From Escherichia coli (lineage in GTDB: Bacteria > Pseudomonadota > Gammaproteobacteria > Enterobacterales > Enterobacteriaceae), in the NCBI RefSeq assembly GCF_003790525.1, contig NZ_CP033635.1: a stretch of 64,000 bases of DNA; one strand, 5' to 3'. This document shows positions 1 through 64,000 of this stretch, one piece after another. A model generated the notes under the pieces. The model made no database searches. It saw only the letters and a list, made by a program, of their open reading frames with translations, and was not told where the DNA came from. The position numbers and the translations under genes are program-made. Every line of letters begins with the position of its first letter. Positions within the stretch are counted from its first letter, which is position 1.

Positions 1-814
1 CTGAGAAAGCGCCATGCGTAAATTTGCCTGTCTCGTAATCAAACTGTCCATGTAGCCAGGCGCAGGGATAGGTATTCAGATAGCGCTCATGTTCGCGCGC
101 CATTCCCTGGGGGCAGCAGAGGAGAATGTATTCACCATCAAGGGCGAAAAGATCAGGACATTCCCACATGTATCCTGCGTTATCAATTTCATTCAGACCA
201 TTACCAGCAATTTCTCCATGAAAAGACCAGGTATAGAGATCGACAGAGGAATACAGCAGCACTTTCCCCCGTTTCTCTTTATCTTGCGCGCCAAGCACCA
301 TGTACCATCGGCTGTTGTGCTTCCAGACTTTTGGATCACGAACATGTCCGGTGTAACCATCAGGTAACGGTATGACAGGGCCTAATTTATCAAACCCGCC
401 CTGGTTATTTTCGGTGGCCAGACATTGCCATGCCGTTCTGCTGCCATCATCAAACTTAACATTACCGGTATAGCAAAGTGTGAGAACGCCCTGATTATTA
501 ACCGCGCTTCCTGAGTAACAACCATTACGGTCATACTCTTTATCGGGCATTAGCGCTAATGGTTCATGCTGCCAGTGCAATAAATCCGTCGAACTCCAGT
601 GCCCCCAACATTTGTACTTATGATTACAATCCAATGGATTCCACTGATAAAACAGATGATAGCGGCCTCCTGACCAGCAAAAGCCATTTGGATCGTTCAT
701 TAGTCCGGTGACGGGAGCGAGATGCCAACAAGGATAGTGGGCATCTGCCTGTGCTTTGGACTGACCTTTCATCACTGCCTGTAAAATCGCGGGCATTTGT
801 GAAGGCATCGACAT
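1..814 (-). CDS. scrB: sucrose-6-phosphate hydrolase (GH32 invertase); N-terminal part only, gene runs off the window start
   Basis: Minus-strand frame open from 814 down to position 1; translation begins MSMPSQMPAILQAVMKGQSKAQADAHYPCWH; ATG overlaps the scrA stop (TAATG). Absent from the ORF track because no stop lies in the window. Confidence 0.75.
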   Translation of the reverse strand, partial: MSMPSQMPAILQAVMKGQSKAQADAHYPCWHLAPVTGLMNDPNGFCWSGGRYHLFYQWNPLDCNHKYKCWGHWSSTDLLHWQHEPLALMPDKEYDRNGCYSGSAVNNQGVLTLCYTGNVKFDDGSRTAWQCLATENNQGGFDKLGPVIPLPDGYTGHVRDPKVWKHNSRWYMVLGAQDKEKRGKVLLYSSVDLYTWSFHGEIAGNGLNEIDNAGYMWECPDLFALDGEYILLCCPQGMAREHERYLNTYPCAWLHGQFDYETGKFTHGAFS

Positions 815-2184
815 TACTCCTCGTCTGTTTTGTATTTGAGCAATAAAGAGAGACTAAAAGCGACAGCGAAAGCAATCACCATTCCAATAATATAATTAAC
901 CAACGATGTTGGCTGAACGATTGCCATGCCGGGTATTGCGGTCAGACCAACGGCAGTCATATAAACGTGAACAGAGACAACCCAGGCACCGCCGGCAGCG
1001 CCACCAATTAAGGCCGCAATAAAAGGTTTAACAAAACGAAGGTTGATACCAAAAATAGCGGCTTCAGTAATCCCTAACATTGCGGAAAAAGCCGAGGGTA
1101 GGGTGATTGCTTTAATTTTTGTATCTTTGGTTTTAAACCATACCGCCAGACATGCACCGCCTTGCGCAACGTTTGCCATTGCCCAAATAGGCAGCAGGAA
1201 ATTAACACCGATTGCAGGGTTACCTAAAAGTCCTGCTTCAATTGCGTGGAAGCTATGATGAATACCCGTAATAACAATCGCTGAATATAGCCCGCCGAAT
1301 AACAACCCCGCTAACCAGCCAGCGTGTGCAATCAGCGTGCTGAGAACGAAAGAGATACCATCACCTAACGCTCGCCCTGCCGGACCAATAATTAAAAGAG
1401 CGATAAAGCCAGAAATGACGACAGTCAGAAATGGCGTCAGAATGAGATCCAGAGCATCAGGGATAAACCTGCGTAACTGTTTTTCCACTATGCTCATAAA
1501 CCATACTGCCAGAAGCACGGGGAAAACCGTTCCCTGATAGCCAATCATGGCGATTTCAAAACCGAAGAAGTTCATTGTCTGAAATCCCGCAGCAACGCCC
1601 CAGGCATTTGTGAGTGCCGGGTGAGTCAGAATCCCTCCTAATGTCGCGCCAAGATAAGGATTTCCACCAAATTCACGAGCAGCAGTAAAGCCAATCAGGA
1701 TGGGGAGAATAATAAATGCGGCTGAACTGCACATATCCAGCAGGATATAAATCGCATTATCGGCATTCACCCAGCCATATGTTTTCACCATTCCCAGAAG
1801 CCCCATTAATAAACCAGAAGCAACAATGGCAGGAATGATGGGGACAAAAATATTAGAAAGCAGCCGTGCTATTCGCTGAAAAGGATTGAGTTTTTGAGCG
1901 GCGAGTCGAGCGGTATCTGCTTTACTGGATTCGCTAATACCCGCAACCTGAATAAAGGCAGCATAGACTTTATTAACCACGCCGGTGCCAAAGATGATCT
2001 GCATTTGCCCTGAATTACGAAAACAACCTTTCACTCCATCAATCTGGCCAATGGCATGTTGATCGGCAAGTGTGTCGTCAACCAGTACCAGCCGTAGGCG
2101 AGTGGCGCAATGTGCTGCACTGGCGATGTTCTCCTTACCACCTAATAAAGGAAGCAACGATTGGGCGATTTTATCGAAATCCAT
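814..2184 (-). CDS. scrA: PTS sucrose-specific EIIBC component
   Basis: 456 aa ORF; N-terminal EIIB-like motif (MDFDKIAQSLLPLLGGKENI...CATRLR) followed by a polytopic membrane domain. Confidence 0.85.
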   Translation of the reverse strand: MDFDKIAQSLLPLLGGKENIASAAHCATRLRLVLVDDTLADQHAIGQIDGVKGCFRNSGQMQIIFGTGVVNKVYAAFIQVAGISESSKADTARLAAQKLNPFQRIARLLSNIFVPIIPAIVASGLLMGLLGMVKTYGWVNADNAIYILLDMCSSAAFIILPILIGFTAAREFGGNPYLGATLGGILTHPALTNAWGVAAGFQTMNFFGFEIAMIGYQGTVFPVLLAVWFMSIVEKQLRRFIPDALDLILTPFLTVVISGFIALLIIGPAGRALGDGISFVLSTLIAHAGWLAGLLFGGLYSAIVITGIHHSFHAIEAGLLGNPAIGVNFLLPIWAMANVAQGGACLAVWFKTKDTKIKAITLPSAFSAMLGITEAAIFGINLRFVKPFIAALIGGAAGGAWVVSVHVYMTAVGLTAIPGMAIVQPTSLVNYIIGMVIAFAVAFSLSLLLKYKTDEE

Positions 2185-2244
2185 ATAACCCTCTAATTCA
2201 TTGTTATTTCAGTAAAAGCCTCACATTCGTGAGGCTGTCTGGTA

Positions 2245-3786
<1,542 letters not shown>

Positions 3787-3806
3787 TTATAAAAATTGCT
3801 AAAATG

Positions 3807-3820
3807 CTAAACCGGTTTAG
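3807..3820. promoter_or_regulatory. perfect 14-bp palindrome CTAAACCGGTTTAG, candidate ScrR (LacI-family) operator upstream of scrY
   Basis: Perfect inverted repeat read directly from the sequence in the scrK-scrY intergenic region. Confidence 0.5.
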
Positions 3821-3865
3821 GTGTTGATAATAAAGCTGACTTTTTAGCCAGAGCAATTATTTTCG

Positions 3866-3879
3866 CTAAACCGATTTAG
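3866..3879. promoter_or_regulatory. second operator-like near-palindrome CTAAACCGATTTAG
   Basis: One-mismatch copy of the 3807-3820 palindrome, 59 bp away in the same intergenic region. Confidence 0.45.
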
Positions 3880-3929
3880 TAAATGTGACAGGCACGACAA
3901 ATCGGGTTACAGATACAACAGCAGGATCA

Positions 3930-4850
3930 CTATTGTGAAGGGAGATCGTGTTGTCGGGGTAAGGCGGTTATCGCGCCTTTAGCCGTGGTCGCCAGAGCAC
4001 CACAAATCTGAGCTTGTGCAATGATTCGTTCAAGCTGTCTGGTATTTGTTGGTATTCCAGAATCAGCCAGACCTGCAAGTAATCCAGCGACAAAAGCATC
4101 TCCTGCCCCGGTCGTATCGACGACAGAAACAGGTTTGGCGGGATAGTGGATAAACTGCCCCTGAAAATACACAAGTACGCCATTTTTTCCTTGTGTAATA
4201 AGCAATAAAGTCAACGAATAACGTTGTACTAATGAATATGCGCCTTGCTGAACCTGGCTTTCGCCACTGATGAATAGCAACTCTTCTTCGGACAATTTAG
4301 CGATATTCGCCAGCGAAAGTGCGCGATCAAGGTATTTCCTTAATAGCGCTTCACTCTGCCAGAGATCGCTGCGGATATTGGGATCAAAACTGATGTTTCC
4401 GCCAGCCTGACGTATTTTCTCCATAGCCAGAAATGCGGTACTTCGGGAAGGTTCTGCACTGAGCGCAATGGAACAAAGATGGAGCCATTCACCCGGCCCA
4501 AATGCAGGAAGGTCACCAGGTTGTAAAAAAAGATCGGCACTTGGGCGTACCATAAAGGTAAAGTTTCTTTCTCCTTGCTCATCAAGTCCTACAGCCACAA
4601 TTGAGGTGCGTTGTTGAGGATCAAGAGACATATAATGTGTATCAACATTTTCTGTACTCAGTGTCTGATACATAAAGCGACCGAAAGGATCATCGCCAAC
4701 TTTGCCAATAAAGGCACTTTTCCCCCCCAGCCTTGCGATACCGACTGCAACATTAGCAGGCGCCCCGCCAGGACACTGTAGTAGTCTCCCCTGGCTTTCG
4801 GGTAATAAATCAACAACCGCATCACCGAGTACCCATACTCTTGCGCTCAT
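3930..4850 (-). CDS. scrK: fructokinase (PfkB/ribokinase family)
   Basis: 306 aa ORF with N-terminal GDAVVD and C-terminal DTTGAGDAF motifs. Confidence 0.85.
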   Translation of the reverse strand: MSARVWVLGDAVVDLLPESQGRLLQCPGGAPANVAVGIARLGGKSAFIGKVGDDPFGRFMYQTLSTENVDTHYMSLDPQQRTSIVAVGLDEQGERNFTFMVRPSADLFLQPGDLPAFGPGEWLHLCSIALSAEPSRSTAFLAMEKIRQAGGNISFDPNIRSDLWQSEALLRKYLDRALSLANIAKLSEEELLFISGESQVQQGAYSLVQRYSLTLLLITQGKNGVLVYFQGQFIHYPAKPVSVVDTTGAGDAFVAGLLAGLADSGIPTNTRQLERIIAQAQICGALATTAKGAITALPRQHDLPSQ

Positions 4851-4867
4851 AAAGGCTCCAATATACT

Positions 4868-4900
4868 AATTGCTAAACTAATTAAATCGGTTTAGCAATT
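4868..4900. promoter_or_regulatory. 33-bp inverted repeat AATTGCTAAAC-N11-GTTTAGCAATT containing a third operator-like copy (TTAAATCGGTTTAG), upstream of scrK
   Basis: Inverted repeat read from the sequence 18 bp upstream of the scrK start codon; shares the GCTAAAC/GTTTAGC half-sites with the two scrY-proximal palindromes. Confidence 0.4.
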
Positions 4901-5014
4901 AAAGCATAAACGCTGCTCAGGAGAGAACAATATTCAGCAGTGGTTACCCGGTATTTTGTGGTGGAAACGTGAATATGCCGGGATTAATCATCTACCCGGC
5001 ACTGTTTATCTCAC

Positions 5015-6493
5015 TTACGCATTCGACCAGCTCTGGATCGAATCTTCATTCCCCAGCTCACCATGCATCACTTCATACGATTTTTTCAGGATCACATCAG
5101 TGTGCTTGGTTAGGTCTTTGAAAATGCCTTTATTCATCGCGTCGTAGCGTTTGGCGTTGCTCTCAACAGGCATAAAGATATCTTTCACGCGAACCATTTT
5201 GTCGACAGCCGTTGCGTAATCCGGGTATAGCCCCAGACCTGCCGCCGTATTGATCGCAGCCCCCAGACTTGCACAACCATTAATGGCGTTTCGGCGTGCC
5301 GGAAGGTTGAACACGTCGGCAAAAATCTGCATAAACAGATCGCTGTTCGAACCGCCGCCAGTAATGATCACATGCTTTGCAAAGTGATTCATTTCATTAC
5401 ACATATTGTCGTAATTGTTCTTCAGCGTCAGCGCCACGCTTTCCAGTATCGAACGATATATCCATGCGTAATCCATGCTGGAATCAAAGCCGATCATAAT
5501 CCCGCGTTTGTATGGTTCCCACGGATTGGTCAGCCAGTCCAGCACCGTCATCAGACCATTACAGCCAGGCGGCACACAAGACGCTTTTTTGTTGAGCAAA
5601 TCTTCCGGTGAAAGATCCTGTGCTTTGGCATCCTGAATTAACGACTCGCCTAGCATGTCGCGTAGCCAGCTCACCGTCCACATGCCTTTGCGAATACCGT
5701 AACCTTCATACAGCAAGGTTTGCGGAATAGAAGACATAATCGGCCAGTACGCTACCGGATCTTTCGGCAGTGCTTTGCCGTTCATCATCAACGCGATGTA
5801 AGTGCCAAGAGAAATTACCGCCGTTTCATCATCCAGTAACCCTGCTCCCAGTGCTTCTACCGGTTTATCACTGGTGGTACAAACAACGGGCAGTCCAACC
5901 GGGAAATGTGTCGCCAGCGCGGCTTGTGGTGTGATATGCCCAAGAACAGTGCCCGGCATTTGCACATCAAAAAGCATCTGTCGGGGAATATTAAACTTCT
6001 CCATTACCGCGGTATCTTCGCTCCATGCCCAGGTCTTATAATCCACCGGCCACTGACCAAAATAGTTGGCGATATTGTCTTTAAACTCGCCGGTTAAACG
6101 GTGTGTCAGATAACCTGAAAAAGAGGTGACATATGCCACATCAGGATTGGTGTGCTCGTAGGGACGTGTAACGCGTGCATCCTGCCAGCTAATCAACGGC
6201 GCAGCTGGCGTGCCATCGGCTTTCAATAACGCACGGCAGCAACGGATGGATCCCAGACCAATACCGACAATATCTTCTTTATTTCCGGCAAACTGACTCA
6301 TCAAATCGTGACCGGCAAAACATAATGATGCCCATAAATCGTCGTCAGGATGTTCTGCGGTATCGGCATCTGGCGTGTGCATCGGCTGCAATAAGCCTTT
6401 GCCTTCGCAAACCACATTACCTTCCAGATCATACATCACCACTTTTGTGCTCTGACTTCCGCCATCAATCCCTATGATGTATTTTTTCGACAT
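5015..6493 (-). CDS. ygcE: FGGY-family sugar (pentulose/hexulose) kinase
   Basis: 492 aa ORF, N-terminal IGIDGGSQSTK actin-fold kinase motif. Confidence 0.85.
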   Translation of the reverse strand: MSKKYIIGIDGGSQSTKVVMYDLEGNVVCEGKGLLQPMHTPDADTAEHPDDDLWASLCFAGHDLMSQFAGNKEDIVGIGLGSIRCCRALLKADGTPAAPLISWQDARVTRPYEHTNPDVAYVTSFSGYLTHRLTGEFKDNIANYFGQWPVDYKTWAWSEDTAVMEKFNIPRQMLFDVQMPGTVLGHITPQAALATHFPVGLPVVCTTSDKPVEALGAGLLDDETAVISLGTYIALMMNGKALPKDPVAYWPIMSSIPQTLLYEGYGIRKGMWTVSWLRDMLGESLIQDAKAQDLSPEDLLNKKASCVPPGCNGLMTVLDWLTNPWEPYKRGIMIGFDSSMDYAWIYRSILESVALTLKNNYDNMCNEMNHFAKHVIITGGGSNSDLFMQIFADVFNLPARRNAINGCASLGAAINTAAGLGLYPDYATAVDKMVRVKDIFMPVESNAKRYDAMNKGIFKDLTKHTDVILKKSYEVMHGELGNEDSIQSWSNA

Positions 6494-6519
6494 GATTTTT
6501 CTCCTGTAATTTTCTGGAC

Positions 6520-7797
6520 TTACTTGCTGCTAGCCATAGCAGGGGCGCTATCAGCAGTACGAATTTTTTGGAACAGCAAAAAGGTAAAGATGATCACCAT
6601 GGCAAGCGCCGCCATGCCCATTAGCCACATGTTGCGGTAGGCTTCTGCAGCGGGCAGGGTGTCTTGCCAGTGGCCGATAATCGGGTAAACGAAGACATCC
6701 GGCAGGAATCCAATCACCGAACAAATACCTACCGTGGTGCCCATAATGTAAGACGGTGTTCTCGCTTCGCCGGGGCAGGCCCAGTACAGTCCACGTGAGG
6801 CGTAGCAGGTGAATCCCAGTAGTAAAATCAGGCCAATCCCCATAGCGACCGATTGCGGGTTAGAGTTGGTAACAAGCAGGGCAGTCAGTGCCAGCAGGCC
6901 GATGATGGAAAGGATTTGAATTACGCGGGTAGGGGATTTCACTTTACTGTAGGTGGTGATAATGCCGCCAAGTGGACCACACAGCGCGCGGAAGATTTTG
7001 TTGATCACAATCCCCATGTAGCTCGCCGCCACCAGCGACATGCCGTACATTTCGGTGAGATAGTTGGTGGAGTAACTCAGAATGGCGTAGATGGTGAAGA
7101 CGCCAAAAATCACCATGCTGCAATACCAGGTGGTGCTGATGCGCAAAACAGCCAGGATGTCGCTAAGCTGGAATGATTGTTTTTCTTCGTTATTGGCACT
7201 GCGCAGGTTGTTGTTATCGCTAACAAAAAACCAGCACAGAATCCCCAACAAGATGTAAACCACACTATAGATGATAATGACCGTTTTCAGGCTGGCGCTG
7301 TCATCCGGTGCAAAGCGAGAAAAGACCCACATGGTAAACACCGCCAGCGACATTACACCGACGCCGCGCAGCCCTTCCATCCAGCCCATAATTTTCCCTT
7401 GCTCGCTATGATCGCCCAGCAACGATGCGGCTTTAATCGACACCGACCACAGCATTAAAATCGTCGTTATCGCAAAGGCAACCTGAATACAGAGCATTAC
7501 CCACAGCGGTGGATAAGTTGCCATTAACAGACCCAGTAATCCGGTAATGATCATCGCGGAAGTAATCATTTTGCGATGTGAGAATTTATCGGCAATAACG
7601 CCACTGGGCGCATAAAGAATAATAGCTGCAATACCAAAGGTACTCATTATTAAACCTATCTCGGTATTGCTGAATCCCATAAATTTCGCCATGGGAATTT
7701 GATAAATATAACGTAAATAAGCCAGGTCGAAACTAACGCCGCCGCTAAAACTAATTATCGCGAGGGTTATCCAACGGCGATATGAGTTGTGTTGCAT
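6520..7797 (-). CDS. yqcE: MFS transporter
   Basis: 425 aa ORF, 12-TM-like hydrophobic profile; 27 bp upstream of ygcE on the same strand. Confidence 0.8.
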   Translation of the reverse strand: MQHNSYRRWITLAIISFSGGVSFDLAYLRYIYQIPMAKFMGFSNTEIGLIMSTFGIAAIILYAPSGVIADKFSHRKMITSAMIITGLLGLLMATYPPLWVMLCIQVAFAITTILMLWSVSIKAASLLGDHSEQGKIMGWMEGLRGVGVMSLAVFTMWVFSRFAPDDSASLKTVIIIYSVVYILLGILCWFFVSDNNNLRSANNEEKQSFQLSDILAVLRISTTWYCSMVIFGVFTIYAILSYSTNYLTEMYGMSLVAASYMGIVINKIFRALCGPLGGIITTYSKVKSPTRVIQILSIIGLLALTALLVTNSNPQSVAMGIGLILLLGFTCYASRGLYWACPGEARTPSYIMGTTVGICSVIGFLPDVFVYPIIGHWQDTLPAAEAYRNMWLMGMAALAMVIIFTFLLFQKIRTADSAPAMASSK

Positions 7798-7821
7798 ATC
7801 GTATTCCCATTTGTAATAGAC

Positions 7822-7869
7822 AAAAAAAAGAGAAAAGTAAGCCGCCCTTTCAGGTGGATTACTTTTCTC
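7822..7869 (-). terminator. leader hairpin plus U8 tract 24 nt upstream of the yqcE start (candidate attenuator/terminator)
   Basis: 11-bp stem GAGAAAAGTAA / TTACTTTTCTC (7830-7840 / 7859-7869) followed on the minus strand by eight U (7822-7829). Confidence 0.5.
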
Positions 7870-7972
7870 AGGTCTCTAGTAATTGCAATAAGAAATAACA
7901 TGGAAAGCAGTGGTGTTGTGTGAGAGTAGTCACGCTTCTGCTTTTTAAAATTATTTGACAATACGAATATCA

Positions 7973-7994
7973 CACTGTGATTACGATCACATTA
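7973..7994. promoter_or_regulatory. CRP-type binding site (TGTGA-N6-TCACA) in the divergent yqcE/ygcW control region
   Basis: TGTGA at 7976-7980, 6-bp spacer, TCACA at 7987-7991: a perfect CRP core consensus. Confidence 0.55.
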
Positions 7995-8043
7995 GCGCTT
8001 ATGCCCTTATGCTAAAAATTATCTCCAGTTACCAGAGATAATG

Positions 8044-8090
8044 AGAAAGGTAACTTCCCTCTCGCGGGGGAAGTTACCTTTCTTTTTTTT
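8044..8090 (+). terminator. leader hairpin plus T8 tract 24 nt upstream of the ygcW start (candidate attenuator/terminator)
   Basis: 15-16 bp stem GAGAAAGGTAACTTCCC / GGGAAGTTACCTTTC (8043-8059 / 8068-8082), 8-nt loop, then TTTTTTTT (8083-8090). Confidence 0.55.
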
Positions 8091-8114
8091 GCTTTACGGA
8101 AATTGGAGTTAACT

Positions 8115-8900
8115 ATGTCAATCGAATCTCTCAATGCGTTCTCAATGGATTTTTTCTCCCTGAAAGGTAAAACAGCAATTGTTACCGGCGGGAATAGCGG
8201 TTTAGGCCAGGCATTTGCCATGGCGTTGGCCAAAGCTGGCGCAAATGTCTTTATCCCTAGCTTCGTCAAAGATAACGGCGAAACAAAGGAAATGATTGAA
8301 AAACAGGGTGTCGAAGTTGATTTTATGCAGGTGGATATCACCGCAGAAGGCGCGCCGCAGAAGATTATCGCTGCCTGCTGTGAGCGCTTCGGTACCGTAG
8401 ATATTCTGGTTAACAATGCCGGTATTTGTAAGCTGAATAAGGTGCTGGACTTTGGTCGTGCCGACTGGGACCCGATGATTGACGTGAACCTGACCGCCGC
8501 ATTCGAGTTAAGCTATGAAGCTGCAAAAATTATGATCCCGCAGAAAAGCGGTAAAATCATTAATATCTGTTCATTATTCTCTTACTTAGGTGGACAATGG
8601 TCACCTGCATATTCTGCCACTAAACATGCTCTTGCCGGATTCACCAAAGCTTATTGTGATGAACTAGGTCAATATAATATTCAGGTAAATGGTATTGCCC
8701 CTGGATATTACGCTACCGATATCACCCTGGCGACACGCAGTAATCCAGAAACCAATCAGCGCGTTCTTGATCATATTCCAGCAAACCGTTGGGGCGATAC
8801 TCAGGATTTAATGGGCACAGCCATATTTCTCGCAAGTCCGGCATCGAATTATGTCAACGGACATTTATTAGTGGTTGATGGCGGTTATTTAGTGCGCTAA
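8115..8900 (+). CDS. ygcW: short-chain dehydrogenase/reductase (KduD/gluconate 5-dehydrogenase-like)
   Basis: Start moved from the ORF-track TTG (8103) to ATG 8115 (MSIESLNAF..., GGAG Shine-Dalgarno at 8105-8108); TGGNSGLG Rossmann motif. Confidence 0.85.
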   Translation: MSIESLNAFSMDFFSLKGKTAIVTGGNSGLGQAFAMALAKAGANVFIPSFVKDNGETKEMIEKQGVEVDFMQVDITAEGAPQKIIAACCERFGTVDILVNNAGICKLNKVLDFGRADWDPMIDVNLTAAFELSYEAAKIMIPQKSGKIINICSLFSYLGGQWSPAYSATKHALAGFTKAYCDELGQYNIQVNGIAPGYYATDITLATRSNPETNQRVLDHIPANRWGDTQDLMGTAIFLASPASNYVNGHLLVVDGGYLVR

Positions 8901-8969
8901 TCCATAACGGTGGTTTCTGTTTTCTCTTATTAATGATTATTCCATTTTTATTATCAGGAAGGAATTACT

Positions 8970-10424
8970 ATGTCTTTATCTCGCGCAGCGATTGTCGACC
9001 AGCTAAAGGAAATTGTTGGTGCAGATCGCGTAATTACCGATGAAACAGTATTAAAGAAAAACAGTATTGACCGTTTTCGCAAATTTCCGGATATTCATGG
9101 CATTTATACTTTGCCTATTCCGGCAGCGGTCGTAAAACTCGGTTCCACAGAGCAAGTGTCCCGTGTGCTGAATTTTATGAATGCGCACAAAATTAACGGT
9201 GTGCCGCGTACCGGTGCTTCCGCCACTGAAGGCGGGCTGGAAACCGTTGTGGAAAACTCGGTGGTGCTCGACGGCTCTGCCATGAATCAAATCATTAATG
9301 TTGATATTGAGAATATGCAGGCCACGGCGCAATGTGGCGTTCCGCTGGAGGTGCTGGAAAACGCGTTGCGTGAAAAAGGTTACACCACGGGGCATTCACC
9401 GCAATCAAAACCGCTGGCGCAGATGGGCGGCCTGGTAGCAACCCGCAGTATCGGGCAGTTCTCCACACTCTACGGCGCAATCGAAGATATGGTCGTTGGT
9501 CTGGAAGCAGTATTGGCTGATGGCACCGTCACACGTATTAAAAACGTACCACGCCGCGCGGCAGGCCCGGACATTCGTCACATTATCATCGGCAACGAAG
9601 GTGCATTGTGCTATATCACTGAAGTAACAGTGAAAATCTTTAAGTTCACCCCGGAAAACAACCTCTTCTACGGCTATATCCTGGAAGACATGAAAACCGG
9701 CTTCAACATCCTGCGTGAAATCATGGTGGAAGGGTATCGTCCGTCGATCGCTCGTTTGTATGACGTTGAAGATGGCACCCAACACTTCACCCATTTTGCC
9801 GACGGTAAATGTGTGCTGATCTTTATGGCTGAAGGTAACCCTCGCATTGCGAAGGCGACGGGTGAAGGGATTGCTGAAATCGTGGCGCGCTACCCGCAGT
9901 GCCAGCGCGTGGACAGCAAGCTGATCGAAACCTGGTTTAACAACCTGAACTGGGGACCGGATAAAGTGGCTGCCGAACGTGTGCAGATCCTCAAAACCGG
10001 CAACATGGGCTTTACCACCGAAGTGTCCGGCTGCTGGAGCTGCATCCACGAAATCTACGAAAGCGTTATTAACCGTATTCGCACCGAGTTCCCGCACGCC
10101 GACGACATCACCATGCTGGGCGGTCACTCCTCTCATAGCTATCAGAACGGCACCAACATGTACTTCGTCTACGACTACAACGTCGTTGACTGTAAGCCGG
10201 AAGAGGAAATCGACAAGTACCACAATCCGCTCAACAAAATCATTTGCGAAGAAACCATTCGCCTCGGCGGTTCGATGGTGCACCACCACGGTATTGGTAA
10301 ACATCGCGTTCACTGGAGCAAACTGGAACACGGCAGCGCGTGGACGTTGCTGGAAGGGCTGAAAAAACAGTTCGATCCTAACGGCATTATGAATACGGGT
10401 ACTATCTATCCGATTGAAAAATAA
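8970..10424 (+). CDS. ygcU: FAD-linked oxidase (GlcD / alkyl-DHAP synthase-like)
   Basis: 484 aa ORF with FAD-binding PCMH-type domain signature. Confidence 0.85.
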   Translation: MSLSRAAIVDQLKEIVGADRVITDETVLKKNSIDRFRKFPDIHGIYTLPIPAAVVKLGSTEQVSRVLNFMNAHKINGVPRTGASATEGGLETVVENSVVLDGSAMNQIINVDIENMQATAQCGVPLEVLENALREKGYTTGHSPQSKPLAQMGGLVATRSIGQFSTLYGAIEDMVVGLEAVLADGTVTRIKNVPRRAAGPDIRHIIIGNEGALCYITEVTVKIFKFTPENNLFYGYILEDMKTGFNILREIMVEGYRPSIARLYDVEDGTQHFTHFADGKCVLIFMAEGNPRIAKATGEGIAEIVARYPQCQRVDSKLIETWFNNLNWGPDKVAAERVQILKTGNMGFTTEVSGCWSCIHEIYESVINRIRTEFPHADDITMLGGHSSHSYQNGTNMYFVYDYNVVDCKPEEEIDKYHNPLNKIICEETIRLGGSMVHHHGIGKHRVHWSKLEHGSAWTLLEGLKKQFDPNGIMNTGTIYPIEK

Positions 10425-10465
10425 TGTGTGAGGCAGCGTTCCGCGATGACGGGGCGTTGCCTTTT

Positions 10466-10496
10466 CGGCTTCTCAGGCGAGAAGCCGTTCTTATTA
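10466..10496 (+). terminator. intercistronic terminator-like hairpin between ygcU and ygcS
   Basis: 9-bp stem CGGCTTCTC / GAGAAGCCG with loop AGGC, followed by TTCTTATTA. Confidence 0.4.
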
Positions 10497-10517
10497 CCGG
10501 ACAATGAAGGGGTAAAG

Positions 10518-11855
10518 ATGAACACTTCACCGGTGCGAATGGATGATTTACCACTTAACCGTTTTCACTGCCGCATTGCTGCGCTCACTTTCGGTGCGCA
10601 CCTGACCGACGGTTATGTCCTCGGCGTCATTGGTTACGCCATTATTCAGCTTACGCCCGCCATGCAACTGACGCCGTTTATGGCGGGAATGATTGGCGGC
10701 TCAGCACTCCTTGGTTTGTTTCTTGGCAGCCTGGTTCTTGGATGGATCTCCGACCATATTGGTCGGCAAAAAATCTTCACCTTCAGCTTTTTGCTGATTA
10801 CGCTCGCTTCGTTCTTGCAATTTTTTGCCACCACGCCAGAGCATCTTATTGGGCTGCGCATTTTGATCGGCATTGGTCTGGGAGGCGATTACTCAGTCGG
10901 TCACACCTTGCTGGCTGAATTTTCCCCGCGCCGCCATCGCGGTATTTTACTGGGCGCATTCAGCGTGGTGTGGACCGTAGGCTATGTGTTGGCAAGTATT
11001 GCCGGACATCACTTTATTTCCGAAAACCCGGAGGCCTGGCGCTGGCTGCTGGCATCAGCGGCGTTACCAGCCTTGCTGATTACGCTGCTACGTTGGGGCA
11101 CGCCGGAATCGCCACGCTGGCTACTGCGCCAGGGACGTTTTGCTGAAGCTCACGCTATTGTGCATCGCTATTTGGGGCCACATGTTTTACTGGGCGATGA
11201 AGTGGCAGCGGCGACCCATAAACACATCAAAACCTTGTTTTCTTCGCGCTACTGGCGACGCACGGCGTTTAACAGCGTCTTCTTTGTCTGCCTCGTAATC
11301 CCATGGTTTGTGATTTATACCTGGCTGCCGACCATCGCCCAGACTATTGGTCTGGAGGATGCGCTGACCGCCAGCCTGATGCTTAATGCGTTGTTAATTG
11401 TGGGCGCGCTGCTGGGATTAGTTCTGACGCACCTGCTGGCACATCGCAAGTTTTTGCTGGGAAGTTTTTTGCTGCTGGCGGCAACGCTGGTAGTGATGGC
11501 CTGTTTGCCTTCCGGCAGTTCATTAACGCTGCTGCTTTTTGTTCTCTTCAGCACCACCATTTCGGCAGTCAGTAATCTGGTGGGCATTTTGCCTGCGGAA
11601 AGTTTTCCTACTGACATTCGCTCGCTGGGCGTCGGTTTTGCCACCGCCATGAGTCGGTTGGGGGCGGCGGTAAGTACTGGCCTGCTGCCGTGGGTGCTGG
11701 CGCAGTGGGGAATGCAAGCCACCTTATTGCTCCTGGCGGCAGTGTTGTTGGTTGGTTTTGTTGTGACCTGGCTATGGGCACCAGAAACCAAAGCACTCCC
11801 GCTGGTGGCGGCGGGAAATGTAGGAGGTGCGAATGAACATTCTGTTAGCGTTTAA
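10518..11855 (+). CDS. ygcS: MFS sugar/metabolite transporter
   Basis: Start taken at ATG 10518 (MNTSPVRMDD...), 445 aa; the ORF-track start at 10428 is an upstream in-frame extension. Confidence 0.8.
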   Translation: MNTSPVRMDDLPLNRFHCRIAALTFGAHLTDGYVLGVIGYAIIQLTPAMQLTPFMAGMIGGSALLGLFLGSLVLGWISDHIGRQKIFTFSFLLITLASFLQFFATTPEHLIGLRILIGIGLGGDYSVGHTLLAEFSPRRHRGILLGAFSVVWTVGYVLASIAGHHFISENPEAWRWLLASAALPALLITLLRWGTPESPRWLLRQGRFAEAHAIVHRYLGPHVLLGDEVAAATHKHIKTLFSSRYWRRTAFNSVFFVCLVIPWFVIYTWLPTIAQTIGLEDALTASLMLNALLIVGALLGLVLTHLLAHRKFLLGSFLLLAATLVVMACLPSGSSLTLLLFVLFSTTISAVSNLVGILPAESFPTDIRSLGVGFATAMSRLGAAVSTGLLPWVLAQWGMQATLLLLAAVLLVGFVVTWLWAPETKALPLVAAGNVGGANEHSVSV

Positions 11856-12612
11856 AGCCGAACCGGATGCCGGAATGCTGGCGGAAAAAGAGTGGCAGGC
11901 GGCGGCTCAGGGTAATATTGGACCAGATGTTTCGCTACTGCGAAGTTTACTCGGTGCTGATGAACAGGCTGCCGCCGCGCTGCTGTTGGCGCAGAGAAAA
12001 AATGGTACTCCGATGTCTTTAACCGCGTTGAGCATGGGGGATGAACGGGCGTTGCACTGGCTGCGCTATCTCATGGCTCTTGGGTTTGAGGAAGCTGTAT
12101 TGCTGGAGACGGCGGCAGATCTGCGCTTTGCGCCGGAATTTGTCGCTCGCCATATTGCCGAGTGGCAGCATCAGAATCCGCTGGATCTGATCATTACCGG
12201 CTGCCAAAGCAGCGAAGGACAGAATGGGCAAACGCCATTTTTGCTGGCGGAAATGCTGGGCTGGCCCTGTTTCACCCAGGTGGAGCGTTTCACACTCGAC
12301 GCGCCGTTTATCACCCTCGAACAGCGTACTGAAAATGGGGTGCGCTGTTGCCGGGTTCGCTTGCCTGCGGTGATTGCCGTGCGTCAGTGCGGTGAAGTGG
12401 CCTTGCCAGTACCGGGAATGCGCCAGCGAATGGCTGCGGGGAAAGCAGAAATTATCCGTAAAACTGTTGCTGTCGAATTGCCAGCGATGCAGTGTCTGCA
12501 ACTGGCAAGAGCAGAGCAACGACGCGGAGCGACGCTGATTGATGGGCAAACGGTAGCAGAAAAAGCGCAAAAGCTATGGCAGGACTATTTACGCCAAAGG
12601 ATGCAGCCATGA
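11833..12612 (+). CDS. ygcR: electron transfer flavoprotein beta-like subunit (FixA-like)
   Basis: ATG 11833 (MNILLAFK...) preceded by AGGAGG at 11822-11827. Confidence 0.8.
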   Translation: MNILLAFKAEPDAGMLAEKEWQAAAQGNIGPDVSLLRSLLGADEQAAAALLLAQRKNGTPMSLTALSMGDERALHWLRYLMALGFEEAVLLETAADLRFAPEFVARHIAEWQHQNPLDLIITGCQSSEGQNGQTPFLLAEMLGWPCFTQVERFTLDAPFITLEQRTENGVRCCRVRLPAVIAVRQCGEVALPVPGMRQRMAAGKAEIIRKTVAVELPAMQCLQLARAEQRRGATLIDGQTVAEKAQKLWQDYLRQRMQP

Positions 12613-13469
12613 ATATCGCCATTGTGACAATAAATCAGGAGAATGCCGCAATAGCGAGCTGGCTGGCAGAACAGGATTTCAGCGGTTGTACCCTGGCGCA
12701 CTGGCAGATTGAACCTCAGCCCGTAGTGGCGGAACAGGTGCTGGATGCGTTGGTGGAACAGTGGCAGCGAACGCCTGCGGACGTTGTTCTCTTTCCGCCG
12801 GGAACGTTTGGCGATGAACTGTCGACCCGGCTGGCCTGGCGTTTACATGGTGCAAGCATCTGCCAGGTGACTTCGTTAGATATTCCAACCGTAAGCGTGC
12901 GCAAATCCCACTGGGGAAATGCGTTGACGGCGACGCTGCAAACAGACAAACGCCCGCTATGCCTTTCGCTGGCACGTCAGGCGGGAGCAGATAAAAACGC
13001 CACGTTGTCCTCTGGGATGCAGCAACTGAACATTGTCCCCGGCGCGCTTCCCGACTGGCTGGTTAGCCTAGAAAACCTGAAAAATGTTACCCGCGACCCA
13101 TTAGCTGAAGCCAGACGGGTGCTGGTGGTGGGGCAGGGCGGAGAGGCAGATAACCAGGAAATCGCTATGCTGGCAGAAAAGCTGGGAGCCGAAGTGGGCT
13201 ACAGTCGGGCACGAGTGATGAACGGTGGCGTTGATGCCGAAAAAGTCATTGGTATTTCCGGACATCTGCTGGCACCTGAGGTGTGTATTGTTGTTGGTGC
13301 TTCCGGCGCAGCAGCGTTAATGGCGGGCGTACGCAATAGCAAGTTTGTGGTGGCGATTAATCATGACGCCAGCGCAGCGGTATTTTCACAGGCAGATGTT
13401 GGCGTGGTTGATGACTGGAAAGTGGTGCTGGAGGCACTGGTGACAAACATTCACGCAGATTGCCAATAA
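12609..13469 (+). CDS. ygcQ: electron transfer flavoprotein alpha-like subunit (FixB-like)
   Basis: ATG 12609 (MNIAIVT...) overlapping the ygcR stop (ATGA). Confidence 0.8.
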   Translation: MNIAIVTINQENAAIASWLAEQDFSGCTLAHWQIEPQPVVAEQVLDALVEQWQRTPADVVLFPPGTFGDELSTRLAWRLHGASICQVTSLDIPTVSVRKSHWGNALTATLQTDKRPLCLSLARQAGADKNATLSSGMQQLNIVPGALPDWLVSLENLKNVTRDPLAEARRVLVVGQGGEADNQEIAMLAEKLGAEVGYSRARVMNGGVDAEKVIGISGHLLAPEVCIVVGASGAAALMAGVRNSKFVVAINHDASAAVFSQADVGVVDDWKVVLEALVTNIHADCQ

Positions 13470-13475
13470 CGTGTT

Positions 13476-13585
13476 GCCGGATGATCCTGCCTACGGTTCT
13501 GGCCTGGGGACTTGTAGGCCTGATAAGACGCGTCAAGCGTCGCATCAGGCGCTGAATGTCGGATGTGGCGTGCAGCCTACAAATC
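13476..13585. repeat. REP/BIME palindromic units in the convergent ygcQ/ygcP gap
   Basis: GCCTGATAAGACGCGTCAAGCGTCGCATCAGGC and flanking GCCGGATG.../...GCAGCCTACA REP-like units. Confidence 0.6.
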
Positions 13586-13615
13586 ACACAAATTCAATTC
13601 GTTACGATTATCCCG

Positions 13616-14191
13616 TTAAAGCAATTTTTTCGCCAACGTCCAGACCCCGGTATTCGTGGTGGAAAGCGCCACGACACCCGCGTTAATCGCATTACGCGCA
13701 TCTTCTTCATCGCACACCAGCCCGCCGGCAATCAGCGGTTGGCGGATTTTCTCCGTCACCCAGCCCAGCACTTTGGGCATACAGCCAGGCAGGATCTCAA
13801 TACAATCCGGATTCGATTGCGCAACTTGCTTATCAATGTTGTGAAACGAAATCGAATCAACAATAAACAGTCGATGAATACAGAAAAAACCTTCCGCTCT
13901 TGCTGCTTTCAGCATTGAGGCTTTGGTACTGATAATTCCGTCCGCCTCGGTCACCAGTTTCAAAAACTGAATCACCACTTCTTTATTTGACGCGCCTTCC
14001 AGCAAATCAACATGAATAAAAGCATATTTCCCGGCGTTCTTAATCTTTTTAACGATATTACTAATGGTGCAGATATTGCCGTACAACACGGAAATAAACT
14101 GGCATTCAGAGTCGATTGCCAGTTGCAGGCTGGCATTATCTTTAACGGCAGCAATCACCGGATTCTGGCGGAGCAGGTGTAAGAGGGGCAT
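13616..14191 (-). CDS. ygcP: GlpP-family (glycerol-3-phosphate-responsive type) transcription antiterminator
   Basis: 191 aa ORF; sequence and size match the GlpP/YgcP family. Confidence 0.8.
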   Translation of the reverse strand: MPLLHLLRQNPVIAAVKDNASLQLAIDSECQFISVLYGNICTISNIVKKIKNAGKYAFIHVDLLEGASNKEVVIQFLKLVTEADGIISTKASMLKAARAEGFFCIHRLFIVDSISFHNIDKQVAQSNPDCIEILPGCMPKVLGWVTEKIRQPLIAGGLVCDEEDARNAINAGVVALSTTNTGVWTLAKKLL

Positions 14192-14207
14192 AAATTATCC
14201 TTATTAT

Positions 14208-14468
14208 TTATCCAAAACGGTAGGTGATGCCGAATCCGGAAGGTGGATAGCGCCACTGTTGTAGTGTTTTTTCGTCGCACAGCAAACGGCAGGTGCCACA
14301 CTCCAGGCAACTGCGATAGTCAATACGTAAGTCACCTTCTGGTGTGAGCGAAAAAAGACCAGCCGGACAAGCGTTAATCAACCATTGTACCGTCTGACGC
14401 TCAACGGAGTCAGCCGGAACAATGTGCGGCGCATCGGCAACGCGCCAGAGATTACGGGCTACAGACAT
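14208..14468 (-). CDS. ygcO: ferredoxin-like protein (FixX-like)
   Basis: Start taken at MSVARNLW (86 aa); cysteine cluster CLECGTCRLLC; overlaps the ygcN stop. Confidence 0.7.
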   Translation of the reverse strand: MSVARNLWRVADAPHIVPADSVERQTVQWLINACPAGLFSLTPEGDLRIDYRSCLECGTCRLLCDEKTLQQWRYPPSGFGITYRFG

Positions 14469-15730
14469 CGCAGACTCCTGATAACATCGCCCGCCAGATG
14501 CCACAGGCCGTGACGACGTAAATGACGCCAGAATAACTGGTGCAGCGGTGGAACAGGTTTATCACCCTGATCCCATAAATCGCGGGAAATATCCTGCATT
14601 AACGCAGGCCACGCCCGATACCAGCCAGGGCGTTGCAAAAGCGCCGGAACATGCTGATAACGTTGTAGAACATCCCACAGCAGGCTGCGCTCTACGTTGT
14701 GATGATAAAGCGCAAACAGATTTTGCGGCTCGCGGTGCTGGCAGGCGCTTATCAGCGTTTGTGCCGCCGCCTGCGCGCCAGTTAGCGCCATATCCATGCC
14801 GCGCACGGAAATTCCGGTATTGACGCAACTGCGCAACGTATCGCCCACCAGCAGCCAGCCGTTACCGGCGTATTGCACCTGCATACTGTGCAAGCCACCT
14901 TCTGGCACCAGATGCGCACCATACTCCAGTGATTCCGTGTTTTTGATAAGCGGGCGCACTGCCGGATGCGTTTTAAAGCGAGCCAGCAGCTCGCTTGCCG
15001 GAACACGACTTTGCGTAAGTGAAGAGAGCGGGCAAACAATCCCTAACGAGAGCGTTTGTTGATTAGTATAAAGAAATGCGCCGCCGGGTAAGTCATCACA
15101 GATCCCGCCGCTGAACAGCAACGCTGCGCCTTCGTTATTCTCCAGATGAAAACGTTCTTCAATAGCGGATGTTTCCAGCGACAGCACTTCTTTGATCCCC
15201 AACGCCATCGCTTCGCCAGCAGGACGAGTCACTAACCCGTGACGTTCAGCCAGGACGCTGTTGGCACCTTCTGCCAGCACCACATAACGGGCGCGGAGAA
15301 TATCGTCACCACAAATGACACCACACACCCTGCCGTTTTCTTCATACAGCGCATCCACCGTCGCACCGGGGATGCATTCGACACCTTCTTTTTCGGCTTC
15401 GGCAACCAGCCACGGATCGAACCGTGCACGTAATACACTCCAGGATTCACCGCCGGGCTGTAAGCTGGAAAACGTCGTTGCGCCATCCGGCGTTAACAGG
15501 GAAAGGCTTTCGTGAGTGATGCGTCGTTCAAGAGGCGCGGTCAGATGAAATTGTGGGAGGAGTTCCGCGAGCGCCTGGGTATATAAACGCCCGCCGGAAA
15601 GATTTTTGCTGCCGGGGATTTCAGCGCGTTCCAGTAACAAAACGGATAAACCCGCTCGCGCGCAGCGTAACGCGCAAGCGGTGCCTGCAATACCGGCACC
15701 AATAATAATAATGTCGCAGTCGTCTTCCAT
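14459..15730 (-). CDS. ygcN: FAD-dependent oxidoreductase (FixC / ETF-quinone oxidoreductase-like)
   Basis: Start taken at MEDDCDIIIIGAGIAG (423 aa); GxGxxG FAD motif. Confidence 0.8.
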   Translation of the reverse strand: MEDDCDIIIIGAGIAGTACALRCARAGLSVLLLERAEIPGSKNLSGGRLYTQALAELLPQFHLTAPLERRITHESLSLLTPDGATTFSSLQPGGESWSVLRARFDPWLVAEAEKEGVECIPGATVDALYEENGRVCGVICGDDILRARYVVLAEGANSVLAERHGLVTRPAGEAMALGIKEVLSLETSAIEERFHLENNEGAALLFSGGICDDLPGGAFLYTNQQTLSLGIVCPLSSLTQSRVPASELLARFKTHPAVRPLIKNTESLEYGAHLVPEGGLHSMQVQYAGNGWLLVGDTLRSCVNTGISVRGMDMALTGAQAAAQTLISACQHREPQNLFALYHHNVERSLLWDVLQRYQHVPALLQRPGWYRAWPALMQDISRDLWDQGDKPVPPLHQLFWRHLRRHGLWHLAGDVIRSLRCL

Positions 15731-15807
15731 GTCATGCCCCAGATATCCAGAACACAACACCCTAACATAGCGTTACTTAAGGGAAATTGACCGCCGACAC
15801 ACTCTTA

Positions 15808-16173
15808 TCATTCGCCGCGATAGATACAACCTGCGGTGCAGGTTTCTTTTACCATCACCGCACTTAACAGCGGCACAACGGGTTTAACCTGATCCCAAAT
15901 CCATTTTGCTAAAACTTCGCTGGTTGGGTTTTCCAGACCTGGAATATCATTGAGATAATGGTGATCGAGGCGCTCGTAGGTTGGCTTAAACGCCGCTTTC
16001 AGTTCAGCGAAATCGATAATCCAGCCCGTATGCGGATCGACTTCCCCGGTAATTTCCAGTCGCACCATAAAGGAATGCCCGTGCAGGCGACCACATTTAT
16101 GTCCTTCCGGGACGTGTGGTAAGCGGTGAGCGGCTTCGAAGGTGAAATCTTTAAATAACGTGGTGGACATCAT
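15808..16173 (-). CDS. queD: 6-carboxy-5,6,7,8-tetrahydropterin synthase
   Basis: Start taken at [19 protein letters not shown] (121 aa); conserved CGRLHGHS motif. Confidence 0.85.
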
Positions 16174-16488
16174 AATTTCTCTACAGGACGATAAAACCGC
16201 CGTAGAGTACCGGAAAGGCTGTTTTTTCGCATTATCTAAAACGACTTTGTTGCGCAAAATCGCTGATTTATCTTAATGATTGGCTAAATTCATTTGTTTT
16301 TCATTGGGTTGAGTAATCTATTTTGTTGTTAAAGACTATTGCTAAAACAGGTTAGTCGATTTGGTTATTAGTTATCGCTATCCCGTCTTTAATCCACACC
16401 GTTCACCCCGTTAACCTTACCTTCTCTTCTGTTTTATGGGCGCTGACAGGGCGCAGAAACAGCTTTGCTTACTGGAACATAACGACGC

Positions 16489-18288
16489 ATGACGACACAG
16501 GTCTCACCTTCCGCGTTGCTTCCGTTGAACCCGGAGCAACTGGCACGCCTTCAGGCGGCCACGACCGATTTAACTCCCACCCAGCTTGCCTGGGTTTCTG
16601 GCTATTTCTGGGGCGTGCTCAACCAGCAGCCTGCTGCGCTTGCAGCGACGCCAGCGCCCGCCGCAGAAATGCCGGGTATAACTATTATCTCCGCCTCGCA
16701 AACCGGCAATGCGCGCCGGGTTGCTGAAGCGTTACGCGATGACTTATTAGCGGCAAAACTAAACGTTAAGCTGGTGAACGCGGGCGACTATAAATTCAAA
16801 CAAATCGCCAGCGAAAAACTGCTTATCGTGGTGACGTCAACGCAAGGGGAAGGGGAACCGCCGGAAGAAGCCGTCGCGCTGCATAAGTTCCTGTTCTCCA
16901 AAAAAGCGCCGAAGCTGGAAAACACCGCATTTGCCGTGTTTAGCCTCGGCGATAGCTCTTATGAATTTTTCTGCCAGTCCGGGAAAGATTTTGACAGCAA
17001 GCTGGCGGAACTGGGCGGTGAACGCCTGCTCGACCGTGTCGATGCCGATGTTGAATATCAGGCCGCTGCCAGCGAGTGGCGCGCCCGCGTGGTTGATGCG
17101 CTTAAATCGCGTGCGCCTGTCGCGGCACCTTCGCAATCCGTCGCTACTGGCACGGTAAATGAAATCCACACCAGCCCGTATAGCAAAGACGCGCCGCTGG
17201 TGGCGAGCCTCTCTGTTAACCAGAAAATTACCGGGCGTAACTCTGAAAAAGACGTTCGCCATATCGAAATTGACTTAGGTGACTCGGGCCTGCGTTACCA
17301 GCCGGGTGACGCGCTGGGCGTCTGGTATCAGAACGATCCGGCACTGGTGAAAGAACTTGTCGAACTGCTGTGGCTGAAAGGCGATGAACCTGTCACCGTT
17401 GAGGGCAAAACCCTGCCGCTGAATGAGGCGCTACAGTGGCATTTTGAACTGACCGTCAACACCGCCAACATTGTTGAGAACTATGCCACGCTTACCCGCA
17501 GCGAAACGCTGCTGCCGCTGGTGGGCGATAAAGCGAAGTTGCAGCATTACGCCGCGACGACGCCGATTGTTGACATGGTGCGTTTCTCTCCGGCGCAACT
17601 GGATGCCGAAGCGCTGATTAATCTGCTGCGCCCGCTGACGCCGCGCCTGTATTCCATCGCCTCTTCGCAGGCGGAAGTCGAGAACGAAGTACACGTCACC
17701 GTTGGTGTGGTGCGTTACGACGTGGAAGGCCGCGCCCGTGCCGGTGGTGCCTCCAGCTTCCTCGCGGATCGTGTGGAAGAAGAGGGTGAAGTCCGCGTCT
17801 TTATCGAACATAACGATAACTTCCGCCTGCCAGCCAATCCGGAAACGCCGGTGATTATGATTGGCCCAGGCACCGGCATTGCGCCGTTCCGCGCCTTTAT
17901 GCAGCAACGCGCCGCCGACGAAGCGCCGGGGAAAAACTGGCTGTTCTTTGGCAACCCGCACTTTACGGAAGATTTCCTCTACCAGGTGGAATGGCAGCGC
18001 TACGTCAAAGAGGGCGTGCTGACGCGTATCGATCTTGCCTGGTCGCGCGATCAAAAAGAAAAAATTTACGTACAAGACAAACTGCGCGAACAGGGCGCGG
18101 AGCTGTGGCGCTGGATCAATGACGGTGCCCACATTTATGTCTGCGGCGACGCTAATCGCATGGCGAAAGACGTTGAACAGGCACTTCTGGAAGTGATTGC
18201 CGAATTTGGTGGCATGGACACCGAAGCGGCGGATGAATTTTTAAGTGAGCTGCGCGTAGAGCGCCGTTATCAGCGAGATGTCTACTAA
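16489..18288 (+). CDS. cysJ: sulfite reductase [NADPH] flavoprotein alpha subunit
   Basis: 599 aa; flavodoxin plus FAD/NADPH domains. Confidence 0.95.
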
Positions 18289-20000
18289 TGAGCGAAAAAC
18301 ATCCAGGGCCTTTAGTGGTCGAAGGAAAACTGACAGACGCCGAGCGCATGAAGCTTGAAAGCAACTACCTGCGCGGCACCATTGCGGAAGATTTAAACGA
18401 CGGTCTGACCGGCGGCTTTAAGGGCGACAACTTCCTGCTGATCCGCTTCCACGGCATGTATCAGCAGGATGACCGCGACATCCGCGCCGAACGTGCTGAA
18501 CAGAAGCTGGAGCCGCGCCACGCGATGCTGTTGCGCTGCCGTCTGCCGGGTGGCGTGATCACCACCAAACAGTGGCAGGCGATCGATAAATTTGCCGGTG
18601 AAAACACCATCTATGGCAGCATTCGCCTGACCAACCGCCAGACGTTTCAGTTCCACGGCATTCTGAAAAAGAACGTCAAACCGGTGCACCAGATGCTGCA
18701 CTCGGTCGGTCTTGATGCGCTGGCGACTGCTAACGACATGAACCGTAACGTACTCTGCACCTCGAACCCTTACGAGTCGCAGCTACACGCGGAAGCGTAT
18801 GAATGGGCGAAGAAAATCTCTGAACATCTGCTGCCGCGTACCCGCGCGTATGCGGAGATCTGGCTCGATCAGGAAAAAGTCGCCACCACCGATGAAGAAC
18901 CGATCCTCGGTCAGACTTATTTGCCGCGTAAATTCAAAACCACGGTAGTGATCCCGCCGCAGAACGATATCGATCTGCATGCCAACGACATGAACTTCGT
19001 GGCAATCGCCGAAAACGGCAAGCTGGTGGGCTTTAACCTGCTGGTGGGGGGTGGGCTTTCTATCGAACACGGCAACAAGAAAACCTACGCCCGCACGGCG
19101 AGTGAGTTTGGCTATCTGCCGCTGGAGCATACGCTAGCGGTGGCGGAAGCCGTCGTGACAACTCAGCGTGACTGGGGTAACCGAACCGATCGTAAAAATG
19201 CCAAAACCAAATACACGCTGGAGCGCGTGGGGGTCGAGACGTTTAAAGCAGAAGTGGAACGTCGCGCGGGGATCAAGTTCGAACCGATCCGTCCGTATGA
19301 ATTTACCGGGCGCGGCGATCGTATCGGCTGGGTTAAGGGCATTGATGATAACTGGCACCTGACGCTGTTTATCGAAAATGGTCGCATCCTTGATTATCCG
19401 GGGCGTCCGCTGAAAACCGGCTTGTTGGAGATCGCGAAGATCCACAAAGGTGATTTCCGCATTACGGCGAACCAGAATCTGATCATCGCCGGCGTGCCGG
19501 AAAGCGAGAAAGCGAAGATCGAGAAGATCGCCAAAGAAAGCGGGTTAATGAATGCCGTCACGCCGCAGCGTGAAAACTCAATGGCCTGCGTGTCATTCCC
19601 GACTTGCCCGCTGGCGATGGCGGAAGCGGAGCGTTTCCTGCCGTCTTTTATCGACAAAATCGATAATTTAATGGCGAAACATGGTGTCAGCGATGAGCAT
19701 ATCGTGATGCGTGTAACAGGCTGCCCGAACGGTTGTGGTCGCGCGATGCTGGCGGAAGTGGGTCTGGTGGGGAAAGCGCCGGGTCGCTACAACCTGCATC
19801 TTGGCGGCAACCGCATTGGGACACGTATCCCACGGATGTATAAAGAAAACATCACCGAACCGGAAATCCTGGCGTCGCTTGATGAACTGATAGGGCGCTG
19901 GGCGAAAGAGCGCGAAGCGGGTGAAGGCTTCGGCGACTTTACGGTGCGTGCGGGCATCATTCGCCCGGTGCTCGATCCGGCGCGCGATTTGTGGGATTAA
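18288..20000 (+). CDS. cysI: sulfite reductase [NADPH] hemoprotein beta subunit
   Basis: 570 aa; start overlaps the cysJ stop (TAATG). Confidence 0.95.
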
Positions 20001-20019
20001 CCATCAGCCCGGTCTTGAA

Positions 20020-20051
20020 GGCCTGATAAGACGCGTGAGCGTCGCATCAGG
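20020..20051. repeat. REP element between cysI and cysH
   Basis: GCCTGATAAGACGCGTGAGCGTCGCATCAGGC palindromic unit. Confidence 0.6.
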
Positions 20052-20073
20052 CAAGGCAAACAGTGAGGAATCT

Positions 20074-20808
20074 ATGTCCAAACTCGATCTAAACGCCCTG
20101 AACGAACTGCCGAAGGTAGATCGCATTCTGGCGCTGGCGGAAACTAACGCCGAACTGGAAAAACTGGACGCTGAAGGCCGCGTTGCCTGGGCGCTGGATA
20201 ATCTGCCCGGTGAATATGTACTTTCTTCCAGCTTTGGCATTCAGGCGGCGGTGAGCCTGCATCTGGTGAATCAGATTCACCCGGATATTCCAGTGATCCT
20301 CACCGATACCGGTTATCTGTTCCCGGAAACCTACCGCTTTATTGACGAGTTAACGGACAAACTCAAACTCAACCTGAAAGTGTACCGTGCTACCGAAAGC
20401 GCTGCCTGGCAGGAAGCGCGCTACGGCAAACTGTGGGAACAGGGCGTTGAAGGTATTGAAAAGTACAACGATATCAACAAAGTCGAACCGATGAACCGGG
20501 CGCTAAAAGAACTGAACGCGCAAACCTGGTTTGCCGGCCTGCGCCGTGAACAATCCGGCAGTCGTGCCAATTTACCGGTGCTGGCAATTCAGCGTGGCGT
20601 ATTTAAAGTGCTGCCGATTATCGACTGGGATAACCGAACTATTTATCAGTACCTGCAAAAACATGGCCTGAAATATCACCCATTATGGGATGAAGGATAT
20701 TTATCGGTCGGTGATACCCATACAACCCGTAAATGGGAACCCGGCATGGCGGAAGAAGAAACGCGTTTCTTTGGCTTAAAAAGAGAATGTGGGTTACACG
20801 AAGGGTAA
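20074..20808 (+). CDS. cysH: phosphoadenosine phosphosulfate (PAPS) reductase
   Basis: Start taken at [14 protein letters not shown] (244 aa); the ORF-track start at 19921 is an upstream extension across the REP. Confidence 0.9.
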
Positions 20809-21072
20809 ATATTGCCGGATAAATTAAACGCCTCTGTCAGAAATGATGGGGGCGTTTTTATTTTGCGAGCAGCATTCCTGATTTTAAACGTGAACGTCGT
20901 TGGAAGAATTAACAGGTATAGAATGGCGTTGGGTGCTTGAGGCTGTCTGGCGTTAAGCATTCGCGAGGTTCCAGATGGACAAAAGCCCCAGGCGATATTT
21001 CTATCAACCTGAGGCCAGCGTTCGAACCCAAACAATTCGAATGTTAGTCTCTTCTTTGCAGGGAGGCAAGAC

Positions 21073-21225
21073 ATGCTGACAAAATATGCCCTTGTGGCAA
21101 TCATAGTGCTGTGTTTTACAGTACTGGGATTCACGCTGATGGTAGGCGACTCGTTGTGTGAGTTGAGTATCAGAGAACGTGGTATGGAGTTTAAGGCGGT
21201 TCTCGCTTACGAATCGAAGAAGTAG
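21073..21225 (+). CDS. Hok/Gef-family type I toxin (50 aa)
   Basis: Below the ORF-track length cutoff; ATG at 21073 preceded by GGGAGG (21061-21066); [50 protein letters not shown] has the Hok family TM helix plus LCE...AYES signature. Confidence 0.7.
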
Positions 21226-21246
21226 CCACCACGCGGGGGTAAAACC

Positions 21247-22585
21247 CATAAGCGCTAACTTAAGGGTTGTGGTATTACGCCTGATATGATTTAACGTGCC
21301 GATGAATTACTCTCACGATAACTGGTCAGCAATTCTGGCCCATATTGGTAAGCCCGAAGAACTGGATACTTCGGCACGTAATGCCGGGGCTCTAACCCGC
21401 CGCCGCGAAATTCGTGATGCTGCAACTCTGCTACGTCTGGGGCTGGCTTACGGCCCCGGGGGGATGTCATTACGTGAAGTCACTGCATGGGCTCAGCTCC
21501 ATGACGTTGCAACATTATCTGACGTGGCTCTCCTGAAGCGGCTGCGGAATGCCGCCGACTGGTTTGGCATACTTGCCGCACAAACACTTGCTGTACGCGC
21601 CGCAGTTACGGGTTGTACAAGCGGAAAGAGATTGCGTCTTGTCGATGGAACAGCAATCAGTGCGCCCGGGGGCGGCAGCGCTGAATGGCGACTACATATG
21701 GGATATGATCCTCATACCTGTCAGTTCACTGATTTTGAGCTAACCGACAGCAGAGACGCTGAACGGCTGGACCGATTTGCGCAAACGGCAGACGAGATAC
21801 GCATTGCTGACCGGGGATTCGGTTCGCGTCCCGAATGTATCCGCTCACTTGCTTTTGGAGAAGCTGATTATATCGTCCGGGTTCACTGGCGAGGATTGCG
21901 CTGGTTAACTGCAGAAGGAATGCGCTTTGACATGATGGGTTTTCTGCGCGGGCTGGATTGCGGTAAGAACGGTGAAACCACTGTAATGATAGGCAATTCA
22001 GGTAATAAAAAAGCCGGAGCTCCCTTTCCGGCACGTCTCATTGCCGTATCACTTCCTCCCGAAAAAGCATTAATCAGTAAAACCCGACTGCTCAGCGAGA
22101 ATCGTCGAAAAGGACGAGTAGTTCAGGCGGAAACGCTGGAAGCAGCGGGCCATGTGCTATTGCTAACATCATTACCGGAAGATGAATATTCAGCAGAGCA
22201 AGTGGCTGATTGTTACCGTCTGCGATGGCAAATTGAACTGGCTTTTAAGCGGCTCAAAAGTTTGCTGCACCTGGATGCTTTGCGTGCAAAGGAACCTGAA
22301 CTCGCGAAAGCGTGGATATTTGCTAATCTACTCGCCGCATTTTTAATTGACGACATAATCCAGCCATCGCTGGATTTCCCCCCCAGAAGTGCCGGATCCG
22401 AAAAGAAGAACTAACTCGTTGTGGAGAATAACAAAAATGGTCATCTGGAGCTTACAGGTGGCCATTCGTGGGACAGTATCCCTGACAGCCTACAAAACGC
22501 AATTGAAGAACGCGAGGCATCGTCTTAACGAGGCACCGAGGCGTCGCATTCTTCAGATGGTTCAACCCTTAAGTTAGCGCTTATG
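21247..22585 (+). mobile_element. IS186 insertion sequence (about 1339 bp)
   Basis: 23-bp terminal inverted repeats CATAAGCGCTAACTTAAGGGTTG (21247-21269) and its reverse complement (22563-22585); encodes IS186-type transposase; flanked by a duplicated GGGTAAAACC-type target. Confidence 0.9.
21302..22414 (+). CDS. insL: IS186 transposase (IS4 family)
   Basis: 370 aa from ATG 21302 (MNYSHDNWSAILAHIGKPEEL...); the ORF track starts two codons earlier at a GTG. Confidence 0.9.
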   Translation: MNYSHDNWSAILAHIGKPEELDTSARNAGALTRRREIRDAATLLRLGLAYGPGGMSLREVTAWAQLHDVATLSDVALLKRLRNAADWFGILAAQTLAVRAAVTGCTSGKRLRLVDGTAISAPGGGSAEWRLHMGYDPHTCQFTDFELTDSRDAERLDRFAQTADEIRIADRGFGSRPECIRSLAFGEADYIVRVHWRGLRWLTAEGMRFDMMGFLRGLDCGKNGETTVMIGNSGNKKAGAPFPARLIAVSLPPEKALISKTRLLSENRRKGRVVQAETLEAAGHVLLLTSLPEDEYSAEQVADCYRLRWQIELAFKRLKSLLHLDALRAKEPELAKAWIFANLLAAFLIDDIIQPSLDFPPRSAGSEKKN

Positions 22586-22768
22586 GGGTAAAACCCCGCG
22601 TACTGAATTGTGATGGTTTGGTCTCCTGCACCCTTTTTTAATTTATATTGTTTATGTGAATATTATGCCTATGTTTATTATTCATATATATTACGGATGA
22701 AAATTATTTGATTATTCATAATGTAAATATTTTATTGAACGATATATATCACAGATAATTTTTAATAT

Positions 22769-25468
22769 ATGCGTAAATATCCTTTAAGTTTACTGAAGGA
22801 TAAAAATATTGTGACTTTTTTTGATTTCTGGGGAAAAACCCGACGCGGCGAGAAAGACGGGGGCGACGACTATCACCTTCTTTGCTGGCATTCGCTGGAT
22901 GTAGCCGCGATGGGCTATTTAATGGTTAAAAGCAATTGCTTCGGACTGGCTGACTATTTTCGTCAATTAGGTTTCGCTGACACGGAGCAGGCAGCACAAT
23001 TTTTCGCCTGGCTGCTGTGCTGGCACGATATTGGAAAATTTGCCCGCTCTTTTCAGCAACTTTACCTGCACCCACAACTCAAGGTCCCGGAAGGCGCAAG
23101 AAAGAATTACGAAAAGATCTCTCATTCAACGCTGGGCTACTGGTTGTGGAACCATTATTTAAGTGAATGTCAGGAGTTGCTTCCTTCATCTTCACTCTCT
23201 CCGCGCAAACTTAAACGGGTGATGGAGATGTGGATGCCCATGACTACCGGGCATCATGGTCGACCCCCTGAGCGTATGGATGAACTGGATAATTTTCTGC
23301 CTGAAGACAAAGGTGCCGCACGAGATTTTCTCCTTGCAATCAAGGTACTGTTTCCGCTCATAGAGATCCCCACATTCTGGGATGATGACGAGGGCGTTGA
23401 ACTTATAAAACAACTTTCCTGGTATATCTCTGCAACCGTCGTACTTGCAGACTGGACGGGATCGTCAACGCGATATTTTCCACGCGTCGCACAGACAATG
23501 GATATTGAAGATTACTGGCAGAAAACTTTAGTTCAGGCTCAAAACGCCTTAACCGTCTTTCCTCCAAAAGCAGAAAGCGCGCCTTTCACCGGAATTAATA
23601 CGCTGTTTCCTTTTATTGAGAATCCGACACCGCTACAGCAAAAGGTGCTGGATCTGGATATCAGCCAGCCGGGACCACAGTTATTTATTCTGGAGGATGT
23701 AACCGGCGCAGGTAAAACAGAAGCGGCGCTTATCCTGGCGCACAGGTTGATGGCTGCGGGGAAAGCGCAGGGTTTGTTTTTTGGCCTGCCAACAATGGCA
23801 ACGGCCAATGCCATGTACGATCGACTGGTCAAAACCTGGCTTGCTTTCTATTCGCCAGAGTCCCGCCCCAGCCTGGTGCTGGCACACAGTGCCCGAACAT
23901 TAATGGACCGCTTTAATGAATCACTCTGGTCCGGTGATTTAGTCGGGTCAGAAGAACCGGATGAACAAACGTTCAGTCAGGGATGTGCGGCCTGGTTTGC
24001 CGACAGTAACAAGAAGGCGCTACTGGCTGAAATTGGCGTCGGCACGCTGGATCAGGCGATGATGGCTGTGATGCCGTTCAAACATAATAATCTGCGGCTT
24101 CTGGGACTGAGTAACAAAATCCTGCTGGCTGATGAGATCCATGCCTGTGACGCTTACATGTCATGCATTCTTGAAGGGCTGATCGAGCGGCAGGCGCGTG
24201 GCGGAAACAGCGTCATTTTGCTTTCTGCCACGTTATCTCAACAGCAGCGCGACAAACTCGTTGCTGCCTTTGCGCGTGGTATAGAGGGCCAGCAAGAAGC
24301 TCCGTTCCTGGAAAAGGATGATTACCCCTGGCTGACGCACGTTACGAAATCCGATGTGCATTCACACCGGGTAGCGACGCGCAAAGACGTTGAGCGCAGC
24401 GTGAGTGTGGGTTGGCTTCATAGCGAACAAGAGTGTATTGCGCGTATCGCATCGGCGGTAAGTCAGGGGAAATGTATCGCCTGGATCCGAAATTCTGTCG
24501 ATGACGCCATCCAGGTTCATCGTCAGTTACTTGCCCGCGGCGTCATTCCTGCTTCCAGCCTTTCACTTTTTCATAGCCGCTTTGCTTTTAGCGATCGCCA
24601 GCGAATTGAAACGGAGACGCTGGCACGCTTTGGTAAAGAAGACTGTTCACAGCGTGCCGGAAAAGTCCTCATTTGTACTCAAGTCCTGGAGCAGAGCGTT
24701 GACTGCGACCTGGACGAAATGATTTCCGACCTTGCCCCTGTTGATTTACTGATCCAGCGAGCAGGGCGATTACAGCGACATATCCGCGATATGAATGGCC
24801 AGTTAAAGCGTGACGGTAAAGACGAGCGTCACCCTCCTGAATTGCTGATTCTGGCCCCCGTCTGGGACGACTCTCCGGGTGACGAATGGTTTGGCAGTGC
24901 CATGCGTAACAGTGCATTTGTCTATCCCGATCATGGGCGAATCTGGCTGACGCAGCGTGTGCTGCGTGAGCAAGGTGCTATTCAGATGCCACACTCAGCC
25001 CGGCTTCTGATTGAATCAGTCTACGGTGAGGACGTAGTAATGCCGGAAGGGTTTGCCCGCAGCGAGCAGGAGCAAGTGGGCAAATATTACTGCGATCGCG
25101 CAATGGCTAAAAAGTTTGTACTGAACTTCAGGCCCGGCTATGCCGCCAATATCAACGATTACCTCCCGGAAAAACTGTCGACACGTCTGGCTGAAGAGTC
25201 TGTTTCCCTGTGGCTGGCTACCTGTATTGACGGTGTGGTGAAGCCTTATGCCACAGGTGCACACGCATGGGAAATGAGCGTTGTCAGAGTGCGCCGAAGC
25301 TGGTGGAAAAAACATCGGGATGAGTTTTCTTTACTGGAAGGGGATGCGTTCAGGCAGTGGTGCGTTGAACAGCGGCATGATCCGGAGATGGCAAACGTGA
25401 TTTTAGTCACCGATGACGAAAGTTGTGGGTATTCGGCTACGGAGGGATTGATTGGCAAGGTTGGTTGA
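22769..25468 (+). CDS. cas3: Cas3 helicase-nuclease (type I-E)
   Basis: 899 aa; N-terminal HD region and superfamily-2 helicase motifs (GAGKTEAA, DEIH); first gene of the cas cluster. Confidence 0.9.
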   Translation: MRKYPLSLLKDKNIVTFFDFWGKTRRGEKDGGDDYHLLCWHSLDVAAMGYLMVKSNCFGLADYFRQLGFADTEQAAQFFAWLLCWHDIGKFARSFQQLYLHPQLKVPEGARKNYEKISHSTLGYWLWNHYLSECQELLPSSSLSPRKLKRVMEMWMPMTTGHHGRPPERMDELDNFLPEDKGAARDFLLAIKVLFPLIEIPTFWDDDEGVELIKQLSWYISATVVLADWTGSSTRYFPRVAQTMDIEDYWQKTLVQAQNALTVFPPKAESAPFTGINTLFPFIENPTPLQQKVLDLDISQPGPQLFILEDVTGAGKTEAALILAHRLMAAGKAQGLFFGLPTMATANAMYDRLVKTWLAFYSPESRPSLVLAHSARTLMDRFNESLWSGDLVGSEEPDEQTFSQGCAAWFADSNKKALLAEIGVGTLDQAMMAVMPFKHNNLRLLGLSNKILLADEIHACDAYMSCILEGLIERQARGGNSVILLSATLSQQQRDKLVAAFARGIEGQQEAPFLEKDDYPWLTHVTKSDVHSHRVATRKDVERSVSVGWLHSEQECIARIASAVSQGKCIAWIRNSVDDAIQVHRQLLARGVIPASSLSLFHSRFAFSDRQRIETETLARFGKEDCSQRAGKVLICTQVLEQSVDCDLDEMISDLAPVDLLIQRAGRLQRHIRDMNGQLKRDGKDERHPPELLILAPVWDDSPGDEWFGSAMRNSAFVYPDHGRIWLTQRVLREQGAIQMPHSARLLIESVYGEDVVMPEGFARSEQEQVGKYYCDRAMAKKFVLNFRPGYAANINDYLPEKLSTRLAEESVSLWLATCIDGVVKPYATGAHAWEMSVVRVRRSWWKKHRDEFSLLEGDAFRQWCVEQRHDPEMANVILVTDDESCGYSATEGLIGKVG

Positions 25469-25565
25469 GATGTCTGCGACAGGATTCTCTGAATAGTTGA
25501 TACACAAAAAAGGATGGAAGGATGGACAACCGACCAGGGATGGTCTTTTTTACGAGAGGATGCGT

Positions 25566-27128
25566 ATGAACTCGTTTTCACTTCTGACAACCCCGTGGTT
25601 GCCTGTTCGTTTCAAAGACGGAACGACAGGCAAGCTGGCACCAGTCGATCTGGCTGATGAAAATGTTGTCGATATCGCCGCACCGCGAGCAGATTTACAA
25701 GGTGCGGCCTGGCAGTTTTTGCTGGGACTACTACAAACCAGCTTCGCGCCAAAAGATCATCGTCGTTGGGATGATATCTGGGAAGACGGACTGGAAGCTG
25801 AAAAGCTACGAGAAGCATTGCTGTCTTTAGAACATGCTTTCCAGTTTGGGCCTGATTCATCTTCATTTATGCAGGATTTTGAGGCGCTCACGGGAGATAA
25901 AGTTCCGGTCGCTTCGCTACTGCCTGAGATTCCCGGCTCTCAAACGACGAAGTTTAATAAAGACCATTTTATCAAGCGGGGTGTAACGGAATATCTGTGC
26001 CCCCATTGCTTAGCATTGGCCTTGTTCTCTTTACAGTTGAATGCACCCGCGGGCGGCAAAGGCTATCGCACCGGTTTACGAGGCGGTGGGCCGATGACGA
26101 CTCTCATTGAATTACAGGAATATCAGGGCAATCAACAAACACCCTTGTGGCGCAAACTGTGGCTCAACGTGATGCCGCAGGATGAAGCCGACTTACCGCT
26201 ACCCAAAAAATTTGACGATCTGATTTTCCCCTGGCTAGGCCCGACGCGTACCAGCGAACTGGTCGGTGCGGTGGTAACCCATGATCAGGTCAATAAACTC
26301 CAGGCGTACTGGGGAATGCCGCGGCGTATACGTATTGATTTTAATACCACGACAGTCGGCAACTGCGATATTTGCGACGAGCAGAACGACGCGCTCCTGA
26401 GCCTGATGACGACCAAAAATTATGGTGCCAATTATGCCATGTGGCAGCATCCCTTAACGCCTTACCGTGTACCACTTAAAGAGGGTGGCGAGTTTTACTC
26501 CGTTAAACCACAACCGGGCGGTTTAATCTGGCGCGACTGGTTAGGCCTTATCGAAACGGGTAAATCAGAAAACAATACGGAACTTCCCGCGTTGGTGGTG
26601 AAACTCTTTAATGCCAGCAGTCTGAAACAGGCAAAAGTGGGCCTATGGGGATTTGGTTATGATTTTGACAACATGAAAGCGCGCTGTTGGTACGAACACC
26701 ATTTCCCGCTACTGCTCAATAAAAAAGAAGGCCAGATACCGAAGCTGCGGCTGGCTGCGCAAACGGCTTCACGGATTCTGAGTCTGTTACGGAGTGCATT
26801 GAAAGAAGCATGGTTCTCCGATCCAAAAGGTGCAAGGGGTGATTTCAGTTTTGTGGATATCGACTTCTGGAACAAAACTCAGCATCGCTTCCTGAGGTTA
26901 GTGCGCCAAATTGAAGAAGGTCAGGATGCGGATGAATTACTCGGCAAATGGCAAAAGGAAATGTGGTTATTCGCGCGTCAGGATTTTGACGAGCGTGTAT
27001 TCACTAATCCTTATGAGCCCGTTGATTTGAAACGCGTCATGACCGCGCGCAAGAAATATTTTACAACATCGGCGGAGAAGCAAAGTGCTAAAGCCGCCAG
27101 GGAGAAAAAGCAGGAGGCTGCTGAATGA
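25566..27128 (+). CDS. casA: Cascade large subunit Cse1 (CasA)
   Basis: Start taken at ATG 25566 (MNSFSLLTTPWLPVR) with GAGAGG upstream; the ORF track begins at a TTG at 25497; position right after cas3. Confidence 0.8.
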   Translation: MNSFSLLTTPWLPVRFKDGTTGKLAPVDLADENVVDIAAPRADLQGAAWQFLLGLLQTSFAPKDHRRWDDIWEDGLEAEKLREALLSLEHAFQFGPDSSSFMQDFEALTGDKVPVASLLPEIPGSQTTKFNKDHFIKRGVTEYLCPHCLALALFSLQLNAPAGGKGYRTGLRGGGPMTTLIELQEYQGNQQTPLWRKLWLNVMPQDEADLPLPKKFDDLIFPWLGPTRTSELVGAVVTHDQVNKLQAYWGMPRRIRIDFNTTTVGNCDICDEQNDALLSLMTTKNYGANYAMWQHPLTPYRVPLKEGGEFYSVKPQPGGLIWRDWLGLIETGKSENNTELPALVVKLFNASSLKQAKVGLWGFGYDFDNMKARCWYEHHFPLLLNKKEGQIPKLRLAAQTASRILSLLRSALKEAWFSDPKGARGDFSFVDIDFWNKTQHRFLRLVRQIEEGQDADELLGKWQKEMWLFARQDFDERVFTNPYEPVDLKRVMTARKKYFTTSAEKQSAKAAREKKQEAAE

Positions 27129-27661
27129 GTATTGTAAAAGAGGAGCACAAAGCCACGCTGCGTAAATGGCACGAAGAGTTGCAGGAAAAACGCGGCAATC
27201 GTGCCAGTCTGCGGCGTAGCACAACGGTTAATGATGTTTGTCTGTCAGAAGGTTTTCGTTCTCTGCTGATGCAGACCCACACGTTGTGGAAAATTGAATC
27301 ACAGGAGTGGCGTTTTACCGCACTGGCGCTGGTTGCCGCCGTTGCCGCCAATGTAAAAGCCATTGATGAACGGCAGCCTTTTGCCGCGCAGTTGGCGGCG
27401 GTAATGTCTGAGGGGCGTTTTACTCGCCTGTCGGCAATCAAAACGCCGGATGATTTACTGCGCCAGTTACGTCGCGCGGTCAAATTATTAAACGGTTCCG
27501 TCAATCTTATCTCTTTGGCAGACGATATTTTCCGCTGGTGCCAGGAGAGTGACGACCTGCTCAACCATCACCGCCGTCAGCAGCGGCCAACAGAATTTAT
27601 CCGTATCCGCTGGGCGCTGGAATATTACCAGGCTGGCGACGCCGATAACGAACAAAATTAA
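27125..27661 (+). CDS. casB: Cascade small subunit Cse2 (CasB)
   Basis: 178 aa; ATG overlaps the cse1 stop (ATGA); position in the operon. Confidence 0.8.
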   Translation: MSIVKEEHKATLRKWHEELQEKRGNRASLRRSTTVNDVCLSEGFRSLLMQTHTLWKIESQEWRFTALALVAAVAANVKAIDERQPFAAQLAAVMSEGRFTRLSAIKTPDDLLRQLRRAVKLLNGSVNLISLADDIFRWCQESDDLLNHHRRQQRPTEFIRIRWALEYYQAGDADNEQN

Positions 27662-27675
27662 TAAAGGACTATCTC

Positions 27676-28731
27676 ATGACGACATTTATTCAGCTTCATT
27701 TGTTAACCGCTTACCCTGCAGCCAACCTTAACCGTGATGACACCGGTGCGCCGAAAACCGTGGTGCTGGGTGGAGCAACGCGTCTGCGCGTTTCCTCGCA
27801 AAGTCTGAAACGTGCGTGGCGCACTTCTGCACTTTTTGAACAGGCGCTGGCGGGCCATATTGGTATTCGTAGTGGGCGTATCGCGCGCGAGGCAGCAACT
27901 ATCATGATAGAGAAAGGAATCGAAGAAAAAAAAGCCATCGAATGGGCGGCAGATATTGCCGATTATCTTGGTAAAGCCAAAAAAGACAAAAAACCAAAAG
28001 ATCCGCTCACTAACGCTGAAACTGAACAGCTCGTCCATATCAGCCCGGCAGAATTTGACGCCGTAAAAGCGCTGGCCCATCAACTGGCAGAAGAAAAGCG
28101 CGCGCCAAAAGAGGACGATCTCGCTTTGTTACGTAAAGATCGTATGGCGGTAGATATCGCCATGTTTGGTCGTATGCTGGCGAATAAACCCGAGTTTAAT
28201 GTTGAAGCCGCCTGTCAGGTCGCGCACGCGTTTGGTGTCAGTGAAACGATTGTCGAAGATGATTTTTTCACCGCCGTTGATGATTTGCGCCAGGCCTCTG
28301 AAGATGCTGGTGCAGGGCATCTTGGTGAAACTGGATTTGGTTCTGCGCTGTTCTACACCTATATCTGCATTGATAAAGATCTGCTGGTCGAAAACCTCGG
28401 CGGTGACGAAGCATTAGCTAATCAGACCCTGCGCGCCTTTACGGAAGCAGCGTTTAAAGTTTCCCCAACCGGTAAACAAAACAGCTTTGCCAGCCGTGCC
28501 TACGCCTCCTGGGCGCTGGCAGAAAAAGGCACCGAACAACCGCGTTCTCTGGCGGCGGCTTTCTATGAACCCATTAATGGCACACGTCAGTTAGATGTGG
28601 CGGTGCAGCGTATTACAACGCTTCGCGAAAACATGAATACGGTTTACGAACAGAAGACCGAATGCGCAAGTTTTGACGTGATGAACAAACAGGGAAGCAT
28701 GAAGGACGTGCTGGACTTTATCTGCGCGTAA
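27676..28731 (+). CDS. casC: Cascade backbone subunit Cas7e (CasC)
   Basis: 351 aa; position and size in the I-E operon. Confidence 0.85.
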   Translation: MTTFIQLHLLTAYPAANLNRDDTGAPKTVVLGGATRLRVSSQSLKRAWRTSALFEQALAGHIGIRSGRIAREAATIMIEKGIEEKKAIEWAADIADYLGKAKKDKKPKDPLTNAETEQLVHISPAEFDAVKALAHQLAEEKRAPKEDDLALLRKDRMAVDIAMFGRMLANKPEFNVEAACQVAHAFGVSETIVEDDFFTAVDDLRQASEDAGAGHLGETGFGSALFYTYICIDKDLLVENLGGDEALANQTLRAFTEAAFKVSPTGKQNSFASRAYASWALAEKGTEQPRSLAAAFYEPINGTRQLDVAVQRITTLRENMNTVYEQKTECASFDVMNKQGSMKDVLDFICA

Positions 28732-28741
28732 GGGGCGGCTT

Positions 28742-29488
28742 ATGAGCCAATATCTGATTTTTCAGCTTCATGGGCCAATGGCATCCTGGGGCGTTGATGC
28801 ACCCGGTGAGGTGCGTCATAGCCATGAACTGCCTTCGCGTTCAGCATTGCTGGGGCTGCTGGCTGCCGGGGTAGGGATACGGCGTGATGACACCGAATGC
28901 TTAAACGCGTTTAATCGCCACTATTCACTGGTGGTTTGCGCCAGCCGTAACCCGCGCTGGGCACGGGATTATCACACGGTCCAGATGCCAAAAGAGGTGC
29001 GTAAAGCGCGTTATTTCAGCCGTCGCGAAGAGTTGAGCGACCCTGATCTTCTAAGCGCGATTATCTCCCGGCGCGACTACTACACCGATGCCTGGTGGAT
29101 GGTGGCCGTGGCAACAACAGCTGATGCGCCTTACAGCCTCGAACAGTTGCAGGAAGGTTTACGCCATCCGGTTTTTCCGCTTTATCTGGGGCGAAAAAGC
29201 CATCCGCTGGCATTACCCCTTGCGCCGTTACTGCTCGAAGGCAACGCGTCTGATGCCTTACGTAACGCATACCAACAGTATCAGGATCGTTTCCACGAAC
29301 TAAAAGTCTCACTCCCGAAACTTCAGGATGAATGCTGGTGGGAAGGGGAGCACGATGGCCTGGTCTCGAGCAAAATATTACGCCGCCGGGATGTTCCTTT
29401 AAATCGTCAGCAGTGGCTGTTTGGGGAACGCACCGTCAATCAGGGGCCGTGGCTCAGCAAGGAGGAACCATGTACCTCTCAAGAATAA
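28742..29488 (+). CDS. casD: Cascade subunit Cas5e (CasD)
   Basis: 248 aa; position in the operon. Confidence 0.85.
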   Translation: MSQYLIFQLHGPMASWGVDAPGEVRHSHELPSRSALLGLLAAGVGIRRDDTECLNAFNRHYSLVVCASRNPRWARDYHTVQMPKEVRKARYFSRREELSDPDLLSAIISRRDYYTDAWWMVAVATTADAPYSLEQLQEGLRHPVFPLYLGRKSHPLALPLAPLLLEGNASDALRNAYQQYQDRFHELKVSLPKLQDECWWEGEHDGLVSSKILRRRDVPLNRQQWLFGERTVNQGPWLSKEEPCTSQE

Positions 29489-30116
29489 CCTTACATACCG
29501 GCCAGCTTTCGCCTGCGCAGTTGCTGCATCTGGTGGATCGCGGGGAATATGTGATGCATCAGTGGCTGTGGGATCTTTTTCCTGGCGGCAAAGAAAGGCA
29601 ATTTCTTTATCGTCGGGAAGAACTCCAGGGCGCGTTTCGCTTTTTTGTCCTGTCGCAGGAACGCCCGGCGGAAAGTGAAACGTTCACCATCGAATGCCGG
29701 TCATTTGCGCCTGAACTGCATACCGGACAATCCCTTTGTTTCAACCTGCGGGCGAATCCAACAGTCTGTAAAGCGGGTAAGCGCCACGATCTGCTGATGG
29801 AGGCGAAACGGCAGGTGAGGGGGCAGGCGGAAGGAAGAAATGTCTGGTTGCATCAACAACAGGCGGCGCTGGACTGGCTGGCAGCGCAGGGGGAGAGAAG
29901 CGGTTTTACACTGCTGGATACCTCGGTCGATGCCTACCGACAACAGCAACTGCGGCGGGAAAACTCCCGGCAACTGATCCAGTTCAGTAGCGTGGATTAT
30001 ACAGGGATGCTTACAGTCACCGATCCAGGGTTATTTCTGCAACGTCTCTGCCTGGGGTATGGCAAAAGCCGGGCGTTCGGCTGTGGTCTGATGTTAATCA
30101 AACCCGGAGCAGAGGC

Positions 30117-30120
<4 letters not shown>
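29470..30120 (+). CDS. casE: crRNA endoribonuclease Cas6e (CasE)
   Basis: Start taken at MYLSRITLHTG with GGAGGA at 29461-29466; overlaps the casD 3' end by 19 bp. Confidence 0.85.
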
Positions 30121-31330
<1,210 letters not shown>

Positions 31331-31426
31331 GTTACCCGTTCTTTAAAAATAAGGAAAAGTTTGAATTTAGTTGGTAGATTGTTGTTGTGGAATAAAATTG
31401 TTTAAAAACAGATACGTATGCTTAGT
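31331..31426 (+). promoter_or_regulatory. CRISPR leader (AT-rich) between cas2 and the first repeat
   Basis: 96-bp AT-rich segment immediately 5' of repeat 1, on the same side as cas1-cas2. Confidence 0.6.
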
Positions 31427-32797
31427 GTGTTCCCTGCGCCAGCGGGGATAAACCGGTGACCATAAGGGCATTTCATACTGCCTTGCTGTGTTCCCTGCGC
31501 CAGCGGGGATAAACCGGTGAACGTGACAACGCCCGCGACAGAAACGTCGTGTTCCCTGCGCCAGCGGGGATAAACCGGGAAGAAGCGGTAAAGCGGGTTC
31601 CAGTTCAGCGTGTTCCCTGCGCCAGCGGGGATAAACCGAAATTAATTTCGAAACGGGCGTTGATGGTGAAGTGTTCCCTGCGCCAGCGGGGATAAACCGG
31701 CTGGCGCACCTTACGCAAAAATAGACGTAAAGTGTTCCCTGCGCCAGCGGGGATAAACCGCCAGGGAGCGAAGCTGTGGCCATGCTGAAAGGGTGTTCCC
31801 TGCGCCAGCGGGGATAAACCGGGGTTCTATTTCCTCGGGATTTGCCGACACGCGTGTTCCCTGCGCCAGCGGGGATAAACCGGTCAACGCTGGTCAGGCG
31901 TGGTACTTCCTCCGGTGTTCCCTGCGCCAGCGGGGATAAACCGGCTGCCGCGCTTTCGGTGTGGGAGCAGTATGAGTGTTCCCTGCGCCAGCGGGGATAA
32001 ACCGAAACTCCGTGGTGTAGTGCGTTTGTTGGTGCGGTGTTCCCTGCGCCAGCGGGGATAAACCGTTGGTATTAACGGGAATGTAGTCACTCCAGGAGTG
32101 TTCCCTGCGCCAGCGGGGATAAACCGGCGATCGTATTTTCCGCTACGTCGCTCAAATGGTGTTCCCTGCGCCAGCGGGGATAAACCGTCGTTGATGGTGT
32201 GATGAGTGTACAAAAAAAAGTGTTCCCTGCGCCAGCGGGGATAAACCGACGACTGAATCCGGCGAGGCTATCAACTGGCCGTGTTCCCTGCGCCAGCGGG
32301 GATAAACCGCCGCACACGTCGAGCTGGTGGGGATTAATGCTGTGTTCCCTGCGCCAGCGGGGATAAACCGCAGTAAACGTTCGCGCGTTCTCGCGCTCAC
32401 GAGTGTTCCCTGCGCCAGCGGGGATAAACCCTCTGTGTATTCGCTACCAGCCAGCACCGGTACGTGTTCCCTGCGCCAGCGGGGATAAACCGCAGGGTAA
32501 CTGGCTGCTCCTCAACCATTCCGCGTGTTCCCCGCGCCAGCGGGGATAAACCGGGGTTTTAGCGACCGGACCAGAGTACGCAACAGTGTTCCCCGCGCCA
32601 GCGGGGATAAACCGTTGCGCCTTAAGTTCCTTAACTTCCTCTGTATGTGTTCCCCGCGCCAGCGGGGATAAACCGGGAGTGATGAATTGGAAGTAACGGA
32701 TAACCGCGTGTTCCCTGCGCCAGCGGGGATAAACCGGACGCACTGGATGCGATGATGGATATCACTTAGAGTTCCCCCCGCCCCTGCGGTAGAACTC
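31427..32797 (+). CRISPR. type I-E CRISPR array: 23 repeats of 29 bp (last one degenerate), 22 spacers of 32 bp, period 61 bp
   Basis: Repeat GTGTTCCCTGCGCCAGCGGGGATAAACCG starting at 31427, 31488, 31549 ... 32708 (every 61 bp); degenerate terminal repeat GAGTTCCCCCCGCCCCTGCGGTAGAACTC at 32769-32797. Confidence 0.95.
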
Positions 32798-32819
32798 CCA
32801 GCTCCCATTTTCAAACCCA

Positions 32820-33857
32820 TCAAGACGCCTTCGCCAGCTCTTTCACCAGAGGTAGCATTATCCGCATAACGTCACGGCAGCGACGTTCTATTCTTCCAGG
32901 AAGTGCCTTATCAATATGTTGTTGATTATCCAGTCTTACGTCATGCCAGCTATTTCCCGCAGGGAATGCAGCTGTTTTTGCGCGTTGCTGATAACCATCC
33001 TTATTTCCAAGATTCCAGTTGGTCGCCTCCACCGAAAGTACCGCAATACCGGCTTTGTCGAAAACTTCGGCGTCATTACAACAGCCAGTACCCTTCGGAT
33101 AATTTTTATTCAAACCCGGATTGGTCGTTGCGGCAATTCCATGACTACGCGCAATTGCCAGCGCCCTGTCGCGCGTTAATTTCCTTACTGCTTCAGGGGT
33201 TTTTACACCGCTGTTGAAATACAATTTATCGCCAACAATTAAGTTATCGAGATTAATCACCAGCAGTGTATTTTTCTTTTCGGAGTCACTCATCCGCTTG
33301 AGTAAATTCTCAGCGCCTAATTTCCCTTCCTCTTCGCCGCTGGTCGCCACAAATCGAATACCATACTCGGTAGGCGTATTTTTCAGGCGTTCTGCCAATT
33401 CCAGCATGACACCTAAACCTGCGGCGTTATCATCCATTCCTTGTAACGTCAGCCCGCCGAGATTGGCATCGGCGTCAGCATCGCTCAGCGGGGCGTAAGT
33501 ATCCAGATGCGCCATAATGATGATCTGCTGCGGCGCTTTGCCTTCATGAGCGGCAATCACCGTACTTCCCGTCACGTTATGCCAGCTCTTGCGATTATCG
33601 CGGGCGGTATAAATATACCGACTATTAAATGTCCGAATATCACTGCGATAACCCATTTGCTGAAACTGTTGGCGAATATAATCGGCAGATAACATTTCTG
33701 CTGGAGTTCCGGTCATGCGTCCCGGAAAGAAAGTAGCAATATGTCGTGCCTGGGTATTAGCAAAATCGCCAGGTTTAGGTGACGAGGCGTGTACGGGGAG
33801 AATAAAGCATACGCCGAGCGCCAGGGCAGCGGTACGGTGGCGCAATGCGGAAAACAT
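32820..33857 (-). CDS. iap: alkaline phosphatase isozyme conversion aminopeptidase
   Basis: 345 aa with signal peptide; M28-peptidase-like; convergent with the CRISPR array. Confidence 0.85.
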   Translation of the reverse strand: MFSALRHRTAALALGVCFILPVHASSPKPGDFANTQARHIATFFPGRMTGTPAEMLSADYIRQQFQQMGYRSDIRTFNSRYIYTARDNRKSWHNVTGSTVIAAHEGKAPQQIIIMAHLDTYAPLSDADADANLGGLTLQGMDDNAAGLGVMLELAERLKNTPTEYGIRFVATSGEEEGKLGAENLLKRMSDSEKKNTLLVINLDNLIVGDKLYFNSGVKTPEAVRKLTRDRALAIARSHGIAATTNPGLNKNYPKGTGCCNDAEVFDKAGIAVLSVEATNWNLGNKDGYQQRAKTAAFPAGNSWHDVRLDNQQHIDKALPGRIERRCRDVMRIMLPLVKELAKAS

Positions 33858-34108
33858 AGTGAGTCCTTAAATACCATGCAAATTTTTTTACCGCCATAGT
33901 ATGAAACTGCCGCTGCGCTAAAACAATTTCAAATCTTCCTAAACGCCCGAAATCCGGTGCCTTAAGCACTTTTTGATATTAGCTTTGCCAAATCGTTATT
34001 CCGTTAAGGAACTACTCATTCTAATTGGTAATTTCATTCGTTCTCTTACGCTCCCTATAGTCGAAACATCTGATGGCAAGAAAATAGCGGTATTGCAAAG
34101 GAACGGTT

Positions 34109-35017
34109 ATGGATCAAATACGACTTACTCACCTGCGGCAACTGGAGGCGGAAAGCATCCACATTATTCGCGAGGTGGCGGCAGAATTCTCAAATCCGGT
34201 GATGCTCTACTCTATCGGTAAAGATTCCAGCGTCATGCTGCATCTGGCGCGCAAGGCGTTTTATCCAGGTACGCTGCCTTTCCCGTTGCTGCATGTCGAT
34301 ACCGGCTGGAAATTCCGCGAGATGTATGAGTTCCGCGATCGTACGGCGAAAGCCTACGGCTGCGAGCTGCTGGTGCATAAAAACCCGGAAGGCGTGGCGA
34401 TGGGGATTAATCCATTCGTACACGGCAGCGCGAAACATACCGATATTATGAAAACTGAAGGCCTGAAACAGGCGCTGAACAAATACGGTTTTGATGCCGC
34501 CTTCGGTGGTGCGCGCCGTGACGAAGAGAAATCCCGCGCTAAAGAGCGAATCTACTCTTTCCGTGACCGCTTCCATCGCTGGGATCCGAAAAATCAGCGC
34601 CCGGAGCTGTGGCACAACTACAACGGGCAAATTAACAAAGGCGAAAGCATCCGCGTCTTCCCGCTCTCTAACTGGACCGAGCAGGATATCTGGCAATACA
34701 TCTGGCTGGAAAATATCGACATTGTGCCGCTGTATCTCGCTGCGGAACGTCCGGTTCTGGAACGCGACGGTATGTTGATGATGATTGATGACAACCGTAT
34801 CGACCTGCAACCGGGCGAAGTGATTAAAAAACGGATGGTGCGTTTCCGTACGCTGGGCTGCTGGCCGCTGACCGGTGCGGTGGAGTCAAATGCACAAACA
34901 CTGCCGGAGATCATCGAAGAGATGCTGGTTTCCACCACCAGTGAACGTCAGGGCCGCGTGATTGACCGCGACCAGGCGGGGTCTATGGAGCTGAAAAAAC
35001 GTCAGGGGTATTTTTAA
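34109..35017 (+). CDS. cysD: sulfate adenylyltransferase subunit 2
   Basis: 302 aa; PAPS-reductase-like fold signature. Confidence 0.95.
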
Positions 35018-35018
35018 G

Positions 35019-36446
35019 ATGAACACCGCACTTGCACAACAAATCGCCAATGAAGGCGGCGTCGAAGCCTGGATGATTGCGCAACAACATAAAAGCCTGC
35101 TGCGTTTTCTGACCTGTGGTAGCGTCGATGACGGCAAAAGTACCCTGATTGGTCGCCTGCTACACGATACCCGCCAAATCTACGAAGATCAGCTCTCATC
35201 GCTGCATAACGACAGTAAGCGTCACGGCACCCAGGGCGAAAAGCTGGATCTGGCACTGCTGGTGGACGGCCTGCAAGCTGAGCGCGAACAGGGCATCACT
35301 ATTGATGTGGCCTACCGCTATTTCTCTACCGAGAAGCGTAAATTTATTATCGCCGACACCCCAGGGCACGAGCAGTACACCCGCAATATGGCGACTGGCG
35401 CATCGACATGTGAACTGGCGATCTTACTGATCGATGCCCGTAAAGGCGTGCTCGATCAAACCCGTCGTCACAGTTTTATCTCCACACTGTTGGGGATCAA
35501 ACATCTGGTCGTGGCGATCAACAAAATGGATCTGGTGGATTACAGTGAAGAGACGTTCACCCGTATTCGTGAAGATTATCTGACTTTTGCCGGGCAGCTG
35601 CCGGGTAATCTGGATATCCGCTTTGTGCCGCTCTCCGCACTGGAAGGCGACAACGTGGCTTCGCAAAGTGAAAGTATGCCGTGGTACAGCGGTCCGACAC
35701 TGCTCGAAGTGCTGGAAACCGTGGAGATCCAGCGAGTGGTGGATGCACAGCCTATGCGCTTCCCGGTGCAGTACGTTAACCGCCCGAATCTCGATTTTCG
35801 TGGCTACGCCGGAACGCTGGCATCCGGTCGCGTGGAAGTCGGGCAACGTGTAAAAGTGTTGCCCTCTGGTGTGGAATCAAACGTCGCGCGGATCGTGACT
35901 TTTGATGGCGATCGCGAAGAAGCCTTTGCCGGAGAAGCGATCACCCTGGTGCTGACGGATGAGATCGACATCAGCCGTGGCGATCTGCTGCTGGCGGCAG
36001 ACGAAGCGTTACCGGCTGTGCAGAGCGCGTCGGTGGATGTGGTATGGATGGCGGAACAGCCGCTTTCCCCAGGCCAGAGTTACGACATCAAAATTGCCGG
36101 TAAGAAGACGCGTGCTCGTGTTGATGGCATTCGTTATCAGGTTGATATCAATAACCTTACCCAACGCGAAGTTGAAAACCTGCCGCTGAACGGCATCGGC
36201 CTGGTAGATCTCACCTTTGACGAGCCGCTGGTGTTAGATCGTTATCAGCAAAACCCGGTTACCGGTGGGCTGATTTTTATCGATCGCCTGAGTAATGTGA
36301 CCGTAGGTGCCGGTATGGTGCACGAACCAGTTAGCCAGGCAACTGCTGCGCCATCTGAATTCAGTGCATTCGAACTGGAATTGAATGCCCTGGTTCGCCG
36401 CCATTTCCCGCATTGGGGTGCGCGCGATTTACTGGGAGATAAATAA
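35019..36446 (+). CDS. cysN: sulfate adenylyltransferase subunit 1 (GTPase)
   Basis: 475 aa; GTP-binding motifs GSVDDGKST and DTPGH. Confidence 0.95.
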
Positions 36447-37051
36447 TGGCTCTGCATGACGAAAACGTCGTCTGGCATAGCCACCCAGTCACTGTGCAAC
36501 AACGCGAGCTACACCACGGTCATCGTGGTGTAGTGCTGTGGTTTACCGGCCTCTCCGGGTCCGGTAAATCAACGGTCGCCGGGGCGCTGGAGGAGGCGTT
36601 ACATAAACTTGGCGTCAGTACGTATCTGCTGGATGGCGACAACGTTCGCCACGGATTATGCAGCGATCTCGGTTTTAGCGATGCCGACCGTAAAGAGAAT
36701 ATCCGTCGCGTCGGTGAAGTGGCGAATTTGATGGTTGAAGCCGGACTGGTGGTGCTGACCGCATTTATCTCGCCACACCGCGCCGAACGCCAGATGGTTC
36801 GCGAACGCGTAGGAGAAGGGCGCTTTATCGAAGTGTTTGTCGATACGCCGCTGGCGATTTGCGAAGCCCGCGATCCAAAAGGCTTATATAAGAAAGCGCG
36901 TGCCGGTGAACTGCGTAACTTTACGGGAATAGATTCTGTTTACGAAGCGCCTGAATCGGCAGAAATTCATCTCAATGGTGAACAATTAGTAACAAATTTG
37001 GTACAGCAATTATTAGATCTGTTGAGACAGAACGATATTATCAGATCCTGA
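36446..37051 (+). CDS. cysC: adenylylsulfate (APS) kinase
   Basis: 201 aa; P-loop GLSGSGKST; start overlaps the cysN stop. Confidence 0.95.
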
Positions 37052-37100
37052 GACACCACCGGGTTTCCATGCCCGGTTCGTCAAAGTAACAGGATCAAAT

Positions 37101-37424
37101 ATGCGTAATAGCCATAACATTACACTAACAAATAACGACAGCCTTACTGAGGATGAAGAAACCACATGGTCACTGCCTGGTGCCGTGGTCGGTTTTATCT
37201 CATGGTTATTTGCGCTGGCGATGCCGATGTTGATTTATGGCTCTAACACGCTGTTCTTCTTTATCTACACCTGGCCTTTCTTTCTGGCACTGATGCCTGT
37301 CGCGGTAGTGGTGGGGATTGCGCTGCATTCATTGATGGACGGAAAGCTACGCTACAGTATTGTTTTCACCCTGGTGACAGTAGGCATTATGTTTGGCGCA
37401 CTGTTTATGTGGCTACTGGGCTAA
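37101..37424 (+). CDS. ygbE: small inner-membrane protein (DUF3561-type)
   Basis: 107 aa, predicted transmembrane helices. Confidence 0.75.
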   Translation: MRNSHNITLTNNDSLTEDEETTWSLPGAVVGFISWLFALAMPMLIYGSNTLFFFIYTWPFFLALMPVAVVVGIALHSLMDGKLRYSIVFTLVTVGIMFGALFMWLLG

Positions 37425-37617
37425 TTTGTACTTTCTTGTCTCCTCTGTTCATAATTCAAACCGTAACTAATAATGAGATTATGTTCTGCACGCCCTGGGT
37501 ATACGTAACAATGGACAAATGTGGTACATTTGCCCGCGTTGTCGCGGTATCCCCAACAGAGGATGTAGAGTCGTCTTCGGATGCATGGGATGATGATGCC
37601 GTTTTTCAGGGGGCAGG

Positions 37618-37929
37618 ATGGGTAAACTAACGCTGCTGTTGCTGGCTATTCTGGTCTGGCTACAGTATTCGCTGTGGTTCGGTAAGAACGGTATACATGA
37701 CTATACCCGCGTCAATGATGATGTGGCGGCACAGCAAGCTACAAACGCTAAACTTAAAGCGCGAAACGATCAACTTTTTGCCGAAATTGACGATCTCAAT
37801 GGCGGCCAGGAGGCGCTCGAAGAGCGTGCGCGTAATGAACTCAGCATGACCAGGCCGGGCGAAACTTTTTATCGTCTGGTGCCTGACGCGTCGAAGCGCG
37901 CACAGTCTGCGGGGCAAAACAATCGATAA
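37618..37929 (+). CDS. ftsB: cell division protein FtsB
   Basis: 103 aa; N-terminal TM segment then coiled coil. Confidence 0.9.
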
Positions 37930-37947
37930 ATCAGCCCAGGAATTAAC

Positions 37948-38658
37948 ATGGCAACCACTCATTTGGATGTTTGCGCCGTGGTTCCGGCGGCCGGATTTGG
38001 CCGTCGAATGCAAACGGAATGTCCTAAGCAATATCTCTCAATCGGTAATCAAACCATTCTTGAACACTCGGTGCATGCGCTGCTGGCGCATCCCCGGGTG
38101 ACACGTGTCGTCATTGCCATAAGTCCTGGCGATAGCCGTTTTGCAAAACTTCCTCTGGCGAATCATCCGCAAATCACCGTTGTAGATGGCGGTGATGAGC
38201 GTGCCGATTCCGTGCTGGCAGGTTTGAAAGCCGCTGGCGACGCGCAGTGGGTATTGGTGCATGATGCCGCTCGTCCTTGTCTGCATCAGGATGACCTCGC
38301 GCGATTGTTGGCGTTGAGCGAAACCAGCCGCACGGGAGGGATCCTCGCCGCACCAGTGCGCGATACGATGAAACGTGCCGAACCGGGCAAAAATGCCATT
38401 GCTCATACCGTTGATCGCAACGGCTTATGGCACGCGCTGACGCCGCAATTTTTCCCTCGTGAGCTGTTACATGACTGTCTGACGCGTGCTCTAAATGAAG
38501 GCGCGACTATTACTGACGAAGCCTCGGCGCTGGAATATTGCGGATTTCATCCGCAGTTGGTCGAAGGCCGCGCGGATAACATTAAAGTCACGCGCCCGGA
38601 GGATTTGGCGCTGGCCGAATTTTACCTCACCCGAACCATCCATCAGGAGAATACATAA
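37948..38658 (+). CDS. ispD: 2-C-methyl-D-erythritol 4-phosphate cytidylyltransferase
   Basis: 236 aa; N-terminal [12 protein letters not shown] motif. Confidence 0.9.
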
Positions 38659-39137
38659 TGCGAATTGGACACGGTTTTGACGTACACGCCTTTGGCGGTG
38701 AAGGCCCAATTATCATTGGTGGCGTGCGCATTCCTTACGAAAAAGGGCTGCTGGCGCATTCTGATGGCGACGTGGCGCTCCATGCGTTGACCGATGCATT
38801 GCTTGGCGCGGCGGCGCTGGGGGATATCGGCAAACTGTTCCCGGATACCGATCCGGCATTTAAAGGTGCCGACAGCCGCGAGCTGTTGCGCGAAGCCTGG
38901 CGTCGTATTCAGGCGAAAGGTTATGCCCTCGGCAACGTCGATGTCACTATCATCGCTCAGGCACCGAAGATGTTGCCGCACATTCCACAAATGCGCGTGT
39001 TTATTGCCGAAGATCTCGGCTGCCATATGGATGATGTTAACGTGAAAGCCACTACTACGGAAAAACTGGGATTTACCGGACGTGGGGAAGGGATTGCCTG
39101 TGAAGCGGTGGCGCTACTCATTAAGGCAACGAAATGA
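38658..39137 (+). CDS. ispF: 2-C-methyl-D-erythritol 2,4-cyclodiphosphate synthase
   Basis: 159 aa; [12 protein letters not shown] motif; start overlaps the ispD stop. Confidence 0.9.
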
Positions 39138-40163
39138 TTGAGTTCGATAATCTCACTTACCTCCACGGCAAACCGCAAGGCACCGGGCTGCTGAAAGCGA
39201 ATCCGGAAGACTTTGTGGTGGTGGAAGATTTGGGCTTTGAGCCTGATGGTGAAGGTGAGCATATTCTGGTTAGAATCCTCAAAAACGGCTGCAATACCCG
39301 TTTTGTGGCGGATGCACTGGCGAAATTCCTGAAAATTCATGCCCGTGAAGTCAGCTTCGCTGGGCAAAAAGATAAACATGCTGTTACGGAACAGTGGTTA
39401 TGCGCTCGCGTGCCGGGCAAAGAGATGCCCGATCTGAGCGCCTTTCAACTGGAAGGCTGCCAGGTGCTGGAGTATGCGCGGCACAAGCGCAAGCTGCGTT
39501 TAGGGGCGCTGAAAGGTAACGCCTTTACCCTGGTACTACGCGAAGTGAGCAATCGCGATGACGTTGAACAACGTCTGATCGATATTTGCGTAAAAGGTGT
39601 ACCGAACTACTTCGGTGCCCAACGTTTTGGGATTGGCGGTAGCAACTTGCAGGGCGCGCTGCGCTGGGCGCAAACCAATACTCCGGTGCGCGATCGCAAT
39701 AAACGGAGTTTTTGGTTGTCGGCAGCCCGCAGTGCGTTGTTTAATCAGATTGTTGCTGAGCGCCTCAAAAAAGCAGACGTTAATCAAGTTGTTGACGGCG
39801 ATGCGCTACAATTAGCCGGACGTGGTAGCTGGTTTGTTGCAACCACCGAAGAAGTGGCGGAATTACAGCGTCGCGTCAACGATAAAGAGCTAATGATAAC
39901 CGCCGCATTGCCGGGCAGTGGCGAATGGGGAACTCAGCGTGAAGCGCTGGCATTCGAACAAGCAGCTGTCGCCGCAGAAACTGAATTACAAGCTTTACTG
40001 GTGCGCGAAAAAGTTGAAGCCGCGCGCAGAGCGATGCTGCTGTATCCGCAACAATTAAGCTGGAACTGGTGGGATGACGTCACCGTAGAAATCCGTTTCT
40101 GGCTTCCGGCGGGTAGTTTTGCAACCAGCGTTGTCAGGGAACTTATCAACACAACAGGTGATT

Positions 40164-40183
<20 letters not shown>
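39134..40183 (+). CDS. truD: tRNA pseudouridine(13) synthase
   Basis: 349 aa; overlaps the ispF stop. Confidence 0.9.
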
Positions 40184-41545
<1,362 letters not shown>

Positions 41546-41684
41546 AACGTGAGGAAATACCTGGATTTTTCCTGGTTATTTTGCCGCAGGTCAGCGTATC
41601 GTGAACATCTTTTCCAGTGTTCAGTATGGTGCCTTGCACGGTAATTATGTCACTGGTTATTAACCAATTTTTCCTGGGGGATAA

Positions 41685-42824
41685 ATGAGCGCGGGAAGCC
41701 CAAAATTCACCGTTCGCCGCATTGCGGCTTTGTCACTGGTTTCGCTATGGCTGGCAGGCTGTTCTGACACTTCAAATCCACCGGCCCCGGTCAGCTCCGT
41801 TAATGGCAATGCGCCTGCAAATACCAATTCTGGTATGTTGATTACGCCGCCGCCGAAAATGGGGACGACGTCTACAGCGCAGCAACCGCAAATTCAGCCG
41901 GTACAGCAGCCACAAATTCAGGCCACTCAACAACCGCAAATCCAGCCGGTGCAGCCAGTAGCTCAGCAGCCGGTACAGATGGAAAACGGACGCATCGTCT
42001 ATAACCGTCAGTATGGGAACATTCCGAAAGGCAGTTATAGCGGCAGTACCTATACAGTGAAAAAAGGCGACACACTTTTCTATATCGCCTGGATTACTGG
42101 CAACGATTTCCGTGACCTTGCTCAGCGCAACAATATTCAGGCACCATATGCGCTGAACGTCGGTCAGACCTTACAGGTGGGGAATGCTTCCGGTACGCCA
42201 ATCACTGGCGGAAATGCCATTACCCAGGCCGACGCAGCAGAGCAAGGAGTTGTGATCAAGCCTGCACAAAATTCCACCGTTGCTGTTGCTTCGCAACCGA
42301 CAATTACGTATTCTGAGTCTTCGGGTGAACAGAGTGCTAACAAAATGTTGCCGAACAACAAGCCAACTGCGACCACGGTCACAGCGCCTGTAACGGTACC
42401 AACAGCAAGCACAACCGAGCCGACTGTCAGCAGTACATCAACCAGTACGCCTATCTCCACCTGGCGCTGGCCGACTGAGGGCAAAGTGATCGAAACCTTT
42501 GGCGCTTCTGAGGGGGGCAACAAGGGGATTGATATCGCAGGCAGCAAAGGACAGGCAATTATCGCGACTGCAGATGGCCGCGTTGTTTATGCCGGTAACG
42601 CGCTGCGCGGCTACGGTAATCTGATTATCATCAAACATAATGATGATTACCTGAGTGCCTACGCCCATAACGACACAATGCTGGTCCGGGAACAACAAGA
42701 AGTGAAGGCGGGGCAAAAAATAGCAACCATGGGTAGCACCGGAACCAGTTCAACACGCTTGCATTTTGAAATTCGTTACAAGGGGAAATCCGTAAACCCG
42801 CTGCGTTATTTGCCGCAGCGATAA
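41685..42824 (+). CDS. nlpD: murein hydrolase activator lipoprotein NlpD (LysM plus M23 domains)
   Basis: 379 aa; lipobox LAGCS; Q/P-rich repeats; C-terminal M23 domain. Confidence 0.9.
42286..42314 (+). promoter_or_regulatory. candidate major rpoS promoter inside nlpD (-35 TTGCTT, 17-bp spacer, -10 TATTCT)
   Basis: Hexamers at 42286-42291 and 42309-42314 put the transcription start about 566 nt upstream of the rpoS ATG, consistent with the long rpoS 5' UTR described in the literature. Confidence 0.5.
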
Positions 42825-42886
42825 ATCGGCGGAACCAGGCTTTTGCTTGAATGTTCCGTCAAGGGATCACGGGTAGGAGCCACCTT

Positions 42887-43879
42887 ATGAGTCAGAATAC
42901 GCTGAAAGTTCATGATTTAAATGAAGATGCGGAATTTGATGAGAACGGAGTTGAGGTTTTTGACGAAAAGGCCTTAGTAGAAGAGGAACCCAGTGATAAC
43001 GATTTGGCCGAAGAGGAACTGTTATCGCAGGGAGCCACACAGCGTGTGCTGGACGCGACTCAGCTTTACCTTGGTGAGATTGGTTATTCACCACTGTTAA
43101 CGGCCGAAGAAGAAGTTTATTTTGCGCGTCGCGCACTGCGTGGAGATGTTGCCTCTCGCCGCCGGATGATCGAGAGTAACTTGCGTCTGGTGGTAAAAAT
43201 TGCCCGCCGTTATGGCAATCGTGGTCTGGCGTTGCTGGACCTGATCGAAGAGGGCAACCTGGGGCTGATCCGCGCGGTAGAGAAGTTTGACCCGGAACGT
43301 GGTTTCCGCTTCTCAACATACGCAACCTGGTGGATTCGCCAGACGATCGAACGGGCGATTATGAACCAAACCCGTACTATTCGTTTGCCGATTCACATCG
43401 TAAAGGAGCTGAACGTTTACCTGCGAACCGCACGCGAGTTGTCCCATAAACTGGACCATGAACCAAGTGCGGAAGAGATCGCAGAGCAACTGGATAAGCC
43501 AGTTGATGACGTCAGCCGTATGCTTCGTCTTAACGAGCGCATTACCTCGGTAGACACCCCGCTGGGTGGTGATTCCGAAAAAGCGTTGCTGGACATCCTG
43601 GCCGATGAAAAAGAGAACGGTCCGGAAGATACCACGCAAGATGACGATATGAAGCAGAGCATCGTCAAATGGCTGTTCGAGCTGAACGCCAAACAGCGTG
43701 AAGTGCTGGCACGTCGATTCGGTTTGCTGGGGTACGAAGCGGCAACACTGGAAGATGTAGGTCGTGAAATTGGCCTCACCCGTGAACGTGTTCGCCAGAT
43801 TCAGGTTGAAGGCCTGCGCCGTTTGCGCGAAATCCTGCAAACGCAGGGGCTGAATATCGAAGCGCTGTTCCGCGAATAA
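42887..43879 (+). CDS. rpoS: RNA polymerase sigma factor RpoS (sigma-38)
   Basis: Start taken at [21 protein letters not shown] (330 aa); sigma-70 family regions 2-4. Confidence 0.95.
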
Positions 43880-43894
43880 GTAAGCATCTGTCAG

Positions 43895-43931
43895 AAAGGC
43901 CAGTCTCAAGCGAGGCTGGCCTTTTTCTTTT
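43895..43931 (+). terminator. rho-independent terminator downstream of rpoS
   Basis: 13-bp stem AAAGGCCAGTCTC / GAGGCTGGCCTTT (one mismatch) with a 4-nt loop, followed by TTTCTTTTATTT. Confidence 0.6.
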
Positions 43932-43998
43932 ATTTGGGAGTCGGTGTGTTTTGTCGCCTGGATAAGACACGTCAGCGTCCCACCCGGCAATCAACATC

Positions 43999-44439
43999 CT
44001 ATTTGCTCATCATCTTGCGCACCAGCTGCATAAACAGCTCCTGCTCTTCTGCACTCAAACGCCCCAAAAATTCCTCATCCACACTGTCACCAATCGGTAT
44101 CGCCGCAGCAAGTACCTTTTCTCCTTCGGCAGTCAGCCAGACAAAGCGTCGCCGCTTATCAGCAGAGTCATGTTCTCGTCTGACTAAGCCACGATTTTCC
44201 ATTCGTGCCAACATTTCTGCCAGCGTTGCTTTGGTGCTGACGGCTGCTTCTATCAGTGCCACCTGTTCGATACCAGGTTTATCAGCAATGGCGCGCATCA
44301 CCGCGTACTGTGGTTTGGTCAGATCAGGTAACTCGTGCTGCCAGCGAGCCGTGTGCTGCTGAAAAAGCTGTCGTAACTGATGGAACGCTTTATTTCGTAA
44401 CGCCATGTAAACTCCGGGCAAACTATCTGCCGCTATCAT
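43999..44439 (-). CDS. MarR/SlyA-family transcriptional regulator
   Basis: 146 aa; winged-helix MarR-type sequence; divergent from the decarboxylase cluster. Confidence 0.8.
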   Translation of the reverse strand: MIAADSLPGVYMALRNKAFHQLRQLFQQHTARWQHELPDLTKPQYAVMRAIADKPGIEQVALIEAAVSTKATLAEMLARMENRGLVRREHDSADKRRRFVWLTAEGEKVLAAAIPIGDSVDEEFLGRLSAEEQELFMQLVRKMMSK

Positions 44440-44521
44440 AGCGGTTTTTCAGTGACGAAGAAGATGTTGTTACTTTTCAGCGCTTGCCGCGATGAAAACA
44501 GAGGCGTATTTTAATAATAAC

Positions 44522-44535
44522 GTTCGTATACGAAC
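44522..44535. promoter_or_regulatory. perfect 14-bp palindrome GTTCGTATACGAAC between the MarR-family gene and the decarboxylase operon (candidate operator)
   Basis: Perfect inverted repeat 18 bp upstream of the ATG at 44553. Confidence 0.35.
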
Positions 44536-44552
44536 AATTTAGAGAGTAAGCA

Positions 44553-45146
44553 ATGAAACTGATCGTCGGGATGACAGGGGCTACCGGTGCGCCTCTTGGG
44601 GTGGCATTACTGCAAGCGCTGCGGGAGATGCCGAATGTCGAGACTCATCTGGTGATGTCGAAGTGGGCGAGAACCACCATTGAACTGGAAACGCCTTACA
44701 GCGCTCGCGATGTTGCTGCCCTCGCAGACTTCAGCCATAACCCGGCGGATCAGGCGGCGACCATCTCCTCAGGTTCCTTTCGTACCGACGGCATGATCGT
44801 TATTCCGTGCAGTATGAAAACGCTCGCCGGTATCCGTGCCGGTTACGCCGATGGCCTGGTGGGGCGCGCGGCGGACGTCGTGCTCAAAGAAGGCCGCAAA
44901 CTGGTGCTGGTGCCGCGTGAAATGCCGCTTAGCACAATCCATCTCGAAAATATGCTCGCACTTTCGCGCATGGGCGTGGCGATGGTGCCGCCGATGCCTG
45001 CCTTTTATAACCATCCCGAAACGGTAGATGACATTGTCCACCACGTGGTAGCCCGCGTGCTGGATCAATTTGGCCTCGAACATCCTCACGCCAGGCGCTG
45101 GCAAGGATTGCCGCAGGCCCGGAATTTTTCTCAGGAGAATGAATAA
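44553..45146 (+). CDS. ecdB: UbiX-family flavin prenyltransferase (aromatic acid decarboxylase B subunit)
   Basis: 197 aa; UbiX/Pad1-type N-terminus MKLIVGMTGATGA. Confidence 0.8.
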   Translation: MKLIVGMTGATGAPLGVALLQALREMPNVETHLVMSKWARTTIELETPYSARDVAALADFSHNPADQAATISSGSFRTDGMIVIPCSMKTLAGIRAGYADGLVGRAADVVLKEGRKLVLVPREMPLSTIHLENMLALSRMGVAMVPPMPAFYNHPETVDDIVHHVVARVLDQFGLEHPHARRWQGLPQARNFSQENE

Positions 45147-46573
45147 TGGCATTTGATGATTTACGCAGCTTTTTACAGGCGCTCGACGACCATGGGCAAT
45201 TGCTGAAAATCAGCGAAGAGGTGAACGCAGAACCGGATCTGGCAGCCGCAGCCAACGCCACCGGGCGTATCGGCGACGGCGCGCCCGCGCTGTGGTTTGA
45301 CAATATTCGCGGCTTTACCGATGCCCGCGTGGCGATGAACACCATCGGTTCCTGGCAGAACCACGCGATTTCCCTCGGCCTGCCGCCAAATACCCCGGTT
45401 AAAAAACAGATCGATGAGTTTATCCGCCGCTGGGACAACTTCCCGATAGCCCCGGAACGCCGAGCCAATCCAGCCTGGGCGCAGAACACCGTCGATGGCG
45501 AAAAGATTAACCTGTTCGATATCCTGCCGCTGTTTCGTTTAAACGACGGTGATGGCGGTTTCTATCTCGACAAAGCGTGCGTGGTTTCCCGCGATCCGCT
45601 CGACCCGGATAACTTCGGCAAGCAGAACGTCGGTATCTACCGCATGGAAGTGAAGGGCAAACGTAAGCTCGGCCTGCAACCGGTGCCGATGCACGATATC
45701 GCGCTGCATCTGCATAAAGCGGAAGAGCGCGGTGAAGATCTGCCGATTGCCATCACCCTCGGTAACGATCCGATCATCACCCTGATGGGGGCCACGCCGC
45801 TGAAATATGATCAGTCCGAGTACGAAATGGCGGGCGCGCTGCGCGAAAGTCCGTACCCGATTGCCACCGCCCCACTGACCGGTTTTGATGTACCCTGGGG
45901 CTCGGAAGTGATCCTCGAAGGGGTTATCGAAAGTCGTAAACGTGAAATCGAAGGGCCGTTCGGTGAGTTTACCGGGCACTACTCCGGCGGGCGCAACATG
46001 ACCGTGGTGCGCATCGATAACGTCTCTTATCGCAGCAAACCCATTTTTGAATCGCTCTATCTCGGGATGCCGTGGACGGAAATCGACTACCTGATGGGGC
46101 CAGCCACCTGCGTGCCGCTGTATCAGCAACTGAAAGCCGAGTTCCCGGAAGTGCAGGCGGTAAACGCCATGTACACCCACGGCCTGCTGGCGATTATCTC
46201 CACCAAAAAACGCTACGGTGGCTTTGCCCGCGCGGTGGGCCTCCGTGCGATGACCACGCCACACGGTCTGGGCTATGTGAAGATGGTGATTATGGTCGAT
46301 GAAGACGTTGATCCGTTCAACCTGCCGCAGGTGATGTGGGCGCTCTCTTCGAAAGTGAACCCGGCAGGGGATTTGGTGCAGTTGCCGAATATGTCCGTGC
46401 TGGAACTCGACCCTGGCTCAAGTCCGGCGGGGATCACCGACAAGCTGATTATCGACGCCACCACGCCTGTCGCCCCGGACAACCGTGGTCACTACAGTCA
46501 GCCGGTGGTGGATTTACCGGAAACCAAAGCCTGGGCTGAAAAACTGACCGCTATGCTGGCCGCACGTCAATAA
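45146..46573 (+). CDS. ecdC: UbiD-family aromatic acid decarboxylase (C subunit)
   Basis: 475 aa; UbiD-family size and sequence; start overlaps the upstream stop. Confidence 0.8.
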   Translation: MAFDDLRSFLQALDDHGQLLKISEEVNAEPDLAAAANATGRIGDGAPALWFDNIRGFTDARVAMNTIGSWQNHAISLGLPPNTPVKKQIDEFIRRWDNFPIAPERRANPAWAQNTVDGEKINLFDILPLFRLNDGDGGFYLDKACVVSRDPLDPDNFGKQNVGIYRMEVKGKRKLGLQPVPMHDIALHLHKAEERGEDLPIAITLGNDPIITLMGATPLKYDQSEYEMAGALRESPYPIATAPLTGFDVPWGSEVILEGVIESRKREIEGPFGEFTGHYSGGRNMTVVRIDNVSYRSKPIFESLYLGMPWTEIDYLMGPATCVPLYQQLKAEFPEVQAVNAMYTHGLLAIISTKKRYGGFARAVGLRAMTTPHGLGYVKMVIMVDEDVDPFNLPQVMWALSSKVNPAGDLVQLPNMSVLELDPGSSPAGITDKLIIDATTPVAPDNRGHYSQPVVDLPETKAWAEKLTAMLAARQ

Positions 46574-46583
46574 GGAGAACAAG

Positions 46584-46820
46584 ATGATTTGTCCACGTTG
46601 TGCTGATGAACAGATTGAAGTGATGGCGAAATCGCCGGTAAAAGATGTCTGGACGGTCTACCAGTGCCAGCATTGCCTCTATACCTGGCGCGATACCGAA
46701 CCGCTGCGCCGCACCAGCCGCGAACATTATCCCGAAGCGTTCCGCATGACGCAGAAAGATATTGATGACGCGCCGATGGTGCCGAGCATCCCGCCGCTGC
46801 TGGCGGAAGGTAAGTGTTAA
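46584..46820 (+). CDS. ecdD: decarboxylase small subunit (D subunit, zinc-ribbon-like)
   Basis: 78 aa; CPRC...CQHC motif; 10 bp after the UbiD-like gene. Confidence 0.75.
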   Translation: MICPRCADEQIEVMAKSPVKDVWTVYQCQHCLYTWRDTEPLRRTSREHYPEAFRMTQKDIDDAPMVPSIPPLLAEGKC

Positions 46821-46861
46821 TAAAAAAGTGCCGGGTAGAGGCTTTGCTTTACCCGGCCACG

Positions 46862-47518
46862 TTATTTAATTTTATAAAACGATAACCGTCTGCTTTCCGG
46901 CGAGCCGGTATCAATATAAACCTGATTGGCAAATGTCTGGATGTTATCAAACATCATATGTCCAAAGATAAAACAGTCGGCACCGTTTATTTCTTTTAAC
47001 TCTCCCTTGAATGATTTCTGCACGCGATCAACAGGCCAGAGTAATTCGCTTTCTGCTATTTCTTTACCAAACTGATATTCATCACCCGGATAATCCGCAT
47101 GTGCGATGACATATTTTATTCTGTCGTTAGTGATTTCAATAATATGTGGAAGATTATGAAAACGTAGCAACAGGTCTATTGCTTCTTTTTGTTCCGTATC
47201 ACTTAACTCAAAGAACCAGTCGCCACCGCTGGCAAGCCACATATTGCCATCGCCGGTCGCGAACGCATCCAACGCCATCGCTTCATGGTTGCCTTTAACC
47301 GATGTAAACCAGGGCTGGTTTAACAGGCGCAGCACGTTAAGACTCTCCGGCCCACGATCGATGTTATCGCCTACCGAAATAAGTAAGTCGGTTTCAGGGC
47401 AAAAAGAGAGTTGATGTAAGCGGGATTGTAATAATTGATAGTCACCATGAATATCACCAACGGCCCATATATGGCGATAGTGATGGACATTGATTTTTTG
47501 ATAGCGTGTAGATGGCAT
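46862..47518 (-). CDS. pphB: serine/threonine protein phosphatase 2
   Basis: 218 aa; metallophosphatase motifs GDIHG and GNHE. Confidence 0.85.
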   Translation of the reverse strand: MPSTRYQKINVHHYRHIWAVGDIHGDYQLLQSRLHQLSFCPETDLLISVGDNIDRGPESLNVLRLLNQPWFTSVKGNHEAMALDAFATGDGNMWLASGGDWFFELSDTEQKEAIDLLLRFHNLPHIIEITNDRIKYVIAHADYPGDEYQFGKEIAESELLWPVDRVQKSFKGELKEINGADCFIFGHMMFDNIQTFANQVYIDTGSPESRRLSFYKIK

Positions 47519-47590
47519 GGTTTTACCCTGTAAAATAAGATTTCCTATTATACAGGGTATTTTTATTTGATTCGTCAGTTGTCGTTAATA

Positions 47591-47617
47591 TTCCCGATAG
47601 CAAAAGACTATCGGGAA
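47591..47617 (-). terminator. hairpin downstream of mutS (candidate terminator)
   Basis: 10-bp stem TTCCCGATAG / CTATCGGGAA with 7-nt loop, 6 bp after the mutS stop; only a weak U tract follows. Confidence 0.35.
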
Positions 47618-47623
47618 TTGTTA

Positions 47624-50185
47624 TTACACCAGACTCTTCAAGCGATAAATCCACTCCAGCGCCTGACGCGGAGTGAGTGAATCTGGGTCCAGGTTTTCCA
47701 GTGCCTCGACCGCAGGCGAAGTTTCTTCCGGTACGGATAGCAAAGACATTTGTGTACCATCCACTTGCGTAGCAGCGGCGTTCGGCGAAATGCTTTCCAG
47801 CTCACGCAGTTTTTGCCGTGCGCGCTTAATAACCTCTTTTGGCACGCCTGCCAGCGCTGCAACCGCCAGGCCGTAGCTTTTGCTTGCCGCGCCATCCTGC
47901 ACGCTATGCATAAAGGCAATGGTGTCGCCGTGCTCCAGCGCATCGAGATGCACGTTGGCGACGCCTTCCATTTTCTCCGGCAGTTGGGTCAGCTCGAAAT
48001 AGTGGGTAGCAAACAGCGTCAACGCTTTGATCTTATTTGCCAGATTTTCCGCGCATGCCCACGCCAGCGACAGACCATCGTAAGTGGACGTTCCACGCCC
48101 AATCTCGTCCATCAACACCAGACTGTATTCGGTGGCGTTATGTAAAATATTGGCGGTTTCGGTCATCTCCACCATAAAGGTTGAACGTCCGGAAGCCAGA
48201 TCATCCGCGGCACCTACGCGGGTAAAGATGCGATCGATCGGGCCAATCTCGACTTTTTGCGCCGGTACGTAGCTGCCGATATAGGCCATCAGCGCAATCA
48301 ACGCGGTCTGGCGCATATAGGTACTTTTACCGCCCATGTTCGGACCGGTGATGATCAACATGCGGCGCTGCGGCGACAGGTTCAGCGGGTTGGCGATAAA
48401 CGGCTCATTCAGTACCTGTTCAACCACCGGATGGCGGCCTTCGGTAATGCGAATGCCAGGTTTATCAATAAAGGTCGGGCAGGTGTAGTTCAGGGTATAG
48501 GCCCGTTCCGCCAGGTTCACCAGCACGTCGAGTTCCGCCAGCGCGCTCGCGCTCTGTTGCAACGCTTCCAGATGCGGCAACAGCAAGTCGAACAGCTCTT
48601 CATAAAGTTGTTTTTCCAGAGCCAGTGCTTTGCCTTTTGAGGTGAGAACTTTATCTTCGTACTCTTTCAGCTCCGGAATAATGTAACGCTCGGCGTTTTT
48701 CAGCGTCTGGCGGCGCATGTAGTTAATCGGTGCCAGATGGCTTTGCCCACGGCTGATCTGAATGTAGTAGCCGTGCACTGCATTAAAGCCAACTTTCAGC
48801 GTGTCCAGGCCGGTACGTTCACGCTCGCGGACCTCCAGACGCTCCAGATAATCGGTCGCGCCGTCAGCCAGCGCGCGCCACTCATCCAGCTCTTCGTTAT
48901 AGCCCGGTGCGATAACACCACCGTCGCGTACCAGCACTGGCGGTGTGTCGATGATTGCTCGCTCCAGCAGATCGCGCAGCTCGGCAAACTCGCCCATTTT
49001 TTCACGCAGCGCCTGTACCGGAGCGCTATCGACATTTTCTAATAGTGCACGCAGCTCCGGCAGTTGCTGGAAAGCGTGACGCATACGGGCCAGATCGCGT
49101 GGGCGAGCAGTTCGTAAAGCCAGACGTGCCAGAATACGTTCCAGGTCGCCGACCTGACGCAGTACCGGCTGCAGCTCGGCGGTGAAATCCTGCAATGCGC
49201 CAATAGTTTGCTGGCGCTCAAGCAACACGCGGGTATCGCGCACTGGCATATGCAGCCAGCGTTTCAGCATACGGCTGCCCATCGGCGTGACGGTGCAGTC
49301 GAGCACAGAAGCCAGCGTATTTTCCGCACCACCCGCCAGATTCTGGGTGATTTCCAGATTACGACGCGTCGCGGCATCCATAATGATGCTGTCCTGCTCA
49401 CGTTCCATGGTGATAGAACGAATATGCGGCAGGGTCGTGCGTTGGGTATCTTTCGCATACTGCAACAGACAACCGGCAGCACAAAGTCCGCGCGGCGCGT
49501 TCTCGACGCCAAAACCGACCAGATCGCGAGTGCCAAATTGCAGATTCAACTGCTGGCGCGCGGTGTCGATTTCAAACTCCCACAGCGGGCGACGGCGCAG
49601 TCCGCGACGACCTTCAATCAGCGACATCTCGGCGAAATCTTCTGCATACAACAGCTCTGCCGGATTAGTGCGTTGCAGCTCTGCCGCCATCGTTTCGCGG
49701 TCAGCCGGTTCGCTCAGGCGAAAACGCCCGGAACTGATATCCAGCGTCGCGTAGCCGAAACCTTTGCTGTCCTGCCAGATAGCCGCCAGCAGGTTATCCT
49801 GACGCTCCTGCAACAGCGCTTCATCGCTGATGGTGCCCGGCGTAACGATACGCACAACTTTGCGCTCAACCGGACCTTTGCTGGTCGCCGGATCGCCAAT
49901 TTGTTCGCAGATGGCAACGGACTCGCCCTGATTCACCAGTTTGGCGAGGTAGTTTTCCACCGCATGGTAGGGGATCCCCGCCATCGGGATCGGCTCTCCC
50001 GCTGAAGCACCGCGTTTGGTCAGTGAAATATCCAGCAGTTGCGAGGCGCGTTTTGCATCGTCATAAAATAGTTCATAAAAATCACCCATCCGGTAAAACA
50101 GCAGGATCTCGGGATGCTGGGCTTTCAGCTTGAGATATTGCTGCATCATGGGCGTATGGGCATCGAAATTTTCTATTGCACTCAT
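47624..50185 (-). CDS. mutS: DNA mismatch repair protein MutS
   Basis: 853 aa; [22 protein letters not shown]-terminus; Walker [10 protein letters not shown]. Confidence 0.95.
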
Positions 50186-50431
50186 GGGGTTATGTCCGGT
50201 TCCCTGATATTAAATGGGGTGTGATGGTTTTTATTTTCGTTGTAATCACATAAGGCGCACATGATACCGGAGTTAATCATTTCAGGGGAAGAAGCGAACG
50301 GCGAGTTCTTGATGGTGATTCCGGGAAAGATGCTGTTTTGCAGCTTTTGCGTGATGCTTATGAAGCAAGTACGCAAAATTGCGTCGGTTGAATAAACCTC
50401 CTCCTTCAGAGCCATAGTCCCCTTTCAAATT

Positions 50432-50454
50432 AAGTTGTAATATAAATACACCTT
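50432..50454. promoter_or_regulatory. NsrR-like operator candidate upstream of ygbA
   Basis: AAGTTGTAATATAAATACACCTT: 11-1-11 imperfect inverted repeat whose right half resembles the NsrR half-site AAATACATCTT; 18 bp before the ygbA ATG. Confidence 0.35.
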
Positions 50455-50471
50455 AAGAGTATGGAGGCAGC

Positions 50472-50816
50472 ATGTCCGGCAAGCGTATCTCTCGTGAAAA
50501 ACTGACGATTAAAAAAATGATCGATCTTTATCAAGCGAAATGCCCGCAGGCGTCAGCGGAGCCGGAGCATTACGACGCGCTGTTTGCCTACGCGCAAAAG
50601 CGGCTGGATAAATGTGTGTTCGGCGAAGAGAAACCAGCCTGTAAGCAGTGTCCGGTGCACTGTTACCAGCCAGCAAAGCGTGAAGAGATGAAACAGATTA
50701 TGCGTTGGGCCGGGCCGCGAATGCTGTGGCGTCATCCGATCTTAACCGTGCGTCATCTCATCGATGACAAGCGTCCGGTGCCGGAGTTGCCAGAAAAATA
50801 TCGTCCAAAGAAATAA
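50472..50816 (+). CDS. ygbA: conserved protein YgbA
   Basis: 114 aa; cysteine-rich (CPQ...CKQCPVHC). Confidence 0.8.
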   Translation: MSGKRISREKLTIKKMIDLYQAKCPQASAEPEHYDALFAYAQKRLDKCVFGEEKPACKQCPVHCYQPAKREEMKQIMRWAGPRMLWRHPILTVRHLIDDKRPVPELPEKYRPKK

Positions 50817-50820
50817 ATCT

Positions 50821-50843
50821 GCCGGAGAGCCATACTCTCCGGC
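50821..50843 (-). terminator. hairpin between convergent ygbA and the Mop-like gene
   Basis: 9-bp stem GCCGGAGAG / CTCTCCGGC with 5-nt loop; a U-rich tract follows only on the minus-strand transcript. Confidence 0.45.
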
Positions 50844-50854
50844 AAATAAGGCGT

Positions 50855-51283
50855 TTACGCTTTGGTGGCAATCAGGATGGCTGATGCTTTGATCAATGCA
50901 ATAACGCGCGAGCCAGTGGTGAGTTTCATTTCATCCTGACTTTCATTTGTTACCACTGCCACAATTTCAAAACCCGCATCCGTTTTGATATGGACAGTGG
51001 CGTTCACTGCGCCTTCGGTGATTGTCGACACGCTGCCAGCAAACTGGTTGCGAGCAGAGAATTTCAGTCCACAGTCTTCCGTTGCCAGTGTTACCCACGG
51101 GGCTTTAATCAGGGCAATCGCTTCTTTCCCTTTTGCCAGACCAAGAGCCTGCTGGCTGCTGTGTGTAACAATTGCCACCAGCTTTGCACCACCTGCCAGC
51201 GTCAGTTCTACTTCATCATTCACAGCGCCCATTGCTACTGCGCTAACTGTTCCGGTTAATTGATTTCTTGCTGAAACTGCCAT
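50855..51283 (-). CDS. tandem Mop/TOBE-domain molybdate-binding protein
   Basis: Start taken at MAVSARNQLTG with AAAGGAGG just upstream; two about 70-aa repeats each with an SARN-type opening and ALIKA motif; 45 bp downstream of fhlA on the same strand. Confidence 0.65.
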   Translation of the reverse strand: MAVSARNQLTGTVSAVAMGAVNDEVELTLAGGAKLVAIVTHSSQQALGLAKGKEAIALIKAPWVTLATEDCGLKFSARNQFAGSVSTITEGAVNATVHIKTDAGFEIVAVVTNESQDEMKLTTGSRVIALIKASAILIATKA

Positions 51284-51327
51284 ACTGCCTCCTTTCATTG
51301 AATGTTGATCGAGTATAACCACATCTG

Positions 51328-53406
51328 TTAAATCAATGCCGATTTATCAATTCCCAGTCGCTTCATCCGTGACAGCAGAGTCGTGCGTTTCAGCCCCAGA
51401 CGTTGCGCAGCGCCTTTAGGCCCGGCAACCACGCCGTTTGTTTCTTTCAGCACGCGAACAATCAACTGATATTCATCTTCGCCCTCCTGGGCGACAACCG
51501 TTGCGGCAGGCGGCGTTTCAGGTTCTGGTAAAGCAATATCTGGCAATGACAGCTGCAGCACGTTGCCGCGTGTTAGCAATACCGCGCGCTCGATGACGTT
51601 TTCCAGCTCACGCACGTTGCCCGGCCATTCCATGTTGCTCAGGATGCGCAGCGTCTCGGCAGGAATGCTGTCGATATTGCGCCCCAGACGACGGGCAATT
51701 TTGAAGGTAAAGGCTTTCGCCAGCAGCGGAATATCTTCCGGACGCTCGCGTAGTGGCGGCAGGTGGATCGGGAATACGTTCAGGCGGTAATAGAGATCAC
51801 TACGGAACTCTCGGTCGGCGACCATTTTTTTCAGATCGCGGTTAGTCGCGGCAATTAAACGTACGTCCGTCTGAATGATTTTGTTGCTGCCGAGGCGTTC
51901 AAACTCCTGTTCCTGTAATACACGCAGCAACTTCGGCTGTAACTCCAGCGGCATATCGCCCACTTCGTCGAGGAACAGGGAGCTTTTATCCGCCAGTTCA
52001 AAACGACCAATGCGCTGGGCGCTGGCACCGGTAAAAGCCCCACGCTCATGACCAAACAGATCGCTCTCCAGCAATCCGGCAGGCATCGCCGCGCAGTTCA
52101 TTTTTACCATGCGGCGATTATTACGCCCACTGAGATTATGGATAGCACGGGCAATCAGCTCTTTACCCGTGCCAGTTTCACCGAGGATCAGCACGGTACT
52201 GTCACTTTGCGCCACCATTTCAACTTGTTTAAGCACGCTGTACATGGCTTCGCTGCGGCCAATAATCTCGCCAAATTCACTATCAACATTGTTGAGCTGC
52301 TCGGTCAGGGCGAGGTTTTCATCAACCAGCCGTTCTTTCAGACGATGGATTTCCTGATAGGCGAGGGCGTTATCGACAGCGATTGCCACACGTTCGGCAA
52401 TCTGGCGCAGTAAATTCAGATTGGTAGTGGTAAACACTTTCTCTTCGCATTGCGCCAGTTTCAGCACGCCCAGCATGGTGTCGCCAGACATCAGCGGTAA
52501 CAGGCACAAGGTTTGAATCTGGTTGCCCCAGGTGTCGAACAACATGCGTTCATAGGGGGCTAAATCGTCCCGCTCGTGGAGATTAATCAACAGCATCTCT
52601 TTACTTTTGAAGACGCGTTCGGTGAGGGTTCCGGCTTCATCGACTTCGCTCTGTTCGTGGGCGGGATGCTGTTTATCAAGATAGTGAGTGGAGTAGATGT
52701 TGAGTTTGTTTTTACGGTGGCTGCGTAAGACGATGCTGATATCGTCAATGTCGAAGTAGTAATGGATTTCTTTGGCGACTTCGCTGACCAGTTCGTCCAT
52801 ATCCAGGCGGGAAAGCACCGCGTTGGTAATGGCAACCAGGATGCGGAAGTTATCGCGCTCCCGGCATAACAACTCATAGTCGACATTGTTAACGACGCGG
52901 CTCTGGATTTGTTCGGTGACGACCGAAACGATCTGCGTAAATGTTTGCAGACGATTGAACTCTTTTTCGCTCCAGGGGCGATCGTCATAACGAATAAATT
53001 CACAGCCACCAAAAATATGCCCTTCCGCCGCCAGTGGCATCAGGCAATAGTGACCAAATTTGGGGTATAGTCCACCTGCGGCCAGCTGCGGCCAGGTTTC
53101 ACAAAATTCTTCGTAACTGCAATGCAGCGTATCAGGGCGCGACAAAATGCTGCGTACCGGACCGTGTGCCAGAACAGTTTCGTCTTCATATTTAATGGGG
53201 GTGTCTTTTTCACGCGACGCGTAATAAGACGCACGTTGAGTCTGCGCTTGCCACAACACAATAGCCGCGTTGTCGGCGAGCGCAGAACGCTTTACCAGTT
53301 GCGAAAGAGCCTCACACAGCGAGGCCAGATCGGGCTGCTGCAATAGTGTCCGAGTGATGTCGAACAACCCTTGTTGTCCGAGATCACTCATCGGTGTATA
53401 TGACAT
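51328..53406 (-). CDS. fhlA: formate hydrogenlyase transcriptional activator (sigma-54 enhancer-binding protein)
   Basis: Start taken at MSYTPMSDLGQQ (692 aa); AAA+ sigma-54 activator motifs GETGTGKE and GAFTGA; C-terminal HTH. Confidence 0.9.
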   Translation of the reverse strand: MSYTPMSDLGQQGLFDITRTLLQQPDLASLCEALSQLVKRSALADNAAIVLWQAQTQRASYYASREKDTPIKYEDETVLAHGPVRSILSRPDTLHCSYEEFCETWPQLAAGGLYPKFGHYCLMPLAAEGHIFGGCEFIRYDDRPWSEKEFNRLQTFTQIVSVVTEQIQSRVVNNVDYELLCRERDNFRILVAITNAVLSRLDMDELVSEVAKEIHYYFDIDDISIVLRSHRKNKLNIYSTHYLDKQHPAHEQSEVDEAGTLTERVFKSKEMLLINLHERDDLAPYERMLFDTWGNQIQTLCLLPLMSGDTMLGVLKLAQCEEKVFTTTNLNLLRQIAERVAIAVDNALAYQEIHRLKERLVDENLALTEQLNNVDSEFGEIIGRSEAMYSVLKQVEMVAQSDSTVLILGETGTGKELIARAIHNLSGRNNRRMVKMNCAAMPAGLLESDLFGHERGAFTGASAQRIGRFELADKSSLFLDEVGDMPLELQPKLLRVLQEQEFERLGSNKIIQTDVRLIAATNRDLKKMVADREFRSDLYYRLNVFPIHLPPLRERPEDIPLLAKAFTFKIARRLGRNIDSIPAETLRILSNMEWPGNVRELENVIERAVLLTRGNVLQLSLPDIALPEPETPPAATVVAQEGEDEYQLIVRVLKETNGVVAGPKGAAQRLGLKRTTLLSRMKRLGIDKSALI

Positions 53407-53479
53407 TTTGTTCTTCCAGGAAAGCACCGCAAAGCGGTGCAAAAGGTCATTGACTAACTATAGGAGATTTAGAATTTTA

Positions 53480-54490
53480 TTAGCATATACGCGGAAGCGG
53501 TTCGGCGTGTGGTAAATCGAGGGTTCGTTTCACGCCATACAGACCGGCAAGACGAACACCTTTACGTTCCACCACTTCACCAATCAGCGCCGCGTCTTTC
53601 CCCAGTGGATGGGAATGTAACGCTGCCAGCACTTGCTCTGCCGCGTTGCGTTCAACGGCGATCACCAGTTTGCCTTCGTTGGCAAAGTTAAGGGCGTCCA
53701 GTCCCAGCAGCTCGCAAACGCCACGCACAGCAGGTTTAACCGGCAGTGCCGCTTCTGAAAGTTCAATACCACAACCGCAGGCTGCCGCGAACTCATGTAC
53801 CACCGCGTTTACACCACCACGGGTGGCATCACGCAGCGCTTTCACGCCGGGAATGTCACGCAGCGTCTGAATAAGCGGCGTTAGTACCGCACAGTCGCTG
53901 ACCAGTTCGCCATCCAGCCCCAGCTGCTCACGCAGGTTAAGGATAGTCGCCCCGTGGTCGCCGAGAGTTCCACTCACCAGCAGAACATCGCCTGCGGTTA
54001 GCGTTTGTGCGCCCCAGTGAATATTCGCCGGAATTGCGCCCATGCCAGCGGTGTTGATAAACAGTTTATCTGCCGCGCCGCGCTGCACCACTTTAGTGTC
54101 GCCAGTAACGATGGCAATGCCTGCCGCGCGGGCGGTTTCTGCCATGCTGGTCACTACGGCTTTCAGTGTCTCCATCGGCAATCCTTCTTCGAGGATAAAG
54201 CCACAGGAGAGATAGCGCGGAATAGCGCCACTGACCGCAACGTCATTCGCGGTGCCGCAAATCGCCAGCTTGCCGATATTACCGCCAGGGAAGAACAGCG
54301 GGTCAATAACGTAACTGTCGGTGGAGAACGCCAGACGGTCGCCTTCCGCTACCAGCTGCGCCAGATCAAGACGTGCCTGATCTTCCTGCTCTGCCAGCCA
54401 CGGGTTGGCAAAGGCTTCCATAAACAGGCTGTTGATTAATTGCTGCATCGCCTGGCCGCCGCTACCGTGGGCGAGTTGGATATTATTCAC
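53480..54490 (-). CDS. hypE: hydrogenase maturation protein HypE
   Basis: 336 aa; PurM-like fold; position in the hyp operon. Confidence 0.9.
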   Translation of the reverse strand: MNNIQLAHGSGGQAMQQLINSLFMEAFANPWLAEQEDQARLDLAQLVAEGDRLAFSTDSYVIDPLFFPGGNIGKLAICGTANDVAVSGAIPRYLSCGFILEEGLPMETLKAVVTSMAETARAAGIAIVTGDTKVVQRGAADKLFINTAGMGAIPANIHWGAQTLTAGDVLLVSGTLGDHGATILNLREQLGLDGELVSDCAVLTPLIQTLRDIPGVKALRDATRGGVNAVVHEFAAACGCGIELSEAALPVKPAVRGVCELLGLDALNFANEGKLVIAVERNAAEQVLAALHSHPLGKDAALIGEVVERKGVRLAGLYGVKRTLDLPHAEPLPRIC

Positions 54491-55608
54491 GCTTCACTCT
54501 CCTGCTGACGATACTGATACCACGCGGCGCACGCTCCTTCGGAGGAAACCATCAGCGCACCAAACGCGGTTTGAGGATTACAGGTGTTACCAAACAGCGG
54601 GCATTGATGCGGCTTACATTTGCCCGTTAATACTTCGCCACAACGTGCGCGCGGGTCATCGCAGACCTGCTGCGGTGCCGGGCGGAAATGCGCTTCGGCA
54701 TCGAATCGTTGATAATCCGGCGTCAGGTGTACACCAGAAGATTCAATCACGCCTAAGCCGCGCCATTCGCTGTCGCCGTTGACACAGAACACATCGGCAA
54801 TCGCCTGTTGCGCCAGCAGGTTACCGGCATCCGGCACCACCCGACGATACTGATTCTCTACCTTGCTGTGGGCCGCTATTTTCTGCTCCACCAGCATGAC
54901 CACGCCTTGCAGTAGATCAAGCGGTTCGAAACCAGCCACCACCAGCGGACGATGAAAATCGCTGGCGATAAAATTATAGGCATCAGTGCCGATCACCATA
55001 CTGACGTGGCCGGGCGCGAGGAACGCGTCGATACCGTTATCCGGCTGTTCCAGCAAACTGCGCAGTGTTGGGATGAGCGTAATGTGCTGGCAGAAGAAGT
55101 AAAAATTCTGCACATCGCGGGCTTTTGCCTGTTGCAGAGTGATGGCGGTGGTCGGCATGGTGGTTTCAAAACCCAAGCCGAAGAACACCACTTTGCGGGT
55201 TGGATTCTCCTGCGCCAGTTTCAACGCATCCATCGGCGAGTAAACGATGCGCACATCGGCACCGCGTGCCTTTGCCTGTAACAGCGAACCCTGTTTCCCT
55301 GGTACGCGCATGGCGTCGCCAAAGGTACAGAAGATGACTTCCGGATGGCTGGCAATCTCCACGCAGGTGTCGATTCTACCCATCGGCAGTACACACACCG
55401 GGCAACCGGGACCGTGGATAAACTCAACGTTTTCCGGCAGCAACTGGTCGAGGCCGAATTTAAAAATGGCGTGGGTATGACCGCCACACACTTCCATAAT
55501 CCGCAGAGGGCGTTCGGCGGTGTAAGAGAGATGTGAAGCACGTTCGCGCAGATGCTCAATTAACTGCATCACCTGTTCCGGCGCGCGATATTCATCAACA
55601 AAACGCAT
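54487..55608 (-). CDS. hypD: hydrogenase maturation protein HypD
   Basis: 373 aa; conserved cysteine motifs. Confidence 0.9.
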   Translation of the reverse strand: MRFVDEYRAPEQVMQLIEHLRERASHLSYTAERPLRIMEVCGGHTHAIFKFGLDQLLPENVEFIHGPGCPVCVLPMGRIDTCVEIASHPEVIFCTFGDAMRVPGKQGSLLQAKARGADVRIVYSPMDALKLAQENPTRKVVFFGLGFETTMPTTAITLQQAKARDVQNFYFFCQHITLIPTLRSLLEQPDNGIDAFLAPGHVSMVIGTDAYNFIASDFHRPLVVAGFEPLDLLQGVVMLVEQKIAAHSKVENQYRRVVPDAGNLLAQQAIADVFCVNGDSEWRGLGVIESSGVHLTPDYQRFDAEAHFRPAPQQVCDDPRARCGEVLTGKCKPHQCPLFGNTCNPQTAFGALMVSSEGACAAWYQYRQQESEA

Positions 55609-55880
55609 TATTTTTCCTCGCCATACAACAGCGCACCGACATCCGGCTCAACGTCAAACATGTTTTGTAAGGCGTCGAGAGTGTCGCGCGCTTCGGCTTC
55701 ATTAATTACGCTCATGGCAAAGCCAACGTGAACCAGTACCCACTGGCCTACGCGTGGCTGACCGTTTTCATCGCAGCTGCCGACTAACGTTAAATCGACA
55801 TCGCGCTGAATGCCGCAGACGTCGACTTTCGCCTGGTTGCCGTCAATGGTGCGGATCTGGCCGGGAACGCCTATGCACAT
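55608..55880 (-). CDS. hypC: hydrogenase maturation chaperone HypC
   Basis: Start taken at MCIGVPGQI (90 aa). Confidence 0.9.
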
Positions 55881-56743
55881 CGCTGTGTCTCCAGCCAGTT
55901 CAGCCACTGGTCCATCCCTTCGCCGCTGGTGGCGGAAATAAGGATGATTTCAATTTCTGGATTGACTTCGCGGGCGCAGGCGATGCACTTCTCAACGTCA
56001 AAGTTGAGATACGGCAGCAGGTCAACTTTGTTGAGCAGCATCAGTGAGGCGGCGGCAAACATATGTGGATATTTCAGCGGTTTGTCTTCACCTTCGGTAA
56101 CGGAAAGCACCGCCACTTTGTGTTTTTCACCGAGATCGAAGCTCGCCGGACATACGAGGTTGCCAACGTTTTCGATAAACAGAATACCGTTATCGTCCAG
56201 TGGCAGGCGCGGCGCGGCGTCGGCGATCATCTGTGCGTCAAGATGGCAACCTTTACCGGTATTCACCTGAATCGCTGGTGTGCCGGTAGCACGAATGCGT
56301 GCGGCATCGTTCACGGTTTGCTGATCGCCTTCAATAACCGCGCACGGAACGCTGTCTTTCAGGCGCATTAAGGTTTCCGTCAGCAGGGTGGTTTTACCGG
56401 AACCAGGGCTGGAAACCAGGTTGAGCACCAGTTGCTTGCGGGCAGCAAAGCGCGCGCGGTTGCGTTCAGCCAGACGGTTGTTTTTGTCCAGCACGTCAAT
56501 TTCGACTTCCAGCATCCGACGCTGGCTCATGCCCGGCGCGTGAGTGCCCGCTTCGCCATGACCGTAATGCAGGTCGCCTTCTTCAGTCTGGCTGGGGGTA
56601 AATTCAGGCGCTTTAATGCCGGTGATTTTCATCTTCGGGCGTGCCGCCGGGGCAAATGGCGCGCTACGAAACGCGGAATGAGGGTTATGTTCATCACCCT
56701 CAATATAGAGGTTGCCTTCACCGCAACCGCATGTTGTACACAT
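55871..56743 (-). CDS. hypB: hydrogenase nickel-incorporation GTPase HypB
   Basis: 290 aa; [11 protein letters not shown]-terminus; P-loop GSPGSGKT. Confidence 0.9.
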
Positions 56744-56746
56744 CGC

Positions 56747-57097
56747 TCACTCCTGGTCTATTTCTATCCGCCGAATCTGTAAACCGTCGTCTGCCACAAT
56801 CTGTAGCATGTCACCATGACACTGTGGACAGCGGCGGACGCGCTGGGTCAGTAGCGTCACATACTGTTGGCATGTTTCACACCAGCATTCGGCCTCTTGT
56901 TCTTCGAGGTGCAGTTTACAACCTTCCGCCATGCTGCCGCGGCAAACCAGATCAAAACAAAAGGCAAGAGAGCTGGTTTCGACACAAGAAAATGCGCCAA
57001 TTTTGAGCCAGACCCCAGTTACGCGTTTTGCGCCGTGTTTTGCGGCCTGCTGTTCGATCAATTCCAGTGCCCGTTGGCAGAGGGTTATTTCGTGCAT
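56747..57097 (-). CDS. hypA: hydrogenase maturation factor HypA
   Basis: Start taken at MHEITLCQRAL (116 aa); zinc-finger CxxC pairs. Confidence 0.9.
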   Translation of the reverse strand: MHEITLCQRALELIEQQAAKHGAKRVTGVWLKIGAFSCVETSSLAFCFDLVCRGSMAEGCKLHLEEQEAECWCETCQQYVTLLTQRVRRCPQCHGDMLQIVADDGLQIRRIEIDQE

Positions 57098-57126
57098 ATC
57101 GCCTCCCATTAACTATTGCCAGCTAC

Positions 57127-57143
57127 AAGCAATAATTGTGCCA
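57127..57143 (-). promoter_or_regulatory. sigma-54 (-24/-12) promoter for the hyp operon
   Basis: Reverse complement reads TGGCAC-AATTA-TTGCTT, a full match to the TGGCAC-N5-TTGCW consensus, about 30 bp upstream of hypA. Confidence 0.6.
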
Positions 57144-57169
57144 GTGTTGATTATCCCTGCGGTGAATAA

Positions 57170-57191
57170 TGTCGATGATGTCGAAATGACA
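57170..57191. promoter_or_regulatory. candidate FhlA upstream activating sequence in the hypA-hycA intergenic region
   Basis: TGTCGATGATGTCGAAATGACA, followed by CGTCGACACGGCGACG; closely resembles a second copy at 57821-57846. Confidence 0.45.
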
Positions 57192-57256
57192 CGTCGACAC
57201 GGCGACGAAATTCATCTTTAGCTTAAAAATCTCTTTAATAACAATAAATTAAAAGT

Positions 57257-57273
57257 TGGCACAGAAAATGCTT
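57257..57273 (+). promoter_or_regulatory. sigma-54 (-24/-12) promoter for the hyc operon
   Basis: TGGCAC-AGAAA-ATGCTT about 36 bp upstream of the hycA ATG. Confidence 0.65.
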
Positions 57274-57308
57274 AAAGCTGGCATCTCTGTTAAACGGGTA
57301 ACCTGACA

Positions 57309-57770
57309 ATGACTATTTGGGAAATAAGCGAGAAAGCCGATTACATCGCACAGCGGCATCGTCGCCTACAGGACCAGTGGCACATCTACTGTAATTCGCT
57401 GGTTCAGGGGATCACGTTATCGAAAGCGCGCCTGCATCACGCCATGAGCTGCGCGCCGGACAAAGAACTCTGTTTCGTCCTTTTTGAACATTTTCGTATT
57501 TATGTCACCCTGGCGGATGGCTTTAACAGCCACACCATCGAGTATTACGTCGAAACAAAAGAGGGTGAAGACAAACAGTGGATTGCGCAGGCGCAACTGA
57601 GCATTGACGGCATGATTGATGGCAAGGTCAACATCCGCGATCGGGAACAGGTTCTGGAACACTATCTCGAAAAAATCGCTGGCGTTTACGACAGCTTATA
57701 TACCGCCATTGAAAACAATGTGCCGGTGAATTTAAGCCAACTGGTAAAGGGACAAAGCCCGGCAGCATGA
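57309..57770 (+). CDS. hycA: formate hydrogenlyase regulatory protein HycA
   Basis: 153 aa; first gene of the hyc operon. Confidence 0.9.
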   Translation: MTIWEISEKADYIAQRHRRLQDQWHIYCNSLVQGITLSKARLHHAMSCAPDKELCFVLFEHFRIYVTLADGFNSHTIEYYVETKEGEDKQWIAQAQLSIDGMIDGKVNIRDREQVLEHYLEKIAGVYDSLYTAIENNVPVNLSQLVKGQSPAA

Positions 57771-57820
57771 GCTGAGGCTTTGCCCGTTTTGCAGGCGTTA
57801 CGCCTGTTTGGGGATGGGCG

Positions 57821-57846
57821 TGTCGATGAGTGTCGAAAATGACATT
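57821..57846. promoter_or_regulatory. second FhlA-UAS-like motif in the hycA-hycB intergenic region
   Basis: TGTCGATGAGTGTCGAAAATGACATT, near-identical in pattern to 57170-57191. Confidence 0.4.
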
Positions 57847-57894
57847 TCATCGGCATGTTTTCGTCAAAAATGACAATCACCTGAGGAATGCCTG

Positions 57895-58506
57895 GTGAAT
57901 CGTTTTGTAATTGCTGACTCCACGCTCTGTATCGGCTGCCACACTTGTGAGGCTGCCTGTTCAGAGACGCATCGCCAGCACGGCCTGCAATCAATGCCGC
58001 GCCTGCGAGTGATGCTCAATGAAAAAGAATCTGCGCCGCAGCTCTGTCACCACTGTGAAGATGCGCCCTGTGCGGTGGTTTGCCCGGTTAACGCCATCAC
58101 CCGCGTTGATGGGGCCGTGCAGTTGAATGAAAGTCTGTGCGTAAGCTGCAAACTGTGCGGCATCGCCTGCCCGTTTGGCGCAATTGAATTTTCCGGCAGC
58201 CGTCCGCTGGATATTCCGGCAAACGCCAATACCCCGAAAGCGCCACCGGCACCGCCTGCTCCGGCGCGTGTCAGCACATTGCTTGACTGGGTGCCAGGTA
58301 TTCGCGCGATCGCCGTCAAATGTGACCTTTGTAGTTTTGATGAACAAGGTCCGGCCTGCGTGCGGATGTGCCCGACTAAAGCCCTGCATCTGGTGGATAA
58401 CACCGATATCGCCCGCGTCAGCAAACGTAAGCGTGAGCTGACTTTTAACACGGACTTTGGCGATCTCACCTTGTTTCAGCAGGCTCAAAGTGGAGAGGCT
58501 AAATGA
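57895..58506 (+). CDS. hycB: formate hydrogenlyase subunit 2 (4Fe-4S ferredoxin-type)
   Basis: 203 aa, GTG start; multiple CxxCxxCxxxCP motifs. Confidence 0.9.
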   Translation: MNRFVIADSTLCIGCHTCEAACSETHRQHGLQSMPRLRVMLNEKESAPQLCHHCEDAPCAVVCPVNAITRVDGAVQLNESLCVSCKLCGIACPFGAIEFSGSRPLDIPANANTPKAPPAPPAPARVSTLLDWVPGIRAIAVKCDLCSFDEQGPACVRMCPTKALHLVDNTDIARVSKRKRELTFNTDFGDLTLFQQAQSGEAK

Positions 58507-60329
58507 GCGCAATTTCCCTGATCAATAGCGGCGTGGCGTGGTTTGTCGCCGCCGCTGTTCTGGCATTTCTCTTTTCTTTTCAAAAGGCGCTAAGCGGCTG
58601 GATAGCCGGAATTGGCGGCGCGGTTGGTAGCCTGTATACGGCAGCCGCGGGCTTTACTGTGCTGACTGGCGCGGTTGGCGTGAGCGGTGCGCTGTCGCTG
58701 GTAAGCTACGATGTGCAAATCTCTCCGCTTAACGCGATTTGGCTGATTACGCTCGGTCTGTGCGGTCTGTTTGTCAGCCTCTACAACATTGACTGGCATC
58801 GCCACGCGCAGGTGAAGTGCAACGGCTTGCAGATCAATATGTTGATGGCTGCCGCCGTCTGCGCCGTCATTGCCAGCAACCTCGGCATGTTCGTGGTAAT
58901 GGCCGAAGTCATGGCCTTGTGTGCGGTGTTCCTCACCAGCAACAGCAAAGAGGGCAAACTGTGGTTTGCGCTGGGGCGTCTTGGCACTCTGCTGCTGGCG
59001 ATTGCTTGCTGGCTGCTGTGGCAGCGTTACGGCACGCTGGATCTGCGCCTGCTGGATATGCGTATGCAACAGTTGCCGCTCGGTTCCGATATCTGGCTGC
59101 TCGGTGTGATTGGCTTTGGCCTGCTGGCCGGGATTATTCCGCTGCACGGCTGGGTGCCGCAGGCACATGCTAACGCCTCTGCGCCAGCTGCCGCGTTGTT
59201 TTCCACGGTAGTCATGAAAATTGGCCTGCTGGGCATTTTAACCCTGTCACTGCTGGGCGGTAATGCACCGCTGTGGTGGGGGATCGCACTGCTGGTACTC
59301 GGCATGATCACCGCATTCGTCGGCGGTCTGTATGCGTTGATGGAACATAATATCCAACGTCTGCTGGCTTACCACACCCTGGAGAATATCGGCATTATCC
59401 TGCTGGGGCTGGGCGCTGGCGTAACGGGTATCGCGCTCGAACAACCGGCGCTGATTGCCCTTGGTCTGGTCGGTGGTCTGTACCATCTGCTTAACCATAG
59501 CCTGTTCAAAAGCGTGCTTTTCCTCGGGGCGGGGAGCGTCTGGTTCCGTACCGGTCATCGCGATATCGAAAAACTCGGTGGTATTGGCAAGAAAATGCCG
59601 GTTATCTCCATCGCCATGTTAGTCGGGCTGATGGCAATGGCTGCGCTGCCGCCACTGAACGGGTTTGCCGGGGAATGGGTTATCTATCAATCCTTCTTCA
59701 AACTGAGCAATAGTGGCGCGTTTGTTGCCCGTCTTCTCGGGCCGCTGCTTGCCGTGGGGCTGGCAATTACCGGTGCGCTGGCGGTGATGTGTATGGCGAA
59801 AGTTTATGGCGTTACTTTCCTCGGCGCGCCGCGTACCAAAGAGGCCGAAAACGCCACCTGTGCGCCGCTCCTGATGAGCGTAAGCGTAGTGGCACTGGCG
59901 ATTTGCTGCGTAATTGGCGGTGTTGCTGCGCCGTGGCTACTGCCGATGCTCTCTGCTGCTGTACCTCTGCCGCTGGAGCCTGCTAACACCACCGTTTCTC
60001 AACCCATGATCACGTTGCTGCTGATTGCCTGCCCGCTGCTGCCATTCATCATTATGGCGATTTGCAAAGGCGATCGTTTGCCGTCGCGTTCCCGCGGCGC
60101 GGCCTGGGTGTGCGGCTACGATCATGAAAAATCAATGGTGATTACCGCTCACGGTTTTGCCATGCCGGTGAAACAGGCGTTTGCGCCGGTGCTGAAACTA
60201 CGCAAATGGCTGAATCCGGTGTCGCTGGTGCCGGGCTGGCAGTGCGAGGGGAGTGCGTTGCTGTTCCGCCGGATGGCGCTGGTTGAACTGGCGGTGCTGG
60301 TGGTGATTATTGTTTCACGAGGAGCCTGA
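58503..60329 (+). CDS. hycC: formate hydrogenlyase subunit 3 (membrane antiporter-like)
   Basis: 608 aa polytopic membrane protein. Confidence 0.9.
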   Translation: MSAISLINSGVAWFVAAAVLAFLFSFQKALSGWIAGIGGAVGSLYTAAAGFTVLTGAVGVSGALSLVSYDVQISPLNAIWLITLGLCGLFVSLYNIDWHRHAQVKCNGLQINMLMAAAVCAVIASNLGMFVVMAEVMALCAVFLTSNSKEGKLWFALGRLGTLLLAIACWLLWQRYGTLDLRLLDMRMQQLPLGSDIWLLGVIGFGLLAGIIPLHGWVPQAHANASAPAAALFSTVVMKIGLLGILTLSLLGGNAPLWWGIALLVLGMITAFVGGLYALMEHNIQRLLAYHTLENIGIILLGLGAGVTGIALEQPALIALGLVGGLYHLLNHSLFKSVLFLGAGSVWFRTGHRDIEKLGGIGKKMPVISIAMLVGLMAMAALPPLNGFAGEWVIYQSFFKLSNSGAFVARLLGPLLAVGLAITGALAVMCMAKVYGVTFLGAPRTKEAENATCAPLLMSVSVVALAICCVIGGVAAPWLLPMLSAAVPLPLEPANTTVSQPMITLLLIACPLLPFIIMAICKGDRLPSRSRGAAWVCGYDHEKSMVITAHGFAMPVKQAFAPVLKLRKWLNPVSLVPGWQCEGSALLFRRMALVELAVLVVIIVSRGA

Positions 60330-60331
60330 GA

Positions 60332-61255
60332 ATGAGTGTTTTATATCCGTTAATTCAGGCGCTGGTGTTATTTGCCGTTGCGCCGCTGCTCTCCGGTATA
60401 ACCCGCGTGGCGCGCGCCCGCTTGCATAACCGTCGCGGGCCGGGCGTGTTGCAGGAGTATCGCGACATTATCAAACTGCTGGGTCGCCAGAGCGTTGGCC
60501 CGGATGCCTCCGGCTGGGTGTTCCGCCTGACGCCGTATGTGATGGTGGGCGTCATGCTGACTATCGCCACTGCGCTGCCGGTGGTGACCGTCGGTTCTCC
60601 GCTGCCGCAACTGGGCGATTTGATCACCTTACTGTATCTCTTCGCCATCGCGCGTTTCTTCTTTGCCATTTCTGGTCTGGATACCGGTAGCCCGTTTACC
60701 GCTATCGGCGCGAGCCGTGAAGCGATGCTTGGCGTGTTGGTTGAACCGATGCTGCTGCTTGGTCTGTGGGTCGCCGCACAGGTTGCCGGTTCCACCAACA
60801 TCAGCAACATCACCGACACCGTTTATCACTGGCCACTGAGCCAGAGCATCCCGCTGGTGCTGGCGCTTTGTGCCTGTGCGTTCGCCACTTTTATCGAAAT
60901 GGGCAAACTGCCGTTCGACCTGGCGGAAGCCGAGCAGGAGTTGCAGGAAGGTCCGCTCTCTGAGTACAGCGGCAGCGGTTTTGGCGTCATGAAATGGGGC
61001 ATCAGCCTGAAACAGCTGGTGGTGTTGCAGATGTTCGTCGGGGTGTTTATTCCGTGGGGACAAATGGAAACCTTCACCGTCGGTGGGCTGCTGCTGGCAC
61101 TGGTGATTGCCATCGTCAAACTGGTGGTCGGCGTACTGGTTATCGCGCTGTTCGAAAACAGCATGGCCCGTCTGCGTCTTGATATTACTCCGCGCATTAC
61201 CTGGGCTGGGTTTGGCTTTGCATTTTTAGCGTTCGTCTCCTTGCTGGCGGCGTGA
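60332..61255 (+). CDS. hycD: formate hydrogenlyase subunit 4 (membrane)
   Basis: 307 aa membrane protein. Confidence 0.9.
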   Translation: MSVLYPLIQALVLFAVAPLLSGITRVARARLHNRRGPGVLQEYRDIIKLLGRQSVGPDASGWVFRLTPYVMVGVMLTIATALPVVTVGSPLPQLGDLITLLYLFAIARFFFAISGLDTGSPFTAIGASREAMLGVLVEPMLLLGLWVAAQVAGSTNISNITDTVYHWPLSQSIPLVLALCACAFATFIEMGKLPFDLAEAEQELQEGPLSEYSGSGFGVMKWGISLKQLVVLQMFVGVFIPWGQMETFTVGGLLLALVIAIVKLVVGVLVIALFENSMARLRLDITPRITWAGFGFAFLAFVSLLAA

Positions 61256-61272
61256 TTAAAGAGAGTTTGAGC

Positions 61273-62982
61273 ATGTCTGAAGAAAAATTAGGTCAACATT
61301 ATCTCGCCGCGCTGAATGAGGCATTTCCGGGCGTCGTGCTGGACCACGCCTGGCAGACCAAAGATCAGCTAACCGTCACCGTGAAGGTGAACTACCTGCC
61401 GGAAGTGGTGGAGTTTCTCTACTACAAACAAGGGGGCTGGCTGTCGGTGCTGTTTGGTAACGACGAACGCAAACTGAATGGTCATTACGCCGTTTACTAC
61501 GTGCTGTCGATGGAGAAGGGCACCAAATGCTGGATAACCGTGCGCGTCGAAGTTGACGCCAACAAACCGGAATATCCGTCCGTGACACCGCGCGTTCCGG
61601 CGGCGGTGTGGGGCGAGCGCGAAGTGCGCGATATGTACGGTTTGATTCCGGTAGGGCTTCCGGATGAACGTCGTCTGGTGCTGCCGGATGACTGGCCGGA
61701 TGAACTTTATCCGCTGCGTAAAGACAGCATGGATTATCGTCAGCGTCCGGCACCGACTACCGATGCTGAAACCTACGAGTTCATCAACGAACTGGGCGAC
61801 AAGAAAAACAATGTCGTGCCGATTGGTCCGCTGCACGTCACTTCTGACGAACCGGGTCACTTCCGTCTGTTCGTCGATGGCGAAAACATTATCGACGCCG
61901 ACTACCGCCTGTTCTATGTCCATCGCGGCATGGAAAAACTGGCGGAAACCCGCATGGGTTACAACGAAGTGACCTTCCTCTCTGACCGTGTGTGCGGGAT
62001 CTGCGGCTTTGCTCACAGCACCGCCTACACCACGTCGGTGGAAAACGCGATGGGTATTCAGGTGCCAGAACGTGCGCAGATGATCCGCGCCATTCTGCTG
62101 GAGGTGGAACGCCTGCACTCGCATCTGCTCAACCTCGGCCTGGCCTGTCACTTTACCGGCTTCGACTCCGGCTTTATGCAGTTCTTCCGCGTGCGTGAAA
62201 CCTCCATGAAAATGGCAGAGATCCTTACCGGTGCACGTAAAACCTACGGCCTGAACCTGATCGGCGGGATTCGTCGCGATCTGCTGAAAGACGACATGAT
62301 CCAGACCCGCCAGCTGGCACAACAGATGCGTCGTGAAGTGCAGGAGCTGGTGGATGTGCTGCTGAGCACACCGAACATGGAACAACGCACCGTCGGCATT
62401 GGTCGTCTGGACCCGGAAATCGCTCGCGACTTCAGTAACGTTGGCCCGATGGTCCGTGCCAGCGGTCATGCCCGTGATACCCGTGCCGATCACCCGTTTG
62501 TTGGTTATGGCCTGCTGCCAATGGAAGTCCACAGCGAGCAGGGCTGCGACGTTATTTCCCGTCTGAAAGTGCGTATCAACGAAGTCTATACCGCGCTGAA
62601 TATGATCGATTACGGTCTGGATAACCTGCCGGGCGGCCCGCTGATGGTGGAAGGCTTTACCTACATTCCGCACCGTTTCGCGCTGGGCTTTGCCGAAGCG
62701 CCGCGCGGCGACGATATCCACTGGAGCATGACCGGCGACAACCAGAAGCTGTACCGCTGGCGCTGCCGTGCGGCGACCTACGCAAACTGGCCGACCCTGC
62801 GCTACATGCTGCGCGGCAACACCGTTTCCGATGCGCCGTTGATTATCGGTAGCCTGGACCCTTGCTACTCCTGTACCGACCGCATGACCGTGGTCGATGT
62901 ACGTAAGAAGAAGAGCAAAGTGGTGCCGTACAAAGAACTCGAGCGCTACAGCATTGAGCGTAAAAACTCGCCGCTGAAATAA
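61273..62982 (+). CDS. hycE: hydrogenase 3 large subunit
   Basis: Start taken at MSEEKLGQHYL (569 aa); NiFe-site motif RVCGICGFAH. Confidence 0.9.
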   Translation: MSEEKLGQHYLAALNEAFPGVVLDHAWQTKDQLTVTVKVNYLPEVVEFLYYKQGGWLSVLFGNDERKLNGHYAVYYVLSMEKGTKCWITVRVEVDANKPEYPSVTPRVPAAVWGEREVRDMYGLIPVGLPDERRLVLPDDWPDELYPLRKDSMDYRQRPAPTTDAETYEFINELGDKKNNVVPIGPLHVTSDEPGHFRLFVDGENIIDADYRLFYVHRGMEKLAETRMGYNEVTFLSDRVCGICGFAHSTAYTTSVENAMGIQVPERAQMIRAILLEVERLHSHLLNLGLACHFTGFDSGFMQFFRVRETSMKMAEILTGARKTYGLNLIGGIRRDLLKDDMIQTRQLAQQMRREVQELVDVLLSTPNMEQRTVGIGRLDPEIARDFSNVGPMVRASGHARDTRADHPFVGYGLLPMEVHSEQGCDVISRLKVRINEVYTALNMIDYGLDNLPGGPLMVEGFTYIPHRFALGFAEAPRGDDIHWSMTGDNQKLYRWRCRAATYANWPTLRYMLRGNTVSDAPLIIGSLDPCYSCTDRMTVVDVRKKKSKVVPYKELERYSIERKNSPLK

Positions 62983-62991
62983 GGAATCGCC

Positions 62992-63534
62992 ATGTTTACC
63001 TTTATCAAAAAAGTCATCAAAACCGGCACGGCGACCTCGTCTTATCCGCTGGAGCCGATTGCGGTTGATAAAAACTTCCGTGGTAAGCCAGAGCAGAACC
63101 CGCAGCAGTGCATCGGCTGCTCGGCCTGCGTCAATGCCTGCCCGTCAAACGCCTTAACGGTTGAAACTGACCTCGCCACAGGAGAGCTTGCCTGGGAGTT
63201 TAATCTCGGGCGCTGCATCTTCTGTGGACGCTGCGAAGAAGTTTGCCCGACGGCGGCGATCAAACTGTCGCAAGAGTACGAACTGGCGGTGTGGAAGAAA
63301 GAAGACTTCCTGCAACAGTCCCGCTTCGCGCTGTGCAACTGTCGCGTCTGCAATCGTCCTTTCGCCGTCCAGAAAGAGATCGACTACGCCATTGCGCTGC
63401 TTAAGCACAACGGCGACAGCCGCGCGGAAAACCACCGCGAAAGCTTTGAGACTTGCCCGGAATGTAAGCGCCAGAAATGCCTGGTGCCGTCCGACCGTAT
63501 TGAACTGACTCGCCATATGAAAGAGGCCATCTGA
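62992..63534 (+). CDS. hycF: formate hydrogenlyase subunit 6 (4Fe-4S)
   Basis: 180 aa; two CxxCxxCxxxCP motifs. Confidence 0.9.
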
Positions 63535-64000
63535 TGAGCAATTTATTAGGCCCCCGTGACGCTAACGGCATTCCGGTCCCGATGACGGTGGATGAATCCA
63601 TCGCCAGCATGAAGGCGTCGTTACTGAAAAAAATCAAACGTTCTGCCTACGTTTACCGCGTGGACTGCGGCGGCTGCAACGGCTGTGAAATCGAAATTTT
63701 CGCCACGCTTTCGCCGCTGTTCGATGCAGAACGCTTCGGCATTAAAGTCGTCCCGTCACCGCGTCATGCGGATATTTTACTGTTTACCGGCGCGGTCACC
63801 CGTGCAATGCGATCCCCTGCGCTGCGTGCGTGGCAGTCCGCGCCGGACCCGAAAATCTGTATCTCCTACGGTGCCTGCGGTAACAGCGGCGGGATCTTCC
63901 ACGATCTCTACTGCGTGTGGGGCGGTACGGATAAAATCGTCCCGGTAGATGTCTACATCCCTGGCTGCCCGCCAACGCCAGCCGCTACGCTATACGGCTT
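63534..64000 (+). CDS. hycG: hydrogenase 3 small subunit; N-terminal part only, runs off the window end
   Basis: ATG at 63534 overlapping the hycF stop (TGATG); [31 protein letters not shown]...; frame open to position 64000. Confidence 0.85.

Follow-up and report, generated by a model that had tools for sequence, protein, structure and literature searches.

Which elements of the hypA-hycA-hycB region allow two divergent operons to be transcribed under the control of FhlA, and is the near-identical motif found on both sides of hycA, as an earlier note on this DNA proposed, the sequence that FhlA recognizes? Sigma-54 promoters do not open without an ATP-dependent activator; HycA, encoded by the first gene of the hyc operon, is an anti-activator of FhlA. 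The FhlA upstream sites (UAS) of the formate regulon, which comprises fdhF, hyc, hyp, hydN-hypF, and hyf, have been described by Birkmann & Boeck 1989, Lutz et al. 1990, and Schlensog et al. 1994, and further by Hopper et al. 1994 and Leonhartsberger et al. 2000. The locus is a textbook regulatory node of fermentative hydrogen production (formate hydrogenlyase) in E. coli, and our results are mainly confirmatory: the feature is real, strongly conserved, and already known, such sites having already been catalogued. We consider it very likely that the formate regulon of E. coli has its regulatory core here, in the form of divergent sigma-54 promoters and two FhlA enhancer blocks. What the present analysis contributes are the elements, how they stand out statistically, how well they are conserved, and how they are spaced, while FhlA binding, formate dependence, and the requirements for sigma-54 and IHF are taken from the established literature.

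The window, i.e., the whole stretch of 64,000 nucleotides that was analyzed, contains both the target genes and the gene for their activator. Over 1.6 kb around hypA-hycA-hycB it is 99.9% identical to E. coli SMS-3-5, and of 5426 complete E. coli genomes, 5425 contain this 1.6-kb region, with the annotation hypB-hypA / hycA-hycB. The relevant genes are the following:

56747-57097, minus strand: hypA, first gene of the hyp operon (open reading frame; RefSeq annotation of the identical region; NF002979 HypA, 241 bits)
57309-57770, plus strand: hycA, bracketed by both enhancer blocks (open reading frame; NF007567 HycA, 300 bits)
57895-58506, plus strand: hycB, second gene of the hyc operon (open reading frame and RefSeq annotation)
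51328-53406 (open reading frame 51328-53442), minus strand: fhlA (NCBIfam NF011958)

The assignment of fhlA, the cognate activator gene, is based on a match to NF011958 ("formate hydrogenlyase transcriptional activator") over residues 13-704 with 1548 bits, the cutoff being 830. It is the last gene of the hypABCDE-fhlA operon and lies in the same 64-kb window.

Divergent sigma-54 promoters of hyp and hyc

Two -24/-12 elements are located in the gap between hypA and hycA:

57128-57143, minus strand: P_hyp element TGGCACAATTATTGCT, 0 mismatches to TGGCAC-N5-TTGCW, predicted start near 57118
57257-57272, plus strand: P_hyc element TGGCACAGAAAATGCT, 1 mismatch to TGGCAC-N5-TTGCW, predicted start near 57283

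Both harbor the GG and GC doublets ten bases apart within this pattern, and they are divergent, facing outward about 20 to 26 nt 5' of hypA and hycA. The pattern alone is not rarer than chance, with 3 matches in the window against 4.0 expected. The significance of the two matches therefore comes from their placement and conservation, together with published sigma-54 occupancy. Indeed, both promoters are kept in all of the 81 orthologous loci that we compared. In K-12, where P_hyp is identical and P_hyc differs by one base, the two promoters are sigma-54 ChIP-seq peaks (PMC4591121) and lie inside a sigma-54 gSELEX peak (PMC8743547), and their Salmonella counterparts are sigma-54 ChIP-chip peaks (PMC3844500). 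Pattern matches, orientation, conservation, and published peaks thus bear out the divergent sigma-54 promoters that the earlier note had described. A generic promoter and terminator scan of positions 57000-58000 returned nothing exceeding shuffles.

Locus, promoters, and motifs are the same as in the formate regulon described for E. coli. K-12 is identical over both motif blocks, and nothing of substance differs from it apart from one base of the P_hyc spacer, position 57264, which is G here and A in K-12 (TGGCACAGAAAATGCT versus TGGCACAAAAAATGCT). A functional effect of this exchange is unlikely because the position is non-consensus. We also observed that P_hyp (57117-57143) and P_hyc (57257-57283) are 27-nt mirror copies of each other, 78% complementary. 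The similarity extends past -12 as far as a second GCTGGCA located at the predicted starts (TGGCACAatTAtTGCTTgtAGCTGGCA versus TGGCACAgaAAaTGCTTaaAGCTGGCA), an extension that is not retained in Enterobacter or Citrobacter.

Predicted FhlA enhancer blocks on either side of hycA

The gapped motif TGTCGATGA-N0-1-TGTCGAAA-N0-1-TGACA has exactly two matches in the 64 kb, at 57170-57191 and 57821-57844, and 0 matches in 100 dinucleotide-preserving shuffles. The coordinates given previously for copy 1 are correct, whereas copy 2 had been extended to 57846 by two extra T's and ends at 57844. Around these two copies we delimited the following elements:

57170-57200, no strand: UAS-1, predicted FhlA enhancer block; the copy 1 of the earlier note is 57170-57191, TGTCGATGATGTCGAAATGACA
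57239-57251, plus strand: IHF-like site TAACAATAAATTA, matching WATCAANNNNTTR with one mismatch, between UAS-1 and P_hyc
57821-57855, no strand: UAS-2 site A, predicted FhlA site; the earlier copy 2 is 57821-57844, TGTCGATGAgTGTCGAAAaTGACA
57858-57875, no strand: UAS-2 site B, predicted FhlA site TTTTCGTCAAAAATGACA, recognized by direct repeat, matrix score, and conservation

UAS-1 consists of four tetrads (TGTC at 57170, TGTC at 57179, GACA at 57188, and GACA at 57196) that form an imperfect palindrome around GAAAT. Relative to the hyc start its center falls near -98, and relative to the hyp start near -67; the block is about 27 bp away from the hyp -24 element. Site A of UAS-2 is likewise an imperfect palindrome, around GAAAAT, with TGTC at 57821, TGTC at 57831, GACA at 57841, and a weaker outer arm, TCGGCA, at 57850-57855. 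Site B holds a second copy of GTC(G/A)AAAATGACA (57863-57875), 31 bp past the copy in site A, and the ribosome-binding region of hycB (57876-57894) adjoins the block. Measured from the hyp start, UAS-2 (site A) is some 720 bp upstream; measured from the hyc start, it is some 555 bp downstream. Site B, the fourth half-site of each block, and the IHF-like site had been absent from the earlier note.

We then turned to a description of FhlA sites taken from the literature, a 14-position weight matrix derived from 13 characterized sites (Schlensog 1994, Leonhartsberger 2000) (PMC7658346, Table 2), the consensus of which is TG[AT]C[AG]A[AT][AG]ATG[AT]CA (PMC7658346). Both strands of the whole window were scanned, corresponding to about 128,000 positions, and the three top matches all fell in the two UAS blocks:

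57831-57844: TGTCGAAAATGACA, best match of the window, 16.6 of a possible 16.8
57170-57183: TGTCGATGATGTCG, second best, 15.3
57862-57875: CGTCAAAAATGACA, third best, 12.3

Very probably, the 13 training sites include these ones and the scan is partly circular; this probable membership also implies that both regions already figure among catalogued FhlA sites. Taken together with the conservation across genera and the presence of fhlA in the window, the three top matches are in good agreement with the earlier proposal of a repeated FhlA-UAS-type motif flanking hycA. A second quoted FhlA consensus, the 16-mer CATTTCGTACGAAATG (PMC4987338), fits best at 57857, in site B, with 11 of 16 positions, and only with 9 of 16 at the motif of the earlier note. 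We did not retain it as a detector, as it is a poor discriminator: 11 unrelated positions of the window score at least 11/16.

Counting TGWC/GWCA tetrads, we found 5 in UAS-1 against 0.6 expected and 7 in UAS-2 against 0.7 expected. Seven tetrads, as many as in UAS-2, also occur within 60 nt of the hypA coding sequence (56809-56868), with a matrix match of 11.2 at 56817-56830; this cluster overlaps the Cys/His-rich end of hypA. It was considered as a third enhancer and set aside as a probable product of chance and codon composition.

The IHF-like site is a common feature of the hypA-hycA gap. A match with at most 2 mismatches, starting 18 to 19 nt before the hyc TGGCA, is present in 67/81 loci and is perfect in 27 of them. 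IHF has been given as an activator of both hyc and hyp (PMC2636881). The region comprising the hyc IHF-like site and the -24 element (AATAACAATAAATTAAAAGTTGGCA, 57236-57262) is moreover nearly identical to a stretch upstream of hydN (AATAACAGTAAATTAAAAACTGGCA), located in K-12 at about 1160-1190 of locus L002 and found also at about 3325-3355 of L085. By sequence, this suggests that the two may represent a promoter module shared within the regulon.

The first 45 nt or so past the hycA stop codon (57771-57815) carry inverted repeats, one pairing 57741-57759 with 57776-57794 and another, GCAGGCGTTACGCCTGT, near 57791-57807. They are limited to Escherichia, Citrobacter, and Salmonella, in which the hycA-hycB spacer measures 124-146 nt versus 67-97 nt in most other genera. 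The terminator scan made no call at these repeats (57771-57815).

Conservation of the locus and of its tetrad array

To follow the locus across the Enterobacteriaceae, we took one genome per species, which gave 80 HycA-encoding loci with 63-99% protein identity (81 loci enter the counts). They cover more than 15 genera, among them Escherichia, Salmonella, Citrobacter, Enterobacter, Klebsiella, Raoultella, Kluyvera, Kosakonia, Lelliottia, and Pseudocitrobacter. The order hypA / hycA-hycB was the same in all compared loci, and both UAS blocks were retained along with both promoters. In alignments of the two spacers, the conserved positions cluster at the promoters, in both motif blocks, and in the ribosome-binding region of hycB, the rest varying freely. 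The same contrast is seen within E. coli: of the 5426 records, 5148 show at least 99% identity over UAS-1 and 5362 over UAS-2, while the surrounding 1.6 kb reach this level in only 415.

What is conserved at both positions across genera is a tripartite TGWC-N-TGWCG-N-GWCA unit, the spacing of which is specific to the site. The main spacing classes were as follows:

hypA-hycA spacer, spacing 9/8: 52 loci
hypA-hycA spacer, spacing 8/8: 15 loci
hycA-hycB spacer, spacing 10/8: 41 loci
hycA-hycB spacer, spacing 10/9: 34 loci

Accordingly, the two copies in the window differ by two 1-nt insertions, copy 1 being spaced 9/8 and copy 2 10/9. Over the full set of tetrads the spacing is 9/9/8 in UAS-1 versus 10/10/11 in UAS-2, a difference that one rigid mode of binding would not easily accommodate. 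The exact 22-mer, searched in the compared loci, was confined to the hyp-hyc loci of Escherichia and did not occur in other genera. The whole motif of 22 to 24 nt was also absent upstream of fdhF, hydN, and hyfA of K-12 and upstream of hydN of SMS-3-5. All that the fdhF, hydN, and hyfA upstream regions have in common with the UAS blocks are clusters of TGWC/GWCA tetrads, 7 against 0.9 expected at fdhF and 8 against 0.6 at hydN, and FhlA matrix scores upstream of fdhF and hydN were only 6 to 9. Since the 22-mer is missing there and the tetrad clusters are present, the shared determinant would be the tetrad array and not a long motif. The idea that the binding determinants follow from the near-identity of the two copies can therefore be kept only in part: the motif is present in both blocks, but its 22-nt form is an Escherichia trait and the spacing differs between the copies. 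Upstream of fdhF and hydN, where the earlier note had suggested looking for the motif, only tetrad clusters were seen.

The most invariant element of the locus is site B. Across 78 aligned sequences its core, TCGTCA ... TGAC, shows little or no variation, a regular expression for the site matches 80/81 loci, and in 67/81 the site ends 20 nt before the hycB start. Each block extends into a fourth half-site (GACA at 57196 and TCGGCA at 57850-57855), an arm that only about half of the loci have. The tetrad array as the conserved unit, its site-specific spacing, the invariance of the hycB-proximal site, and the stepwise distances described below are small refinements, which could be of use in engineering promoters for hydrogen production or in designing studies of FhlA binding.

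The distance between the UAS-1 core and P_hyc falls into classes of 50, 61-64, 72-73, and 85-86 bp, and that between the UAS-1 core and the hyp -24 element into classes of 28-30, 40-42, and 52-53 bp. Both series are spaced by approximately whole helical turns, which indicates that insertions and deletions between UAS-1 and the promoters come in such steps (loci L005-L084, uncorrected for shared ancestry).

The Klebsiella-Raoultella group has another layout in the first spacer, TGTCGATGAC...GTCATCGACA. In Klebsiella, Raoultella, and their relatives, UAS-1 consists of two inverted copies of TGTCGATGAC about 12 to 14 nt apart, and UAS-2 has its usual form (loci L039, L040, L045, L051, L056, L066, L067, L070, and L083). 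In UAS-2, the positions flanking the inner TGTC...GACA (57829-57830 with 57845-57846) co-vary among genera, as in AGTGTC...GACATT versus GGTGTC...GACACC. The independent events are too few to judge, and the covariation may reflect symmetric protein contact or shared ancestry. Finally, one metagenome-assembled "Citrobacter sp." has two hyc loci, on contigs DXKH01000118.1 (L005) and DXKH01000052.1 (L022). One of its HycA copies is 99% identical to the protein of the window and the other is Citrobacter-like, with 85% identity; the E. coli-like contig, of 6.6 kb, is probably a binning contaminant.

Wiring of the two enhancers and alternative readings

The best-supported scheme is the one already established. 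FhlA would bind the TGWC/GWCA tetrads, about one helical turn apart, via its C-terminal helix-turn-helix domains. In the presence of formate, bound FhlA would oligomerize and hydrolyze ATP through its AAA+ domain, whereby closed sigma-54 holoenzyme complexes would be remodeled and opened. P_hyc would be reached from UAS-1, at about -98, with an IHF-type bend in between, which would correspond to the classical enhancer-bend-promoter layout. P_hyp would most likely be reached from UAS-2 via a DNA loop of about 0.7 kb, because our sigma-54 pattern scan detected no further promoter close to UAS-2; the distance is long and within the known range of enhancer action. The position of fhlA at the end of the hyp operon would provide positive feedback, and that of hycA, the FhlA antagonist, at the head of the hyc operon would provide negative feedback. 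The allocation of UAS-1 to hyc and of UAS-2 to hyp, like the contact model with four tetrads, is in each case an inference. The Boeck laboratory reportedly obtained FhlA footprints both in the hyp-hyc gap, assigned to hyc, and between hycA and hycB, assigned to hyp, with an IHF-induced bend separating the enhancer from the hyc promoter. Schlensog and colleagues and Hopper and colleagues reportedly observed, in 1994, protection or shift by FhlA as well as formate- and FhlA-dependent activation, and purified FhlA is reported to shift both blocks in gels.

An alternative, which we regard as unlikely, is that UAS-1 is a bidirectional enhancer shared by P_hyc and P_hyp, UAS-2 being an auxiliary site or reservoir that raises the local concentration of FhlA or loops with UAS-1. 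UAS-1 does sit between P_hyc and P_hyp, the spacing from it to the hyp -24 element is helically phased as well, and the promoters themselves are mirror copies over 27 nt. However, a mere 67 bp or so separate the center of UAS-1 from the hyp start, a short interval for looping, and it contains no bend site. As for an auxiliary role, UAS-2 is conserved at least as well as UAS-1, its near-invariant site B argues for an essential function, and the primary literature reportedly gives the hycA-hycB site to hyp. We favor separate enhancers, with UAS-1 acting on hyc and UAS-2 on hyp.

A more elaborate version of this wiring is conceivable and, in our view, very unlikely. FhlA bound at UAS-1 and UAS-2 might bridge the approximately 650 bp between them and loop out hycA, and/or the palindrome of UAS-2, once transcribed, might tune the translation of hycB. 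If the loop were real, activation of hyp and hyc would be coupled to transcription of FhlA's own antagonist.

That UAS-2 acts also, or instead, as a hairpin of the hyc mRNA ahead of the hycB ribosome-binding site, affecting hycB translation or transcript processing, seems highly improbable. UAS-2 is indeed transcribed within the hyc mRNA and ends 20 nt before hycB, and the block has dyad symmetry. Changes in both partners are seen for the two pairs flanking TGTC/GACA, and only for these (13 and 7 sequences); doubly changed cells numbered 30 versus 17.7 in shuffles. On the other hand, the same motif occurs in UAS-1, an untranscribed block located 5' of both start sites. RNAalifold returned only invariant 4-bp stems, with 0 compensatory pairs and a covariation term of +0.13, and the extended stem, which we had specified ourselves, paired in 77.4% of cells versus 76.0% in shuffles. 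Between a third and two thirds of the sequences cannot form its outer pairs, the right arm is deleted in the Enterobacter group, and the conservation is that of primary sequence. A comparison of the hycA-hycB spacer with Rfam gave no match. With no compensatory pairs, pairing at about the level of shuffles, and no Rfam match, we rejected a structured cis-regulatory RNA in this spacer.

Practically no weight can be given to the reading of the two copies as a recent local duplication, gene conversion, or a functionless chance repeat, or as sites of another regulator of the TGTC-N-GACA type such as GlrR: the exact 22-mer identity is restricted to Escherichia, as a duplication would have it, but the tripartite architecture with its site-specific spacing stands at both positions in more than 15 genera and the motif is missing from shuffles. 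The case of GlrR (QseF) deserves mention in that the same TGTC and GACA tetrads serve another sigma-54 activator, the glmY/glmZ enhancer being TGTC-N10-GACA (PMC4987338). Here, however, the spacer is 5 to 6 nt instead of 10, regulator and signal are different, and the sole promoters nearby are the two FhlA-dependent ones.

The locus also has parallels among other sigma-54 systems. The tandem NtrC sites at glnAp2 are clustered dyad sites about 100 bp upstream of a -24/-12 promoter, with an IHF bend. The three-site NorR enhancer of norVW is organized in the same manner, with clustered dyad sites about 100 bp upstream of a -24/-12 promoter and an IHF bend (PMC2831303). The half-sites of these systems, GT-N7-AC for NorR and TGCACC-N5-GGTGCA for NtrC, are unlike the TGWC/GWCA tetrads of the present locus. 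Unlike in either system, moreover, one of the two blocks is located here inside the neighboring operon, about 0.7 kb from the promoter that it is thought to serve.
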